64,000 bases of DNA from Patescibacteria group bacterium. Its GTDB lineage: Bacteria; Patescibacteriota; Patescibacteriia; UBA1558; GWA2-36-10. Shown here one piece after another: positions 1-64,000 of the stretch. The stretch spans positions 4,155 through 68,154 of the forward strand of contig JBAZSG010000006.1 in NCBI GenBank assembly GCA_041662585.1, in the 5' to 3' direction. The notes under the pieces were generated by a model. The model did not search any database and was not told the origin of the DNA. It worked only from the letters and a program-made list of their open reading frames with translations. Position numbers and translations under genes: made by a program. Position 1 is the stretch's first letter, and each line of letters opens with the position of its first letter.

Positions 1-588
1 ACGCCAGCTTTCAAAAACTATCATGGCTTTCCAGCCGCTTTATGTGTATCTATAAACGAAGCAGTAGTACATGGCATTCCGACAGCTGAGCCTTTGCAAG
101 AAGGAGATTTAGTGGGTATTGATTTAGGGATTAAATATAAGGGTTTTTATACCGATACAGCTATGACAGTGGGAGTTGGTAAGATTAGTCCTGAGTCAGA
201 ACAATTGCTTAAAATAACCAAACAGTCATTGTATATAGCTATAGATCAATTAAAAATTGGAGGATATATATCAGACATTGGTAAGGTCATAGAAAAATTT
301 ATCAAGCCTTATGGTTATGGCATAGTTAGAGATTTGGCTGGGCATGGGGTCGGACGAAAAGTACATGAAGAACCCAGTGTACCAAATTATTATCAAGGTA
401 GAAAATCAGTTCAGATTTTTGATGGTATGGTTATTGCTATTGAGCCGATGCTTATCATGGGTGGTGACTGGAGAGTAAAAACTAGAGATAACAAGTGGGA
501 TGTAATATCAAATGATGGTAGTGCGACGGCTCATTTTGAGCATTCAGTAGCCATTACCAAAGACGGAAATATTATTTTGACAGAGTAA
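1..588 (+). CDS. map: methionine aminopeptidase type I, C-terminal portion (5' end lies outside window)
   Basis: Frame of ORF 94..588 is open back to nt 1; translation carries MetAP-I pita-bread hallmarks (..LAGHGVGRKVHEEP.., ..IAIEPM.., ..TAHFEHSV..). Confidence 0.8.
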   Translation, partial: TPAFKNYHGFPAALCVSINEAVVHGIPTAEPLQEGDLVGIDLGIKYKGFYTDTAMTVGVGKISPESEQLLKITKQSLYIAIDQLKIGGYISDIGKVIEKFIKPYGYGIVRDLAGHGVGRKVHEEPSVPNYYQGRKSVQIFDGMVIAIEPMLIMGGDWRVKTRDNKWDVISNDGSATAHFEHSVAITKDGNIILTE

Positions 589-687
589 TTTTAATTATTA
601 TTGCGATTATTCTACGCTAGATGCGAATTTGCTTTAGCAACGGAGCAGTCAGCGTAGAATAGGAGCAATTAATATAATTGATCTAGT

Positions 688-1071
688 ATGAATAAAAAAT
701 ATTTGGGTATTGATTATGGTGACAAGAGGATTGGTCTTGCTTTAGCTGAAGGCAAAGGACCAGCTTTGCCATTTAAAGTAATAGCCAATGACAAAGATTT
801 TTTAAAAAATATCAAAGAGATTATTGTACAAGAATATATTAGTGATATTGTAGTTGGTTTGCCCAATAGTTTTTCCGGAGAAGAAAATGAAAGATTTATT
901 TTAACCAAAAATTTTATTGAGCACTTACAGCGTGATTTAGCTATCAATATAGCTACAGTTGATGAGCAGTTGACTTCCAAACTTTATGAAAAAATGGGAG
1001 TAAGTAAAGATATAGACAAGTATGCTGCTACAGCTATTTTAGATACTTATTTGATTCAAAATGATTTATAA
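688..1071 (+). CDS. ruvX: YqgF/RuvX-family putative Holliday junction resolvase / pre-16S rRNA nuclease
   Basis: 127 aa; N-terminal 'YLGIDYGDKRIGLALAE' matches the YqgF RNase H-like signature. Confidence 0.8.
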   Translation: MNKKYLGIDYGDKRIGLALAEGKGPALPFKVIANDKDFLKNIKEIIVQEYISDIVVGLPNSFSGEENERFILTKNFIEHLQRDLAINIATVDEQLTSKLYEKMGVSKDIDKYAATAILDTYLIQNDL

Positions 1072-2146
1072 TTTACCAAAATTTATTTTTGTTTTTATTT
1101 TAGCATTTTTTTTATCTTTAATTTTTTCAAAAATAATTATTTATGTGGCTCGCAAATTGAATATTTTGGACAGACCTAGTCAAGAAAGAAAGATACACAA
1201 ACAACCCACTCCACTCTTAGGAGGTTTGGCTATTTATACTGCTTTTTTGTTTACGATTTTGATTTTGTGGCAGGGCAAATTATTGTTGGATGGTCGGGTG
1301 GATATGGAGCTAATAGCTTGGTTTTTGCTCGGAGGCTTGATTTTGATGATCAATGGGTATTTAGATGATAAATACTCTCTACAGCCTTATATTAGCATTT
1401 TGGGGCCTATTTTGGCTTCTTTAATAGTGATTTGTGGTGGTTTAAAGATTGCTTATATTAGCAATCCAGCTGGTGGAATTTTATATTTAGATAGTATATT
1501 TGGTTGGGATTTTATAGCTATTATACTTACTTTTTTGTGGTTATTGGGCATTACTTATACAACCAAGCTTTTAGATGGTATAGATGGTCTTAGTTCTAGT
1601 ATTGGACTTATAGCTTCTTTGATTATTTTTGGCGTTAGTTTAAATTGGGATGTAGTGGGATCTAGTACATCCCTTTTATCTTTGGCTTTAGCTGGATCAA
1701 TATTTGGTTTTTTGATGTTCAATTGGTATCCAGCCAAAGTATTTTTGGGAGAGGGAGGCAGTACTTTTATTGGTTTTGCTTTGGGAGTGCTGTCTATTAT
1801 TTCTGGTTCCAAAATTGCTACAGCACTTTTGGTAATGGGTTTGCCGGTTTTGGATATTTTTTGGGTGATTATAAAAAGAGTGAGATTGGGCAAGGCCATT
1901 TGGCACGGTGATCAAGAACATTTACATTTTAGAATGTTACGCAGTGGTTTTTCACAAAAGCAAATAGTATTTTTTCTCTCAGCAGTATCTTTGCTTTTTG
2001 GAGCAATATCTATATTTTTTACTACCAAAATAAAAATAGGCGCTTTAATAATAGTTTTTGTTTTGATGTTTGCACTTAGTGCTTGGCTTAATTATCGCTT
2101 ATCCGCCAAAGGCGGAGTAAACAAAGAAAAGCATGCAGAAATATAA
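1061..2146 (+). CDS. glycosyltransferase family 4 (MraY/WecA-type) polyprenyl-phosphate sugar-1-phosphate transferase
   Basis: 361 aa polytopic membrane protein with the MraY/WecA 'LLDGIDGL' and 'DD' motifs; cannot distinguish MraY from WecA/TagO by eye. Confidence 0.65.
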   Translation: MIYNLPKFIFVFILAFFLSLIFSKIIIYVARKLNILDRPSQERKIHKQPTPLLGGLAIYTAFLFTILILWQGKLLLDGRVDMELIAWFLLGGLILMINGYLDDKYSLQPYISILGPILASLIVICGGLKIAYISNPAGGILYLDSIFGWDFIAIILTFLWLLGITYTTKLLDGIDGLSSSIGLIASLIIFGVSLNWDVVGSSTSLLSLALAGSIFGFLMFNWYPAKVFLGEGGSTFIGFALGVLSIISGSKIATALLVMGLPVLDIFWVIIKRVRLGKAIWHGDQEHLHFRMLRSGFSQKQIVFFLSAVSLLFGAISIFFTTKIKIGALIIVFVLMFALSAWLNYRLSAKGGVNKEKHAEI

Positions 2147-2597
2147 ATTTATTATAATTTTTTTTATAGTTATAGCTGCGTTACTTTATGTAGCTTATTA
2201 TAATCTTAGTTATTTTAATACCCAAGTATCAGTCGTAGAAATTAAGGGACACAATTTTGATACCGATGTTGTACAAAGTTTTGCAGATATAGAGCGTGGT
2301 TTATCTGGTCGAGCCAGTATGGACGATAATCAAGCTATGTTGTTTGTTTTTCCTGACAAACAAAAGCGTACTTTTTGGATGAAGGAAATGAATTTTGCTA
2401 TTGATTTGTTGTGGATAGATGGTCAGCAAATTGTTGCTTATGAAAAAAATATGTTGGCTCCAGTCAAAGATTTGTCTATTAGCGAATTACCAAGATATAC
2501 TTCGCCACAACCGGTAGATAAAGTTTTAGAAATTCAAGCTGGATTAATTGATAGTTTAGATATAAAAATAGGGGATAATATTAATATAAATATATGA
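2133..2597 (+). CDS. DUF192 (COG1430)-family protein with N-terminal membrane anchor
   Basis: 'MLFVFPDKQKRTFWMKEMNFAIDLLWIDG' resembles the DUF192 core; TGA stop overlaps the next start (ATGA). Confidence 0.55.
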   Translation: MQKYKFIIIFFIVIAALLYVAYYNLSYFNTQVSVVEIKGHNFDTDVVQSFADIERGLSGRASMDDNQAMLFVFPDKQKRTFWMKEMNFAIDLLWIDGQQIVAYEKNMLAPVKDLSISELPRYTSPQPVDKVLEIQAGLIDSLDIKIGDNININI

Positions 2598-2911
2598 CAA
2601 AAGAACGTTGGAAAGAGCTCAGAGCCAATGTCAAAGAAAATTTTGGTATAGAGGATGAATATGAAGAAGATTTGGAACCAGGCATAGCCGAAGTCATTCA
2701 ATTTACTGGAGCTGAAGGAAAAACGTTGATGCGTTTTGTTACCAAACCAAAAGTATTGGACAAAAAAACCAGTTTTTCTCATCGAGCTGGTTCTGATGTA
2801 AAGGTAGAATATGTTTATTCAGAAGATGAAACAAGTTCTTATTTGGAAATTTATACTTGGTCAGTAGACAAAGATGATTGGGTAAAACTAGACGTAGAGG
2901 AGAGATTTTAG
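2594..2911 (+). CDS. hypothetical acidic protein
   Basis: 105-aa ORF translationally coupled to the upstream gene (ATGA overlap); no recognisable motif. Confidence 0.4.
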   Translation: MTKERWKELRANVKENFGIEDEYEEDLEPGIAEVIQFTGAEGKTLMRFVTKPKVLDKKTSFSHRAGSDVKVEYVYSEDETSSYLEIYTWSVDKDDWVKLDVEERF

Positions 2912-2925
2912 TTATAATATAGATT

Positions 2926-3354
2926 ATGAATCAAACAAGAAATATTTTATTTTTGGTGCTAGCATTTATGATAGTTGGTTTAGTGACTATATTTTTTACT
3001 CATGAAGCTAAAAAAACAGACTATACCACAGTACAAGAAGATTATATAAAAGAGATAGAGCCATGGATTGATTCTGTATTGCTGGATCAATCACCAGCCA
3101 ATATAGCAATTATAAAAAATAATTTTTTAAATTTTCATAGTGCAGATCGTTCTATAGGTTCAGCTCATATTGCTTTATTTTTGGCCTTTGATGCTTGGGA
3201 GAGATTTTATTTAACTGGTGACCAAGTGGTCAGAGAACAGTCTATCAAACATTTTTCTACAGCTCTTGGGTTATTACCAGATTTGAGTGATAAAATAGAT
3301 AATTTGATAAGCATTATTCAAGCAGAAAGTAATTATAAACTAGAAATAGAATGA
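2926..3354 (+). CDS. hypothetical protein, single N-terminal TM helix
   Basis: 142-aa ORF with hydrophobic N-terminus (ILFLVLAFMIVGLVTIFF); no motif recognised. Confidence 0.4.
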   Translation: MNQTRNILFLVLAFMIVGLVTIFFTHEAKKTDYTTVQEDYIKEIEPWIDSVLLDQSPANIAIIKNNFLNFHSADRSIGSAHIALFLAFDAWERFYLTGDQVVREQSIKHFSTALGLLPDLSDKIDNLISIIQAESNYKLEIE

Positions 3355-4076
3355 TTAAATATTTAACAATATTTATTAACCCTCTTATATTATTACTTGG
3401 CTTTTGGTCTTTATTTTATAGCCAAAAGGCTATTCATTATTGGCTTATTATTATAGCCATATTGCTTATATTATTGTCTGGTCGTATTGTAGCTAAAAAT
3501 AAATTTTGGAAGTTTAAAGTTTTGTGGCTTAATTTAATTTTTGTATATATTTCGCAATTATTATTTTTTCTTTTATTAATATCTGGCGACCTCAGATATA
3601 TTTTATCTTTCGTCTTATCTTTATCTTGGGTTTTGATTTGGTGGCTGATATTCAAATATTTTGAAAATACAAATAATATAGAAAGTAGCAATTATTTAGC
3701 TGTTAATAAGTTTTTTTATTATATTGGTTTTTGGTTTTTAGCCACTAGTGCTTATGCTTTGGTTATATTTTTACACTTTCCATTGCTGTATACTTATTTA
3801 GTATTGATTATAGTGACATTTTTTTGGGCCTTGGATATTATCAGGGCCAGAGATGATCTGGCTTGGCCTTATTTGCTTTTTTCTTTGTTTTTACTTAGTC
3901 AAATCATGGCAGTGGTCTATTTATTGCCACTAAGTTTTTATGTGGCAGGGACTATTGCAACTTTGTGGTTTTTCTTTATAATAGATAATACAGCCAATAC
4001 CTTAAAATCCTTTAGATTGTATTTAAGCTTGTTTTTATTGACTGTTTTGCTAGTATTAATCACAGCGATATTATAA
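3351..4076 (+). CDS. hypothetical polytopic membrane protein
   Basis: 241 aa, at least 6 predicted TM segments, Trp/Phe/Leu-rich; overlaps the upstream stop (ATGA). Confidence 0.4.
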   Translation: MIKYLTIFINPLILLLGFWSLFYSQKAIHYWLIIIAILLILLSGRIVAKNKFWKFKVLWLNLIFVYISQLLFFLLLISGDLRYILSFVLSLSWVLIWWLIFKYFENTNNIESSNYLAVNKFFYYIGFWFLATSAYALVIFLHFPLLYTYLVLIIVTFFWALDIIRARDDLAWPYLLFSLFLLSQIMAVVYLLPLSFYVAGTIATLWFFFIIDNTANTLKSFRLYLSLFLLTVLLVLITAIL

Positions 4077-4104
4077 TTTAACCCCCCCTGTATTATATAA
4101 TTAT

Positions 4105-5190
4105 ATGGATGAAAAACATCAACATTTTGCCAGACCGACCACAGAAAGGCCACCATCTATGTTCAATTTGACTATTTGGACTATTTTTGTTGGACTTGTA
4201 GCTGGTTTTGGAGGTTATTTATTGGGTAATTATTTATTACCTGGTGATAGTGCCAATTATTTTAATATCAACAATCCAGACAGAACTGTAAAAGTCAACA
4301 TTGAACAACCATTGATCAATGTAAGTAATAAATATCACAATACAATAGCTGGTGTATATAAACCATCGTTGGCTGTAGCGGCTGTAGGACAATCTTTATT
4401 TTCCAAAGATGATTTTTTGGGATCGGCTGTAGTAGTCACCTCTGATGGCTGGCTCATGACTACCAATCAAGTAACTACCAGTGATAATGTCAGTATAGTC
4501 TTGGGCGACAAAATATATAAAGCAAGTAATTTGGTTCAAGATTTATTTAGTGGCGTGGTGTTTTTAAAAATAGATGAAAATTCTTTGCAACCAGTAAATT
4601 TTCAATTAATTGATAATTTTAAAACAGGGGAGACGCTATTTACCAGTATAGATTTGGTCAATACTTATGAACATTCTTTTAAGGCTACTTATTTGAGTAA
4701 TCCTCATTATTCGGTCAATAAATATTTATTTACCGATACTATAGATTATTATATTGATATTACAGATACGCAGGTTAGTCTAGGAGCTCCATATTTTAAT
4801 TTGGATGGCAATTTGATTGGTTTGGCTTATAATGTAAACAATGACACAGTACTTTTACCTTCAGAATATATAAAGCAAGCAGTCAAGCATTTATTAAACA
4901 ACACCGAGCGTTCAAAATTGGGTCTTAGATATGTAGATATGGAAAATAATAGTGGCTTTTCTAGCAAAGGAAATTTGGTTTACAATCCACAGTATGCAGC
5001 TATAGTTTACAATTCACCAGCTTATAAAGCAGGCTTAAAGTCTGGTGATCAGATAGTCGCCATAAACAACGATGTTGTATCTAGCTATAGAACACTTACT
5101 TCAATATTGCAAGATTATAGACCAGGCGACACTATTGTTGTCAAAATTTTGCGTGAAAACACAGAGCAGGATATTGAAGTGACTCTTTAA
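4105..5190 (+). CDS. HtrA/DegS-like trypsin-fold protein with C-terminal PDZ domain, membrane-anchored, catalytic residues apparently substituted
   Basis: N-terminal TM segment, S1C-like core ('GSAVVVTSDGWLMTTNQV', '..LGAPYFNLDGNLIGLAY') and PDZ-like C-terminus ('GLKSGDQIVAINNDVV..GDTIVVKILR'). The canonical His ('TNxHV') reads Q and the 'GNSGGP' Ser reads L. Confidence 0.55.
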   Translation: MDEKHQHFARPTTERPPSMFNLTIWTIFVGLVAGFGGYLLGNYLLPGDSANYFNINNPDRTVKVNIEQPLINVSNKYHNTIAGVYKPSLAVAAVGQSLFSKDDFLGSAVVVTSDGWLMTTNQVTTSDNVSIVLGDKIYKASNLVQDLFSGVVFLKIDENSLQPVNFQLIDNFKTGETLFTSIDLVNTYEHSFKATYLSNPHYSVNKYLFTDTIDYYIDITDTQVSLGAPYFNLDGNLIGLAYNVNNDTVLLPSEYIKQAVKHLLNNTERSKLGLRYVDMENNSGFSSKGNLVYNPQYAAIVYNSPAYKAGLKSGDQIVAINNDVVSSYRTLTSILQDYRPGDTIVVKILRENTEQDIEVTL

Positions 5191-5394
5191 ATACACCATA
5201 TTAAGGAGAACTTAAGGGGGTTTTCAATCTTTACAGAGGCCTTTAAAAATGTTATAATCTGTAAGATTTTAATAAATAAAAATCTTTATCAAAAATAAAG
5301 AAACCTAATATATGCTGAACTGTTAATTTATTTGCTAATATTAGCCAATAAATTAGCTAAAATCTAAACCCAATCGTGCGCTTATTTTAGTGTA

Positions 5395-5976
5395 ATGTTT
5401 TGGGTATTTTTTACGTCTATATATATGAAGAGTATAAAAGGTAATTTACAAGAAAGAATAGCTTTTTTAAAGCTTAGATCAGGAGATTCTGATGCTTTTG
5501 CCTTTTTTTATGATAAATATGTTAAAAGTATTTATCGTTTCGTATATATCAGGGTAGGAAGCAAGCAAGTTGCTGAAGATTTGACTCAAGATATTTTTCT
5601 CAAGATTTGGCAACATTTGGTAGATAAAAAGCATGTCAAAAGTTTTCAGGCTTTTATATTCCGTATAGCTCGCAACACAGTGGTGGATCACTATAGATAT
5701 TCCAAACAAGAACTGCCACTAGAGTATATGCCAGAGTCAGTTGAAATGATAGAAGGCGTGATATTGTCCAGTGACAAAAATATTGATGCTGACATATTGC
5801 TCAAAGAAATAGGCAAATTAAAATCAGAATATCAAGAAGTATTATTACTCAAATATGTTGAAGACATGTCAATAGAAGATATAGCACATGTCATGAGTAA
5901 AGATAAAAATAATATTAGAGTTACTATTCACAGAGCTCTAAATAAATTAAAAACAATTACCAAAGGTAAAAAATAA
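5395..5976 (+). CDS. RNA polymerase sigma-70 family, ECF subfamily sigma factor
   Basis: Region-2-like 'DLTQDIFLKIWQHL' and region-4 HTH 'SIEDIAHVMSKDKNNIRVTIHRALNKLK'; true start may be the internal Met at 5425. Confidence 0.8.
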   Translation: MFWVFFTSIYMKSIKGNLQERIAFLKLRSGDSDAFAFFYDKYVKSIYRFVYIRVGSKQVAEDLTQDIFLKIWQHLVDKKHVKSFQAFIFRIARNTVVDHYRYSKQELPLEYMPESVEMIEGVILSSDKNIDADILLKEIGKLKSEYQEVLLLKYVEDMSIEDIAHVMSKDKNNIRVTIHRALNKLKTITKGKK

Positions 5977-5991
5977 TCGCGTAATAAACTC

Positions 5992-7428
5992 ATGAGTAGT
6001 TTAATAAAAAATATTTCTCGTATCAAAAATCTGGAAAGTGTACAACCAGACAGAAGATGGGAGAAAACAACCAAATTTGATCTATTGGATGAAATATCAT
6101 CTCAAAATAGACTGATGCAAGCCTACAAATTATCAACCTCCCAAAAGGTAGATCTTTTTGTGATGCGTTTTTTCAATCGCGTTGCTCCATCAATGTCCAA
6201 AGTTTTGGCAACATTTTTGGTATTTATGATGTTTTTTGGCGTAAATATGGCTGCTCAGGCTTCTGTACCAGGTGAAACATTGTGGCCAGTAAAGAGATCT
6301 ATTGAAGAAGCAGAAATATCTCTTACTTTTAGTCCAGTCAAAAAGACAGAAGTCCACATAAAACATGTCAATGAAAGGTTAGATGAAATTGATAAAATTT
6401 TAGAACCAGCTGTCAATGTAGAACCAGCTGTCAAAGAACAAAAAAATAAAGCTATTAAACAAGCTATTACTCATTTAGAAAAAGATGTTACTTCTGTTGA
6501 TAGCTCACTCAAGATTGTAAAAAGTGAAAAAGAAGCTTTGGAAGTAGTAGAACTAGTCAAAAAAGTGACTGATGCTACCAAAGAAGTAGATAATAAATTA
6601 AGCGAAAAAAAGCTAACAGCTAAAAATATTGATAATCAAGCACTGGACGAAGCCTTGACTCAAGCCAAAGTATTGAATAAACAAGTTAAGAAAGCGGCTG
6701 TAGCTGTAGCCATTGAAGTACACGAAGAATTACAAAAAACAACTGAAGATAAGGCTGCTTCACTAGTAGTCAAGACTACTAGTACGCCTAGTGAAATATC
6801 TGAGATTAGTAAGGTAGGACCTTTTGAAACAAGTACTACAGATATAGTAGACAAGGGAGCTAGTAAAGAATTATCTTCAGAAGAAGTAGCCACTATCAAT
6901 AATATAGTCAAAGAAATCTTAGTCTCAGAAATAGCTGATCTTTCAGCTGAAGTAAAAGATGTCAAACAAAAAGTAGAAATAGTCAATTCAGAAGCTTTAA
7001 AGGCTATAACTAAAGATGCTTTAGGAGAAAAAGATAAAACAAAAATCATCAGCTCTGAGCTAGATGAAATAGAGATAATAAAAAAAGAAAGTTCGGAAGA
7101 TAGTGAAGTAGTATTGACCGAAGCCAAAGTATTGTTAGACAGTGGAATGTTTAAAGATGCTTTTGAAAAAGTATCTGAGGCCAATGAAAAATATCAAAAA
7201 GCCGAAGTGACTTTGGAAAAGATTGGTCAGGCTATCAAAGTAAATGAAGCTAGTGATGCAGCTGCCAAAGCTCTTGAAAATCAAAAACCACCTGTTGTTG
7301 AATTGCCAATTAGTACTACTACCACTTCTACAATAGAAAAAACACCTGATATTGAAATCATAAAATCTTCTGCTATTGATATCAAGGATACTGAAATAAT
7401 CAAAGAATCAGAAGAAGTGACAAAATAA
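5992..7428 (+). CDS. DUF5667-type putative anti-sigma factor: single-pass membrane protein with long acidic coiled-coil ectodomain
   Basis: Immediately downstream of the ECF sigma gene; TM helix (VLATFLVFMMFFGVNMAA) followed by 'PGETLWPVKRSIEEAE', which resembles the DUF5667 motif; remainder is E/K-rich. Confidence 0.5.
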   Translation: MSSLIKNISRIKNLESVQPDRRWEKTTKFDLLDEISSQNRLMQAYKLSTSQKVDLFVMRFFNRVAPSMSKVLATFLVFMMFFGVNMAAQASVPGETLWPVKRSIEEAEISLTFSPVKKTEVHIKHVNERLDEIDKILEPAVNVEPAVKEQKNKAIKQAITHLEKDVTSVDSSLKIVKSEKEALEVVELVKKVTDATKEVDNKLSEKKLTAKNIDNQALDEALTQAKVLNKQVKKAAVAVAIEVHEELQKTTEDKAASLVVKTTSTPSEISEISKVGPFETSTTDIVDKGASKELSSEEVATINNIVKEILVSEIADLSAEVKDVKQKVEIVNSEALKAITKDALGEKDKTKIISSELDEIEIIKKESSEDSEVVLTEAKVLLDSGMFKDAFEKVSEANEKYQKAEVTLEKIGQAIKVNEASDAAAKALENQKPPVVELPISTTTTSTIEKTPDIEIIKSSAIDIKDTEIIKESEEVTK

Positions 7429-7855
7429 ATAAAATTTTTATAGTTCATTTTAATAATTAATTTATAATCCCATCGCGACGTGGCTGATTTAGTCCATCAG
7501 GGGCGTCATATAGTCTGAGGATATTTAGTTTTTGTTCCCATGCACGAATGAAAACTAGTATCCCTAGATTATCGCCTAATCGCGCGCGAAATAGGGATTA
7601 GTTTATAACTTGCTATAGAGGGTTATAAACACAACACTCTTGTCGTTGGGCCCTGCCCGGCACAAGATTTTAATTAACGTTCCTAGACAATCTATTTTTT
7701 CAGATGGATTTGTGAGCCTATTTATTTAGTTAACCAGAAAGGTCGGCATGGCAATGCCGTGGGTGCTAGATATAATAGTCTGAGCCTCCATATGGTGGAG
7801 ACGTTTGCAAATTGTCTTATTAAATAATGTTTAGAGAACTTTTAAAACCGAACAA
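7429..7855 (+). other. GC-enriched structured intergenic region: candidate long 5' leader or unclassified ncRNA upstream of the S-layer-like gene
   Basis: 427 bp with no ORF; contains several strong hairpins (ATCCCTA..TAGGGAT 7560-7600; GTTTATAAC..GTTATAAAC 7601-7630; GGCAT-GGCA-ATGCC 7746-7759; CTCCA..TGGAG 7785-7799) and a TATAAT at 7771-7776. Confidence 0.3.
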
Positions 7856-10800
7856 ATGAGTTTAATAAAAAAACTTTTTGTGTTTTCCTTGGTAATTACC
7901 ACTGTCCTATCATTTAATCCTTTTAATGTTAAGGCAGCCGGTAGTTATGGAGCAGGATCACTTCTTGCTCTACAAGGCGTACAAGGTTCAGCCGTTTATT
8001 ATATTGGTTCAGATGGAATGAAATATGTCTTCCCTGATTCAAAAACATATGCTACTTGGTATGACAATTTTAACGATGTTGTTAGAGTTGACGTAGCTGA
8101 GTTAGACATGTATCCAGACGGCGGAGCTATGACTTATCGTGCTGGTACCAAATTGGTAACTCACGAAAACACAGCCAAAATTTATGCCGTAGGTCCTGGT
8201 GGATTACTTCACTGGATTCCTACAGCAGAAATAGCTGAAGATTTATATGGAGCAAACTGGGCATCTAGAGTACTAGACGTAATTCCAGGATACTTCTCTT
8301 CAAGCTATGTTTCAGGCGCTGATTTATCTGATATGTATCCAAGTGGTACATTATTGCAAATGGGCGAAAACATGTACTATGTAGATGGTACAAGTGTAAG
8401 ACCTTTTGCTGATGCTGATGCCTTTGAAGCAAACAACTTTGCTTATGGTAACTTAATCACAGTTACTAGCGTTTCAGCTTATACATCAGGTACATCAATC
8501 ACTGGTGAAGAGACTGCCCTATCTGGCTTTATGCCAGCTGAAGGCAGTGGTCCAGTTGTCTCAGGTGGCAACTTGACAGTAGCTATTGCTAGTGGCACTC
8601 CAGCCTCTGGAATGGTTGTAGGTGGTGCAGCTCGCGTACCATTTACCAAATTAGCTTTGACTACTGGTAGTCAAGGTGTAACCATTGATACAATGGTTGT
8701 ACAAAGAGGCGGAATTGGTCAAGATGGTGCTTTTGATAGTATCGATATTTTAGATGGTACTACAATGCTTCCATATGATGCCAATTCAAAAACCTTCAAT
8801 TCAAATCACCAAGCTACATTTACCAAAGATTTGGTAATTCCAGCTAATACCACTAAGTATGTTTACTTAGCTGCTAATATGGTTTCTCAGACTACTATTG
8901 GTACTTCTTATGCTGGAGAAGCTCCAGCTCTAGGATTAGCAGCCGTTACTTTAGTTGGAAGTGGTTCAGTAGGCGGTTCATTACCAGTTTATGGTAATAC
9001 TCAAACCTTAAATGGAACCATTGCTATTGGTACCGTTGGAATCCAAAGAGGTTCTTATGGAAATGCCACTTCAACTTCAATTGAAGTTGGTAAAACTGAT
9101 TACACTTTCTTCTCATTTCAAGTAAATCCTTCTTCTGTAGAAGATGTAACTTTCAACCAAGTAGCTGTTTACCAAGAAGGTACAGCAGTATTGGGTGATG
9201 ACATCACCAACATTGAACTGTTAAAAGATGGTGTGAAGGTTGCTGATGGTGTTGTCGATGGTAAGTACGTTACTTTTAGTGGTATTAATACTGTTATTCC
9301 AAAAGGACAAACTTATCAATATGCAGTTAGAGCTGATGTTGACGGCGGTTCACTTAGAACAGTAGACTTGGGTATATATCGCACTACCGATTTATTGGTA
9401 ACTGGTAATACTTATGGTTATAACATCACTCCAAGTTATAGTGGAGCTGGTTCATCATATACTAGTTCTTCAGTTTATAACAAACCAGTATTAAGTGATA
9501 ATCAATTTACCATGTCAAATGGTACTTTGACTGTTGAAAGAGGTAATATAGTTGGTTCTGAAAACATTACCCTTGGTAATGATCAAACATTAGGATCATT
9601 CAAATTCACTGTAAAAGGCGAAGAAATTGATGTTACTGCTTTGACTTTGACAATAGCTTCTTCTGCAACCGCTACTATTGAAGATGCTTTGGCTGGTGTA
9701 AAATTAGTTGATAGCAACGGTACTACCGTAGCTGGTCCAACTGATGTTACCAACAATGCACTTACAGTTGCCTTTACTGACACATTTACTTTACCAGTTG
9801 GTGAAAGTGAATATAAAGTAGTAGGTAATATTGCTAACAATGGTGGTTGGGCAGCTAATGATACTATTTATGCTAGCATCAGTACTCCAGCAACAGCTAT
9901 TACAGCCACTGGTGTTATTACTGGCAATAGTATTACTTCTGGTACAGCCACAGCTATTAATACAAATACCCAGACAGTTAAAGCTGCTTCTTTGACCGTA
10001 ACCAAAGATACCCTACCAACTACAAGCACCGTTATCGCTGGTGCTCAAGATGTAGTATTGGGTTCTTGGACATTTGATACTACAAATTCAGGAGAAGATA
10101 TCAGAATTACATCTTTGGTATTTGCTGCTTCTTCAACAGATGCTACTAACCTAACTGTATATAATGGCGTTTATGGTAGTGGTGGAGTTGCAATGAGCCC
10201 AATTAATTCTGCTCCAACAGTTGCTGATGGTGCTTCTTCAACCTTTGCTTTTGATGAACCAATAGTTATTACCAAGAAGACAAGTAAAACTATCCAATTG
10301 GTAGGTGATATCAATAGTAGTGCTACTACTGGACAAAGTGCTCAATTTGGTTTGACCGATGTAACAGCAGCTACCAACGCTTCAGTTGTAGCTTATGGTG
10401 TAACTACTGGAAATAGAGCTACATTATCTCTTACTGCTGATAATGGTGCTACACTTACTTATTCAGCCGCTGGCGCTGTTACTGTAAGTACATACAACAA
10501 TCCATCAAATGCTATTGCTAGAGCAGGTGCTACTGGCGTTACATTTGGCAGTGTCAAGCTAGATGCTCTATATGAAAATCTAGATTTAGACCAATTGATT
10601 GTTTATGTTGCTGACGGTGCTTTGACTGGTACAGCTACTGGTAATTATGCTGATGTCAACAAAGTATACATTTATGATGGTACTACTTTGTTAGCTTCAA
10701 ATGCTATCCCATCAACTGGTTTGTATACATTCAACTTTGACAATGGTACTTTGACTGTCCCTGTAGACGGTTCAAAGACTTTGACAATCAAAGCTGACTT

Positions 10801-11623
10801 GAGTACTATCAGTCAAGTAAACGATGTACCAGGTACTCCAGCTGCCGACATTGCCTTTGGCTTTGGTGGTACAGATGGATTTAAGTTTACCGGTACTTCT
10901 TCAAATACCACAGCTACAGAGACCTACAATGGTTCTACATCTTCAGCTATGATATTGCATAAAGCATTACCAACTGTTACCGTTGCTCAAAGTAGTGCTG
11001 CTTTAGGTGCTGCTACTACAATGGCTAACGGTGCTTCAGACTTGTATGCTTTCAAAGTCACTGCTGATGCAGCAGGTAGTGAAGTATTACTATACAGAGC
11101 TACATTTGAAATCGCTACTGGTGGTGGCGCAACCGTTACAGTTACCAACTGTTATCTAAAGGATAGTGATGGTAATACTGTAGGTGCTGCTGCTACTCCA
11201 ACTGATGTTGATGGTGCTCCATCTTATGTATCATATGTATTCAACAATCCTGACATCTCAGCTGGTAATACCAAAGAAGCCTTGATGGTTGCTGCTGGTT
11301 CTAGCGAGACTTATAAGTTGAATTGTACTTTAGCTAACGCTGCTTCAGGAGATAATATAGCTGTTGCCTTAGTAGGTGACGTTGCTTCTTCTACTCTAGC
11401 TGCTAGCTTTGGCACCCCATCTGCTACTGGTCAAAACAATGCAGATGCTTGGGCCGCTGTAGACAAAGGAAACTTTGTATGGTCAGATAACTTCAAGAAC
11501 CGTGGCCTAGCCACAGACGGTGCTAATGCTACTGCCTGGGGACAATGGTACAATGGTTACTTGGTATCTGGTCTAGGTACAAGTGGTACTACTACTGCTT
11601 ATACAATTGGTTGGTCAAGCTAA
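7856..11623 (+). CDS. large secreted Thr/Ser/Ala/Gly-rich cell-surface protein (S-layer-like) with signal peptide
   Basis: 1255 aa; signal peptide (MSLIKKLFVFSLVITTVLSFNPFNVKAAG); three N-terminal ~55-aa repeats (YYIGSDGMKYVFPD.. / IYAVGPGGLLHWIP.. / MYYVDGTSVRPFAD..) then long beta-rich T/S/A/G/V/N segments with almost no Cys/His/Met. Codon usage visibly differs from neighbours (GGT/GCT/ACT-rich). Confidence 0.6.
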   Translation: MSLIKKLFVFSLVITTVLSFNPFNVKAAGSYGAGSLLALQGVQGSAVYYIGSDGMKYVFPDSKTYATWYDNFNDVVRVDVAELDMYPDGGAMTYRAGTKLVTHENTAKIYAVGPGGLLHWIPTAEIAEDLYGANWASRVLDVIPGYFSSSYVSGADLSDMYPSGTLLQMGENMYYVDGTSVRPFADADAFEANNFAYGNLITVTSVSAYTSGTSITGEETALSGFMPAEGSGPVVSGGNLTVAIASGTPASGMVVGGAARVPFTKLALTTGSQGVTIDTMVVQRGGIGQDGAFDSIDILDGTTMLPYDANSKTFNSNHQATFTKDLVIPANTTKYVYLAANMVSQTTIGTSYAGEAPALGLAAVTLVGSGSVGGSLPVYGNTQTLNGTIAIGTVGIQRGSYGNATSTSIEVGKTDYTFFSFQVNPSSVEDVTFNQVAVYQEGTAVLGDDITNIELLKDGVKVADGVVDGKYVTFSGINTVIPKGQTYQYAVRADVDGGSLRTVDLGIYRTTDLLVTGNTYGYNITPSYSGAGSSYTSSSVYNKPVLSDNQFTMSNGTLTVERGNIVGSENITLGNDQTLGSFKFTVKGEEIDVTALTLTIASSATATIEDALAGVKLVDSNGTTVAGPTDVTNNALTVAFTDTFTLPVGESEYKVVGNIANNGGWAANDTIYASISTPATAITATGVITGNSITSGTATAINTNTQTVKAASLTVTKDTLPTTSTVIAGAQDVVLGSWTFDTTNSGEDIRITSLVFAASSTDATNLTVYNGVYGSGGVAMSPINSAPTVADGASSTFAFDEPIVITKKTSKTIQLVGDINSSATTGQSAQFGLTDVTAATNASVVAYGVTTGNRATLSLTADNGATLTYSAAGAVTVSTYNNPSNAIARAGATGVTFGSVKLDALYENLDLDQLIVYVADGALTGTATGNYADVNKVYIYDGTTLLASNAIPSTGLYTFNFDNGTLTVPVDGSKTLTIKADLSTISQVNDVPGTPAADIAFGFGGTDGFKFTGTSSNTTATETYNGSTSSAMILHKALPTVTVAQSSAALGAATTMANGASDLYAFKVTADAAGSEVLLYRATFEIATGGGATVTVTNCYLKDSDGNTVGAAATPTDVDGAPSYVSYVFNNPDISAGNTKEALMVAAGSSETYKLNCTLANAASGDNIAVALVGDVASSTLAASFGTPSATGQNNADAWAAVDKGNFVWSDNFKNRGLATDGANATAWGQWYNGYLVSGLGTSGTTTAYTIGWSS

Positions 11624-11670
11624 ATAATTCTTATTTAGTGAGATTAATTAATTCAAAGATATACAGAAAC

Positions 11671-11699
11671 ACACCTCTCCCCATTTTGGGGAGGGGTGT
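11671..11699 (+). terminator. GC-rich hairpin after the S-layer-like gene (ACACCTCTCCCC-ATTTT-GGGGAGGGGTGT)
   Basis: 12-bp stem (one G-U) with 5-nt loop, 48 bp after the stop; no clean T-run on the + strand. Confidence 0.45.
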
Positions 11700-11762
11700 T
11701 GTCAAAAACAAGTAAATATAATAGAATTAGCTAGTAATTTTATAGATTAAATTTTTAATACA

Positions 11763-12449
11763 ATGAAAAAAACATACCAAAATTTGATTATTGGAGGCTT
11801 AATATTGTTGGTTATAGCTTTTATATTTGCTTGGACAGCATATTTTAAACAAAACTCAACAAAAATTATAATCCCTGATATAAGCAAAATTTATACTATA
11901 GAAGATTTTTCAGACTCTAGTTTAGACGAAGAGAGTTTACAAAACCTTATCAAGCGTTTAAATAATGATCAAAAATATTTAAGAGAAGGCACCTATGAAA
12001 GCGAAGTACAACGTTATGATATTTGGGTGGATATTGCCAATTTAAAATTTGCTTTAGAAGATTATGATAGTGCAGTAGAGATATGGGAATACGCTATTAC
12101 TTTAAATAATTCAAATCCATTGGCCTTCGCCAATTTGGCCAATTATTATAAATCATTTGCCAATGATTATGAAAAAGCAGCTTATTATTATGATCAAGCT
12201 ATTCAAAAAGATAACGTTGGTTATTATTTTGATTATGAAGCCTATGCAGAATTATATATAAGGTATTTGCCAGAAGATCCACATAGAGTAGAAATTATTA
12301 TGCTTGATGGTGTAGCTAAAGCAGTTGGGAATACTAAATTAAATTTTTATTTGTTTCTTTATAATTATTGGAATGAAAAAGGAGATTCAAATAAGACAGC
12401 ACAATATAAAGATGAAATTTTAAAAATAGACGCTAATTATCAATTTTAA
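11763..12449 (+). CDS. membrane-anchored TPR-repeat protein
   Basis: 228 aa; N-terminal TM (LIIGGLILLVIAFIFAWTAYF); TPR-like repeats (WEYAITLNNSNPLAFANLANYY.., AAYYYDQAIQKD..); first gene of a three-gene operon. Confidence 0.5.
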   Translation: MKKTYQNLIIGGLILLVIAFIFAWTAYFKQNSTKIIIPDISKIYTIEDFSDSSLDEESLQNLIKRLNNDQKYLREGTYESEVQRYDIWVDIANLKFALEDYDSAVEIWEYAITLNNSNPLAFANLANYYKSFANDYEKAAYYYDQAIQKDNVGYYFDYEAYAELYIRYLPEDPHRVEIIMLDGVAKAVGNTKLNFYLFLYNYWNEKGDSNKTAQYKDEILKIDANYQF

Positions 12450-12451
12450 TT

Positions 12452-14737
12452 ATGGAAGTGTTAAAAAAAGTTTTGAATAAAGCAATTTGGTTGTTGATTA
12501 TAGGCGCTTTAGTGGTTCCACTTTATGTTGATAGTGATTTTTTCTTTCCTTATATTTTTAGCAAGACATTAGCCTTTAGAATAATAATAGAAATATTATT
12601 ATTGCTATGGTTAATTTATATATTTATAAAGAAAAATAAAATTAATATTGATTGGTTGACAATCACATTTTTTGTGATGTTGGTTTTTATGTATGTTTCG
12701 TCCATTTTTGGGCACAATTTTTCTTTGAGCTTTTGGAGTACAATAGAAAGAGGAGAGGGATTGTTGCTTTGGACGCATTTATTTTTTTATTTTTTTATAT
12801 TACACAATTTTATTCAAGAAAAAAAACAATGGTTGTTGTTGTTTGATGTATTCTTTATTATTGCGCAAGTAGTAGCTGTGGTTGGACTATTGCAGTATGC
12901 TGGAGTAGACTTTATCAATCACTCAGGAGTAGCTGAAGAGCGCATAGCTTCGACTATAGGCAATGCAGCGTATCTAGCTGGTTATTTATTGTTTGCTTTT
13001 TTTATTGGTTTATATTTGATGTTTAAACGTCAAAATATTTGGTTGAGCTTGTATTATTCTATAGCGATTTTGATAGATATTTTTATCGTAATTCAGACTG
13101 GCACTAGGGGAGCATTTTTGGCCTTTATTATTAGTATTTTATTATTTGTTGTATATAATATTTTTAAACTGGCCAATAAAAAAATTAAGTATTATGTATT
13201 ATTTTTAGGTATTTTATTTATTATTTTTTTGGCATTAGTTTTTACTAATAAAGATAGTAGTTTTATACAAAACAACTTACCTTTACGTAGAATAGTTAGC
13301 ATTTCTTTAGAAGAACGTACAGCTCAGACTCGTTTTATGGCCTGGGAGTCTGCTTGGCAAGGATTTAAAGACAGGTCTATTTTGGGACACGGGCAAGAGC
13401 ATTACGCAGTGGTTTTTAATAAATATTTTAATCCAGAAATATATTCTCATGTTGGTTCCAGAATTTGGTTTGATAGAGCACACAATATTTTCTTGGATCA
13501 TTTGGTGACAGGTGGATTAATAGGCTTTATTCTGTATAGTATTTTAATTATTGGACCTATCTGGCTTGTTTTAAAAAAGATATTTGTCAAAAAATCTCAT
13601 GACAATCAGGAAAACGATAATATTTGGGAAAATTTTGCTACACAAATGTTATTTTTGGCAATATTTTCTTTTATATTCCAAGGGCTTTTAGTTTTTGAAG
13701 CACTAGTCACTTATTTGCCTTTATTTTTGATAATCGCTTTTGTGATAAAAGAATATACTGAACCAAAGTTTATAATAGAAAACAGCAAAAAAGTTTTAAT
13801 ATCTTTGATGATATATGCTATTGCTTTTATACCCATAATGTATATTGTGAATATCAAAGAAGCCAAGGCAAATTTGGAGGTGATTGATGCCCTACAATTG
13901 CAATCCATAGATTATAATCAATCAATTGTGGGTTATGAAAAAGTATTGAATTATAATAGTTCTGGTACCAATGAATATCTTCGTCGAATGACAGAATATG
14001 TAGATGGTTTGATAATAAATAGAAATGTCAGTCCTTATGAAGCTACCCAATTTGTAGATATAGTAGATAAAGCATTAGAAAAAAGACTTCAGGAGTTTCC
14101 AGAAGATGTAGCCACTTATTTGTTATTTATGAGACACTACAACTACACTTATGTACTTGATCCAGATAGATTGTACAAAGTTGAAGAATTGGGCAAAAAA
14201 GCTTTGGAATATAGTCCAACTAGACCACAGATATATTATGAATTGGGTTATGCCGATTTGTATTTATATCAGAGAATGATAGAAGATGCTAATACTGATG
14301 AAGCTAAAAAATATCAGGTAGGAACAGTGGACAATTTTCAAAAAGCTATCGATTTAAATAATGATGTGATGGAGTCTTATATCAATATGATTATGGTATT
14401 ATTGACTAGTGATCAGTCAGATAAAGTGCAATCTTATATAGATATTATGGAGAATATGGGCATAGATTATAAAAAAGAGTCATCATTATCTAGAATGGCA
14501 AACTCAGCTTTACATGCTGAAGACTATAAATGGGCTGCTTATTTTAGTGAGTTATTGATAAAAGTAGTGCCAGAAAATCCTGACTATTATATAAATACTG
14601 CCTTAGCTCTAGCATATTTAGGCGATTATGATAGAGCTATTGAAATAGCTGAAGAGATAAAGAATTTTGGTGGGCAATATATTATTCAATCAGAAGAATT
14701 TATTAAAGATATAAAATCAGGAAAATTAACTAAATAA
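12452..14737 (+). CDS. Wzy_C (O-antigen ligase/polymerase-like) polytopic membrane domain fused to a C-terminal TPR domain; candidate O-oligosaccharyltransferase
   Basis: 761 aa; ~450-aa multi-TM N-terminal part with the Wzy_C-like motif 'IQTGTRGAFLAFIISILLF' and a large extracytoplasmic loop containing conserved His; ~300-aa soluble C-terminal TPR region. Confidence 0.6.
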   Translation: MEVLKKVLNKAIWLLIIGALVVPLYVDSDFFFPYIFSKTLAFRIIIEILLLLWLIYIFIKKNKINIDWLTITFFVMLVFMYVSSIFGHNFSLSFWSTIERGEGLLLWTHLFFYFFILHNFIQEKKQWLLLFDVFFIIAQVVAVVGLLQYAGVDFINHSGVAEERIASTIGNAAYLAGYLLFAFFIGLYLMFKRQNIWLSLYYSIAILIDIFIVIQTGTRGAFLAFIISILLFVVYNIFKLANKKIKYYVLFLGILFIIFLALVFTNKDSSFIQNNLPLRRIVSISLEERTAQTRFMAWESAWQGFKDRSILGHGQEHYAVVFNKYFNPEIYSHVGSRIWFDRAHNIFLDHLVTGGLIGFILYSILIIGPIWLVLKKIFVKKSHDNQENDNIWENFATQMLFLAIFSFIFQGLLVFEALVTYLPLFLIIAFVIKEYTEPKFIIENSKKVLISLMIYAIAFIPIMYIVNIKEAKANLEVIDALQLQSIDYNQSIVGYEKVLNYNSSGTNEYLRRMTEYVDGLIINRNVSPYEATQFVDIVDKALEKRLQEFPEDVATYLLFMRHYNYTYVLDPDRLYKVEELGKKALEYSPTRPQIYYELGYADLYLYQRMIEDANTDEAKKYQVGTVDNFQKAIDLNNDVMESYINMIMVLLTSDQSDKVQSYIDIMENMGIDYKKESSLSRMANSALHAEDYKWAAYFSELLIKVVPENPDYYINTALALAYLGDYDRAIEIAEEIKNFGGQYIIQSEEFIKDIKSGKLTK

Positions 14738-17176
14738 ATGTTTTTATTATCAAATAAAGCAGAATCTTATATTGAGAAACTAATAAAAATTATTACACCA
14801 AGTATATTTTTTATTCCTTTAATATTAAATTCAAATTTTTATTTTCCTTTTGTTACACCACGGACATTTTTATTTAGACTGATAGTGACTATTATATTTG
14901 CTTTGTATTTAGTTTTGTTTGTGTTTAGTAAAGAAAAATATAAATCTTTTGGAACTAAAATACTCTTGGCGTATATAAGTTTTGCTTTTATACTTACTTT
15001 ATCTAGTCTTTTTGGTGGTGATTTTTTGTATAGTTTTTGGGAAAATGCAGAGAGAATGGAAGGTTTATTGGGTTTATATTATTTGATAGCCTTTTTTGTT
15101 GTTTTAGTAGGAGTTTATCATCGCAAAAAATCATGGCAATTTTTGCTTTATGTGACTTCTTTTGCTTCTTTTATTATAGCTTATATTGCTCTTTCTCAGG
15201 CTTTGGGCATAGATTTATTACTGGCGTCCTCTGGTGGAGCTAGAGTATCAGCTACTTTGGGCAATCCTACTTATCTGGCTGCTTATGCACTTATTCATAT
15301 GTTTTTGGCAGCTTATCTATTGCTCAAAAATACCAAAAGACGACTTTCTTTTGAATTGATAGGGTTTTATGTCTTGGATTTAATATTAATAATTTTAGAA
15401 ATATTTTCTCGAAATAAAGGAGGAGTAGGTATAATTACTATTATTTTTAGAAATATATATTTGGTGCTTTTATTTTTTGTGCCTCAGCTATTGGTACATT
15501 TAAATTTTTTCTTCCGTCATAGTAAACAAAAATTAGCTCAAATTAGTCGAAAAGCTTATTTTGTGATTTTAATAATATTAAATTTCATTGCTTTATTTAA
15601 TACTCAAACTAGGGGAGCATTGGTGGGTATTTTTGTAGCTTTGTTGACCATAGCTATATTTTTGTTGTTTAGTAAGTATGTACATAAAAAATTAAAATAT
15701 TCAGTAGTCGCTTTATTATTATTTTTTATAATTTTAGTTTCTTCTATATTTGCATTTAAGCAAAGTAGTGTAGTGCAAAACAACAATACCTTGAGAAGAG
15801 TAGCTAGTATTTCTTTGTCTGATGCTACTACCGAGACTAGGTTACTCACTTGGCAAATAAGTATACAGGGTTTTAAAGAAAAACCAATACTTGGTTGGGG
15901 AGAGGATAAATTTTATGTAGTATTTAATAAATATTTTCCAACTGCCATTTTTGAAGACTTTGGTTCACGGGTTTGGTTTGATAGACCACACAATGTATTT
16001 ATCCAACAATTGATACATGGTGGTTTGTTGGGATTATTGGCTTATTTGGCAATATTTTGGTTTGCTTTCAAAAATTTATTTAAGCATTACCAAAAAACCA
16101 AAGACGCAAAGACTATCAGTATTTTTGGTGGACTTATCATCGCCTATATGGTGCAAAACTTTTTTGTTTTTGATAGTCTCAATACCTATATTTTGGTAAT
16201 ATTGATTTTGGCTATTACAGTATTTTTGGGAAATGATAAAAAACCGATAGATACCAAGCAATCAGTGCCTAGTGACAATAAACTTTGGGTAGCTACTGGA
16301 TTGTTTTTATTCATTTTGATTAGCGGATATTATTTAAATATTCCAGCTGCTAAAGCCAACAAAGATTTTGTGGCTATTTATCAGGCTTTGAGAGCTGAGC
16401 CTGCAAATTTACCATTCAACGAAGACCTTAATCAAGAATTAATTGATATAATAAATAGTAATTATTTTGGTAAATTTGAGTTTAGACAAGTATATTCAGA
16501 ATACGCTTATTCTCTTTTACAAGTTCCCGAAGTACCAAATTACAGAAAAGGTAAAACCATGGAACTAGCTGAGGTAGAGCTCTTAAATAGTATAGACGAG
16601 CAGCCAGACAATGTCAGACATCATAGTTTTTTGGCTAATCTTTATTTGGCTGGAGCTAGACTAGATCCAAGTTATGCTCAAAAAAATATCAGATTGGTAG
16701 AAGATAAAGCTTTGATACTCAGCCCTACTAGGACACAACTTTATTATACACTGGGTAGTGCTTATATGACTTTACAAGATAGTGATAAGGCTATAGCCAA
16801 TTTTATCAAAGCCAAAGAATTGTCACCACATGTTTTTGAATCATATCAAAATTTATTTTCAGCTTATTTGAGTACAGATAGAGTAGAAGAAGCCAAACAA
16901 GTCTTGCTTGAAATAGAGGATAATACTCAGCCTTCAGCAGCAAACTATAGTAATTTGGGTCAAATACTCAATTATTTTGGCATGACAGAAGAAGCTGTTA
17001 ATTATATAGAAACAGCTACCTTAACATATCCTCAAGAGAGCAATCTTTTAATTCAGTTGCTAGTTTACTATGATAAGCTAGATGATCAAGTAAAATTGAA
17101 CGAAACATTAGCAAAATTAAAAATACTTGATCCAGCTACAGCTAGTCAAATTGAGATAAATTTAAAAAGTTTATAA
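14738..17176 (+). CDS. second Wzy_C-TPR fusion protein (paralog of 12452..14737)
   Basis: 812 aa; same architecture ('NTQTRGALVGIFVALLTIAIFLL', 'VWFDRPHNVFIQQL' compare 'IWFDRAHNIFLDHL' in the paralog); the start abuts the previous stop. Confidence 0.6.
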   Translation: MFLLSNKAESYIEKLIKIITPSIFFIPLILNSNFYFPFVTPRTFLFRLIVTIIFALYLVLFVFSKEKYKSFGTKILLAYISFAFILTLSSLFGGDFLYSFWENAERMEGLLGLYYLIAFFVVLVGVYHRKKSWQFLLYVTSFASFIIAYIALSQALGIDLLLASSGGARVSATLGNPTYLAAYALIHMFLAAYLLLKNTKRRLSFELIGFYVLDLILIILEIFSRNKGGVGIITIIFRNIYLVLLFFVPQLLVHLNFFFRHSKQKLAQISRKAYFVILIILNFIALFNTQTRGALVGIFVALLTIAIFLLFSKYVHKKLKYSVVALLLFFIILVSSIFAFKQSSVVQNNNTLRRVASISLSDATTETRLLTWQISIQGFKEKPILGWGEDKFYVVFNKYFPTAIFEDFGSRVWFDRPHNVFIQQLIHGGLLGLLAYLAIFWFAFKNLFKHYQKTKDAKTISIFGGLIIAYMVQNFFVFDSLNTYILVILILAITVFLGNDKKPIDTKQSVPSDNKLWVATGLFLFILISGYYLNIPAAKANKDFVAIYQALRAEPANLPFNEDLNQELIDIINSNYFGKFEFRQVYSEYAYSLLQVPEVPNYRKGKTMELAEVELLNSIDEQPDNVRHHSFLANLYLAGARLDPSYAQKNIRLVEDKALILSPTRTQLYYTLGSAYMTLQDSDKAIANFIKAKELSPHVFESYQNLFSAYLSTDRVEEAKQVLLEIEDNTQPSAANYSNLGQILNYFGMTEEAVNYIETATLTYPQESNLLIQLLVYYDKLDDQVKLNETLAKLKILDPATASQIEINLKSL

Positions 17177-17190
17177 AAGACAATAAAAAT

Positions 17191-17228
17191 AACCTCGCAG
17201 GTTTTTAAACCTGCGAGGTTATTTTTTA
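17191..17228. terminator. bidirectional rho-independent terminator (AACCTCGCAGGTTT-TT-AAACCTGCGAGGTT plus T-runs on both strands)
   Basis: 14-bp perfect stem between convergent genes 14738..17176(+) and 17237..17689(-); T/A runs on both sides. Confidence 0.75.
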
Positions 17229-17236
17229 ATCTTAAG

Positions 17237-17689
17237 CTAAGCGGACATTATTAATTTTGATTCTTTTTTGGATATTATTTTTTTATCCCCCAAAATATTC
17301 ACTAGAGTATTTACTTTATTATCGTTTTTATGAATAGTACCCATTATATCTACTCTAAGGTCACTTAATTTGTCATCTAAATAGTCTTTTGTGACCATTG
17401 TAGATTTAATATTTACTATTTGTGACTCCATACCATCCATCCTATTATCCATTTTATCGAAGCGTTGATCTATTTTCTCAAAGCGTTGATCTATTTTCTC
17501 AAAGCGTTGATCTATTTTGCTGAATTGGCCTTCCGTATAATTGGCAAAACTGTTAATTGATTTAGCTAATTCGTCAATATTATTAGTGTTTTGGTCTACT
17601 TTTTGTTCTAAACCTCCTACTTTTTTGTCCAAGCCTTGGATTGCTTGGAGTATTTTTTGATTTGATACTTCGCTTTTCTTCTTTTGCAT
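17237..17689 (-). CDS. hypothetical coiled-coil protein with heptad tandem repeats (FEKIDQR x3)
   Basis: 150 aa, Q/K/D/N-rich, predicted coiled coil; contains a perfect 3x21-bp DNA tandem repeat. Confidence 0.45.
   Translation of the reverse strand: MQKKKSEVSNQKILQAIQGLDKKVGGLEQKVDQNTNNIDELAKSINSFANYTEGQFSKIDQRFEKIDQRFEKIDQRFDKMDNRMDGMESQIVNIKSTMVTKDYLDDKLSDLRVDIMGTIHKNDNKVNTLVNILGDKKIISKKESKLIMSA
17459..17520. repeat. 3 x 21-bp perfect tandem repeat (AAGCGTTGATCTATTTTCTCA) inside CDS 17237..17689
   Basis: Read directly from the sequence at 17461-17520; in frame (7 aa per unit). Confidence 0.85.
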
Positions 17690-17763
17690 AGTATTAATAT
17701 TAATTATTTAGGTCACTATATTATATAATAGTCATTTTAAAGTGTCAATTTTAGCTTATTTTG

Positions 17764-18966
17764 TTAAAATAATCTAAGATATAGCTCTTTGGTTTTAGCT
17801 AGACTTTGCTTGAGATCAAAATTGCTTACAATGTTTTGATAATTTTTTTCTAGAATATTTGAATTTATTTTATCAATTTCTTTGATAGCCGTGGCTAGAG
17901 ATAGAGGATTGGCTGGAGAGACCAATAGACCAGTTTCTTTATCTTTTATTATTTCAGGTATTCCACCTACTTTGGTGGCTATGACAGGTATTTTGGCGAG
18001 CCCTGCTTCTAAGAGAACATAAGGCAGACCTTCTTTGACAGAAGGGAGTATAAAAGCAGTAAAGGCCTTGAGGTATTTATGGGCAGTATCTTTGGCACCG
18101 AGCAATTTAAAATATTTATCTAGATTATTATCCTTGATTTGTTGTTTTATATTTTCCAGCTCTGGGCCATCTCCTATAAGTACCCATTGATAGTTTTCCA
18201 ATAGAGGAGACTGTTCATCTTGTAAGATTTTGATAGCTTCGACTAGATAGCTATAGCCTTTGGTTTTATAAAAGCTAGCAATAGTACCAAAATATTTTTT
18301 ATTTTTATCTAATCCCAATTTTTCTAGAGCAGTAAAGCGATCATAAAAATTTGTATTATCTATATCAATACCATTGTGTATAGTGATTATTTTATTTTCT
18401 GGAGCTAGTTTATTATCAATAGCACTTTGTCTATCGGCTTCAGATACTGTGATCACAGCATGATTGATGCTAGAAGATATTTTTTCAGAGAATGTATACA
18501 ATTTTTTTTTAAACTTTGATAGTGGCTCATTGAAGACAAAACCATGAGCTGTATAGAGTATTCTAAGTTTTGTATTTGTGATGTTGGCAGAATACATACG
18601 AGCAGCCAAGGCTCCCAACAACCCAACTTTGGAACTATTGAGATGTACCAAATCATATTTTCCAGCATTGTATATTTTAAGAATTTCCATTGTAGCTAGA
18701 TAATCTTTAGAAAAGTCTATATTTCTGATTAGGTATGGTATAGGGAGACTTTTTATGTTTAGCTGTTTTAATTCTTCCAAAAATTTTGAGTCAGTATTTT
18801 TTTCTTCGCCATAGGCCACATGGATTTCATTGTCTTCGCCAAAATATTTGGCCAAAGCTAAGACATACTTTTGAGCTCCACCAAATTTTGTTTGAGTGAT
18901 GATATATAGTATTTTTTTGCCTTTAAGCTCTTTATTTGTATTATCTTTATGGCTAATATTAGTCAT
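17764..18966 (-). CDS. glycosyltransferase family 1 (GT4-type, retaining)
   Basis: 400 aa; C-terminal GT1 signature 'EGLPYVLLEAGLAKIPVIATKVGGIPEII'. Confidence 0.8.
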   Translation of the reverse strand: MTNISHKDNTNKELKGKKILYIITQTKFGGAQKYVLALAKYFGEDNEIHVAYGEEKNTDSKFLEELKQLNIKSLPIPYLIRNIDFSKDYLATMEILKIYNAGKYDLVHLNSSKVGLLGALAARMYSANITNTKLRILYTAHGFVFNEPLSKFKKKLYTFSEKISSSINHAVITVSEADRQSAIDNKLAPENKIITIHNGIDIDNTNFYDRFTALEKLGLDKNKKYFGTIASFYKTKGYSYLVEAIKILQDEQSPLLENYQWVLIGDGPELENIKQQIKDNNLDKYFKLLGAKDTAHKYLKAFTAFILPSVKEGLPYVLLEAGLAKIPVIATKVGGIPEIIKDKETGLLVSPANPLSLATAIKEIDKINSNILEKNYQNIVSNFDLKQSLAKTKELYLRLF

Positions 18967-19054
18967 TTCTTTAATTGATTTATTTAATAAATACTGGTAT
19001 AATTTTATAGTATTTACAAAGCTAAAGCAAGCTTTTTATTAGAAAATAGCCAAA

Positions 19055-20167
19055 ATGAGGATAGTAATTGCAACAGGTATATTTATTCCCGAGCTTGGTG
19101 GTCCAGCTACTTACGCCGCTAAGATAGCGGATAGTTTTTTAGCTTTGGGTCATCAAGTCAAGATTGTTAGTTATTCTGATCAGAGTAGTTATGATTTGGA
19201 CAAAAATTTAGCTTATCCAATTTTTAGAGTAAAAAGATCTAATAAATTATTAAATTATCTAAATTATTTTAAAGTCTTGCGACAGGTCGCCAAAGATGCT
19301 GATGTTATATATTCTTTTGATCATTTTAGTGCTGGCATTCCAACGGCTTTGTTGGCTAGTATTTATCAGAAACGTTTTTATATTCGGGTCGGTGGCGATT
19401 TTATTTGGGAAAGATATTTGGATTTAAATAATTCGGCGGTTACTCTAAAAGATTTTTATAAAAACAATTTGCATCTTACGGCCGAGGGAAAAAGGTTTAA
19501 AGTTATTTCCTGGGTGTTTAAAAAATCCACCGGTATTATATTTACTACCAAATTTCAATTGGAAATATTCCAAAAGTATTATAATTTATTATCAGATAAA
19601 CTATTTGTAGTTAATAATCCTATTAGTAAGGGGGCTAAGATATCCAGAGACATTGTTAATAAAGAAATCATCATGACCGGACGCTTTATTCACAAAAATA
19701 ATATTTTAAATTTAATCAAAGCTTTCAAAAATATTTCTGACAAAAGCTATAAATTGATTTTGATAGGAGAAGGAGCTATCCAAAACAAAATGGAAAATTT
19801 AATAAAAGAATTAGCTATAAGTGACCGGGTTTTTATTGAACCAAAGCTTTCCAGAGATGATTTAGCCAAGAGAATGTCTGGAGCTTATCTAGCTATTTGG
19901 CCATCACTGACGGATATTAGCCCCAATTCTATGCTAGAAGCCTTGAGTATCAATGTACCAGTTATCAGCTCTATAGAGATTGGTTTTGATTGGCTCAAAG
20001 ACAAGATAAAAACTTTTGATCCTAGAGAGGTTTCAGAAATTACAGAGGCTATTGATAGCTTATTGGACAAAGACGCTTATTTGGCTTATCAAGAAAAAAT
20101 AAACAAAATTAGCTATGAGTACACTTATGCTCAAGCGGCTAAAGATACTATAGATATTTTAAAATAA
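19055..20167 (+). CDS. glycosyltransferase family 1
   Basis: 370 aa; GT-B fold hallmarks ('MTGRFIHKNNILNLIKAF', 'PNSMLEALSINVPVISS'). Confidence 0.65.
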   Translation: MRIVIATGIFIPELGGPATYAAKIADSFLALGHQVKIVSYSDQSSYDLDKNLAYPIFRVKRSNKLLNYLNYFKVLRQVAKDADVIYSFDHFSAGIPTALLASIYQKRFYIRVGGDFIWERYLDLNNSAVTLKDFYKNNLHLTAEGKRFKVISWVFKKSTGIIFTTKFQLEIFQKYYNLLSDKLFVVNNPISKGAKISRDIVNKEIIMTGRFIHKNNILNLIKAFKNISDKSYKLILIGEGAIQNKMENLIKELAISDRVFIEPKLSRDDLAKRMSGAYLAIWPSLTDISPNSMLEALSINVPVISSIEIGFDWLKDKIKTFDPREVSEITEAIDSLLDKDAYLAYQEKINKISYEYTYAQAAKDTIDILK

Positions 20168-21324
20168 TGAAAGAATTAAAAGACACTTCAATATTGATGA
20201 TTAGTATGGACATTGGATTATTGGAAGCCAGTGGCTCTGGTGATGTGATAGCTAGACATCAGCAATATGCCAAGCATTTGAAAAAATTGGATATTATTGT
20301 TTTTGGTAAAAGTAATAAAACAGAAAATAAATTGGCAGTCAATTTTCAAGTTTATGGAGTAGGTAAAAATATTTTTTCTTTTTTTAAAGCCAAAAGTTTA
20401 GCTACCAAGCTTTACCAAAAAAATAACTATGATTTGATTGATACTCAAGATCCACATTGGACCGGTCTATTGGGACTAACACTCAAGAAAAAATTTAAGA
20501 CAAAACTGGAGATTCATTTTCATGGAGATTTTTGGCAAAATAATATTTGGTTAAATGAGTCTTGGAAAAACAAGTTTTACAATTTTTTGCAAAGTAAAAT
20601 AGTCCCACAAGTAGATGCTATCAGAGTGGTCAATCCCAGAATAAAAGAAAAATTGATAACTGCTAATATTTATGCCAAAAAGATAAAAGTAATAAATACT
20701 CCAGTTAACGAAGAAGAATTTATTAGAGCTGTAGCAGAAAAAGATATACTAGCCATTAAAAATCAATATAATAAAAAAATTATTTTTTTTGCTGGACGTT
20801 TGGTAGCAGCCAAAAATCTTATATTTCTTTTGGAAGTAGTCAAATTGTTGTATAGAAAAAGAAATGATTTTGTATTACTAGTAGCTGGCAAAGGTGATGA
20901 ACAAGAAAATTTAGTAAATTTTGTAAATAATAACAACTTGGAAGAAGTGGTTTTTTTACTTGGTCCCCAAAAACACCAAGATTTAGTGACTTATTTTAAG
21001 GCTGCTTATATTCATGTTTTGCTCTCTACCAACGAAAGTTTTGGCAAGACTATTATTGAAGCAGGTATGACAGGTTTAGCAACGCTCGCTTCTAAAACAC
21101 TTGGTGCTTCTTTTATTATTAAAGATAATAGCACTGGCTGGCTGGTTGATATAAATGATTTAGATAATACAGTCACAAAACTAAACAATTTGCTTGATAG
21201 TCCAGACGAAGTAATACAAGTAGGTAATAGAGCCAAACAAGACTTTGTAGAACATCATGGTCAAACTAAAACATTTCAAAAAGTAAATGACTTTTGGCAA
21301 GAAATAATAAATGATCAATTATAA
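20167..21324 (+). CDS. glycosyltransferase family 1
   Basis: 385 aa; 'ESFGKTIIEAGMTGLATLASKTLGASFII' GT1 E-x7-E-like motif. Confidence 0.75.
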   Translation: MKELKDTSILMISMDIGLLEASGSGDVIARHQQYAKHLKKLDIIVFGKSNKTENKLAVNFQVYGVGKNIFSFFKAKSLATKLYQKNNYDLIDTQDPHWTGLLGLTLKKKFKTKLEIHFHGDFWQNNIWLNESWKNKFYNFLQSKIVPQVDAIRVVNPRIKEKLITANIYAKKIKVINTPVNEEEFIRAVAEKDILAIKNQYNKKIIFFAGRLVAAKNLIFLLEVVKLLYRKRNDFVLLVAGKGDEQENLVNFVNNNNLEEVVFLLGPQKHQDLVTYFKAAYIHVLLSTNESFGKTIIEAGMTGLATLASKTLGASFIIKDNSTGWLVDINDLDNTVTKLNNLLDSPDEVIQVGNRAKQDFVEHHGQTKTFQKVNDFWQEIINDQL

Positions 21325-21326
21325 GT

Positions 21327-22364
21327 ATGAGGTTGCTAATGATTACTAGAAAAGTAGATAGAGATGATGGCCTTGCTGGCTTTACTTACAATTGGATAAA
21401 AAAATTGTCTAGTAAAGTGGACGAGCTCTATGTAATGTGCCTAGAAAAAGGTAACGATAGAGACCTGCCAGACAATGTACATGTATATTCTTTGGGCAAA
21501 GAAAATGGCAAAAATAGATTTAAAGAATTTTTTAGATTTCATTATTTGGCTATCAAATTGGTACCAAAAGTAGATGGTATTTTTGCTCATCAAAATCCAG
21601 AATATGGAATACTTATTTCACCTTGGGCAAAGATTTTTAGGAAAAAATTAATAGCTTGGTATACTCACAAACAAGTTAGCCTAAGATTAAAGATATTAAA
21701 TTTGGTTTCTGATAAGATGGTAACAGCTTCTAAAGAAAGTTTTAGATTAGTTAGTAATAAATTACAAGTATTACATCACGGTATAGATACAGATGTTTTT
21801 TATTTTAAAGACAGAGTAGTTAAAGATACTTTAAATATTTTAAATATTAGTCGTATTTCTGCTACCAAGCGTATTGATAAGATGATTGATATAGTAGCTG
21901 AATTGAAAAAAATATTAGATAAAAAAGTTGTTTTTAAAATAGCTGGCGTACCTACTTTGGAAAAAGATAAATTATTTTTAGAAACTTTAAAAAATAAAGT
22001 AAAAGAATTCAATTTAGAATCAAATGTAGAGTTTTTGGGATCAGTACCCAATCATTTAACACCGGCATTGTATCAAGAAGCTGATTTATTTTTTAATTTT
22101 TCCCAGACAGGTAGTCTTGATAAGACAGGACTTGAAGCTATGAGTTGCGGTTGTTTGGTACTAGCTTCAAACGAGGCTTTTAAGGATATTTTAGAGCCTA
22201 TAAACTCATTATTTTATATAGCTAGTACTGAACAGGCTGTAGAAAATATTAAAAAGATTTTAGCCATTGATAATAATGATTTACGTTTAAAATTGCGCAA
22301 TTATGTCAAAGAAAATCATGATTTGGATAAATTAATTACTAAGATAGTAAAATTGTATGAGTAG
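21327..22364 (+). CDS. glycosyltransferase family 1
   Basis: 345 aa; 'GSLDKTGLEAMSCGCLVLASN' GT1 motif. Confidence 0.7.
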   Translation: MRLLMITRKVDRDDGLAGFTYNWIKKLSSKVDELYVMCLEKGNDRDLPDNVHVYSLGKENGKNRFKEFFRFHYLAIKLVPKVDGIFAHQNPEYGILISPWAKIFRKKLIAWYTHKQVSLRLKILNLVSDKMVTASKESFRLVSNKLQVLHHGIDTDVFYFKDRVVKDTLNILNISRISATKRIDKMIDIVAELKKILDKKVVFKIAGVPTLEKDKLFLETLKNKVKEFNLESNVEFLGSVPNHLTPALYQEADLFFNFSQTGSLDKTGLEAMSCGCLVLASNEAFKDILEPINSLFYIASTEQAVENIKKILAIDNNDLRLKLRNYVKENHDLDKLITKIVKLYE

Positions 22365-23004
22365 ACAAGTAGACAAAGAACATTACGATTTCTCTAAATA
22401 TTGTAATACCAGCAGATTCATTAGTTATTGGCATCAACTAGATGAGATTATTAAATTAAATCCGCAAAGTGTTTTGGAAGTAGGAGTTGGTGATAAGGTC
22501 GTGGCTAGTTATTTAAAAAATAATACGGATATTGTCTACACTTCTTTGGACATTGCAGAAGATTTGAAACCAGATATAGTAGGCGATATAGAAAAAATGG
22601 ATTTAGCGGACAACAGCTTTGATATTATTTGTGCTTTTGAGGTATTGGAGCATTTACAATTTGATGATTTTGATAAAACACTTAGAGAATTATCTAGAGT
22701 TTCAAAAAATTATGTAGTGCTTAGTTTGCCACATTGGGGCAGACATTTTTCTATAGAAATAAGATTACCATTTTTGGGTAAAATAAAATGGCAATATAAA
22801 TTTAATTTTTTACCAATTAAACATAAATTTAATGGACAACACTATTGGGAGATTGGTAAAGCAGGATATTCTATAAATAAAATAAGAAGTAAAATCCAAG
22901 AGGCTGGTTTGAATATTGAGAAAGATTATGTCTCTTTTGGATCACCTTATCATCATTTTTTCATTTTAAAGAAAAAAATAAATGTGTGGAATAAATGGAT
23001 TTAA
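22357..23004 (+). CDS. class I SAM-dependent methyltransferase
   Basis: 215 aa; motif I 'VLEVGVGDKVVASYL' and 'DIICAFEVLEHL' (Methyltransf_11-like). Confidence 0.7.
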   Translation: MSRQVDKEHYDFSKYCNTSRFISYWHQLDEIIKLNPQSVLEVGVGDKVVASYLKNNTDIVYTSLDIAEDLKPDIVGDIEKMDLADNSFDIICAFEVLEHLQFDDFDKTLRELSRVSKNYVVLSLPHWGRHFSIEIRLPFLGKIKWQYKFNFLPIKHKFNGQHYWEIGKAGYSINKIRSKIQEAGLNIEKDYVSFGSPYHHFFILKKKINVWNKWI

Positions 23005-24829
23005 TTTTAGGGATGAAAATCTGATCAAGCAGATGAACAACAAAATCAAACATCGAGGTCCTGATGATTTGGGTGTTTTTTTGGATGATATTTTTTCTTT
23101 GGGGCATGTTAGATTATCTATTATTGATTTGTCCCAGCGTGGGCATCAGCCTATGTTTAGTAGCGATAAAAATTATATTATTATCTATAATGGTGAGCTG
23201 TACAATTTTGAAAAAATAAAAAAAGATTTAAAATCAAAGGGATTTAAGTTTACTTCAAATACAGATACGGAGGTAATTTTAAATTCTTATATTGCTTATG
23301 GGGAAAAATGTTTAGATAAGTTTAATGGTATATTTTCATTTGCTATCTTCGACAAAAAAAAGAAGAAGCTTTTTGCAGCTCGTGACCATTTTGGAGTGAA
23401 ACCATTTTTTTATTATTTCAAAGATAATAAATTTATTTTTTCATCAGAGATAAAAAGTATTTTAGAACACAATGTTGATAAAAGTTTAGATTTTGATTCT
23501 CTTAATTTATATTTTAGGTTTTTGTATATTGCTGGTCCTAGAACTATTTTTAAAAATATAAAAAAATTACAAGCTAGTCATTATTTGATTTTGCAAAATA
23601 ATAAATTGGAAATTAAAAGGTATTATCGTGTACCACAAGAAAAAAAAGATTTTTCTTTTCCTGAAGCCAAAGAAATCATCAGAACAAATTTTGACAAGGC
23701 CGTGGAAAGACAACTGATATCAGATAGACCATTGGGGCTGTATTTGAGCGGAGGTATTGATTCAACAGCTATATTGGGCTCAATGTCAAAGCTTGTCAAT
23801 CATAAAATAAAGACTTTTACAGTAAAATTTGATACTAAGATAGAAGAAGATAAATTTAATATTGATAGTCAGTTGGCTAAAAAAACTAGCGATTATTATA
23901 AAACAGATCATTATGAATTATTGGTAAAACCAAAAGAAGTAGCAGAAAATTTGGAAAAGGTAATTTATCATATGGATGACTTAGTTTCTAATCATACTCA
24001 AACAGCTACTTATTTATTATCTAAATTAGCCAAAGGACAAGTGGCTGTAGTTTTGGGGGGTGATGGAGGAGATGAAATATTTGGTGGTTATGAAAGGCAC
24101 TATTATTATAATTTGATAGATAAATTTCAAAAAATACCAAAAATAATTAGAGACAATTATATAAACAAATCTTTGTCCAATGCTTTTGGTAGGCAAGATA
24201 TTTATAATAAGTTAAATACAAAAAATGAATTTGATTTATTTTGGCAATTTAGAGCTCAAAAAGAAAAAATGGTAAAAAGATTTTTGAAATCAGATATTAT
24301 CAATTTGGATAATACAAAACAAATTTTAAAAACTCAATATTTTTCTAAAAACTCAAAAAGCTATATGGATTATTTGATGATGGTAGATTTGGATACTTGG
24401 TTGGTAGATGAGTCACTTACTAGATCAGATAAACTCACTATGGCTTTTGGTCTTGAAGAGCGAGTGCCAATTCTTGATAAAGACTTGGTTGAGACAGCTT
24501 TTGCTATACAATCTAGCTATAAGATAAGAAATAAATATCAAGGTAAATATATTTTTAAAGAAGCAGTAAAAGATTATTTACCAGATTATATTTATGACAA
24601 ATCAAAGACAGGTTGGTTTTCTCCAGCGGCCAAGTGGCTTCGTACAGATCTCAAAGATTTGGCTTATCAGACATTAGCCAATGATTATAATCCAGACACT
24701 AGTGAATTTTTTGATTTTGATGAAATCAGAAAAATATTGGACAATCATATAGATAAAAAAGAGTATGCTTTAAATACCATATGGTCATTGATAACTTTTC
24801 AGATTTGGTATAAACTTTTTAAACAATAA
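22982..24829 (+). CDS. asparagine synthase (glutamine-hydrolysing)-family amidotransferase (AsnB-like)
   Basis: 615 aa; starts 'MCGI' (Ntn-amidotransferase Cys2); 'DLSQRGHQPM'; PP-loop 'LYLSGGIDSTAI'. Confidence 0.8.
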   Translation: MCGINGFNFRDENLIKQMNNKIKHRGPDDLGVFLDDIFSLGHVRLSIIDLSQRGHQPMFSSDKNYIIIYNGELYNFEKIKKDLKSKGFKFTSNTDTEVILNSYIAYGEKCLDKFNGIFSFAIFDKKKKKLFAARDHFGVKPFFYYFKDNKFIFSSEIKSILEHNVDKSLDFDSLNLYFRFLYIAGPRTIFKNIKKLQASHYLILQNNKLEIKRYYRVPQEKKDFSFPEAKEIIRTNFDKAVERQLISDRPLGLYLSGGIDSTAILGSMSKLVNHKIKTFTVKFDTKIEEDKFNIDSQLAKKTSDYYKTDHYELLVKPKEVAENLEKVIYHMDDLVSNHTQTATYLLSKLAKGQVAVVLGGDGGDEIFGGYERHYYYNLIDKFQKIPKIIRDNYINKSLSNAFGRQDIYNKLNTKNEFDLFWQFRAQKEKMVKRFLKSDIINLDNTKQILKTQYFSKNSKSYMDYLMMVDLDTWLVDESLTRSDKLTMAFGLEERVPILDKDLVETAFAIQSSYKIRNKYQGKYIFKEAVKDYLPDYIYDKSKTGWFSPAAKWLRTDLKDLAYQTLANDYNPDTSEFFDFDEIRKILDNHIDKKEYALNTIWSLITFQIWYKLFKQ

Positions 24830-24830
24830 T

Positions 24831-25520
24831 ATGAACTTAGAAACAATAAAAATCAATAAAACATTGATAAAAGATATATTTATAGAATCTTGGCGAGGCA
24901 AGACTATTGATAGAATTTTTTTAAATTCTTCTTTGCGTAGTATTGAATTGAGTGGTGATATTTTAGACTTGGGCTCTGGATCCAAAAAAAACAGCTATCA
25001 TCGTTTTATAAAATACAAAAAACCATACACTATAAAATTTACAGACTTATACAAAAATACAGATGATCCAGACATTATAAAGCTTGATTTGGAAACAAGC
25101 TTTACTATTGCAGATGCTAGTTTTGAGGCTATTACTTGTTTTAATGTTTTAGAACATATTTATAATCATCAAAGTCTAGTCAATGAATCATCTAGAGTTT
25201 TGAAAAATAATGGATTATTTGTTGGTAGTGTTCCATTTTTGGTAAATTATCACGGAGATCCAAATGATTATTGGCGTTATACTTGGCAATCTTTAGAAAA
25301 TATTTTTGTTAAAGCTAATATGTCTTCAGAAAAAATAATAGTTTTAGCCACAGGACCATTGATGGCCAGTTTTTTACAAATAGAATTTATGATACCAAAA
25401 TTTATAAAACCATTTTTTATTTTATGGGACTTATATTTAGATAGTATACTAGTAAAATGGAAGAAATTTTTAAAACATAAACATGTTTTGGGGTATTTAT
25501 TTGTTTTTAAAAAGAATTAA
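24831..25520 (+). CDS. class I SAM-dependent methyltransferase
   Basis: 229 aa; 'ILDLGSGSKKNS' motif I and 'FNVLEHI'. Confidence 0.6.
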   Translation: MNLETIKINKTLIKDIFIESWRGKTIDRIFLNSSLRSIELSGDILDLGSGSKKNSYHRFIKYKKPYTIKFTDLYKNTDDPDIIKLDLETSFTIADASFEAITCFNVLEHIYNHQSLVNESSRVLKNNGLFVGSVPFLVNYHGDPNDYWRYTWQSLENIFVKANMSSEKIIVLATGPLMASFLQIEFMIPKFIKPFFILWDLYLDSILVKWKKFLKHKHVLGYLFVFKKN

Positions 25521-25523
25521 TTT

Positions 25524-26615
25524 ATGAAATTATATTATATAATTTATGAGGATTTTATAAAGGAAAGAGCTAGTAATGTACAAATATCTAACACTACTAA
25601 TTTTCTAAATAGCCCTGGTATTGATGTAAATTTAATCTTTCCTTATAAGTTTGAAATGCCTGATAGATATAAAATAAAATCTAATATTATTTTCTTGTTT
25701 AATAAAACTTTTTCTAAGTTTAATAAATTAAATATTTTAAAATTTAGTTTAAAATTATTTTCTTATTTAAGAAAAGTTGATTCTGATTCAATTGTTTATT
25801 TTAGGCATGTTGTTTTATTACCGGTTATTTTGTTAGTTAAACTATTTTTACCAAAATTAAAAATAGTTTATGAAATACACAGAGAGGTTAATGATAGTTT
25901 TGGTAAATATTGTGAAAAAAAATTGATAAAAAAAGGAATTAAATTAATTACTATTTCTGATTCTTTGAAACAATCTTATCAGCAACAATATGGAGTTAAA
26001 GAAAATAAAATTCAAGTAGTGCATGATGCAGTAGATTTAGAAACTTTTGATATAAATATTAATCAGTTTGAAGCTAGAAAAAAGGCTCATGTAGAGGAAA
26101 AGGCAACTGTTATGTATATTGGTAGTTTATGGACTGTAAAAGGTGTTGATATTTTGTTAGGAGCAGCTAAAAAGTTGCCAGAGTACAATTTTTATTTTGT
26201 TGGCAAAGAACATGCTGATTTTGTTGATTTGAGAAAAGAGTTTGAGAATTTGTCTAATGTTTTTATAAAAGGAATGGTACCTCATCAAGAAGTGCCAGTT
26301 TTGCAAAAAGCTGCTGATTTATTGGTTATTCCTCATCCTAAAAATAATTTATCTCAATCGCCAATGAAACTATTTGAGTATTTGGCTAGTAATACACCAA
26401 TTCTTTCTGTTGATTTAGATAATATTAGAGAAATTTTGCCAGGTAACAGTTTATTTTTTGAACCAGAAAATCTTGATGATGTAGTGGTTAAGATTAAAGA
26501 TTACTTTACTCATCAGGCAGATTATATAAATAAAGCTAAGAATAATATAGAAATTGCTAGAAAATATTCTTGGCAGAATAGATCTAAATTAATTAAAGAT
26601 TTTATAAATAATTAA
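25524..26615 (+). CDS. glycosyltransferase family 1
   Basis: 363 aa; 'TVMYIGSLWTVKGVDILLGAAKKL' and 'SPMKLFEYLASNTPILS' GT1-like. Confidence 0.6.
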   Translation: MKLYYIIYEDFIKERASNVQISNTTNFLNSPGIDVNLIFPYKFEMPDRYKIKSNIIFLFNKTFSKFNKLNILKFSLKLFSYLRKVDSDSIVYFRHVVLLPVILLVKLFLPKLKIVYEIHREVNDSFGKYCEKKLIKKGIKLITISDSLKQSYQQQYGVKENKIQVVHDAVDLETFDININQFEARKKAHVEEKATVMYIGSLWTVKGVDILLGAAKKLPEYNFYFVGKEHADFVDLRKEFENLSNVFIKGMVPHQEVPVLQKAADLLVIPHPKNNLSQSPMKLFEYLASNTPILSVDLDNIREILPGNSLFFEPENLDDVVVKIKDYFTHQADYINKAKNNIEIARKYSWQNRSKLIKDFINN

Positions 26616-26616
26616 T

Positions 26617-27645
26617 ATGAAGTTTGTTTGCCCTAAAGATCATAATAGTTTGATTAAAGATGATACAAAGTATTATTGTGAAAAATGTAATACGAATTAT
26701 CCAATTATTAATAATATTCCTAGATTTACGGAGGTTAATTTTTATTGGGGAGAAATTCCAGAGTCCAATATGGACAAAATGTTGACTATTATAAAAGACA
26801 AGGGTTATCACGCTGGATTAGACTATTTAGAAGAAAATTTTCCAGGTCGTTCTAAATTTGTCTTTAATATTAGTAGGTCTGATTGGCATTTTGCTGTAGA
26901 TATTAAACCAGGTATGAAAATTTTAGATTTAGGTTGCGGTTGGGGCACCCATTCTTTTCCTTTGGCTGATTTGGGGGCTGAAGTTTATGCTGTAGATATT
27001 ACTAAACAGCGAGTAGAATTTGTAGAAGCTAGAAAAAAAATTGAAAATAAAGAAAACATTTATCCTTTGGTTGGTAATGTAATGGAACTACCTTTTGAGA
27101 ATGAAAGTTTTGATTTAATTATTAGTAATGGAGTATTAGAATGGGTTGGCTTGCAAGAACAGTATGGTAAGCCACGAGAAGTACAGGAAAAATTTTTAAA
27201 ATTGATGCGAGGATTATTAAAAAAAGATGGAATTTTGTATGTTGGTATTGAAAATAGATTTGCTCTATCTTATTTTGCAAAAGGTATTGATCATTCAGGA
27301 CTTCGTTATACTAGTTTGATGCCTCGTTTTTTAGCTAATACATATACTCAAAGTAAATTAAAAAAACCTTATTTAACCTATACCTATACTTATAATGGTT
27401 ATAAAAAATTATTTAATAAAATTGGTTTTAATAAAATAGATACATATATTCCTTTTTCAGGATATAATAATCCAAATTCTCTTGTACCATATAAGTCATC
27501 AGAGGCTTTACAATTTTTTATGTTAACTAGAGGTAAATTTAATAATATAAAATTAAAATTATTAAAATATATTTTGTTTAATAGATTATTTTTAAAGTTG
27601 TATAGATTTTTTAGTTTTAGTTTTGATTTTTATTTAAAAAAATAG
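26617..27645 (+). CDS. SAM-dependent methyltransferase with N-terminal Trm112-like zinc-ribbon
   Basis: 342 aa; 'FVCPKDHNSL..YYCEKCNTNYPIINNIPRF' then motif I 'ILDLGCGWGTHSFPLADLGAEVYAVDI'. Confidence 0.65.
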   Translation: MKFVCPKDHNSLIKDDTKYYCEKCNTNYPIINNIPRFTEVNFYWGEIPESNMDKMLTIIKDKGYHAGLDYLEENFPGRSKFVFNISRSDWHFAVDIKPGMKILDLGCGWGTHSFPLADLGAEVYAVDITKQRVEFVEARKKIENKENIYPLVGNVMELPFENESFDLIISNGVLEWVGLQEQYGKPREVQEKFLKLMRGLLKKDGILYVGIENRFALSYFAKGIDHSGLRYTSLMPRFLANTYTQSKLKKPYLTYTYTYNGYKKLFNKIGFNKIDTYIPFSGYNNPNSLVPYKSSEALQFFMLTRGKFNNIKLKLLKYILFNRLFLKLYRFFSFSFDFYLKK

Positions 27646-27647
27646 AT

Positions 27648-28493
27648 ATGATTAATTTTTTAAAAACTTATTTAGTAGATAACTATTTTGATGGTTTAAG
27701 GCAAGATGATATTAATATTGTTAAAACACAAAATGGTACTGGGCATCTTAATAAAAAAATAGTTTTTTATGTTTTTGATAAAAATAATAAAAAACCAGCA
27801 CTTGTTGTTTATGCTGCTCGTAATAAGAAAGTAAATGATGTTCTAAAAAATTCAATAAATAGTAATAAAAAACAAGATGATTTAGCTCCAAAAATTTTAT
27901 TTGAGGATTATTACAATAATATATATTTTGTAGGAATTGAATTCATTCAAGGTCAAAAATTAAATCTAAACAATAAAGATGATATTAATTTAGTCTTTGA
28001 TTATATTATTAGACAATATAAAGACAATAAAAATAATGAGATTAAGAGACTGGATGTTTTTTATCAAGACATTAAAAATAAATTTTTTAAAATAGATATT
28101 GACATTAATAATTTAATTGAAGACAAGTTTAGTTCTTTTAAAGATGTAAAATTACCAGTCATAAAACAACACGGAGATCTTCAGGACAATAATATATTTA
28201 TAGTAAATGGAAAGTTGAAAATAATAGATTGGGATGATTATGGTTTTTGCGATTTTCCTTTATTTGATTTTTTTACTATTTATATAAAATATAAAAGAAA
28301 AATAGCCAAAGATAATTTTATAGAAAATAAGTTGAATGATTTTTATAAACTTAAAAATTTTGAAAAAATTAATACAGAAATATATATAATATTTTATTAT
28401 TTATATGATTTTTTACGAAAAGATAAACTGCACAATAAATATGAGCGTAAAAAACATTATTTAGAATTAGAGAAAAATATAAAAAAGATTTAA
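27648..28493 (+). CDS. hypothetical protein with protein-kinase-like (APH/choline-kinase-type) phosphotransferase motifs
   Basis: 281 aa, extremely N/K/I-rich; catalytic-loop-like 'HGDLQDNNIFIV' and 'IIDWDDYGF' (HGDxxxxN ... IDWD). Confidence 0.4.
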   Translation: MINFLKTYLVDNYFDGLRQDDINIVKTQNGTGHLNKKIVFYVFDKNNKKPALVVYAARNKKVNDVLKNSINSNKKQDDLAPKILFEDYYNNIYFVGIEFIQGQKLNLNNKDDINLVFDYIIRQYKDNKNNEIKRLDVFYQDIKNKFFKIDIDINNLIEDKFSSFKDVKLPVIKQHGDLQDNNIFIVNGKLKIIDWDDYGFCDFPLFDFFTIYIKYKRKIAKDNFIENKLNDFYKLKNFEKINTEIYIIFYYLYDFLRKDKLHNKYERKKHYLELEKNIKKI

Positions 28494-28497
28494 ATAT

Positions 28498-29142
28498 ATG
28501 GAGAATAAATTTTGGAATAATTATACAAAGTATAAAGGACCCACTTCTTTTCCCATGGGTATTTTAGAAAAATATGCTAAAGGAAATATTTTGGATCTTG
28601 GTTGCGGTGACGGCACTCACGCTGGTATGGTACGTAAATTTTTTTTAGGGAGTATATATGCTATTGATCCTTCGGATGATATTATAGCTAAAGCCAAAAG
28701 TAGATATCAGGATATAAATTTTCAGCCAGCCAGTGCCTATGACTTGCCATACGAAGATTCTTTTTTTGACCTAGTATATGCTATTGATGTAATAGAGCAT
28801 TTAAAAACACCAGAGAAGATGCTCAAAGAAGTTGAAAGAGTATTAAAATCAGGGGGCATAGTAGTATTTCAAACACCAAATTATCCTATAAAAAGATTGT
28901 ATGATTTTAATAATTTTTTGGCTAAAAAAAATTGGCGTCATAATTTTAAAGATGATCCAACTCATTTTTATAAATTTACAGCAAAGCATTTGAAAAATAT
29001 GTGTTCTAAGTATTTTGAAGTTGTTGAATTTAAAACCAGAAATATTTTTTTACAAAATAAATTAAAATTTTTGAAAAATAAAAGAAATAAAATGCCTTGG
29101 ATATTATTTGGTCAAAAAACTATAATTATTTTAAAAAAATAA
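28498..29142 (+). CDS. class I SAM-dependent methyltransferase
   Basis: 214 aa; 'ILDLGCGDGTHAGM' motif I, 'LVYAIDVIEHL'. Confidence 0.7.
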   Translation: MENKFWNNYTKYKGPTSFPMGILEKYAKGNILDLGCGDGTHAGMVRKFFLGSIYAIDPSDDIIAKAKSRYQDINFQPASAYDLPYEDSFFDLVYAIDVIEHLKTPEKMLKEVERVLKSGGIVVFQTPNYPIKRLYDFNNFLAKKNWRHNFKDDPTHFYKFTAKHLKNMCSKYFEVVEFKTRNIFLQNKLKFLKNKRNKMPWILFGQKTIIILKK

Positions 29143-29146
29143 TAAT

Positions 29147-29617
29147 ATGAATAGAAAATTTTTTGAGATATTTAAAAAATTCATGATAAAAGAAAGGACA
29201 ATTGTTTGGAGAAGTCTTTTTGGTAAGCTAGGCAAAGGTAGTAGAGTAACTGGTCGTATTAAAGTTTATTTCCCAGAAAATATATTTGTAGGAGAGAAAA
29301 CCACTTTGAATGAAGGTGTAATACTTAATGCTAGGACAAAACTAATAATTGGAGATTATTGTCATATTTCTCCGGGAGTCATCATAAATACAGGAAGTTT
29401 GGATATAAATATTCATTATAAAAAAAGACCCCACACAAAAGCGGAAGTAAAAATAGGTGATGGTGTTTGGTTGTGTTCCGGGGCACTGGTAAATCCAGGA
29501 GTGACTATTGGTGAAGGTGCTGTCATAGCTTCTGGTTCTGTAGTAAACCATGATGTTGATCCCTTTACAGTGGTTGGTGGTGTACCAGCTAAATTTATTA
29601 AAAAATTAGAACATTAA
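29147..29617 (+). CDS. hexapeptide-repeat (left-handed beta-helix) acyl/acetyltransferase
   Basis: 156 aa; 'VKIGDGVWLCSGALVNPGVTIGEGAVIASGSVVNHDV' hexapeptide repeats. Confidence 0.7.
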   Translation: MNRKFFEIFKKFMIKERTIVWRSLFGKLGKGSRVTGRIKVYFPENIFVGEKTTLNEGVILNARTKLIIGDYCHISPGVIINTGSLDINIHYKKRPHTKAEVKIGDGVWLCSGALVNPGVTIGEGAVIASGSVVNHDVDPFTVVGGVPAKFIKKLEH

Positions 29618-30870
29618 TCTTTTGATAATTTTAAAAAAGTAATAGATAAAAATAGATTAAAAAATCTAGTTATTACTCTAGCCAAAACAATACCTAAAAG
29701 TCCAAAATTTAATACTAATACAAAAATCAATACAATTTGAACAGAGGAGCTCACTATTTTGAATAGGTATATTTCTTTTAACATTTTTTGAGCTTCAAAT
29801 ACAGAAGTGATAGTGAGCAAGGGTAAGGTTATAAAGGAAATAGCAAAAATTCTGGAATAAAATACAGCTTCCATATATTTTGGGAATATAAGTTGAAATA
29901 TATAAGGAGCTAATATGATATATACAATAGCTACGATGACCAATAAAAAGCTTAGTTTGGCCATTTTTTTGATTAAAGTATCTTTTATTTCTTTTTTTGT
30001 TTTCGTAGCAAATTTTGGAGCAGCTAAAGTAGTAATTGGCTTTACCAGAGATTTCATTTGTTCTAGAGGGGCAACAGCAAAGGCATAAATAGCTAATTCT
30101 GTAGCACCCAAATAATGAAAAACCAATATTTTATCAATTTGCATAGCTACTGTACCCAATATACCTACAAAGCTCAAATGTTTACCATATTTTACAGTTT
30201 GAGTATCTACTTCTTTATTTGGGGGGTATCTATTTTTTATATGTATAAAATATATTATTCTTAAAATAAGTAGAGGTATGAAAAAAGATGCTACTACTAA
30301 AAATAAATTATCAACTAAATATATAGTTAAGAATATACATAGACTACTAATAATTTTTGTAAAAACAGTATATTTAGTCAATTTATCAAACCATTTTTTA
30401 CCATTAAAATAAGATTGGTATAAAGCAAGACTATCTATTAGTGGTACCACTATGCTTATCAAGGCAAAAGAAACCATCAAATCATAATTATTGTTTAGAT
30501 AATAATAGATAGCCATAGCTAAACTAGCTGTGGCCCCAATAAGCCCCCATTTAATTTTGGTTTTTAATGCTGATAATAATGATCCTTCAAATCCTTTGGC
30601 AACTGCCCTAGTAACAGAACTATCCATACCATTTAGAGTGGTCATGGATAGTATACTAAATATAGAGATTATATATTTATATTGACCATAGGTCTCTACT
30701 GGCAATAAATTGGCGAAAGCAATGGCTAATAAAAAAGAAGATACGCTGGAGATTACTTGACTGATTGACAACCAAAAGCCACCTTTGGCTAGATAGACCA
30801 TATCTGTCTTGGTATATTTTTCACTACGACGTAATAAATTGTATATTTTGTCTTGGAATTTATTTGACAT
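29614..30870 (-). CDS. polysaccharide biosynthesis flippase (Wzx/MOP-superfamily-like)
   Basis: 418 aa, ~12 TM segments, typical oligosaccharide flippase organisation adjacent to sugar-nucleotide genes. Confidence 0.65.
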   Translation of the reverse strand: MSNKFQDKIYNLLRRSEKYTKTDMVYLAKGGFWLSISQVISSVSSFLLAIAFANLLPVETYGQYKYIISIFSILSMTTLNGMDSSVTRAVAKGFEGSLLSALKTKIKWGLIGATASLAMAIYYYLNNNYDLMVSFALISIVVPLIDSLALYQSYFNGKKWFDKLTKYTVFTKIISSLCIFLTIYLVDNLFLVVASFFIPLLILRIIYFIHIKNRYPPNKEVDTQTVKYGKHLSFVGILGTVAMQIDKILVFHYLGATELAIYAFAVAPLEQMKSLVKPITTLAAPKFATKTKKEIKDTLIKKMAKLSFLLVIVAIVYIILAPYIFQLIFPKYMEAVFYSRIFAISFITLPLLTITSVFEAQKMLKEIYLFKIVSSSVQIVLIFVLVLNFGLLGIVLARVITRFFNLFLSITFLKLSKD

Positions 30871-32074
30871 TTTGATATTTCAAAATTTCGTAATGATGTT
30901 TTATATTTTTAAATATTTTATGATTTACCGCTTTAACTAAAAAATCATAATTTTTGATTTGAGATTTTTTTATATTTTGACAGCCAAATATTTTGTCAGC
31001 TTTGATAAAAGGATCATAAATAGCAATTTGGTATTTATGTTTTTTGAGCTCTTTAATAAAATCTTCTACTTTTGAATTTCTAGTATCAGTAATATTTGCT
31101 TTAAAAGTAGCCCCCAGTATTAATATTTTTTTGGTTTTTATTTTATGCTGACGAATATATTTTAGTAATTGTTTTGCTTCATATTTAGCCATATTGTCAT
31201 TGATGCTGCGTCCAGCCAAAATCATTTTTGGATTATGATGCAAGCTTTTAGATTTTTGGCTAAGATAATATGGATCGACACTGATACAATGTCCACCGAC
31301 TAGTCCGGGTGTAAATTTTAGAAAATTCCATTTGGTGCCAGCAGCTTTGAGTACCTCCTCGTAGTCAATATGCGCTTTATCTAGTATCATTTTCAATTCA
31401 TTCATCAGAGCAATATTGACATCTCGTTGAGTATTTTCTATTATTTTTGCTGCTTCAGCTACTTGAATACTAGAAGCTCTATGTACGCCAGCTTTGATTA
31501 TTTTGCTATATGTTTTGTCGACAATATCTAGAGTTTTAGTATTACTACCGGAAATTACTTTGACTATTTTTTCCACTGTATTTATTTTATCACCAGGATT
31601 TATTCTTTCAGGGGAATAACCAACAAAGAAATCTTTGTTAAATTTTAATTTAGAGTATTTTTCCAAAACGGGTACACAATCACTTTCAGTGCACCCAGGA
31701 TAGACAGTTGATTCATAGACTACAATACTACCAGCAGTCATATATTGACCAACTATTTTGGAGGCACTGAGTAGTGGCTTGAGATCAGGATTTTTGTATT
31801 TGTCTATGGGTGTAGGGACAGCTATGATGATAAAATTTGACTGGGAAATTATTTTTGGATCAGCTGAAAAATTTATTTTGGCTTGCTTGATATCAGAAGT
31901 AGCCACTTCTTTGGTGTGGTCTATATTTTTTTGTAATTCAGCAATTCTTTGTTGGTTGATATCAAAACCATTGATAGCTTCTTGCTTGCCAAATGCTACA
32001 GCCAGAGGAAGGCCAACATAACCCAAACCAACAACACATATTTTTATTTTTTTAGTCTTCATTTTTTTGTTCAT
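30860..32074 (-). CDS. UDP-sugar 6-dehydrogenase (UDP-glucose/UDP-ManNAc dehydrogenase family)
   Basis: 404 aa; N-terminal Rossmann 'KICVVGLGYVGLPLAVAF'; catalytic-Cys region 'GGHCISVDP'. Confidence 0.8.
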   Translation of the reverse strand: MNKKMKTKKIKICVVGLGYVGLPLAVAFGKQEAINGFDINQQRIAELQKNIDHTKEVATSDIKQAKINFSADPKIISQSNFIIIAVPTPIDKYKNPDLKPLLSASKIVGQYMTAGSIVVYESTVYPGCTESDCVPVLEKYSKLKFNKDFFVGYSPERINPGDKINTVEKIVKVISGSNTKTLDIVDKTYSKIIKAGVHRASSIQVAEAAKIIENTQRDVNIALMNELKMILDKAHIDYEEVLKAAGTKWNFLKFTPGLVGGHCISVDPYYLSQKSKSLHHNPKMILAGRSINDNMAKYEAKQLLKYIRQHKIKTKKILILGATFKANITDTRNSKVEDFIKELKKHKYQIAIYDPFIKADKIFGCQNIKKSQIKNYDFLVKAVNHKIFKNIKHHYEILKYQNVK

Positions 32075-32077
32075 ATA

Positions 32078-33088
32078 TTACTTTATTTTGCCATCCAAAG
32101 GATGGTCGCCATTTGGGCGATAATAATCTTTGTACCAGGTTATAAATTTTTTAATACCATCTTCAATATTAGTTTGTGGTTTGAATTTTAATTTCGCTTG
32201 GGAGTGTTTTATATCAGCAAAAGTATCTGACACGTCACCAGCTTGCATAGGCATCATTTTTTTTGTAGTTTTTTTGGCTAAGTTTTTTTCTATCAATTCT
32301 ATAAAATGTTGTAGTTTTACAGACTTGTTATTTCCTAGATTAAATATTTCATAAGGATAAGAGTGGTAAAGGGCTGATAGGACACCATCTACTATATCAT
32401 CTATATAGGTAAAATCTCTTTTCATTTGACCATGGTTAAAGACTTTTATAGTCTGATTGGCTAAAATAGCTTTGGTAAAGAGAAATAATGCCATATCTGG
32501 ACGTCCATAAGGGCCATAAACAGTAAAAAACCTCAGTCCGGTACAATTGAGGCCATAAAGATGATGATAGGTATGAGCTATCAATTCATCAGCTTTTTTG
32601 CTAGCGGCATATAGTGATATTGGTTTATCAACATTATCATCTACAGAAAATGGTAATTTTTGATTTTTACCATAAACTGAACTTGAAGAAGCATAAATAA
32701 AATCTTTTATTTTATGATTTTTTACTTCGTCTATCAGATTGGCAAAACCAACAATATTGGATTGGATGTAAGTATGAGGATGAGTCAGACTATACCTGAC
32801 GCCTGCTTGAGCAGCCAGATGACATACTTTGTCTATTTTGTTGGTAGCCAATACTTTTTTGACAAATTTTAGGTTTGTTAAATTACCTTTATAAAATTTA
32901 TAATTATTAAATTTTTTTAATATTTTATTTCTATCTTTTTTTAAATTTACATCATAATAATCACTCAGGCTATCTAGACCCACAACTCGAACGCCCATCT
33001 CCAGCAGTTTTTTAGCAACATGAAAACCAATAAAACCGGCTGAACCGGTAACAAGTATGGTGGTATTTTTTTTAAATTTTATATTCAT
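32078..33088 (-). CDS. NAD-dependent epimerase/dehydratase (UDP-glucuronate 4-epimerase-like)
   Basis: 'ILVTGSAGFIGFHV' GxxGxxG, 'YAASKKADE' YxxxK. The ORF track starts at a TTG (33127), but the ATG at 33088 ('MNIKFKKNTTILVTG') is the likelier start. Confidence 0.75.
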   Translation of the reverse strand: MNIKFKKNTTILVTGSAGFIGFHVAKKLLEMGVRVVGLDSLSDYYDVNLKKDRNKILKKFNNYKFYKGNLTNLKFVKKVLATNKIDKVCHLAAQAGVRYSLTHPHTYIQSNIVGFANLIDEVKNHKIKDFIYASSSSVYGKNQKLPFSVDDNVDKPISLYAASKKADELIAHTYHHLYGLNCTGLRFFTVYGPYGRPDMALFLFTKAILANQTIKVFNHGQMKRDFTYIDDIVDGVLSALYHSYPYEIFNLGNNKSVKLQHFIELIEKNLAKKTTKKMMPMQAGDVSDTFADIKHSQAKLKFKPQTNIEDGIKKFITWYKDYYRPNGDHPLDGKIK

Positions 33089-33100
33089 GTTTATTAATTT

Positions 33101-33192
33101 TAATCCCCCTAAATCCCCCTTTGACAAGGGGGACTTGTCAAACTCTATTAATTAATTCTCCCCTGTCAAGGGGAGATGGCTGAAGGACAGAG
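33101..33192. repeat. cluster of GC-rich palindromes (CCCCC-TTTGACAA-GGGGG; TTGACAAG-GGGGA-CTTGTCAA; TCTCCCC-TGTCAA-GGGGAGA)
   Basis: Read directly; conspicuous C/G runs in an AT-rich intergenic spacer between two same-strand genes. Confidence 0.6.
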
Positions 33193-33198
33193 GGGTTA

Positions 33199-34560
33199 TT
33201 ATCGCCCCAAACTCTTATTAAACACAGTATTGATAGTTTTTAAGATTATAGAAATATCTAGAGCTACAGATTGATTTTTGATATAAAACAAATCATATTG
33301 TAGTTTTTCTTTAGCATCAGCTACGCTAGCACCATATGGAAAATTTATTTGAGCCCAACCAGTAAGTCCTGGTTTGACTAGATGTCTTTCATTATAAAAT
33401 GGTATAGCCTCTTTGAGGGTGCTTACAAATTCTGGTCTTTCAGGGCGAGGACCAACAAAACTCATATTACCTTTGATGATATTTATAAATTGAGGTATTT
33501 CATCTATCCTAGTTTTACGGATAAATTTGCCAACTTTTGTAACTCGTGAGTCATTTTCTTTGGCCCACTGAGCACCATTGGTTTCGGCATTTTTGGTCAT
33601 AGAGCGCAATTTGTAAACAGTAAATATTTTGTTGTGCAGGCCAACTCTTTCTTGTTTATAGATAATAGAACCAGCTGATTCAAGCTTTATGGCCAAGATT
33701 ATAAAAGGAAGTATCAACAGAGAAATAAGACCAAAAAATACAGAAAGCACTATATCCATAATTCTTTTGAAAAAAGATGACCAATGTTGATTTTTTTGAC
33801 TAATATTTTCCAAAAACCAGTGACGCTCCAAGGAAGAGACGGGTACCTTGCCAGTAATTTTTTCATAAAAGTCAGTAAGATTAAAATATTGTATTTTAAG
33901 ATCTATGTTTTCAAATAAATAGCGAGCTACCTCTGGACTATATTTTGGGTCATTGACAGCTACTACAGTATTGATTTTGAGCTCTAGTATTTTATTTCTC
34001 ATTTCGCTGATATCTTTACTGACAGCGACTATTTGAAATTTTTCAGGGATAACAGATGAATCGGGGTTGATAATTAGTTTTAGTTTATAACCCAAGTGAG
34101 GCTTGGTAATTATTTCTTCAGCTAGTAGTAGTGATTCAGAATGGATGCCAATAATAGCTAGATTACTGCCTAGTCTATCGCTAGATATGAGTTTGTAAAA
34201 TATTTTTCGCCAAAGGATAAACAAAATAGCAAAAATACCAACCAGTATCAGCAGTATGGTTTGTGGCCTGATGCCAAGAATATTGCCAACTAAATAAAAG
34301 AAAGACATGGCCAAGACAGTATTGATGAGCAAATTTTGCACCAAGCTACCATAAAATTTAAAGCCTTGTTGGACTTTGTTTATTTCGTATAAACCATTGA
34401 TAAAAAATATTATTATCCACAAGGCAAAAATAATTGAAAAAGGGCCCAAATGCTTGGACCATAGTAGGCTATCAATATAAGAAAAACGTAACCACAAGGT
34501 GATGGCTAAAGAACTATATAGTAATATCAGGTCTCCAAATAATAATATTATCTTTCTCAT
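33199..34560 (-). CDS. polyprenyl glycosylphosphotransferase (bacterial sugar transferase, WbaP/PssY-like initiating enzyme)
   Basis: 453 aa; N-terminal TM segments; 'KRIMDIVLSVFFGLISLLILPFI', 'YKLRSM', 'DEIPQFINIIKGNMSFVGPRP'. Confidence 0.8.
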   Translation of the reverse strand: MRKIILLFGDLILLYSSLAITLWLRFSYIDSLLWSKHLGPFSIIFALWIIIFFINGLYEINKVQQGFKFYGSLVQNLLINTVLAMSFFYLVGNILGIRPQTILLILVGIFAILFILWRKIFYKLISSDRLGSNLAIIGIHSESLLLAEEIITKPHLGYKLKLIINPDSSVIPEKFQIVAVSKDISEMRNKILELKINTVVAVNDPKYSPEVARYLFENIDLKIQYFNLTDFYEKITGKVPVSSLERHWFLENISQKNQHWSSFFKRIMDIVLSVFFGLISLLILPFIILAIKLESAGSIIYKQERVGLHNKIFTVYKLRSMTKNAETNGAQWAKENDSRVTKVGKFIRKTRIDEIPQFINIIKGNMSFVGPRPERPEFVSTLKEAIPFYNERHLVKPGLTGWAQINFPYGASVADAKEKLQYDLFYIKNQSVALDISIILKTINTVFNKSLGR

Positions 34561-34850
34561 TTATAATTTTATTTATTCCACCTTTGGTGGATAATAATTG
34601 AGTATATTATAGTAAAAAATATCCTTTTTTGTCAAGAAAATAGCATTTTTAGCTTTTTTTGAATATAGTGCAATATATGATATAGTTTATGTATTACTAT
34701 TTTATGAGTTTATTGCTAAAATTAGCCAAAGAAATAAAAGCTGATTATGCAATTTTAGATAAAAATACACCTTTATTATTAGATTTGCTAAATAGTGGTT
34801 TATCATACTATGATAAGGAGGATATAATAATAAAATTTAATGATTAATGT

Positions 34851-35798
34851 ATGAAAATATCAATTGTTTTACCAATTTATAATGAAGAAGAAAATGTAAA
34901 TATTCTTTATAATAAATTGACAGAAGTTTTAAAAAGAATTGGAGTAGAGTATGAGATACTTTGTGTTAATGATGGATCAAAAGATAAAAGTTTTGATATT
35001 TTAAAGAACATTGCAGAGCACGACAAAAAAGTTAAGGTAATCAATTTTAAAAATAATTTTGGCCAAACTGCCGCTATGTCAGCTGGCATCAAAGCTTCTC
35101 AAGGAGATTTAATAATACCAATGGATGCTGATTTGCAAAATGATCCAGAAGATATACCAAGATTTTTAGAAAAGATTAATGAAGGTTTTGATGTGGTATC
35201 AGGTTGGCGTAAAGATAGGAAAGATGCTTTGGTTTTAAGAAAAATACCTTCTTGGGTTGCAAATTGGATTATCGGAAAGATTACAGGTGTTAAAATTCAT
35301 GATTATGGGTGTTCAATGAAAGCTTATAAAAGAGAAATTATAAAAGATGTAAATCTATATGGAGAAATGCATCGTTTTATTCCAGCTTATGCTTCTTGGC
35401 AAGGAGCTGTAGTGACAGAGATGGTAGTTACACATCATCCACGTATTCACGGTGTGACTAAATATGGAATTGGCAGAACTTTTAAAGTAATTTTGGATTT
35501 AATAGTGGTAAAGTTTTTATCAGTCTATATCAATAGACCAATCCATTTTTTTGGGGGTATTGGTTTTGTATCATTATTTTTAGGAATTATCACTGGCTTG
35601 ACAGCTTTAACGCTTAGAATTTTAGAGATAAAATATATTGTAGAAACTCCCTTACCTATTCTTTCAGCTTTATTAATAATAGTCGGAGTTCAACTCATAG
35701 CTATGGGTATATTAGCAGAAATGATTATGAGAACTTATTATGAGTCACAACATAAAGAACCTTATGTTATAAAAGATAAAATTAATTTTGATAACTAA
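34851..35798 (+). CDS. glycosyltransferase family 2, polyprenyl-phosphate glycosyltransferase (GtrB/ArnC/DPM1-like)
   Basis: 315 aa; 'KISIVLPIYNEEENV', 'CVNDGSKD', 'DADLQNDPEDI', two C-terminal TM helices. Confidence 0.8.
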   Translation: MKISIVLPIYNEEENVNILYNKLTEVLKRIGVEYEILCVNDGSKDKSFDILKNIAEHDKKVKVINFKNNFGQTAAMSAGIKASQGDLIIPMDADLQNDPEDIPRFLEKINEGFDVVSGWRKDRKDALVLRKIPSWVANWIIGKITGVKIHDYGCSMKAYKREIIKDVNLYGEMHRFIPAYASWQGAVVTEMVVTHHPRIHGVTKYGIGRTFKVILDLIVVKFLSVYINRPIHFFGGIGFVSLFLGIITGLTALTLRILEIKYIVETPLPILSALLIIVGVQLIAMGILAEMIMRTYYESQHKEPYVIKDKINFDN

Positions 35799-37663
35799 TG
35801 TGTGGAATTACTGGTTATCTTGGTAAAGGTAATCAAGATATATTAGAGAAAATGACAAATAGTCTTTATCACAGAGGTCCTGATGATAAAGGTTTTTTAT
35901 TGGAAGAAAATTTGGGTATGGGACATCGTCGTTTATCAATTATTGATTTGAGTGATTCAGGACGGCAGCCAATGACTAACGAAGATGGATCAATTATAAT
36001 AGTTTTAAATGGTGAGATCTATAATTATCAAGAATTAAAAGAACAATTAAAAAATCAACATAAATTTAAGAGTCAAACTGATACGGAAGTTATTATTCAT
36101 CTTTATGAAGAGATTGGCACAGAAGTTTTTTCTAAATTAAATGGAATGTTTGCGATTGCTTTGTATGACAAGAAAAGAAAAAAAATAATATTATCTAGAG
36201 ATAGATTTGGTAAAAAACCACTATATTGGGGAATTTTTAATGAAACATTTTTGTTCTCTTCAGAGTTAAAGTCATTTTTAAATCATCCGTCTTTTAAAAA
36301 AGAATTAAATATAGAGGCTCTTAATAAATATTTACAATATGAGTATGTGCCGACACCGCATGCGATTTTTAAAGGAGTATATAAATTAGAGCCAGGATAT
36401 TACTTAGAATATGATTCTAAAAATATAAAAAAGGAAAAATTTTGGGATATTCATTTTGAAAAATCTGACCTTACTTTTAATGAGTCTTTAGAAAAGTTAG
36501 ATTATGAAATGAATAGAGCAACAAAAATTAGAATGATGAGTGATGTGCCTTTGGGGGTATTTTTAAGTGGAGGTATAGATAGTAGTATTATTGCTTATTA
36601 CGCACAAAAAAATAGTCAGCAAAAAATAAAAACTTTTTCTATTGGTTTTAAAGAAAAAAGTTTTGATGAATCAAATTATGCTCGTCAGGTAGCTAGATAT
36701 TTAGGCACCGAACATCATGAACAAATTTTAAGTGCCAAAGATTCTCTAGATTTTATTCCAAAAATTGCAGATTTGTTGGATGAACCAATGTCTGATTCAT
36801 CTATTGTACCAACTTATTTATTATCTAAATTTACCAAAGAACATGTTACAGTTGCTTTGGGTGGAGATGGTGGGGATGAATTATTGTTGGGTTATGATAC
36901 TTTCGTAGCCCAGCGCTATGCAGATATATATGACAAGGTACCGTTTTTTATTCGTCAATTGATAACTAAGACAGTTACAAGTTTGCCAACATCTTTTTCT
37001 AATATGTCTTTAGATTTTAAAATAAAAAAATTTACCAAAGATTTTGAAGATAATAAAAATTACAGACATCAACGTTGGTTAGGTTCTTTTGACAAACAGA
37101 GTCGTAGTAATTTATTTACAAATAATATTTGGCAAGATTTGAAAAATAAAAATGAATTTAACGATGTTGATAACTATTTAGATAGTATATCCAAATTAGA
37201 TAAATATCAGAAATTAATTTATTTATATTTAAGAACTTACATGTTAGACGATATTTTAGTAAAAGTAGATAGAGCTAGCATGTTTAATGCACTGGAAGTT
37301 AGGGCGCCGTTTTTGGACTATCAAGTAGCAGATTTAATTAATTCTATGCCAATTAATTTTAAATTAAAAGGAACTAAAACAAAATATATACTTAAAAAAT
37401 TAATGGATGGCAAGCTGCCTCAAAATATTATTTATCGTAAAAAGAAAGGTTTTGGTATGCCAATAGCTGATTGGTTGAATAATGATTTAAAATCATTAGC
37501 ACAAGAACTATTAAATTCTGAAAGAATAAAAAGAGAGGGCTTATTTGATTATAAATATGTAGAGAGGTTATTAGAAGGACATTTTGATCACAAACAAGAT
37601 AATCGTAAATTAATTTGGACTCTTATGGTATTTGAAATGTGGCGTGAAAAATGGTTTAATTAA
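35798..37663 (+). CDS. second asparagine synthase (glutamine-hydrolysing)-family amidotransferase
   Basis: 621 aa; 'MCGITGY', 'DLSDSGRQPM', PP-loop 'VFLSGGIDSSII'. Confidence 0.8.
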   Translation: MCGITGYLGKGNQDILEKMTNSLYHRGPDDKGFLLEENLGMGHRRLSIIDLSDSGRQPMTNEDGSIIIVLNGEIYNYQELKEQLKNQHKFKSQTDTEVIIHLYEEIGTEVFSKLNGMFAIALYDKKRKKIILSRDRFGKKPLYWGIFNETFLFSSELKSFLNHPSFKKELNIEALNKYLQYEYVPTPHAIFKGVYKLEPGYYLEYDSKNIKKEKFWDIHFEKSDLTFNESLEKLDYEMNRATKIRMMSDVPLGVFLSGGIDSSIIAYYAQKNSQQKIKTFSIGFKEKSFDESNYARQVARYLGTEHHEQILSAKDSLDFIPKIADLLDEPMSDSSIVPTYLLSKFTKEHVTVALGGDGGDELLLGYDTFVAQRYADIYDKVPFFIRQLITKTVTSLPTSFSNMSLDFKIKKFTKDFEDNKNYRHQRWLGSFDKQSRSNLFTNNIWQDLKNKNEFNDVDNYLDSISKLDKYQKLIYLYLRTYMLDDILVKVDRASMFNALEVRAPFLDYQVADLINSMPINFKLKGTKTKYILKKLMDGKLPQNIIYRKKKGFGMPIADWLNNDLKSLAQELLNSERIKREGLFDYKYVERLLEGHFDHKQDNRKLIWTLMVFEMWREKWFN

Positions 37664-37678
37664 GTATATTATAGATAT

Positions 37679-38251
37679 ATGGAAGAAAAAAAATTGAATT
37701 TGGGAGCTGGTGAAGATAGTAAAGATGGTTATATAAGTATAGATTGGAATGAATTGACTAAACCAGATGTAGTACATGATTTGAATAAATTGCCTTATCC
37801 TTTTGAGGATAATTATTTTGATGAAATATTAGCTTCTCATATATTAGAGCATTTAGATAAACCATTTGAGGTTATGAAAGAGTTGCACAGAATATTAAAG
37901 CCAAGTGGTAAATTGATAATTAAAGTGCCACATTTTAGTAGAGGTTTCACTCATACAGAACATGCTCATGGCTTTGATATATCTTTTCCTATGTATTTTA
38001 ATAAAGATTTTACTAAGTCAGGTTTTTATGGTGTAGAGTTTAAACTTAAAAAACTTAAATTACATTGGGCTGCTTTTACTCATTTGTTACCTTATTATGG
38101 GTATGGAAAAATAGCTATAAGGTTTATAAAATTATTAAGTTTTATGTTGTCTAGTTTGGCAAATATTAGCCCTAATTTGTGTAGTCGCATATGGTGTTTT
38201 TGGGTAGGGGGATTTGAAGAAATAGAATTTGAATTTATTTGTAAGAAATAA
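37679..38251 (+). CDS. class I SAM-dependent methyltransferase (Methyltransf_11-like)
   Basis: 190 aa; 'LNLGAGEDSKDGYISID', 'FDEILASHILEHL'. Confidence 0.55.
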   Translation: MEEKKLNLGAGEDSKDGYISIDWNELTKPDVVHDLNKLPYPFEDNYFDEILASHILEHLDKPFEVMKELHRILKPSGKLIIKVPHFSRGFTHTEHAHGFDISFPMYFNKDFTKSGFYGVEFKLKKLKLHWAAFTHLLPYYGYGKIAIRFIKLLSFMLSSLANISPNLCSRIWCFWVGGFEEIEFEFICKK

Positions 38252-39017
38252 TATGTCATCAAGTGAACGTTTTGGTTATGAATGGGATAAATATTCGGGT
38301 ATCGATTCTAACTATGAAAAACAATTTAAAAATTGGATATATCCTCTTGAATCAGAGTTTTTTAAAGACAAAGTGATTTTAGATGCGGGCTGTGGTATGG
38401 GTAGAAATAGTTTTTGGCCACTCCAATGGGGAGCAAGAGAAGTTGTAGCCTTTGATTTTGATAGACGTTCGGTTGAATCAGCTAAGAGAAATTTAGAACA
38501 TTTTAATAATGTAGAAGTTTTTTATAAAAGTATTTATGATATTACTTGGGTGGATAAATTTGATATAGCTTTTAGTATTGGTGTGATACATCATTTGAAA
38601 GATCCAAAACAAGCTTTGCAAAATATGATTAAAGCTTTAAAATCAGATGGCACGCTTTTGATTTGGGTTTATAGTTATGAAGGTAATGAATGGATAGTAA
38701 AATTAGTTGATCCCATTAGAAAAAATATTACTTCAAAATTACCAGTTGGCTTAGTGCATTTTTTAAGTTATTTATGTTCTATACCTTTATATATTTTTAT
38801 AAAAATGTTTAAAAATACAAATGGTTATTTAAAACAAATTTCTAATTTTAAATTTTGGCATGTACATAGTATAGTTTTTGATCAATTGATACCGGACATA
38901 GCTAATTATTGGAAAAAGACCGAAGTAGAAGAATTATTTTTAAATTTAGGTTTAAAATCAGTGGATATTCATCAACCGCCAAATAAATCTGGTTGGATAA
39001 TTATTGGAAAAAAATAA
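38229..39017 (+). CDS. class I SAM-dependent methyltransferase
   Basis: 262 aa; 'VILDAGCGMGRNSF' motif I, 'FDIAFSIGVIHHL'. Confidence 0.65.
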   Translation: MNLFVRNNMSSSERFGYEWDKYSGIDSNYEKQFKNWIYPLESEFFKDKVILDAGCGMGRNSFWPLQWGAREVVAFDFDRRSVESAKRNLEHFNNVEVFYKSIYDITWVDKFDIAFSIGVIHHLKDPKQALQNMIKALKSDGTLLIWVYSYEGNEWIVKLVDPIRKNITSKLPVGLVHFLSYLCSIPLYIFIKMFKNTNGYLKQISNFKFWHVHSIVFDQLIPDIANYWKKTEVEELFLNLGLKSVDIHQPPNKSGWIIIGKK

Positions 39018-39043
39018 GCATTTTTGTCAAACAAGTAAACTCC

Positions 39044-39083
39044 GATCTGCGAGGTTGGTACAACCTCGCAGATCGCTTATTTT
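39044..39083 (+). terminator. rho-independent terminator (GATCTGCGAGGTTG-GTA-CAACCTCGCAGATC + TTATTTTAT)
   Basis: 14-bp perfect stem after the last methyltransferase; shares the 10-mer AACCTCGCAG, in inverted orientation, with the 17191..17228 terminator. Confidence 0.7.
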
Positions 39084-39158
39084 ATAGCTTTTTTCTTCTT
39101 TGTGATTATAGGTAAAATATGTTATAATTTATACACCAAAAAACAAAAATAAAGTATA

Positions 39159-40301
39159 GTGAAAGTATTTGAAACAAAAATTTATCTAAGATTTTTATCT
39201 TGGTTTATTGCCGTAGCATTTTTGCCATTAGCCGCTTTATTTTTATCAATATATCTTTTTAATTCAGCTTTACTACAATCAGTTTTAATAGAATCAAGAG
39301 ATACAGTATTATTTGCTATTTTTATTTCTCTGGCTTTAATTTTATTATTATCTTTGATAGCTACAAAACTATTATCAAAATCAATTATCAAGCCTATTAA
39401 AATATCGGTTTGGGAATTATCAAAAGTAGTAGGAGATTTATTTAAAACAGTACAAAATCTTTCAGCTATTAGCCAAAACAACGGAGAATTATCAGATTCT
39501 TTGTTGCGTAGTAGCCAAGCTCAAAAAACTGGCTTAAAAACAGGTAGTAAGGCGGTATTTGATATGGTAAATTCTTTGAATCAAGTTGCTCAAAAGACCA
39601 AATTGGCCGCTACCAAGACACGTAATGTGGATAAATTAGCTAGTGATAGTGGTGATAGATCAAAAGAAGCTTTGGATAGTTTGGTAGTGGTAAGACAATT
39701 ACTTACTGAAAATCAAAAACTTAGTCATGCTCTTGATGGCTATGCTGAAGATGTAAAAAATATATCTTCACGAGTAGTTATTTTGGCTGAAACAGCCAAA
39801 TTTCTGAGTCTCAATGTTTCTATTGAGGCTAGTAAGACTTCTTTTGGTAATGATTTTTCAGATTTGGTTTCCCAAATTAGAGAATTAAATATTATTAGTG
39901 AGCAAGCAGCCGAATCCATTGGCACTTTGGTTGCTAATATGCAACGACAAATAGAACAGTCTGGTGATTTTTCAAAACATCAAGCCCAAGAAACAGATAA
40001 AACAATCAAAGTGGTGAGTCAAAATATCCATTTTTTGTCTAAGATAGCAGCAAATATGCTGCAAATATCTCAAAATGTGCAAGCCATAGACCAAGAAACC
40101 CAAGAGACTAGACAGGACTCTGAAGACATTGGTACCATGATCAAAAAATTGGATACTGAAGCCAAGTCTTTGGTAGGTCATGTTGATACTGTAACACAAA
40201 CTATTAATCAGCAAGTAGCTATTATTAGGTCACTAAACAAATCTTCAACAGCGCTCAATGCAGTGACAACTACCCTTAATGATTTGGTAGGAGAAAAATA
40301 A
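39159..40301 (+). CDS. methyl-accepting chemotaxis protein-like transducer (two TM helices, no periplasmic sensor domain)
   Basis: 380 aa; two N-terminal TM helices ~15 aa apart, then a coiled-coil signalling domain (..SRVVILAETAKFLSLNVSIEASKT..). Confidence 0.65.
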   Translation: MKVFETKIYLRFLSWFIAVAFLPLAALFLSIYLFNSALLQSVLIESRDTVLFAIFISLALILLLSLIATKLLSKSIIKPIKISVWELSKVVGDLFKTVQNLSAISQNNGELSDSLLRSSQAQKTGLKTGSKAVFDMVNSLNQVAQKTKLAATKTRNVDKLASDSGDRSKEALDSLVVVRQLLTENQKLSHALDGYAEDVKNISSRVVILAETAKFLSLNVSIEASKTSFGNDFSDLVSQIRELNIISEQAAESIGTLVANMQRQIEQSGDFSKHQAQETDKTIKVVSQNIHFLSKIAANMLQISQNVQAIDQETQETRQDSEDIGTMIKKLDTEAKSLVGHVDTVTQTINQQVAIIRSLNKSSTALNAVTTTLNDLVGEK

Positions 40302-40303
40302 AT

Positions 40304-40726
40304 ATGACAGCTAGATCAGAAAAATTTATTTTATTTTATATAGGAGACGAGCAATATGCTTTGCCAGTTTTGATTGGTAATCAATTTATTGAATTTGAAA
40401 ATATGACTCTTATACCAAAAATTAGCCAAAAAATAAAAGGTCTTATTTATCACAATGGCAATATTGTTACTATCATTGATACCAAAGAGTTATTAAACAT
40501 AAAAATATTACAAAAAAATAAACAATTGATGTGTCTGACATTTGAAGCAGATGGATATTATTATGGTTTATTGGTCGATCAAGGAGGTGAAACTTTGGCA
40601 GTCAACAAGACTTTTAATGATAGACACAAAAAAGTTTTTAGCAAATATTTTAGGACAAAAGACAAGAAAAAAGTTTATATATTAGACATAGATGATATTT
40701 TATCTCAAATAAATATTTATGATTAG
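40304..40726 (+). CDS. cheW: CheW-like coupling protein
   Basis: 140 aa; 'FILFYIGDEQYALPVLIGNQFIEFENMTLIP..GLIYHNGNIVTIIDTKELLNI' CheW fold pattern. Confidence 0.7.
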   Translation: MTARSEKFILFYIGDEQYALPVLIGNQFIEFENMTLIPKISQKIKGLIYHNGNIVTIIDTKELLNIKILQKNKQLMCLTFEADGYYYGLLVDQGGETLAVNKTFNDRHKKVFSKYFRTKDKKKVYILDIDDILSQINIYD

Positions 40727-42263
40727 CACCAAATATAAAGATTTATATTTATCTACCACCAAAGAACAATTTAAAAAATTGTCTACTTTGTTGTTATATT
40801 TAGAAAAAAAACCAGCTAGTCAAAATTTGATTGAAAATATTTTTCGCCTTATTCATTCTATGAAGGGAGCAGCAGCTACTATGTCTTACAAAAAGACAGT
40901 CAATCTTTTGCATGCTATGGAATCGGTAGTAGATGCTGCCTACAATGGAGATTTGCGTATAAATCAAAAGATTTTGAATTCATTTTTTGATATTTTGGAT
41001 ATTTTGAAACAAAATTTTAATAGTATAGACAAACACAACAAAGAAATTGTACTCACTAAGCAAATAAAGCTTATCAAGACACTTTTGAATCAAAAAAATA
41101 CCAAAGATGCTAGTAAACAAAAAAAAGAAAAACATATACTCGGATCTTTGCCCAGCGTAGCTGAACTGACAGTCTCTACTGACAAGCTCGATGATATTGG
41201 TAATTCTTTGGATGATCTGCTTATCAATGCTATGAAAATAAAAAACAAAGCCAAAGGATCGGAGGATGTTGATTTTTTAAAAGTTTGTGTTGACAATGAC
41301 AAAATTTTGGCCAATTTGAGAAGACAATTGGAAAAAATAAGAATAGTACCACTCAAAGATGTCTTGTCATCACTACCATATTTAGTTAGAGAGATAGCTA
41401 GAAACGAAAACAAACAGGTAGAGATTGTTATCAAAGATCACAATATATCTTTGGACAAGGCTATTGTAGATGAGATTGTAGAAATATTAATACAATTACT
41501 CAAAAATGCAGTGGCACACGGTATAGCCAGTAAACCAGTCAAAGGTAAAATAATAGTTGATTTTTCTTTGGTGGGGGACAGAATGTATATATCGGTCGAG
41601 GATAATGGTCAAGGTATCAATTGGCAAGATATATTAGCTTTAGCTATTAAAAATAAAATAATATCTAGTCAAAAAGCAAAGACTATGACTATAGATCAGA
41701 TAAAAAAGTTTATTTTTCAAGCAGGTATTTCCAAGGGTAGAAATTTGAATACTGTTTCAGGTAGAGGTATTGGGCTCAGCTTGGTCAAAGCCAAAACAGA
41801 AGAACTAGGTGGTTCTATAGAAGTAATTTCCAAAATAAATAAAGGTACAAAATTTATTATTGACTTACCACAGCCGCTATCTGTTTTTAGGAGTATTATT
41901 TTCAACTTGTTGGGTTATGTTTTTGCTTTGCCACTTGATTTTATAGATAAAATAATAAATTTAGATGATGTAAAAAATCTAAATAAAACCAAGATTTTTA
42001 CTTATAAAAAAAATAAATATAAGCTAATTTCTTTGCTAAATATTTTTGATATAAAAAACTTTGAGCCTTTGTACAAGTATATAGCTTTGATAAATTATAA
42101 AGGATCAAAAGTTGCCTTACCAATTATCAGACAAGTGCAAGAAGATGAACTGATTATGAAAAAAGCTCCTTTGATTTTTAAAAATAATAAATACATAAAA
42201 GGCGTAGCTGTATCAGCTCAAGGTCAGGCAATATTAGTATTGGATATAAATAATTTAATTTAA
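40719..42263 (+). CDS. cheA: CheA-type histidine kinase (HPt, dimerisation, HATPase_c, CheW-like domains)
   Basis: 514 aa; HPt 'LIHSMKGAAATM'; HATPase 'DNGQGINW'; 'SGRGIGLSLVKAKTEELGGSIEVIS'; C-terminal CheW-like domain. Confidence 0.8.
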   Translation: MISTKYKDLYLSTTKEQFKKLSTLLLYLEKKPASQNLIENIFRLIHSMKGAAATMSYKKTVNLLHAMESVVDAAYNGDLRINQKILNSFFDILDILKQNFNSIDKHNKEIVLTKQIKLIKTLLNQKNTKDASKQKKEKHILGSLPSVAELTVSTDKLDDIGNSLDDLLINAMKIKNKAKGSEDVDFLKVCVDNDKILANLRRQLEKIRIVPLKDVLSSLPYLVREIARNENKQVEIVIKDHNISLDKAIVDEIVEILIQLLKNAVAHGIASKPVKGKIIVDFSLVGDRMYISVEDNGQGINWQDILALAIKNKIISSQKAKTMTIDQIKKFIFQAGISKGRNLNTVSGRGIGLSLVKAKTEELGGSIEVISKINKGTKFIIDLPQPLSVFRSIIFNLLGYVFALPLDFIDKIINLDDVKNLNKTKIFTYKKNKYKLISLLNIFDIKNFEPLYKYIALINYKGSKVALPIIRQVQEDELIMKKAPLIFKNNKYIKGVAVSAQGQAILVLDINNLI

Positions 42264-42267
42264 AAAT

Positions 42268-42795
42268 ATGGATATTAAAGCAAAAATTTTGTTTGTTGAT
42301 GATGATGCTTTTCTTCGTAAAGTCTACAAGTCAGAGCTTAGTGATCAGGGTTATGAAGTAATTTTGGCGGCTGATGGAGGAGAAGGCTTGGAAAAGGCTC
42401 AAATTTCTGATCCAGATTTGATTATTTTGGATATGATAATGCCTATAAAAAATGGTTTTGAAGTTTTGACTGAGTTACAAAACAATCCAAAAACAAAAAA
42501 TATTCCAGTCATCATATTATCAAACCTTGGTCAGAAAGACGATATCAAAAAAGGTTTGGATTTGGGAGCAGTAGATTATTTGATAAAAGATAATATAACT
42601 TTAAATACTATTGTGGAAAAGGTTAGACATTATTTGAATTCCAAAACAAAATCAAAGAGTGCCAAGATGAATGGTAGTCATCACCATCATCGCGAAACAG
42701 ACCTTAAAAAAGAAGATAAGGTGAATGGCAAAACCAGAGAGGATGGCCTGGGCCATAAACAATATTATAAATCCGAACCAAGTAGAGAAAAATAA
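42268..42795 (+). CDS. CheY-like response regulator receiver protein with His-rich C-terminal tail
   Basis: 175 aa; 'ILFVDDDAFLRKV', 'LIILDMIMP', 'IPVIILSN' receiver signature; tail 'NGSHHHHRETD'. Confidence 0.8.
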   Translation: MDIKAKILFVDDDAFLRKVYKSELSDQGYEVILAADGGEGLEKAQISDPDLIILDMIMPIKNGFEVLTELQNNPKTKNIPVIILSNLGQKDDIKKGLDLGAVDYLIKDNITLNTIVEKVRHYLNSKTKSKSAKMNGSHHHHRETDLKKEDKVNGKTREDGLGHKQYYKSEPSREK

Positions 42796-42797
42796 AT

Positions 42798-44483
42798 ATG
42801 AAAATTATAAGTGACGAGAAAATTTATAGAATTATTAGCAAGATTGGTTTGATTGATTTGGGGGTTTTGGATACCGCACTTCAAGCTGCCAAAGAACAAG
42901 AAGTAGATTTTGTTGATTTTTTGATAAAACAAGATCTTATAAAATCCAATGAGATTGGACAGTTGATAGCCAATGATTTACACATCAAATATATTGATTT
43001 GAGTAGAGAGCAAATTGATTCCAATGTACTAAATATTATTCCAGAAATAGTAGCTCGCAAACAAAATATTATTGCCTTTAAAAGAGACGAAGAAGGTTTG
43101 AAAATAGCCATGCTGGATCCATATAATTATGAGATGATCAAGATGGTTGAAAAAAAGGCTGGAGAAAAAGTATTGCCATATTTTTCTACAGAATATGATA
43201 TCAAAAATACTTTTGCTCTTTATAGAAAATCCATTCAACAAGAATATGCTACCAACATTCAAAAACATGCTATCAAAGCTCAGGGAGCCAATGTAGAATC
43301 AGTATCAGTAGTCAAATTGGTAGATGATATTTTTTCTTATGCTTATACCAATCATGCGTCTGATGTGCATATCGAGCCAGAGGACAAAGAAATAAAAATT
43401 CGTTTTAGGATAGATGGGATACTGTATGATGTATTGACACTGAGTAAAGGTATTTTGGAATTGATAGTAGCTAGAATAAAGATTTTGGCCAAATTGAGAA
43501 CTGACGAAAGTCGAGCTGCCCAAGATGGAAAAATCGTTACCAGAGTAGAGGCTGAAAAAGTAGATATTCGTGTATCCATTGTACCCATTACTCATGGTGA
43601 GAAAATAGTGCTGCGTCTTTTGTCTTCAAAAGGAAAACAATTTTCTTTGGAAGATTTGGGTATGACTGGTAGAGATTTAGAAATAGTGCAAAGAGCGGCC
43701 AAGCGTCCTTATGGTATGATTTTGTCCACTGGTCCTACTGGCTCTGGTAAAACAACTACTTTGTATGCCTTGATAAAGTTGCTTAACAATCGAAATATAA
43801 ACATTTGTACTATTGAAGATCCAGTAGAATATGATTTGGAAGGCATCAATCAAATCCAAGTAAACCCTCAAACCAATCTTACTTTTGCTCAAGGACTTAG
43901 ATCATTGCTTCGTCAAGATCCTGATATTATCATGGTTGGTGAAATCAGAGATGAAGAAACAGCTAGTATTGCTGTCAATTCTGCCATGACAGGACATCTG
44001 GTATTATCAACCCTTCATACCAATGACGCGGCTACATCTTTGCCCAGACTTTTGGATATGAAGATAGAGCCATTTTTGGTGGCTTCCACAGTCAATATAA
44101 TAATTGCTCAACGTCTACTTCGTAAAATTTGTATGAAATGTATAGTTTCTTATACATTAAAAGACAAAGAAATAGAACAACTCAAGTCAGAAATTGAGTT
44201 AAATAAATTTTTGAACATAGAAAAAATATCAGATGTTCGTTTTTATAAAGGCAAAGGTTGCAAATCCTGTAATAATAGTGGCTATATTGGTCGTATTGGT
44301 ATTTTTGAAGTTTTGGAAGTTACTGATGATATAAAAGAGTTGATTATGGCTAGAGCTGACAATGAACAAATAAAAAAGAAAGCCATGGGCAATGGCATGA
44401 AAACTATGTTTGAAGATGGTTTTGATAAAGCTATATCTGGTAAGACCACCTTGGACGAAATATTTAGAGTTACTAAACAATAA
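42798..44483 (+). CDS. pilB: type IV pilus assembly ATPase PilB (GspE family)
   Basis: 561 aa; N-terminal GSPII_E_N-like region, Walker A 'GPTGSGKTTTLYA', Asp/His boxes, C-terminal tetracysteine 'CMKC..CKSCNNSGYIGR'. Confidence 0.85.
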   Translation: MKIISDEKIYRIISKIGLIDLGVLDTALQAAKEQEVDFVDFLIKQDLIKSNEIGQLIANDLHIKYIDLSREQIDSNVLNIIPEIVARKQNIIAFKRDEEGLKIAMLDPYNYEMIKMVEKKAGEKVLPYFSTEYDIKNTFALYRKSIQQEYATNIQKHAIKAQGANVESVSVVKLVDDIFSYAYTNHASDVHIEPEDKEIKIRFRIDGILYDVLTLSKGILELIVARIKILAKLRTDESRAAQDGKIVTRVEAEKVDIRVSIVPITHGEKIVLRLLSSKGKQFSLEDLGMTGRDLEIVQRAAKRPYGMILSTGPTGSGKTTTLYALIKLLNNRNINICTIEDPVEYDLEGINQIQVNPQTNLTFAQGLRSLLRQDPDIIMVGEIRDEETASIAVNSAMTGHLVLSTLHTNDAATSLPRLLDMKIEPFLVASTVNIIIAQRLLRKICMKCIVSYTLKDKEIEQLKSEIELNKFLNIEKISDVRFYKGKGCKSCNNSGYIGRIGIFEVLEVTDDIKELIMARADNEQIKKKAMGNGMKTMFEDGFDKAISGKTTLDEIFRVTKQ

Positions 44484-44498
44484 AATAAATATAAATAT

Positions 44499-45716
44499 AT
44501 GTTGTTTGCTTATAAACTTTCAGATAATAAAAACAAGATAACTGCTGGTACTATTGATGCTCCAAATCGTCAGCAAGCTAGAAATCAATTGTTGCTTCGA
44601 GATGGTATTTTGATATCTTTGGAGCCAGCTGGCAGGTCAAATATACATCATAAAGTTGGTGGAAAACAATTGTTATTTGGTCGGATAAAACTTTTGGAAA
44701 AAGTAATGTTTGCCAAACATTTATCAGTGATGATCAAAGCTGGCATGTCTATTGACGGGTCTTTGGAAGCTTTAAAAGATAATGCTTCTCCTTTGATGAC
44801 TAGAGTTTTGACAGAAGTTTTATCAGATGTACGTAAAGGAAATGCTCTGTCTTCAGCTCTTAAAAAGCATCCTCGTGATTTTGATTTACTTTTTATAAAT
44901 ATGGTAGCGGCTGGTGAAAAAGGAGGCAACTTGGCCAAAAATTTGAATTTATTATCTGTTCAACAACAAAAATCATACGAATTACGCAAAAAAATAAAAG
45001 CAGCTGCCACTTATCCGACTGTCGTACTTTTGGCTATTGTAGCTTTGACAGCAGTAGTATCAAAATTTGTGTTACCAAAAATTGTCGGGTTTTTTACGAG
45101 TTTGAGTGTAGAGTTGCCTTTTAGTACTAGAATGTTGATAACTTCTGCTACTTTTTTTACTAATTATTGGATGTGGGTAGTACTCGCAACCATATTTTTG
45201 GTAATAACTTGGAATGTAATGGGCAAATTTCCTGTCAGTAGGCTGATACTTCACAAATTTATTATCAAGATACCTATTATTGGCAATTTGGTTATAAATA
45301 TGAATCTAGCTTTGTTTTGCAAAACTTTGGCTAGCTTGCTAAATAGTGGAATTACTATTGATCAAGCTTTGCAAATTGTATCTGAAACTATGACTAGTGA
45401 GGTTTATAAACAACAGACTATAAATATTTATCACAAAGTATTAAAAGGGAATTCTTTGTCGGACTCTATTTCCAACAACAAATATTTTCCTAGTATTGTG
45501 CCTCGTATGAGTATGGTTGGAGAGCAATCTGGAAATTTGAGTGAGGTACTTGAGCATTTGGCTGATTTTTATGAATTAGAGGTAGATAATACTACCAAAA
45601 ATCTTTCTACAATGCTGGAGCCAATACTTTTGGTAGCCATTGGTTTGGTAGTTGGTTTTGTGGCCATGTCTATTATCAATCCAATTTATGACTTAACCAG
45701 CAAGATAAGTCCATAA
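44499..45716 (+). CDS. pilC: type IV pilus inner-membrane platform protein PilC (GspF family)
   Basis: 405 aa; duplicated GspF domains with 3 TM segments; 'LLFINMVAAGEKGGNLAK', 'RMSMVGEQSGNLSEVLEHLADFYE'. Confidence 0.8.
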   Translation: MLFAYKLSDNKNKITAGTIDAPNRQQARNQLLLRDGILISLEPAGRSNIHHKVGGKQLLFGRIKLLEKVMFAKHLSVMIKAGMSIDGSLEALKDNASPLMTRVLTEVLSDVRKGNALSSALKKHPRDFDLLFINMVAAGEKGGNLAKNLNLLSVQQQKSYELRKKIKAAATYPTVVLLAIVALTAVVSKFVLPKIVGFFTSLSVELPFSTRMLITSATFFTNYWMWVVLATIFLVITWNVMGKFPVSRLILHKFIIKIPIIGNLVINMNLALFCKTLASLLNSGITIDQALQIVSETMTSEVYKQQTINIYHKVLKGNSLSDSISNNKYFPSIVPRMSMVGEQSGNLSEVLEHLADFYELEVDNTTKNLSTMLEPILLVAIGLVVGFVAMSIINPIYDLTSKISP

Positions 45717-45773
45717 CTACTCTCCAAAATACCCTTGTCAAAGTGGTTAGATGGATTATAAAAATTTGTACTA

Positions 45774-46862
45774 ATGAAGGAATATAAAATAAATCAAATA
45801 GGTTTTACACTAGTAGAAGTGTTGTTGGTAGTAACTATGTTTACTATTATTTTATCTTCCGTTATTTCTTTGACTACCAATCAGATTTTGGAAAGTGATT
45901 TAGCAGCCAAATCATTGGAAGTAACTTCTTTATTAGAAACAGCTAGGAACAATTCGGCGACTGGCTATCGAGGAGATGTTTGGAGTATCAAGGTGCTAGA
46001 TAGTGATGCTCTGTGTCAAAATAGTGGTGATTGTATATTACTTTTCAAAGGTAATAATTTTAGTACTAGAGACACTGCTTATGATCGTTTTGTCCAGTTT
46101 GACGTAGATGTTAGTGGTGTTTATGTCAACGTTGATCAGGAAAATGAGTTTTATTTTGCTTATTCATCGGGATGGTTGGCTACTACTTCAGCTGCATACT
46201 TAGATCAACAATATATAGTGTTAAATAGCAATTTTGGACAAAAAGAATCTATCTTGATTTATCCTACTGGTGTAATTTCTACTTTTGTTTGTGGGGAAGA
46301 TAAATTGTTTGATATAAATGGCAATGGCTATACAACCGTACAAATAGGCAATCAATGTTGGATGGCTGAAAACTTAAACACCGGTACTATGCTGGCTAGT
46401 GCCAGTATTGACCCAAGTGACGATGGTACTATACAAAAGTGGTGTTACAGCGATACTTCTAGTAATTGTAATAGCTATGGAGGACTTTATGATATAGTTG
46501 AACTTTTGGCTTATAATACTTCTGATAGTCAAGGTATTTGTCCAGCTGGTTGGCACATACCTACTGAAGCTGAAATAAATACTCTAGAGTCCAATTATTC
46601 CAACGGTGTTGACGAGGGATACAATTTAAGATTGGGTGGTATTTCAGGATTTAATTTGCCATTTAGTGGGCAAATAACCAAATCAACAAATGCTTATGCT
46701 GATATAACAACTTTATCTACTATCTGGTCTTCTTATTATACAGGCACGCAAGGTAAAGTTTATTATATTAATGATTCTGTAGACGCAGATGTACTAACAG
46801 CTCTTTTGACTGCTTCACCAAGTGATAAGGGTTATGCTGCTCGTTGTTTAAAAGATTATTAA
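45774..46862 (+). CDS. prepilin-type N-terminal domain protein fused to a Fibrobacter-succinogenes-major-paralogous (FISUMP, TIGR02145-like) domain
   Basis: 362 aa; class III signal 'GFTLVEVLLVVTMFTIIL'; C-terminal 'IGNQCWMAENLN...YGGLYDIVELL...CPAGWHIPTEAEINTLE' matches FISUMP hallmarks. Confidence 0.6.
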   Translation: MKEYKINQIGFTLVEVLLVVTMFTIILSSVISLTTNQILESDLAAKSLEVTSLLETARNNSATGYRGDVWSIKVLDSDALCQNSGDCILLFKGNNFSTRDTAYDRFVQFDVDVSGVYVNVDQENEFYFAYSSGWLATTSAAYLDQQYIVLNSNFGQKESILIYPTGVISTFVCGEDKLFDINGNGYTTVQIGNQCWMAENLNTGTMLASASIDPSDDGTIQKWCYSDTSSNCNSYGGLYDIVELLAYNTSDSQGICPAGWHIPTEAEINTLESNYSNGVDEGYNLRLGGISGFNLPFSGQITKSTNAYADITTLSTIWSSYYTGTQGKVYYINDSVDADVLTALLTASPSDKGYAARCLKDY

Positions 46863-46863
46863 A

Positions 46864-47805
46864 ATGCTAGCTATAAAACACAAAATTAATGGTTTTTCTT
46901 TGGTAGAGGTAATCATAGCCTTGGGAGTTTTTTCTATCTTGGCAGCTGGAGTTTTTAATATTGTGACTAGTTCTTACAAAAATTTTTATGGCGTCGGAGA
47001 TAAACAAGTGATTAGCGAATTTGCTCAAGAAGGTATGGAAATAGTTCGGGCTATTCGTGATAATTCTTGGCAAGATATAGAAAATGTTTCTGGTGCTGGC
47101 AATCAGGGAGTGAGCAAGGCTAGTGCTGGTTATTGGCAGTTTAGTGGTACTAGTAATACTTTGGGTGTTTTGACTAGGACCATAGCAATAAGTGATGTAA
47201 GTCGTGATAGTAACAATGAAATAGTTTTATCAGGTGGAACCAATGATCCAAGTACCAAAAAAGTAGTGGTCACAGTGACAGGAACTGGCATAAGTGACTA
47301 TGTATTGACTGTTTATTTGACTGATTGGAACAATAAGACTTGGTTACAAACTAACTGGAGCGGAGTAGGCGAAAGAGAGTATTGGTCAGATAGTACTATG
47401 GCCTCATCAACCTATACCAATGGTGATAATAATATTTCTACTAGCACCACAGGCGCATTGACCCTTTTTTGGAATGGCACTACATTTGATTCTCCGGGGT
47501 ATTTATATTCTTCTATATATGATATAAACTCAGATGATAAAGAGCCCAAAAGTATTAGTGTAGAACAAGTTGTTCCTAGTCCTTGTAATTTGGATATTAC
47601 ACTTGAAGTTAGTGATGATATTAGTTTTGCAGTAGCTAATATTAGTAGTCAAATTTTTAGTGATGATAGTACTAGTTATTATACTAGTTCTACGCCAGCT
47701 AGTTTAAATGGTAAAAGATATATGAGATATAGAGTTGACATGGCTAGCTGTAGTAGTGGCGCTAGTAGTCCAACACTTTATTCAGTAAAGATTAATTATA
47801 GATGA
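46864..47805 (+). CDS. prepilin-type (pseudopilin/minor pilin-like) protein
   Basis: 313 aa; 'NGFSLVEVIIALGVFSILAAGVF' prepilin cleavage/methylation motif. Confidence 0.6.
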   Translation: MLAIKHKINGFSLVEVIIALGVFSILAAGVFNIVTSSYKNFYGVGDKQVISEFAQEGMEIVRAIRDNSWQDIENVSGAGNQGVSKASAGYWQFSGTSNTLGVLTRTIAISDVSRDSNNEIVLSGGTNDPSTKKVVVTVTGTGISDYVLTVYLTDWNNKTWLQTNWSGVGEREYWSDSTMASSTYTNGDNNISTSTTGALTLFWNGTTFDSPGYLYSSIYDINSDDKEPKSISVEQVVPSPCNLDITLEVSDDISFAVANISSQIFSDDSTSYYTSSTPASLNGKRYMRYRVDMASCSSGASSPTLYSVKINYR

Positions 47806-49067
47806 TGAATATAAATAAAAATAAAAAAGGCTTTTCTTTAATAGAGGCTGTAATTTATCTAGCGATAGTTGCTATTTTGCTTACAGCAGTAGTGAGTTTG
47901 CATCTGACTTTGGGGGGTACTTCCAATAAACTTGCTAGTAATATTTTGGCTTCTAGGAATAGGCGCGTGGCTTTGTCTAGTGTTGATTATTTGATTAAAA
48001 ATGCTGATGGAATGCTCAGAGACATCAATGGAGATTGTTCAGATTTTGATGCTACACCACCAGTACTAGCCTTATATTTTGCTGACGATACATATTTGCC
48101 TGGTACTTGTGTAGAAAACGGTGGAGGAGTCAGGCTATCAATAGATGATAAAAATGTAAGTCTGACTTGTTATCCAAATATGAGTGGCAATGGTCATTTT
48201 CAAAATTGCGAAACATGGCGTTATCCCGCTACCAACATTTATTATCTTTCTTCTCCCAATGTAGCTGTATTAAATACCTCATTGAGCTTTAGCACTTCTA
48301 CGGCCACTTCTACCGCCAATAATTTTTTGGCAGTCAGTACTCAGCTTAGTGTGGGCACACATACTAATAATCAAGTCAATTTGAGTGCTACTTCTACCGC
48401 CACTTCTACCACTATTGTCAGAAATGAGCAGGCCAGTGGGCTTATGACTTGGTGGAAGTTTGAGGCGAGCCCTGGTTTTGGTGTAGATACACAACAAAAT
48501 ATTAATATATCCTGTAATACCCCCAGTACTGTTAGTGGTTTGGTAAGTAGCAGTACGCAAGCAGCAGATTTTAACGGTAGTTCAGATACTTGTTATAATA
48601 TTAGTGCTAGGCGTATAAGATTTAATAATAGTTTTTCTTTGGCTACTTGGATGAATGCTGATGCCAGAGCAGTGGACACGCCTATTATGCTTTTTAGTAA
48701 TCTTACTTCTTTGGGTTATTCATTTTATACTGACGATGGTTATCTTAGTTTACGAGTTTGTGATAGTGATGCTTGTGAAGAATACAATTCTACTTTTCAA
48801 ATGGCCAATGATACTACTTATCATGTGACAGCTACTTATGATTTAGAAGATGATGAAGTGATATTGTATGTTTATCAAAAAGGAGTAGGTGGTAAAGCTA
48901 CCACTACGGTAAATTCATTAAAAACTTTGGTAAACCACGCTTCTAACTTTGTAATAGCCGGAGATTTGACAACATACTTTGATGGGACACTAGATGATAT
49001 TCGGACTTATAATAGAGTATTGAGTCCAGAAGAGATCTGGGCTATACAATCTCAAGGAGAGATTTAG
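47802..49067 (+). CDS. prepilin-type protein with C-terminal LamG/concanavalin-A-like lectin domain
   Basis: 421 aa; 'KGFSLIEAVIYLAIVAILLTAVV'; C-terminal 'GTLDDIRTYNRVLSPEEIWAI' typical of bacterial LamG-domain proteins. Confidence 0.6.
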   Translation: MMNINKNKKGFSLIEAVIYLAIVAILLTAVVSLHLTLGGTSNKLASNILASRNRRVALSSVDYLIKNADGMLRDINGDCSDFDATPPVLALYFADDTYLPGTCVENGGGVRLSIDDKNVSLTCYPNMSGNGHFQNCETWRYPATNIYYLSSPNVAVLNTSLSFSTSTATSTANNFLAVSTQLSVGTHTNNQVNLSATSTATSTTIVRNEQASGLMTWWKFEASPGFGVDTQQNINISCNTPSTVSGLVSSSTQAADFNGSSDTCYNISARRIRFNNSFSLATWMNADARAVDTPIMLFSNLTSLGYSFYTDDGYLSLRVCDSDACEEYNSTFQMANDTTYHVTATYDLEDDEVILYVYQKGVGGKATTTVNSLKTLVNHASNFVIAGDLTTYFDGTLDDIRTYNRVLSPEEIWAIQSQGEI

Positions 49068-49098
49068 TTTATTTACTATATTTTGCTATAATATATCT

Positions 49099-49929
49099 AT
49101 GCTAGATAAAATAAAAAAAGCAAATCAGGGAGCTATAGCGTTATTGTTAGTAATTATGATTACAGCTTTGACTATAGTTTCAGCCGCCGTAATATCTATG
49201 ACCAATATTTCAGACTTGATGTCTTCTTTTTATTTTTCTCAATCAGAAGAAGCTGATGTAGAAATGGATGCTTGTCTAGAAGATGCTTTGTGGCGTCTAG
49301 CTTCTAGCACTGAGATTTCAGGTACATATTATCTCAATACTGTTGGTACTAGTTGTTATTATCAAATAGCTGATAGTATAGAGGCTGGTTTAAAAACTGT
49401 TACTTCTACGGCTAGTACTACTTCAGATGTTGGTTATTGGGTGGATGCAGTGATTGCTCAAATCAATGTTTCTACCACACCGATTAGTATTTATTCTTAC
49501 AAAAATTTTAATATGTCCTATGCGCCTATTGTGGTCTCTGAAGGTGGTGCAGCTGTCTGTGGTGATGGCACCATAACTAGTCCAGAAGTCTGTGATGAGC
49601 TCAATAATACAATTACTGAATATTGCGGAGATGGCAATACAGATGTAGGCAAATGCAATGCTGATTGTAGTGCAGTCGTGCCAGATGAGACTTGCGATGA
49701 TGGTAATACAACTACCGAGATGTGTGGCGATGGAACACAACAAAATGGCACTTATTGTAATGCTAATTGTACCGTAGAAACAGTCTTGGCCGAAACTTGT
49801 GACTATACACCAGGATCTTGCAATGCTTCTAGCTGTTGTGATAGCGTTGGCTTGGGTTGTGCCACTGGAAAACGTGGATTTCTAGCCTGTAGTGAAACTT
49901 GTACAACTTGTCTTTTAAATTGTTTATAA
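49099..49929 (+). CDS. membrane-anchored protein with Cys-rich 'CGDG...CDDGN' repeats (Myxococcus cysteine-rich repeat/DUF4215-like); possible pilus-associated adhesin
   Basis: 276 aa; N-terminal hydrophobic segment (GAIALLLVIMITALTIVSAAVI); repeats 'CGDGTITSPEVCDELNN', 'CGDGNTDVGKCNADCS', 'CDDGNTTTEMCGDGTQQNGTYCNANC'. Confidence 0.45.
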   Translation: MLDKIKKANQGAIALLLVIMITALTIVSAAVISMTNISDLMSSFYFSQSEEADVEMDACLEDALWRLASSTEISGTYYLNTVGTSCYYQIADSIEAGLKTVTSTASTTSDVGYWVDAVIAQINVSTTPISIYSYKNFNMSYAPIVVSEGGAAVCGDGTITSPEVCDELNNTITEYCGDGNTDVGKCNADCSAVVPDETCDDGNTTTEMCGDGTQQNGTYCNANCTVETVLAETCDYTPGSCNASSCCDSVGLGCATGKRGFLACSETCTTCLLNCL

Positions 49930-49945
49930 TTTAATTTTAGGGCTT

Positions 49946-51697
49946 ATGGGCAAAAATATAATAGGTATCGATATTTCAGATTTTTCTATTGAAGCCGTAG
50001 CTTTGGAAAAAGATAGACATAGTTTTAAGTTAGAATCTTATGCTCGTTTTAGACTTTCTCCAGAAATAGTTGAAGATGGTCAGATACTAGATAAAGAAAA
50101 ATTGAAAAGTGCTATTTTAAAGCTGTTTAAAAGTGCCAAGCCGGTTGTTTTTGACAAATCACGCAAGGTATTTTTATCTATTCCAGAGTCACAGACTTTT
50201 TCCAAAATATTTTCTGTACCAAAAAATATCAAAAATAAAGAATTGGAAACAGTAGTATTTAATAAAGCAGAAGAATTGATTCCAGAGTCTATTGACAAAT
50301 TGACGGCTATCATAAAAGTCTTGGCTGAAACAGATAAAGATAAGCAAGTTTTTTATACAGCCGTAAGCACAGAAATATTACAGAGTTTTGTAAGTGTTTT
50401 TAATGAATTGGATATAGAAGTAGTAGGTATTACTACTGAAGCCAATAGTTCTTTTGCTGGTATCAAAGAAAGTAAAGACAAAAAAAATACATTGGTTTTG
50501 GATCTTGGCGCCAGGACTACTATTGCTTCTATTTTTACCAAACATGGTTTATATTCAAATATAAATATTGCTATTGGTGGAGATAATATCACCAAGGCTA
50601 TTGCCAAAAAATTAAAGATTACTTATAAACAAGCCGAGGACAAAAAAGTAAAAATTGGTTTGACAGCTGATGAATATGGAGAAATCATGCTCATCGCCCA
50701 AGGTCAATTACAGCCACTGGTAGATGAATTAAAAGTATTTATAGAATATTGGCAAAAATCTAGTGGTAATACTATAGAACAAGTTGTTTTGATAGGGGGC
50801 TTATCTCAAATGAAAGATATTGATAAATATTTTGGAGAAGACTTAAACATAGCCACTCAAATTGGTCAGCCGTTTATTGATACAGACTCTTTATGGAAAG
50901 GATTGAATTCTAGTAAATACATAAATGCTTTGGGATTAGCTAGATTGGCTCAGCAAGGCACGGATATCAATTTTTTTGATAAGATGCCAAAAGCCAAAAA
51001 ACAAAAAAATACAAATAATAATATAAATAACAATAACAATAATCAATATATAGAAAATCAAAATAATATCAAAACAAAGTGGTTGGCCAGTTTTAAAAAT
51101 AAATATGTTTTATTTGGATTAGGCATTATTTTTTTGGCAGCAGCTTTGTTTTTGTTTAAAAATAAAATTCCTATTTTAAAAGACTGGGTAGCACTACCTA
51201 CTTGGGAAGAAAAAATATATGTAGCGATAGATAATCCCAATGGAATAAGCAATTTTATCCCAGGTGAATATTATGATTTATTACTTTACAAAACATATAC
51301 TACTTCTACAGATGAGACATTGCCAGACGATTATGTTGAAAATTTTTCAAACAATTTGATTGCCCTAGAAAAGGAAGCAAACATAAAAGTATTGCCAAAA
51401 GTCGCTGAGTCTTATACACCAGAAGGTTATTATGTGATTCCCCAAATAATATCTTATGAGAGTACAGATATAGTTCCTTTGGAAGAAAATTATAAAGTAG
51501 GGGATGTTTTAGAAGCGGATATCAATTATCGATTTATGATGTTTTCATATCAATCTTTGAAAGATTGGTTGATAAATAAAGATCCAAAAGTAGCTGATAA
51601 ACTAGGTAGTTTTGATTTTGAAATCATTAATTATACACTTGATAGTGAAGGAGCAAATTTTAACATCTTGGTACTGATTAATAAAAAATCAGACTAA
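49946..51697 (+). CDS. pilM: PilM-like actin-fold pilus assembly protein fused via a poly-Asn linker to a PilN-like single-TM segment
   Basis: 583 aa; N-terminal 'IIGIDISDFSIEAVAL' PilM/FtsA-like; low-complexity 'NTNNNINNNNNNQYIENQNN' then TM 'YVLFGLGIIFLAAALFLF'. Confidence 0.55.
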   Translation: MGKNIIGIDISDFSIEAVALEKDRHSFKLESYARFRLSPEIVEDGQILDKEKLKSAILKLFKSAKPVVFDKSRKVFLSIPESQTFSKIFSVPKNIKNKELETVVFNKAEELIPESIDKLTAIIKVLAETDKDKQVFYTAVSTEILQSFVSVFNELDIEVVGITTEANSSFAGIKESKDKKNTLVLDLGARTTIASIFTKHGLYSNINIAIGGDNITKAIAKKLKITYKQAEDKKVKIGLTADEYGEIMLIAQGQLQPLVDELKVFIEYWQKSSGNTIEQVVLIGGLSQMKDIDKYFGEDLNIATQIGQPFIDTDSLWKGLNSSKYINALGLARLAQQGTDINFFDKMPKAKKQKNTNNNINNNNNNQYIENQNNIKTKWLASFKNKYVLFGLGIIFLAAALFLFKNKIPILKDWVALPTWEEKIYVAIDNPNGISNFIPGEYYDLLLYKTYTTSTDETLPDDYVENFSNNLIALEKEANIKVLPKVAESYTPEGYYVIPQIISYESTDIVPLEENYKVGDVLEADINYRFMMFSYQSLKDWLINKDPKVADKLGSFDFEIINYTLDSEGANFNILVLINKKSD

Positions 51698-51743
51698 AAA
51701 TAGTACTAAAAACATATGCACAGAGTTTAATTTGGGAGGAGTA

Positions 51744-51772
51744 TTGGCAATTATTGGTAGATTTGATATAAT
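51744..51772 (+). promoter_or_regulatory. sigma-70-like promoter for the major pilin gene (-35 TTGGCA, 17-bp spacer, extended -10 TGATATAAT)
   Basis: Read directly ~50 bp upstream of the pilin ATG. Confidence 0.45.
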
Positions 51773-51821
51773 ATAGACATCTTTAATTCAATATAAAATA
51801 ATTTAACTAATCTTATAAAGT

Positions 51822-52331
51822 ATGAAAATTAAACAAAATTTTAGATTACACTCAAGACAAGCAGGATTTACGCTTATTGAGTTAATTATCGTAATCGCTA
51901 TCATCGCCTTATTAGCAGCAGCTACTTTTGTGGCTGTCAATCCAGCCAAGCGTATTGGTGATGCCAATAATGCTCAGCGTTGGGCTGATATTACAGCTAT
52001 TGCCGATGCTTGGAATACTTATGTAGCTGATAATAGTGGTAGTAATCCAACTACATCAGCTGATTGTATTACAGCTAATACTACTTGTATGATTGCCAAT
52101 TATGCTGGTACTGATACTGACTATGCTTGTGGAGCTTCAACCACCGCTGCTCTTATTTGGCTTGATCCATTGATTACCAGTGGTTATTTAGCAAATATAC
52201 CAGCTGACCCAAAATCTACTACAGCCGCAGCCACATCTACTGGTTATTATATGCTTAAAGATGCTAATGGTGCTTTGACGGTTGGTGCTTGTGAAACTTA
52301 TAATAGTGCTACAATAAAAGTTCAAAGATAG
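51822..52331 (+). CDS. type IV pilin (major pilin-like), class III signal peptide
   Basis: 169 aa; 'SRQAGFTLIELIIVIAIIALLAAATFVAV' (G|FTLIEL cleavage/methylation site), C-terminal Cys pairs. Confidence 0.75.
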   Translation: MKIKQNFRLHSRQAGFTLIELIIVIAIIALLAAATFVAVNPAKRIGDANNAQRWADITAIADAWNTYVADNSGSNPTTSADCITANTTCMIANYAGTDTDYACGASTTAALIWLDPLITSGYLANIPADPKSTTAAATSTGYYMLKDANGALTVGACETYNSATIKVQR

Positions 52332-52350
52332 TTTTTAAATCAAAATTTAT

Positions 52351-52390
52351 AAAACTTGATTCTACTAAAATAGGGTCAAGTTTTTATATT
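52351..52390 (+). terminator. terminator hairpin after the pilin gene (AAAACTTGA..TCAAGTTTT + T-run)
   Basis: 9-bp stem, 16-nt loop, followed by TTTTTATATTTT. Confidence 0.45.
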
Positions 52391-52445
52391 TTAAAATATT
52401 TGGATTTAAGGTATAATGAATATATAATATATATATAAAATATTA

Positions 52446-54116
52446 ATGAAAAATATGATAAAAAAGTTAAAAAATAAGTGGTTTTGGATAATATTGGTGA
52501 TTGTGATTATACTAGGGATTGTATTATTTCAGGTATTTAAAAAAGAAGAATCAAACTATATTACCGAAGCTACTCGTATCGGAGATATTGTGCAAACCGT
52601 AGAAGTGACTGGTTCAGTACAATCGGCTGATGATATAGAGCTCAATTTTGGTATGGCCGGTACTCTACAAGCTGTTTTGGTCAAGACAGGCGACGAAGTA
52701 GTCAAAGGACAGACCTTGGCTAGACTGACTTCAGGAGATATAGCTTCTCAAGTAGCTGATGCTAGAGCTAGTCTGGAGATTGCCAAATTACAATTGGATG
52801 AGCTTTTGGCTGGAGCTAGCAATCAAGATATAGAAGTGACCACGCAAGAATTTGCTAGTGCCAAAGCCAATTATCAAAGTGCTATGGATAGTTTGACAAA
52901 CTTGGAGCAAACTAGAGATCAAGAGATTGCCAATATAAAATCAGAAACTATTAGTACTTTAAAAGATAAATTATCTATAGCTCAATTTTCTTTGGATGTA
53001 GTCTACGATGCTATTTATGATAGTAATGCGGATCAAAATTTGTATGTTAGTGATATAGTATTATTGAATAATACTAGGTGGAATTATCAAGATGTAAATA
53101 GCAAATTTTCCAGCATAAAAGCATTGATTGAAAAAGCTGAGAATAGTAATGACAACAATGATATTTTAGTAGCTGCCAATGCTTTGGAAAATTATTTGAA
53201 AGATGTTTTTAATATTTTGACCGATACTTATGATGTGATGATAGTTACGGTTACTAATTCTGTTTATACAGCTACAGTTATTGATACTTTCAAAACTAGC
53301 ATAAATACCAAAACTACTAGTATCAATACAGCTATTTCAGCTGTTCAAAGCAATAGTGCCAATTTGCGTATTAGGGATTTATATTATCAAACCCAAATTT
53401 CTGACCAACAAAATACTATTGATTCATATAAGATTGCTATGTCTTTGGCTCAAGCCAAGCTAGACCTTAAGACAGCTCCACCTCGTGATTTTGCTGTTTC
53501 TTCAGCCGAAGCCAACATAAAAAGAGCTCAGGCAACTTTGGATAGATATCTTAGCAATTTATCTGAGACAGTGATTACAGCACCAGTTGATGGTATAGTC
53601 ACAGCAGTAAATTTTGATGTAGGAGAGCAGACTAGTTTATCTACTCCTGTAATATCTATGATTGGTTTAGCTACCATGCAAATAGAAGTAGATGTACCAG
53701 AATCAGATATAAGCAAATTGGCTGTAGGAGATCAAGTAGAGATCACTTTGGATGCTTTTTCAGCTAGTGACAAATTTGTCGGGACAGTTATTTTTATAGA
53801 TCCAGCAGCTACCAATATTGACGGAGTGGTATATTATACTACCAAAATAGCTTTTAATGAAAAAGATGATCGTATAAAATCTGGTATGACAGCTGATTTA
53901 ACTATTTCTACTGATAGCAGAGAGGGTGTGTTGGTAGTGCCATCCAGAGCTGTAATATATCGAGAAGATAAAAAATATGTACAAATATTGGACAACGGTG
54001 TTTTGGCAGAATTAGAAGTTGTGACTGGTTTAAGAGGCGATGATGGCTTAACAGAAATAATTAGTGGTTTAGAAGCAGGTGTTGAGGTTGTCACTTTTAT
54101 AAAGAAAGCAGAGTAA
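52446..54116 (+). CDS. HlyD-family periplasmic adaptor (membrane fusion protein), MacA-like
   Basis: 556 aa; N-terminal TM, lipoyl-like 'GSVQSADDIELNFGMAGTLQAVLVKTGDEVVKGQTLARL', long coiled coil, C-terminal beta-barrel-like region. Confidence 0.65.
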   Translation: MKNMIKKLKNKWFWIILVIVIILGIVLFQVFKKEESNYITEATRIGDIVQTVEVTGSVQSADDIELNFGMAGTLQAVLVKTGDEVVKGQTLARLTSGDIASQVADARASLEIAKLQLDELLAGASNQDIEVTTQEFASAKANYQSAMDSLTNLEQTRDQEIANIKSETISTLKDKLSIAQFSLDVVYDAIYDSNADQNLYVSDIVLLNNTRWNYQDVNSKFSSIKALIEKAENSNDNNDILVAANALENYLKDVFNILTDTYDVMIVTVTNSVYTATVIDTFKTSINTKTTSINTAISAVQSNSANLRIRDLYYQTQISDQQNTIDSYKIAMSLAQAKLDLKTAPPRDFAVSSAEANIKRAQATLDRYLSNLSETVITAPVDGIVTAVNFDVGEQTSLSTPVISMIGLATMQIEVDVPESDISKLAVGDQVEITLDAFSASDKFVGTVIFIDPAATNIDGVVYYTTKIAFNEKDDRIKSGMTADLTISTDSREGVLVVPSRAVIYREDKKYVQILDNGVLAELEVVTGLRGDDGLTEIISGLEAGVEVVTFIKKAE

Positions 54117-54117
54117 T

Positions 54118-54828
54118 ATGATTGAATTAAAAGATGTTTATAAAGAGTTTGTAAATGAAGAAGTAGTAACCAAGGTTCTTCATGGTATTAATCTCAAAAT
54201 AGATAAAGGTGAATTTTTGGCTATCATGGGTCCTTCTGGATCAGGTAAGTCAACTCTTATGCATATTTTGGGATTCTTAGACACACTAAGCACTGGTAAA
54301 TATTATTTTGACAACAAAGATGTGTCTAGTTTAGATGATGATACTTTGGCGCAGTACAGAAACAAAAGAGTTGGTTTTGTTTTTCAAAGTTTTAATTTAC
54401 TGCCCAAAACTAGTGTTTTAGATAATGTAAAATTACCACTTTTATATAGCAAAGATAAAACAGATTCACAAGCAGTCGATGAAGCTATAAAAAGTGTAGG
54501 TTTAGAGCATAGAAGAGAGTATCTTTCCAATCAATTATCTGGTGGTGAAAAACAACGAGTAGCAATTGCGCGAGCTTTGGTAAATAAACCAGATATTATA
54601 TTTGCTGATGAGCCAACTGGCAATTTAGATTCTAAATCAGGTATTCAAATTATGGCTATTTTGGCTGGCCTATCCAAAATGGGTAAAACAGTAATATTGG
54701 TTACTCACGAATCTACTACGGCTAGATATGCCAAGAGAATAATAATGGTTAAAGATGGTTTGATTGTTAGTGATGAAAATAATAAAAATATTATCAAAAC
54801 AGAAGACATAAATGGTCAATTAAAATAA
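54118..54828 (+). CDS. ABC transporter ATP-binding protein (MacB/LolD-type)
   Basis: 236 aa; Walker A 'GPSGSGKST', signature '[15 protein letters not shown]', Walker B '[12 protein letters not shown]'. Confidence 0.85.
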
Positions 54829-54831
54829 TTT

Positions 54832-56076
54832 ATGCGTTTTGACTTTAGAATATGGTTTGGGACTTTGCAAGCATTAAAGCGTAATAAAATGCGCTCTTTT
54901 TTGACTTCACTGGGGATTGTCATTGGTATCTCTTCTGTAGTTATCATCATGTCTCTTGGAGCAGGAGCACAGAGTTTGGTGGTCAATCAAATACAAGGTA
55001 TAGGTGGTGACTTATTGGCTATACTTCCAGGAGCTAGTGATGATGATGGTCCACCAGCATCAGTGATGGGTATTAGTATTACTACTTTGACCACTGAAGA
55101 TTTGCAAGCTATAGAAGAAAGAGTACCAGAAGTTACAGCTGCAGCAGCTTATGTCAGAGGGACAGCTATTGCTTCTTGGCAAAACAAAGTAGATGATACT
55201 AGTTTTTTGGGTACAACGGGCAATTATATGCAAGTAGAAGAAGGCGCAGAGCTCATAGCTGGTCATTTTTTTTCGGAAGATGAAGCCAATTCTATTAGTA
55301 AAGTAGCTGTTCTTGGTTATAGTGTAGCCGAAGAATTATTCAATGGAAATATAGACCCCATTGGTGAGCGTATTAAAATAAACAAAGAATCTTTTAAAAT
55401 AATAGGTGTAATGGCCGAAAGAGGAACGGCTGGTTTTCAAGATCAAGATGATCAAATATTTATACCCATCACCACTGCTCAAAAGTTAATGTTGGGTATT
55501 AATTATCTTACTTTTGGTAGAGCCAAGGTAACTCAAGGGGCAGATATTGATTTTGTAATTGAAGAAGTGGTTGATGTTTTGCGGGATAGGCATGGTATAG
55601 ACAATCCCCAAGAAGATGATTTTTCGGTCAGATCATCTGAATCAACTTTAAATACTTTAAATAGCATTACGGATGCCCTAAATTATTTTTTAGGCATGGT
55701 AGCTGGGATTTCTTTAATAGTTGGTGGAATTGGTATTATGAATATTATGCTTGTTTCAGTATCAGAGAGTACCAAAGAAATAGGTCTTAGAAAGGCAGTG
55801 GGAGCAACTAGAAGAGATATTAGTATCTATTTTTTGGTGCAAACGATCATCTTGACATTATTAGGGGGTATCATAGGAATATTTTGGGGAATACTAGTGT
55901 CATTTTTGGCTAGTGTTATAGCCAATGCTTTGGGCTATGATTGGAATTTTGTAGTATCAGTAGTCTCTATTGTTATTTCTCTGATATTTACTATCATAGT
56001 TGCTTTAGCTTTTGGTTGGTATCCAGCCAAAAAAGCTGCCGATTTAAATCCAATTGAAGCTCTTCGTTATGAATAA
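54832..56076 (+). CDS. ABC transporter permease, FtsX/MacB-type (MacB_PCD + FtsX domains)
   Basis: 414 aa; N-terminal TM, large extracytoplasmic domain, C-terminal FtsX-like 3-TM bundle ('EIGLRKAVGATRRDI'). Confidence 0.8.
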   Translation: MRFDFRIWFGTLQALKRNKMRSFLTSLGIVIGISSVVIIMSLGAGAQSLVVNQIQGIGGDLLAILPGASDDDGPPASVMGISITTLTTEDLQAIEERVPEVTAAAAYVRGTAIASWQNKVDDTSFLGTTGNYMQVEEGAELIAGHFFSEDEANSISKVAVLGYSVAEELFNGNIDPIGERIKINKESFKIIGVMAERGTAGFQDQDDQIFIPITTAQKLMLGINYLTFGRAKVTQGADIDFVIEEVVDVLRDRHGIDNPQEDDFSVRSSESTLNTLNSITDALNYFLGMVAGISLIVGGIGIMNIMLVSVSESTKEIGLRKAVGATRRDISIYFLVQTIILTLLGGIIGIFWGILVSFLASVIANALGYDWNFVVSVVSIVISLIFTIIVALAFGWYPAKKAADLNPIEALRYE

Positions 56077-56079
56077 TTT

Positions 56080-57315
56080 ATGAAATTAATTACTACCACA
56101 AAAATAGCTTTAGTTGCTCTAAATAAAAATAGAATCAGGACTTTTTTGACTATTTTGGGAGTAATGATTGGTATTTCTTCAGTGACAGTCATCATTTCAG
56201 CTGGTGATAGTATTAGAGCTTTGGTTCAGAATCAAGTATCTAGCTTTGGTTCGGATTTTATACAAACAGAAGTGAGAGTCCCATCTTCAGGAGGTGGAGT
56301 AGCTAGTCAAGCTCAAGGTATAGCTATAACCACAATGAAAGATAGTGATAGGGAAGATATATTGGAATTACCATATATATCCAAAGCCTATTCAGCTATT
56401 ACTGCTCAAGAAGTTATTTCTTGGCAAGGAGAGATAAAAAAATCTTTGATCTATGGAGTGACCGAAGATTATATCAATATTGATAGTACAGAAATAGCTG
56501 AAGGTAGATTTTTTACCGATGAAGAAGGTGATTCTTTGGCTAGAGTAGTAGTGTTAGGTGCCAAAGTCAAAGAAGATTTATTTGGCTCCAGTCCAGCAAT
56601 TGGACAAAATGTAAAAATTCATAAACAAAATTACAAAGTAGTTGGTGTAGCAGCTTCAAGAGGAGCAGTATTCTTTTTTGATTTTGATGATTTAGTATAT
56701 ATTCCATTAAAAACTACTCAAAAATTAATATTGGGTATAGATCATGTTTTATCTATTACTTCTCAATTGTCTGATCCAAGTCGTGAAGATGAGATGGTCA
56801 ATGCTATAGAAAATATAATGAGAGCAAATCATGATATTGATAATCCAGATAGAGATGATTTTGAAGTAGCTTCTATGGCTGATGCTCAAGATTTACTCAA
56901 TACTATCATTGGTGGTATTACTTTATTATTGGTAGCTCTAGCAGCTGTATCACTAGTAGTCGGTGGAGTAGGTATTATGAATATCATGTATGCTACAGTC
57001 TCTGAGAGAACCTTTGAAATAGGTCTTCGTAAAGGAGTGGGAGCTAGTAAAAAAGATATTTTGCAACAATTTTTAGCTGAAGCAGTAGTCATTACTTTAT
57101 GGGGTGGTATTTTTGGTATAATTTTGGGCATTGTATTTATATATGCTGTTTATATAATAGCCAATAAATATAAGCTAGATTGGAGCTTTTCTATATCAAT
57201 ATTAGGTCTAATACTAGCCTTGGGCTTTTCGGTGGCTGTAGGGCTTGTTTTTGGCCTTTATCCAGCCAAAAAAGCCGCTGAGTTGGATCCAATTACTGCT
57301 CTGCGAAGGGAATAG
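56080..57315 (+). CDS. ABC transporter permease, FtsX/MacB-type (paralog)
   Basis: 411 aa; same architecture ('EIGLRKGVGASKKDI'). Confidence 0.8.
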   Translation: MKLITTTKIALVALNKNRIRTFLTILGVMIGISSVTVIISAGDSIRALVQNQVSSFGSDFIQTEVRVPSSGGGVASQAQGIAITTMKDSDREDILELPYISKAYSAITAQEVISWQGEIKKSLIYGVTEDYINIDSTEIAEGRFFTDEEGDSLARVVVLGAKVKEDLFGSSPAIGQNVKIHKQNYKVVGVAASRGAVFFFDFDDLVYIPLKTTQKLILGIDHVLSITSQLSDPSREDEMVNAIENIMRANHDIDNPDRDDFEVASMADAQDLLNTIIGGITLLLVALAAVSLVVGGVGIMNIMYATVSERTFEIGLRKGVGASKKDILQQFLAEAVVITLWGGIFGIILGIVFIYAVYIIANKYKLDWSFSISILGLILALGFSVAVGLVFGLYPAKKAAELDPITALRRE

Positions 57316-57340
57316 AGGACAGACAACAAGATAGAGATTA

Positions 57341-57367
57341 TTAGCACTCCTTGACTTAGAGTGCTAA
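57341..57367 (+). promoter_or_regulatory. CIRCE operator (TTAGCACTC-N9-GAGTGCTAA), HrcA binding site
   Basis: Perfect match to the CIRCE consensus, 30 bp upstream of the hrcA-like start. Confidence 0.85.
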
Positions 57368-57397
57368 TTTGGTATATAATGTAATAAAGAAAATTTT

Positions 57398-58057
57398 ATG
57401 GAAGATAGAGGTCAAAAATTACTCAAAGAAATTGTTGATATTCATATCAAGACTGCTCGTCCAGTAGGCTCTTCAATGTTGGCAGAGAGCAAAAAATTTG
57501 ATTTGTCTCCAGCCACTATTCGTAATGCCATGTATGAACTGGAGACTGAAGGATATATAGCTCAGCCACATACTTCAGCTGGACGTATACCAACTGTGAT
57601 GGGTTACAAATATTATTTGGACAATTTGCTTAATATCAAAAATTTAAATGACAAAGAAAACAAAGAATTGACTCAAGCCTACAACAATGATGTGCGTGAG
57701 CTGGCCAAATTAATAGTCAACAAAACCAATCTAGCTACCATTGTCGGATTTTCACCAACTGATCTTTATTTTACAGGCTTGTTCAATCTTTTCTCTCAGC
57801 CAGAGTTTGAAGATTATAAGATGGTATTATCAATGACCAAAGTAGTTGATTCTTTGGAAAAAGCTATGGCTGATATTTATCATCAAATAGACAAACCACT
57901 AGTTTTAATTGGCCATGACAATCCATTTTCTTCGGATTGTTCGGTCGCTATTACACCTATTAGTGGTGGAAGATTACTAGCCATACTTGGCCCAATGCGT
58001 ATGGATTACAACAAAGTATTAGGATTATTAGCAGAAATTACTAAAATTATAAAATAA
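57398..58057 (+). CDS. hrcA: HrcA-like heat-inducible transcription repressor (short, 219 aa)
   Basis: N-terminus 'QKLLKEIVDIHIKTARPVGSSMLAE' matches the HrcA winged-helix start; preceded by CIRCE and followed by grpE-dnaK-dnaJ; ~120 aa shorter than typical HrcA. Confidence 0.6.
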   Translation: MEDRGQKLLKEIVDIHIKTARPVGSSMLAESKKFDLSPATIRNAMYELETEGYIAQPHTSAGRIPTVMGYKYYLDNLLNIKNLNDKENKELTQAYNNDVRELAKLIVNKTNLATIVGFSPTDLYFTGLFNLFSQPEFEDYKMVLSMTKVVDSLEKAMADIYHQIDKPLVLIGHDNPFSSDCSVAITPISGGRLLAILGPMRMDYNKVLGLLAEITKIIK

Positions 58058-58545
58058 TGCATAATAAAAAAGACAAAAAAGAAAATAAAGACAAAGTAGA
58101 GAAAGTAAATTTTGAAGTGCAAGCAGCTGCCAATTTGGCTGGTTGGCAAAAAGCTTTGGCTGATTATCAAAATTTGCAAAAAGAAATGAGCAAGCGTTTG
58201 TCTGATATGAATGATTTTGTAGCTGCCAATTTCTTATTAGAGCTATTACCAATTTTTGATAATTATCAAATAGCTATTTCTCATGTGCCAGCCAAAGAAA
58301 AAAAAGAAGCTTGGGCTGTGGGCTTGGAACATATACTCAAGCTGTGGGAAAGCTTTTTGACTGATCATGGACTGAGCAAAATAAAAGCTCTTGGTGAGCA
58401 ATTTGATCCAAATTTGCATGAAGCAGTTGGTCAAATAAATGATAAAGAAAAAGCTGATCAAATAATTTTAGAAGAAAAATTGGCTGGGTATACATCTAAA
58501 GATAGAGTAATTCGTCCAGCCAAAGTGATTATCAATAATAATTAA
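58057..58545 (+). CDS. grpE: nucleotide exchange factor GrpE
   Basis: 162 aa; coiled-coil N-terminal half, C-terminal 'LEEKLAGYTSKDRVIRPAKV' GrpE beta domain; operon context. Confidence 0.75.
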   Translation: MHNKKDKKENKDKVEKVNFEVQAAANLAGWQKALADYQNLQKEMSKRLSDMNDFVAANFLLELLPIFDNYQIAISHVPAKEKKEAWAVGLEHILKLWESFLTDHGLSKIKALGEQFDPNLHEAVGQINDKEKADQIILEEKLAGYTSKDRVIRPAKVIINNN

Positions 58546-58572
58546 TTATTAATAAAGAAAGGAGAAAACATT

Positions 58573-58971
58573 ATGTCACTTATACCATGGAGTCCACTTT
58601 TAGACACCTTTGATTCATTGGAAAAAGGTTTTAGCAACTTTTTGCCAGCTATGGATGTCTATGAAGAACATGACAATGTAGTCGTTGAAGCAACACTTGC
58701 TGGTATCAGGCCAGAAGATGTAAATATCAATGTCCACGATGATGTTTTGACCTTAGAGGGCAAACGGGAGACTTCTAGCGAAGTAGATGAAAAAAATTAT
58801 TATCGCAAAGAGGTACGCAGTGGTTCATTTAATCGTAGTGTAGTATTACCAGCAGCAGTGCAAGCTGATAAGGCTGAAGCCAATTTTGAAAATGGGTTAC
58901 TTAAAATATTGTTACCAAAACAAGACGAATCTAAATCAAAAAATATTAAGATTAATATAAATAAGAAATAA
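58573..58971 (+). CDS. Hsp20/alpha-crystallin family small heat-shock protein
   Basis: 132 aa; 'AMDVYEEHDNVVVEATLAGIRPEDVNINVHDDVLTLEGKRE' alpha-crystallin domain. Confidence 0.8.
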   Translation: MSLIPWSPLLDTFDSLEKGFSNFLPAMDVYEEHDNVVVEATLAGIRPEDVNINVHDDVLTLEGKRETSSEVDEKNYYRKEVRSGSFNRSVVLPAAVQADKAEANFENGLLKILLPKQDESKSKNIKININKK

Positions 58972-59307
58972 ATGATAAATAATTTCAACTCACCACTTAA
59001 CTTGAAATTAATCAAGCAATGTCCAATTTGTTCAGCTGATTATAGTCAGACAAATATACAAATTTTGGATGAAAATGAGTTTGGTGTACTTACTTATGCT
59101 AGTTGTGATAGCTGTCGAGCCAATTTACTTACCAAGTTTTCTTCTTTACCACAAGGAGTGATAGGCAATGCTATACTCACTGATTTGAGTCCTCAAGAAG
59201 TATTGGATTTTGCTGTAGAAAATGAGATTGATGCTGATGATGTATTGGGTATTCAAGCCATGCTAACCAAGAAAGAATTAATAAAAAATTTAAAAAAATT
59301 AGTATAA
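58972..59307 (+). CDS. hypothetical zinc-ribbon protein (CxxC...CxxC) within the heat-shock operon
   Basis: 111 aa; 'CPICSADY' and 'CDSCRANL'. Confidence 0.4.
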   Translation: MINNFNSPLNLKLIKQCPICSADYSQTNIQILDENEFGVLTYASCDSCRANLLTKFSSLPQGVIGNAILTDLSPQEVLDFAVENEIDADDVLGIQAMLTKKELIKNLKKLV

Positions 59308-59319
59308 TATAAAAAACAT

Positions 59320-61230
59320 ATGGGAAAAATTATTGGAATTGACTTGGGAACCACAAACTCTGCTGTTGCTATTATAGAGGGTGGTAAACCAAAAATTTTG
59401 GAAAACAAAGAAGGTAACCGTACTACTCCATCTATGGTTGCTATTTCCAAAAACGGAGAACGCTTAGTTGGTATTGCTGCCAAACGTCAAGCAGTCACCA
59501 ATTCGGCCAATACTATTTTTTCAGTCAAAAGATTGATTGGTAGAAAATATAATGATCCAGCCATTAAAGAAGATATAGATACTGTGTCTTATAAAATTGT
59601 TAAAGCTGGAGAGGGAGTAAAAGTAAAAATGGGAGATAAAGAACATACTCCTCAAGAAATTTCAGCTATGATACTACAAAAAATCAAAGCTGACGCTGAA
59701 GAAAAATTGGGTGAGCCAGTCACTGAAGCAGTGATTACTGTGCCAGCTTATTTTGATGATGGACAACGTCAGGCCACCAAAGATGCTGGTAAGATTGCTG
59801 GTTTGGAAGTAAAACGTATTATCAACGAGCCAACTGCTGCTGCCCTAGCTTATGGTTTTGACAAGAAAAAAGATCAACAAGTAGTAGTTTATGATCTTGG
59901 TGGTGGTACATTTGATGTATCAATCCTAGATGTATCTTCAGATACAGTAGAAGTAAAAGCTACCAATGGTGATACTCACTTGGGTGGTGATGATTTTGAT
60001 CAGATAATTATTGCTTGGATTTTAGCAGAGTACAAAAAACAAGAGGGTATTGATTTATCTGGCGATCCTTTGGCCATGCAAAGACTCAAAGAGTCTGCTG
60101 AAAAAGCCAAAACAGAACTTTCTTCATCAATGGAAACAGAAATCAATCAACCATTTATCACTACTGATGAATCTGGTCCAAAACATTTGGTAATGAAAAT
60201 TACTAGAGCTAAGCTAGAAGAGTTGGTTGGTGATTTGGTAGCCAAAACTCTAGAACCATGTAAAAAGGCTTTGGCCGATGCTAAAATAACAATTAAGGAT
60301 ATTGAAGAAGTAATCATGGTTGGTGGCATGACTAGAATGCCATTGGTCCAAAAGAAAGTAGAAGAATTTTTTGGTAAAAAACCAAATATATCAGTAAACC
60401 CTGATGAAGTAGTAGCTCTTGGTGCGGCAGTACAAGCTGGTGTATTACAAGGTGATGTCAAAGATGTATTGCTTCTTGATGTCACACCTTTGACATTGGG
60501 AATTGAAACTATGGGTGGAATACGTACTCCACTGATAGAAAGAAACGCTACTATTCCTACTTCAAAATCTCAAATATTTTCTACAGCCGCTGATAATCAA
60601 GACACCGTAGAAATACATGTCTTACAAGGTGAGCGTCAAATGGCTCAAGACAACAAGACACTAGGTAGATTTACTTTATCTGGTATTCCTCCAGCTCCTC
60701 GTGGTGTGCCACAAATTGAAGTGAGTTTTGATATTGATGCCAACGGTATTTTAAATGTAAAGGCAGTTGATAAAGCCACTAACAAAGAACAGTCTATTAC
60801 TATCAAATCATCTTCAGGTCTTAGTGATGCTGAGGTAGAAAAAATGACCAAAGATGCTGAGGCTCATGCCGAAGAAGATAAAAAGAAAAAAGAAGAAGTA
60901 GAAGTCAGAAATAGTGCTGATCATATTGTCTTTCAAACAGAGAAATTTATCAAAGATAATAAAGACAAAATAAAAGAAGAAGATAAAAAAGAAATGGAAG
61001 AAAAGATGGAAGCTTTGAAGAAAGTCAAAGATGATTCTGATTTAGAGAAGGTAAAATCAGCTGTCAAAGACATGGAAGAAGTCGTACAAAAAATTGGCGC
61101 AGCTATGTATCAAAATCAAGCTCAAGAACAGCAAAATACTGCTGGTGCTGCTGGTCCAGAGACAGATAAAAAAGCTGACAAAGAGCCAGTTGAAGGTGAC
61201 TTTGAAGAAGTAAAAGAAAATAAAAAATAA
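59320..61230 (+). CDS. dnaK: molecular chaperone DnaK (Hsp70)
   Basis: 636 aa; '[13 protein letters not shown]', '[12 protein letters not shown]', '[15 protein letters not shown]'. Confidence 0.95.
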
Positions 61231-61236
61231 GTCCTC

Positions 61237-62343
61237 ATGGCCAAAGATTTTTATAAAATTTTAGGAGTTAATAAAACAGCTAGTGAAGCGGAAATAAAAA
61301 AAGCTTTTCGCAAACTAGCGCACCAGCATCATCCTGACAAAGCCAATGGTAATGCCGATAAGTTCAAGGAAATAAACGAAGCTTATCAGGTCTTGTCCAA
61401 CAAAGAAAAACGTAGTCAGTACGATCAATTTGGTTCTACTTTTGATGGAGCAGGTGGCAATCCTTTTGGTGGAGGCAATCCTTTTGGACAGGGCAATATG
61501 GGAGGTTTTGATTTTTCCGGAGCTCAAAATATGGATTTTGATTTGGGAGATATATTTGGTCAGTTTTTTGGTGGAGGAGCATCAAATAGCAGAGCTAGAA
61601 GTCAAAGAGGTCAAGATATACAAGTTGATATGGAAATTACTCTCAAAGAAGCTGTTTTTGGTAAAACAGATACTTTCTCTTTGCGCAAACAAGTAGCTTG
61701 TCCACCTTGTAAAGGTACAGGCGCAGAAAAAGGTACCTCCTATGAAAAATGTCCAACTTGTGATGGCAGTGGTAAGATTGCTACTACAGTACTAGGTACT
61801 TTTCGTACTCAAACTGTCTGTCCAGAATGTATGGGACAAGGTAAGTTGATTAAAAACAAATGTGGTGCTTGTCATGGTCAAGGATTCAATGAAGAAAATG
61901 TAGATATCAAAGTAGAAATACCAGCTGGTATAGACGATGGTCAAGCTATTCGTTTGGCTGGGCAAGGTAATGCTGGTAACAATGGATCTCCAGCTGGTGA
62001 TATGTATGTCAATGTTCATGTCAAAAATGAACCAGGTTTTGAGAGACATGGCAGTGACTTGGTGAGTGAATATGATATTCCATTTACTGTAGCTGCCTTG
62101 GGTGGGGAGATACAGGTCAAAACTATTGATTCTAAAGTAAAACTTAAAATACCAGCTGGTACTCCTAGTGGCAAACAATTTGTTTTGAGAGACAAAGGTG
62201 TCACTCATCTTAGGTCTCGTGGTCGTGGTAATCAAATAGTCATAGTCAATGTAGATGTGCCCAAAAAACTGACTAAAAAACAAAAAGATTTATTAGAAGA
62301 ACTAAATAAAGAATTTTTTGTTAGTAAAAAGGGATGGTTTTAA
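61237..62343 (+). CDS. dnaJ: molecular chaperone DnaJ (Hsp40), type I with CxxCxGxG zinc-finger domain
   Basis: 368 aa; J domain 'DFYKILGV..HPDK', G/F-rich region, four CxxCxG repeats. Confidence 0.9.
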   Translation: MAKDFYKILGVNKTASEAEIKKAFRKLAHQHHPDKANGNADKFKEINEAYQVLSNKEKRSQYDQFGSTFDGAGGNPFGGGNPFGQGNMGGFDFSGAQNMDFDLGDIFGQFFGGGASNSRARSQRGQDIQVDMEITLKEAVFGKTDTFSLRKQVACPPCKGTGAEKGTSYEKCPTCDGSGKIATTVLGTFRTQTVCPECMGQGKLIKNKCGACHGQGFNEENVDIKVEIPAGIDDGQAIRLAGQGNAGNNGSPAGDMYVNVHVKNEPGFERHGSDLVSEYDIPFTVAALGGEIQVKTIDSKVKLKIPAGTPSGKQFVLRDKGVTHLRSRGRGNQIVIVNVDVPKKLTKKQKDLLEELNKEFFVSKKGWF

Positions 62344-62396
62344 TCCTTGACTTTTTCTTGATTTTTATTTATAATTTATTCCGTTATTTATATATT

Positions 62397-62472
62397 GCCA
62401 TCCTAGCTCAGTTGGTAGAGCAACGGTTTTGTAAACCGTCGGTCGTCGGTTCGAGTCCGACGGATGGCTCCA
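62397..62472 (+). tRNA. tRNA-Thr (anticodon TGT)
   Basis: Hand-folded cloverleaf: acceptor GCCATCC/GGATGGC, D-arm GCTC-AGTTGGTA-GAGC, anticodon arm ACGGT-TTTGTAA-ACCGT (positions 34-36 = TGT), T-arm GTCGG-TTCGAGT-CCGAC, encoded CCA. Confidence 0.85.
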
Positions 62473-62510
62473 TCATTCACTTATTTTAAAGAATTATTAA
62501 AAACATTGAT

Positions 62511-62666
62511 ATGTCACAAGATAATTTAGCCAAACTAGAGTGTACTGAATGTCACAGTATTAATTACCATAGTCACAGAAATAAAAAAACTGTAAAAGAA
62601 AGACTAGAAGTAAAAAAACATTGCAAAAAGTGTAAAAAACACACAATGCATAAAGAAACTAAATAA
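62511..62666 (+). CDS. rpmG: 50S ribosomal protein L33
   Basis: 51-aa ORF absent from the ORF track (below its length cutoff): [51 protein letters not shown]; matches the L33 pattern (LECTEC..NY....KN....RLE.KK.C..C.KHT.HKE.K). Confidence 0.8.
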
Positions 62667-62700
62667 TCCCAGCCCAATCCTTGGGAGGGATTATTTCTTA
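62667..62700 (+). terminator. terminator hairpin after rpmG (TCCC-AG-CCCAA-TCC-TTGGG-AG-GGGA + TTATTTCTT)
   Basis: Read directly. Confidence 0.45.
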
Positions 62701-62750
62701 ATGGGATATGGATTATTGAAAAGATTAAAATTTTTATAAACACTTGGTAG

Positions 62751-62824
62751 GGGGGAGTATTTCAGTGGTAGAATGCTGGTCTCCAAAACCAGCGACGAGG
62801 GTTCGATTCCTTCCTCCCCTGCCA
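62751..62824 (+). tRNA. tRNA-Trp (anticodon CCA)
   Basis: Hand-folded: acceptor GGGGGAG/CTCCCCT (G1-U72 wobble), anticodon arm CTGGT-CTCCAAA-ACCAG (34-36 = CCA), T-arm GAGGG-TTCGATT-CCTTC, discriminator G, CCA encoded; closely resembles canonical bacterial tRNA-Trp. Confidence 0.8.
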
Positions 62825-62827
62825 AAT

Positions 62828-62918
62828 GTTTAGAAGATAGTTTGGTCTCCATCCAGCCCCTCGCGAGGGGCTGGATCCAAAACCTCTAGCGTGGGTCCGA
62901 TTCCTACCGCCCCTGCCA
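62828..62918 (+). pseudogene. degenerate tRNA-Trp copy lacking a 5' acceptor strand, with a 26-bp perfect GC-rich palindrome (ATCCAGCCCCTCGCGAGGGGCTGGAT, 62851-62876) where the CCA anticodon should be
   Basis: D-arm-like GTTTAGAAGATAG, anticodon-stem/loop halves GGTCTCCA | palindrome | TCCAAAACCTC, variable TAGC, T-arm GTGGG-TCCGATT-CCTAC, acceptor 3' strand CGCCCCT-G-CCA; starts only 3 nt after the intact tRNA-Trp CCA. Confidence 0.45.
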
Positions 62919-62973
62919 AAAGAGCAAGATATTCAGTATCTTGTTTTTTTGATATACTAAATATATTAAAATT
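62913..62973 (+). repeat. 61-bp direct repeat, copy A (terminator-like hairpin CAAGATA-loop-TATCTTG + T7 + promoter-like GATATACTAAAtATATTAAAATT)
   Basis: 54/61 identical to 63836..63896; differences confined to the hairpin loop (TTCAGT vs GTTATT) and one T/G. Confidence 0.8.
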
Positions 62974-62980
62974 ATATATT

Positions 62981-63319
62981 ATGAAAGAAATAAATTGGAA
63001 AGATTTTGATAAGGTTGAAGTAAGAGTGGGGACTATTATAGAAGTAGAAGATTTTCCGGAAGCTAAGATACCGGCTTATAAAATAAAAGTCGATTTTGGT
63101 AATGAAATTGGGATTAAAAAATCAAGTGCTAGAATTACAAATTTATATACAAAAGAAGAATTGTTAAATAAAAAAATAATTGCTGTAGTTAATTTTCCAC
63201 CAAAACAGATTGGTCCATTTGTTTCTGAATTTCTTTGCGCTGGTTTTTATAGGAAAGATGGTACAGTGGTATTAGCAGTTCCAGATAAAGATATTCCCAA
63301 TGGCAGTAAACTTGGTTAA
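62981..63319 (+). CDS. tRNA-binding domain protein (CsaA/Trbp111-like, EMAP/Myf fold)
   Basis: 112 aa from the ATG at 62981 ('[40 protein letters not shown]...'). The track's 62891 start runs through the pseudo-tRNA and repeat and is not used. Confidence 0.6.
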
Positions 63320-63338
63320 TTTTTTATATAAAATATTA

Positions 63339-63368
63339 GGGTAGAAGTCGTGGCTTCTACCCTTTTTT
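63339..63368 (+). terminator. rho-independent terminator (GGGTAGAAG-TCGTGG-CTTCTACCC + TTTTTT)
   Basis: 9-bp perfect stem plus T6 immediately after the tRNA-binding protein gene. Confidence 0.75.
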
Positions 63369-63382
63369 GATTGTTGCGAATC

Positions 63383-63607
63383 TTACGGACAAATGCTATT
63401 AGCATCAGGTACCGTAAAAGATGATACTCTAATTTGACCAACTGGGAGATCTACGTTTACTCCCTGTGCTCTAAGATATGGCGTAGCATGATCTGCCGAG
63501 ACATAAATCTCTTTAGCTTTTACACCGGCTTTAATTAGAGCAGTGGTCAGATCAGCTAAGTCATGCTGATCAGCAACAATAACTAAACGTTTGACGGCCA
63601 TAGCCAT
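63383..63607 (-). CDS. small hypothetical protein encoded in a locally GC-enriched patch
   Basis: 74 aa (MAMAVKRLVIVADQHDLADLTTALIKAGVKAKEIYVSADHATPYL...); GC visibly higher than the flanks; no confident family assignment. Confidence 0.35.
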   Translation of the reverse strand: MAMAVKRLVIVADQHDLADLTTALIKAGVKAKEIYVSADHATPYLRAQGVNVDLPVGQIRVSSFTVPDANSICP

Positions 63608-63835
63608 CCTCCAATCTTAAAAACTAATCACCTTGATTGATGATTAGTTTTTTATATCTTTCTATATTTTTTAGAATTTTAAGAACGCCACAAAAAGCTA
63701 ATCACCATGGATAGCTTTGGTAGCGGTTGGTTTGTTCTTAAAATATTTCTCATAAGTCTATATATTACTACATTTTTACAAAATGTCAATTTAATAATTT
63801 TTATCAAAAAATCTTCCAACTTCGTCCCACAATCT

Positions 63836-63896
63836 CTGCCAAAAGAGCAAGATAGTTATTATCTTGTTTTTTTGATATACTAAAGATATTAAAATT
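63836..63896 (+). repeat. 61-bp direct repeat, copy B
   Basis: See copy A; located just upstream of the lipoprotein gene start. Confidence 0.8.
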
Positions 63897-63909
63897 TAAA
63901 TTAAATTTT

Positions 63910-64000
63910 ATGAAAAAACTACTTATTATCTTATTTTTACCTATTTTTATTAGTGGTTGTTTTAATGGCTCTGGCGTGGGTAAAACTGAAAAATTTTCTA
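63910..64000 (+). CDS. putative lipoprotein, 5' part only (runs off window)
   Basis: MKKLLIILFLPIFISGCFNGSG...: signal peptide with lipobox-like FISGC. Confidence 0.5.
   Translation, partial: MKKLLIILFLPIFISGCFNGSGVGKTEKFS

Follow-up and report, generated by a model that had tools for sequence, protein, structure and literature searches.

Work published by Williams in NAR in 2002 reportedly sorted tRNA-gene-linked genomic islets and integrative elements into sublocation classes. We analyzed a 64,000-nucleotide stretch of DNA (the window) from a Komeilibacteria-like CPR bacterium, in which a two-gene block next to tRNA-Trp resembles such islets: the cargo is found at a tRNA 3′ end between direct repeats containing a tRNA 3′ segment, the tRNA gene stays functional or is replaced, with older tRNA remnants nested, and presence or absence varies among relatives. 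The integrase and atypical composition that also mark tRNA-targeting elements are not found here; the cargo is only 0.85 kb long, has native composition and carries a housekeeping-type gene. In further contrast with tRNA-linked islets, the repeat runs 55 nt past the tRNA into a terminator and a promoter, and in relatives other small cargo stands between copies of this module.

Integron cassettes (attI/attC) and Acinetobacter pdif modules are alike in that one- or two-gene units lie between repeated imperfect palindromes on one platform, with cargo that varies between related genomes. Unlike an integron, the locus has no IntI or other recombinase within 10 kb, and its site, a 7–9-bp hairpin followed by T7, looks like an intrinsic terminator and shows no evident attC-type features. 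The cassettes here, unlike those of integrons and pdif modules, carry their own promoters in either orientation, and pdif sites flank modules in inverted orientation whereas the copies described here are direct. The locus does not have the marks of an Xer/dif site either, since there is no GC-skew switch and the central sequences of the two copies differ.

Two of the components also have described counterparts. Free-standing GIY-YIG homing endonuclease genes are reported in tRNA gene clusters, as with SegB of phage T4 (PMC2330249); a GIY-YIG gene likewise lies directly 5′ of tRNA-Trp in a related genome, but on a bacterial rather than a phage chromosome and predicted to encode a minimal 81-aa catalytic domain. 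The CsaA protein matches the full tRNA-binding domain and the NCBIfam equivalog of Trbp111/CsaA proteins above cutoffs, so that its location alone is unusual and the protein itself is ordinary.

Results

A terminator–promoter module stands on either side of csaA and orf74

The locus contains a pair of direct repeats, each copy standing just 5′ of a gene: copy A before csaA and copy B before a 404-aa gene (Table 1). An earlier note on this DNA had placed the repeats and both start codons correctly and had counted 54/61 identical positions. We find 57/61 over the 61-nt core, which runs from CTGCCA onwards, and an ungapped likeness that reaches 11 nt further left into tRNA 3′-end-like sequence, for a total of 72 nt with 63/72 identical positions. 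The tRNA-derived part is identical at 11/17 positions and the rest at 52/55. The tRNA remnant of copy B is more decayed than that of copy A and far more so than the module beside it (~6/11 identical positions just left of CTGCCA, versus 57/61 from there on), and it resembles the remnants in the related sequences L004 and L094, so the tRNA-derived part and the module may be of different ages.

Table 1. Coordinates of the features at the locus, in window positions
Feature	Position	Strand	Details
GIY-YIG endonuclease gene, 3′-end remnant	62707–62739	+	YGLLKRLKFL (stop); directly 5′ of intact tRNA-Trp
tRNA-Trp (CCA) copy 1, intact	62751–62824	+	ARAGORN; Rfam tRNA model 63.4 bits
tRNA-Trp copy 2, disrupted original	62832–62918	+	D-arm remnant, anticodon stem-loop, T arm, acceptor 3′ strand with CCA
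Perfect 26-nt GC-rich palindrome ATCCAGCCCCTCG/CGAGGGGCTGGAT	62851–62876		Within copy 2 anticodon loop, TCCA each side
Repeat copy A	62902–62973	+	Pairs with copy B
Copy A, tRNA-Trp 3′ end	to 62918	+
Copy A, A-tract/hairpin/T7 terminator	62917–62951	+
Copy A, TG-extended −10 box	TG 62950–62951; TATACT 62953–62958	+
csaA, stand-alone 112-aa tRNA-binding protein, Trbp111/CsaA type	62981–63319	+	ATG at 62981
Bidirectional intrinsic terminator common to convergent csaA and orf74	63338–63363		Both-strand terminator scan
orf74, small protein, uncharacterised family	63383–63607	−	74-aa ORF
orf74 promoter and conserved structured 5′ leader	63608–63789	−	Promoter scan 10/12
orf74 Shine-Dalgarno GGAGG	63612–63608	−
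orf74 leader, terminator hairpin and U-run	63619–63653	−
orf74 leader, hairpins	Long imperfect 63677–63743; apical 63695–63717	−
orf74 promoter	−35 TTGACA 63789–63784; −10 TAATAT 63767–63762	−
Repeat copy B	63825–63896	+	Decayed tRNA 3′-end remnant TCCCACAATCTCTGCCA 63825–63841, then terminator hairpin
Copy B, T7	63867–63873	+
Copy B, TG-extended −10 box	TATACT 63876–63881	+
404-aa lipoprotein-like gene, start	63910–64000	+	ATG at 63910; extends past window end

In a self-BLAST of the window the repeat pair scores 95 bits (E 1e-19) and ranks second among all self-matches and first among non-coding ones, with best scores of 34–41 bits in 20 random Markov-1 sequences. The repeat is therefore far beyond chance, and it is unique within the window. 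No further copy of the hairpin/T-run/TGATATACT motif occurs in the 64 kb, which speaks against a dispersed repeat family; a single, weakly similar terminator lies 2.5 kb past the window end (L001 13538–13563).

Both copies are predicted to be intrinsic terminators, in which a stable hairpin is directly followed by a U-run, with folds of the A-tract, hairpin and U-run at −16.3 kcal/mol and −15.6 kcal/mol. The different loops (TTCAG versus GTTAT), the T7 run and the AT box, identified here as a −10 box, had been recognized before; the stems, previously described as compensating, are in fact the same in both copies (CAAGATA/TATCTTG). A consensus terminator scan omits both copies because the stem has 2 G-C pairs and the scan demands at least 3. 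An imperfect palindrome of ~11+6+11 nt forms the core of the module. We infer that the −10 boxes of both copies may be active promoters.

The protein encoded after copy A was correctly recognized from the outset as Trbp111/CsaA-like. It matches PF01588 with an E-value of 1.5e-15 and 57.5 bits (cutoff 27) over domain positions 1–96 of 96, NCBIfam NF007493 with 173.7 bits (cutoff 160) and TIGR02222 with 155.3 bits (cutoff 119.65). We found 7992 homologues at E≤1e-10, the best 120 of which are 68–88% identical and mostly from Patescibacteria, and csaA is a conserved Patescibacteria gene, with 70–88% identity over many CPR lineages. The terminator earlier ascribed to csaA is real and serves both convergent genes: it has 11 pairs on the + strand and 10 on the − strand, 5 of them G-C on each, folds at −16.8 kcal/mol and is kept in the related sequences L037, L038 and L108. 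The 404-aa protein belongs to no Pfam or NCBIfam family, and its N-terminus has a weak lipobox-type match alone.

Composition and gene content do not indicate foreign DNA

The segment between the repeats has a GC content of 32.1% (51st percentile within the window); together with the conservation of csaA, this contradicts the initial suggestion of captured foreign DNA. The patch of higher GC around orf74 exists (41.8% against 31.9% for the window, 96.7th percentile), but the GC3 of orf74 is 25%, compared with 15% for csaA and 21–22% for dnaK/dnaJ (22% for dnaK). We therefore attribute the patch to the amino-acid composition of the encoded protein, and a foreign origin of the patch is ruled out by this GC3 value and by the median GC of the segment.

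No integrase or recombinase Pfam family was detected on called genes from 10 kb upstream of the locus to 10 kb beyond the window, where the earlier note had proposed to look for one, nor was an integrase present among the ORFs listed downstream of dnaJ in the two closest genomes. Nine cargo or neighboring proteins compared with Pfam gave matches to GIY-YIG and EamA alone, and no recombination intermediate or enzyme was identified. GC skew is positive throughout 73 kb, and this constant sign rules out a chromosomal dif site or terminus. The block is thus neither foreign DNA nor a mobile element with its own integrase.

Related genomes carry the module around other cargo

The closest genomes found, L003 and L004 (DnaJ 83–84% identical), are collinear with the window through dnaK–dnaJ–tRNA-Thr–rpmG–tRNA-Trp, and downstream collinearity resumes at SDR/M23 genes (L003) or at an FKBP gene (L004). 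The syntenic interval of both genomes contains none of csaA, orf74 and the 404-aa gene, in agreement with the original proposal that the segment is inserted, variable cargo. The terminator module is nevertheless found twice in each: in L003 (8654–8679 and 9608–9633) around an EamA transporter gene and in L004 (9343–9368 and 9751–9776) around 410 bp of GC-rich DNA containing a 54-aa ORF. In L003, an orthologous single terminator lies 3′ of tRNA-Trp. The module copies are 81–91% alike within one genome and 66–81% alike between the three genomes, which fits separate duplications tied to each cargo. The duplicated stretch measures 72, about 40 and about 36 nt in the three genomes. A decayed tRNA remnant, ATCGTCCCACCCGTCTCGCCA, precedes the proximal module copy of L004 and another is present in L094; GC-rich orphan cassettes begin right after the module in L003, L004 and L094.

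The csaA–orf74–leader region (window 62966–63791) corresponds nearly exactly to the DNA between the repeats and forms one conserved block, with ~75–80% nucleotide identity in relatives. The block is found in L108/L109 (75% over 859 nt), L038, L112 and L115 in other neighborhoods with no tRNA nearby. It occupies at least four other contexts, two of which (L037 and L108) have a common right-hand neighbor, a zinc-finger gene, and outside the window it is without att-like repeats. In L038, csaA is preceded by a T-run and GGTATACTAAATAT, the promoter half of the module. For the genes next to the block in L108, L112, L115 and L037 we found no homologue within the 73 kb analyzed, so that no empty donor site was detected there, and general synteny among the compared genomes is poor. 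The exact junction 18-mer CTGCCAAAAGAGCAAGAT was also used to look for a phage or plasmid attP; this candidate was rejected, as the sequence gave one chance match in viral contigs. Among metagenome contigs, 64 of its 67 matches are by chance, and the real ones are L069 and L078 (the same as L004), together with L094.

The tRNA-Trp gene appears to have been replaced

The earlier note had described copy A as fused to a pseudo-copy of tRNA-Trp. This fusion is real, but our comparisons indicate that the roles of the two tRNA-Trp copies are reversed: the pseudo-copy is the original gene and the intact copy 1 its replacement. Copy 2 has no 5′ acceptor strand and gives no tRNA match by ARAGORN or Rfam at E≤1, and is a tRNA pseudogene. 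Its 3′ part (62876–62918) shares 95% identity with the 3′ half of the L003 tRNA-Trp but only 80% with copy 1, which is itself 75% identical to the L003 gene and differs from relatives in its stems by paired changes.

No second instance of the anticodon-loop palindrome of copy 2 exists in the window. Among the loci examined, members of its family, CCAG-N4-TCGCGA-N4-CTGG, are otherwise confined to L003, whose disrupted tRNA-Trp fragment contains two.

Window positions 62708–62824 align ungapped to L003 8432–8548 (75% over 117 nt, E 1e-16). In L003 this alignment covers the end of an 81-aa GIY-YIG ORF (PF01541, 1.4e-13; C-terminus HGLLKRIKVL, stop) together with its tRNA-Trp, and the GIY-YIG gene lies there between the disrupted and the intact tRNA copies. 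By-eye comparison of the reading frames indicates that the window keeps the last ~10 codons of this gene. We interpret these data as a second tRNA-Trp copy that travelled with a GIY-YIG endonuclease gene and took the place of the original, the displaced copy now carrying the GC palindrome. Viral searches for the origin of the replacement tRNA-Trp and of the GIY-YIG gene gave nothing useful. A group I intron was also considered as the cause of the split gene and was rejected: there is no intron-sized insert here, and PMC13011429 contains no mention of tRNA-Trp.

Discussion

We hold it a little better than an even bet that the csaA–orf74 block was inserted at a tRNA-Trp-proximal recombination hotspot, leaving the flank module on each side, because relatives lack the block at this place, carry the module twice around other cargo and have the block intact elsewhere. 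Since no empty-site allele of the same species was found, parsimony is the ground for preferring insertion here over loss or replacement in relatives. The site would be a recurrent recombination hotspot and not the scar of a single phage.

In this Komeilibacteria-like CPR lineage, the repeat unit would be the flank natively found downstream of tRNA-Trp, comprising the last ~17 nt of the tRNA, the intrinsic terminator (A-tract, 7–9-bp hairpin and T7) and the TG-extended −10 promoter. Between the tRNA-Trp gene and this flank, a pre-existing two-gene block of csaA and convergent orf74 would have been inserted, with orf74 bringing its own promoter, attenuator-like leader and the terminator shared with csaA. 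Recombination inside the flank would leave one flank copy on each side of the insert, as in a Campbell-type event with attL/attR-like products, and we infer that the duplication of the module arose from the insertion itself. The proposed link to the tRNA-Trp 3′ end is upheld in that both repeats carry a remnant of it, as would be expected for recombination at a tRNA 3′ end. Most likely, module copies on DNA arriving from relatives supplied the homology for a RecA-type exchange, without a dedicated integrase. Copy A would then end the rpmG/tRNA-Trp transcript and give csaA a promoter, whereas copy B would stop read-through from the left and give the 404-aa gene a promoter. Gene conversion could mimic a recent duplication of the module.

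Several observations count against the favored explanation. Perfect identity within the repeat extends over 19 and 25 nt at most, less than RecA needs to recombine efficiently; the hairpin of the module, with 2 G-C pairs, is weak by the criteria of the scan; the promoter is without a good −35 box; and the tRNA remnant of copy B is much more decayed than its module.

A decayed integrase-mediated islet, with the tRNA-Trp 3′ end and its flank as attP, the repeats as attL/attR and an integrase that was later deleted along with most of the element so that csaA–orf74 remained, would account for direct repeats with tRNA 3′-end sequence next to a tRNA gene, for the other cargo in relatives and for the nested tRNA-Trp 3′ remnants in the window, L004 and L094, as predicted by successive integrations. 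We nonetheless consider it unlikely, given that no integrase was found in any of the intervals searched, that the junction sequence is on no viral contig and that the cargo, a CPR gene pair of conserved housekeeping type and native composition, occurs elsewhere without att-like repeats; it would also be a coincidence if elements in three genomes had each shrunk independently to one small gene while both repeats stayed intact. Rather improbable in our view is that the module is an unrecognized cassette-capture platform, a functional analogue of an integron or of Xer/dif modules, which takes up small promoter-bearing cassettes next to tRNA-Trp through a recombinase encoded elsewhere or through homology-driven exchange after DNA uptake. 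The cassettes would then be native genes (csaA–orf74) as well as GC-rich genes from other organisms. The presence of the module exactly twice in three related genomes around different cargo of 0.4–0.95 kb, its greater likeness within a genome, a palindromic core of dif-like size and the GC-rich orphan cassettes that begin right after it agree with such a platform. Against it stand the differing loops of the window copies, unexpected for recently exchanged Xer-type sites, the genome-specific length of the duplication, the resemblance of the element to an ordinary terminator with a T7 tail, the constant sign of the GC skew, which is not that of a chromosomal dif site, and the lack of an identified recombinase and of another module copy in the 64-kb window.

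The block could instead be ancestral at this place, with the terminator–promoter unit duplicated locally so that both neighbors gained a promoter, and with the block lost or replaced in relatives. A regulatory role of the module is plausible at both places and synteny among the genomes is generally poor, but the spread of the block over other contexts, two of them with the same zinc-finger neighbor, the separate module pairs of L003 and L004 around unrelated cargo and the tRNA 3′ remnant that belongs to both copies make this history improbable. Modules of this kind can confuse assemblers, as illustrated by the short Logan contigs L037 and L038, which break exactly inside the equivalent terminator. 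That two strain variants were joined artificially at a common terminator sequence is, however, scarcely credible: locus order is identical in two assembly records (ENA ERZ27249449 and GCA_041667165.1), in which a 702-kb ENA contig and a 213-kb GenBank MAG contig differ by 2 mismatches in 2 kb, and the copies differ from each other at 4/61 positions and are not collapsed repeats.

Under insertion at the hotspot, the repeat would be nothing out of the ordinary, just the scar of a tRNA-linked insertion. The locus documents turnover of gene order at the tRNA-Trp site of ultra-small CPR genomes without any integrase, and one module with different cargo in three related genomes provides a concrete locus at which to test CPR gene gain.

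orf74 and its predicted regulatory leader

The true start of orf74 is probably the second ATG at 63601 (72 aa), 6 nt past GGAGG. Six close homologues were found, and a search of 1.84 billion representative proteins returned 33 clusters; the family has a conserved N-terminal region of ~60 aa, with G28 and G57 invariant. ORF74 has no match in Pfam, NCBIfam or PDB sequences, or by fold. An AlphaFold2 model reached a pLDDT of 83, and another, from 6 sequences, was poor at pLDDT 50.

The two hairpins sharing a CTAATCACC motif, reported earlier, are present and can now be read more fully, as parts of what appears to be a conserved regulatory leader of orf74. The plus-strand motifs at 63624–63632 and 63698–63706 correspond to identical RNA 9-mers, GGUGAUUAG, both of which are predicted to be able to pair with CUAAUCAUC and thereby to set up a terminator/antiterminator choice. 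The leader folds at −38.9 kcal/mol (z = −4.2), and its identity among relatives is 86–92%, in comparison with 58–80% for the ORF and 83–84% for csaA. In a nine-sequence alignment, pairing is complete (100%) in the terminator helix and reaches 98.8% in the alternative structure. The terminator helix contains one A-U to G-C compensatory pair, in 3 sequences, which is the sole compensatory pair in the leader; the structured domain is nearly invariant, too much so for proof by covariation. The closing helix holds in six close sequences and not in L116–L118. A simple closing helix for the sensing domain was accordingly rejected, as was a hand-built pseudoknot, which proved inconsistent. Searches of Rfam 15 (4227 families) with the window and five related loci gave chance-level matches alone over the leader (E≥0.28), and a covariance-model search for further copies returned the training sequences alone.

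The leader is predicted to be attenuator-like, of the terminator/antiterminator type. Like attenuation riboswitches and protein-binding leaders, it is a conserved 5′ UTR in which a structured domain is followed by a terminator just before the Shine-Dalgarno sequence, and its duplicated 9-mer permits mutually exclusive terminator and antiterminator pairings. Unlike known attenuation riboswitches, it matches no Rfam 15 family and is seen solely 5′ of one small uncharacterised protein family, a restriction that also fits autoregulation by the ORF74 protein. The orf74 leader is thus a candidate new cis-regulatory RNA in Patescibacteria, coupled to a terminator and absent from Rfam 15.

A duplicated terminator-promoter module flanks csaA and orf74 at tRNA-Trp

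The csaA-orf74 segment is a small insertion, lacking an integrase, at a hotspot next to tRNA-Trp; a terminator-promoter module, present in duplicate, flanks it, and it is a variant of a well-known kind. Three aspects lie above routine: the module surrounds different cargo in three genomes, the orf74 leader is absent from Rfam 15, and tRNA-Trp appears to have undergone a GIY-YIG-linked replacement. The direct repeats described in the earlier note at 62913-62973 (copy A) and 63836-63896 (copy B) are present, with an identity of 57/61 rather than the 54/61 given there; the ungapped similarity reaches 11 nt further left (63/72). When the window is searched against itself with BLAST, the pair reaches 95 bits, against a maximum of 41 bits in 20 random sequences of the same first-order composition, and no third copy of the hairpin/T7/TGATATACTAAA motif occurs within the 64 kb.

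Both copies share a three-part anatomy, in which the A-tract, hairpin and T7 run fold at -16.3 and -15.6 kcal/mol. These hairpins were missed by the consensus terminator scan because they contain only two G-C pairs. As previously noted, each repeat is followed by a gene start (ATG at 62981 and 63910). The junction of tRNA end and terminator, CTGCCAAAAGAGCAAGAT, occurs twice in the window and also in L004, the locus of one of the two closest relatives. The repeat arrangement is present in two assembly records: a 702-kb ENA metagenome contig contains the window sequence without a mismatch, and a 213-kb contig of the MAG GCA_041667165.1 differs from it at 2/2000 positions.

Two further similar pairs lie inside the window, 23055-24093 with 35874-36897 (~12.8 kb apart) and 55715-55888 with 56954-57128 (two adjacent MacB/FtsX-type permease genes), and are 69-79% identical. 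On the contig extending past the window (L001, 13538-13563; 2.5 kb past the window end), the M23 peptidase and spermine-synthase-like genes are separated by a bidirectional terminator whose stem resembles that of the module hairpin (ACAAGAT...ATCCTG and T7), which hints that this hairpin type may recur elsewhere in the genome.

Features of the tRNA-Trp locus, the module and the orf74 leader (window positions unless a locus is named)
Feature	Position	Strand	Description
Intact tRNA-Trp (copy 1)	62751-62824
Disrupted tRNA-Trp (copy 2)	62832-62918		fused to copy A
Repeat copy A	62902-62973
Repeat copy B	63825-63896
csaA	62981-63319	+
orf74	63383-63607	-
Module part 1			tRNA 3'-end-like sequence, CTGCCA at end; both copies
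Module part 2			A-tract, hairpin, T7 run; stems identical (CAAGATA/TATCTTG), loops differ; both copies
Module part 3			TG-A-TATACT, a TG-extended -10 box; good -35 absent; both copies
L003 module copies	8654-8679, 9608-9633		EamA transporter gene between
L004 module copies	9343-9368, 9751-9776		410-bp GC-rich segment with 54-aa ORF between
orf74 promoter		-	TTGACA-16-TAATAT; good in promoter scan
Leader, long imperfect hairpin	63677-63743	-	apical hairpin AAGCUA...UAGCUU
Leader, A-rich linker		-	between long hairpin and terminator hairpin
Leader, terminator hairpin and U-run	63619-63653	-	12-14 bp
Leader end		-	GGAGG, then start codon, after terminator hairpin

The module brackets different cargo in related genomes

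Judged by DnaJ (83-84% identity), a 'Patescibacteria group' MAG (locus L003) and a 'Candidatus Komeilibacteria' MAG (L004) are the closest species representatives. Both share the gene order of the window through dnaK, dnaJ, tRNA-Thr, rpmG and tRNA-Trp, and collinearity resumes further on, at SDR and M23 in L003 and at FKBP in L004. Between these stretches, csaA, orf74 and the 404-aa gene are absent from both, and the terminator module is found twice in each. A metagenome contig (L094) holds one more copy, with a decayed tRNA remnant at its left and a GC-rich cassette at its right. Module copies are 81-91% alike within a genome and 66-81% between the three genomes.

Window positions 62966-63791, nearly exactly the inter-repeat DNA, recur as one conserved block, which comprises csaA, the shared terminator, and orf74 with its leader and promoter, in the relatives' loci L108/L109 (75% over 859 nt), L038, L112 and L115, in neighbourhoods that differ from the window and in every case are without a tRNA. 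In L037 the orf74 unit is preceded by an HD-domain gene, not csaA. Module-bounded cargo thus turns over, since the L003 and L004 modules bracket other cargo and the block sits elsewhere in relatives; from these comparisons, the block is evidently a pre-existing unit placed at the window locus.

The short Logan contigs L037 and L038 end inside the same terminator hairpin (ATCGCCCTAAAGGCGAT, a T-run and GGTATACTA), and the HD-domain gene and csaA, respectively, lie between this hairpin and the orf74 unit, which points to an exchange of module-bounded cargo in that population too. Segments with orphan minus-strand ORFs start directly after a module copy in L003 (9645-11180; 52-58% GC, in genomes of ~32-37% GC), L004 (9375-9720) and L094 (1615-1712), with AT-rich TTGACA promoters driving the orphan ORFs in L003 and L004. 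In contrast to the cargo of the window, these GC-rich segments have the look of cassettes that are truly foreign.

The tRNA-Thr region also varies. In L003 (7111-7611) and L004 (7126-7626), dnaJ and tRNA-Thr are separated by an isopentenyl-diphosphate isomerase gene (idi; NCBIfam NF002995, 166 bits); the window (62344-62396) is without it, the tRNA-Thr promoter directly following dnaJ. At L003 7623-7800, an extra copy of this promoter and of the first ~12 nt of tRNA-Thr lies ~100 nt ahead of the real gene (GTCACCCTAGCT, followed by an insert), so that tRNA-Thr is a second tRNA partly duplicated at its 5' end. In L004, an inserted 124-aa orphan ORF (7753-8127), with no counterpart in the window or L003, separates idi from the tRNA-Thr promoter.

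The cargo is native in composition

The csaA product is an unremarkable tRNA-binding protein of the stand-alone type (PF01588; NCBIfam equivalog, over cutoff) and is strongly conserved in Patescibacteria. Most of the homologues listed share 70-88% identity, and among them are some that carry the names Falkow-, Uhr-, Nomura- and Gracilibacteria. ORF74 belongs to a family of small, uncharacterised 70-90-aa proteins (P0127-P0157); six members are close, and the family makes up 33 clusters in a set of 1.84 billion representative proteins. Its members have a conserved N-terminal region of ~60 aa and a hypervariable tail that is sometimes Cys-rich and almost always ends in Val/Ile/Gly-Pro-stop. Nothing matched ORF74 in Pfam, NCBIfam, PDB sequences or a fold search with a pLDDT-83 model.

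The proposal that the repeats enclose foreign DNA, marked by a GC patch at 63340-63620, fails because the whole segment has the window's median GC and the GC3 of orf74 (25%) is near that of dnaK (22%). The GC of orf74 is 41.8% (96.7th percentile), with the excess in codon positions 1 and 2, and the patch reflects only the encoded protein. The composition of the inter-repeat segment is native.

Route of insertion

The module is most likely the native 3' flank of tRNA-Trp, because L003 has the orthologous terminator once downstream of tRNA-Trp and because of the CTGCCAAAAGAGCAAGAT junction. Recombination of the block into this flank would place one flank copy on each side, as observed. At 36-72 nt across the three genomes, the duplication greatly exceeds the length that a transposase produces at its target; it fits one crossover in which a module carried by incoming DNA recombined with the module already in place. 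We favour such homology-driven exchange with relatives' DNA since in L038 csaA is already preceded by the promoter half of the module. Alternatively, an integrase acting in trans, or since lost, may have made the insertion. The earlier note proposed a search for an integrase or recombinase just beyond the window; the 10 kb downstream encode none, their products being the 404-aa protein without a family, SDR, M23 peptidase, spermine-synthase-like, FKBP, cupredoxin, dockerin and radical-SAM proteins, and the 10 kb upstream hold MacB-type ABC transport genes and hrcA-grpE-hsp20-dnaK-dnaJ. An inserted module at the tRNA-Trp 3' end is supported in outline; the foreign-DNA and integrase elements of that reading are not supported. 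After the insertion, copy A would serve as the terminator after tRNA-Trp and the promoter for csaA, and copy B as a putative promoter for the 404-aa gene.

Replacement of tRNA-Trp

The disrupted tRNA-Trp fused to copy A, previously called a pseudo-copy, is the original gene: over the 43 nt at its 3' end it shares 95% identity with the L003 tRNA-Trp and only 80% with the intact gene of the window. The 5' acceptor strand is missing from the disrupted copy, which is unrecognised by ARAGORN or Rfam and carries in its anticodon loop a perfect 26-nt GC palindrome (62851-62876) with TCCA on both sides. Palindromes of the same GC-rich family (CCAG-N4-TCGCGA-N4-CTGG) lie at L003 8112-8133 and 8149-8170; among the loci examined, the family is found only in displaced or disrupted tRNA-Trp fragments, and its arms differ by paired changes.

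The intact tRNA-Trp shows paired changes in all stems relative to the relatives' genes. The 33 nt ahead of it (from 62707) read YGLLKRLKFL-stop and match the C-terminal end of an 81-aa GIY-YIG protein whose gene in L003 immediately precedes tRNA-Trp; only the last ~10 codons of that gene are retained in the window. L003 8078-8548 has the order tRNA-Trp 5' fragment with two palindromes, GIY-YIG gene and intact tRNA-Trp; both the fragment and the GIY-YIG gene are missing from L004. It is attractive to suppose that a GIY-YIG homing-endonuclease gene may have travelled with the replacement tRNA-Trp, much as for phage T4 SegB (PMC2330249).

A candidate regulatory RNA precedes orf74

Two hairpins sharing a motif, reported earlier, are indeed present and, read on the minus strand, are parts of the orf74 5' leader (63608-63789), which folds at -38.9 kcal/mol (z = -4.2). 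The 9-mer GGUGAUUAG occurs in the apical hairpin and again as the 3' arm of the terminator, and CUAAUCAUC can pair with either copy. We aligned nine leaders, comprising that of the window and its counterparts in L037, L038, L108, L112, L115 and the distant L116, L117 and L118. Across them, 100% of the terminator is paired, and one pair shows a compensatory change from A-U to G-C; the alternative pairing is 98.8% paired. Among close relatives the leader is 86-92% identical, versus 58-80% for the ORF and 83-84% for csaA, and identity is still 68-74% in the distant leaders; the closing helix of the close relatives is not conserved in the latter. No Rfam 15 family matched, and a covariance model returned no additional copies over ~300 kb of sequence from the loci examined. 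The leader is thus a candidate new cis-regulatory RNA of Patescibacteria, its alternative pairings pointing to a candidate attenuator of terminator/antiterminator design, for which either a small molecule or ORF74 itself may be the effector.
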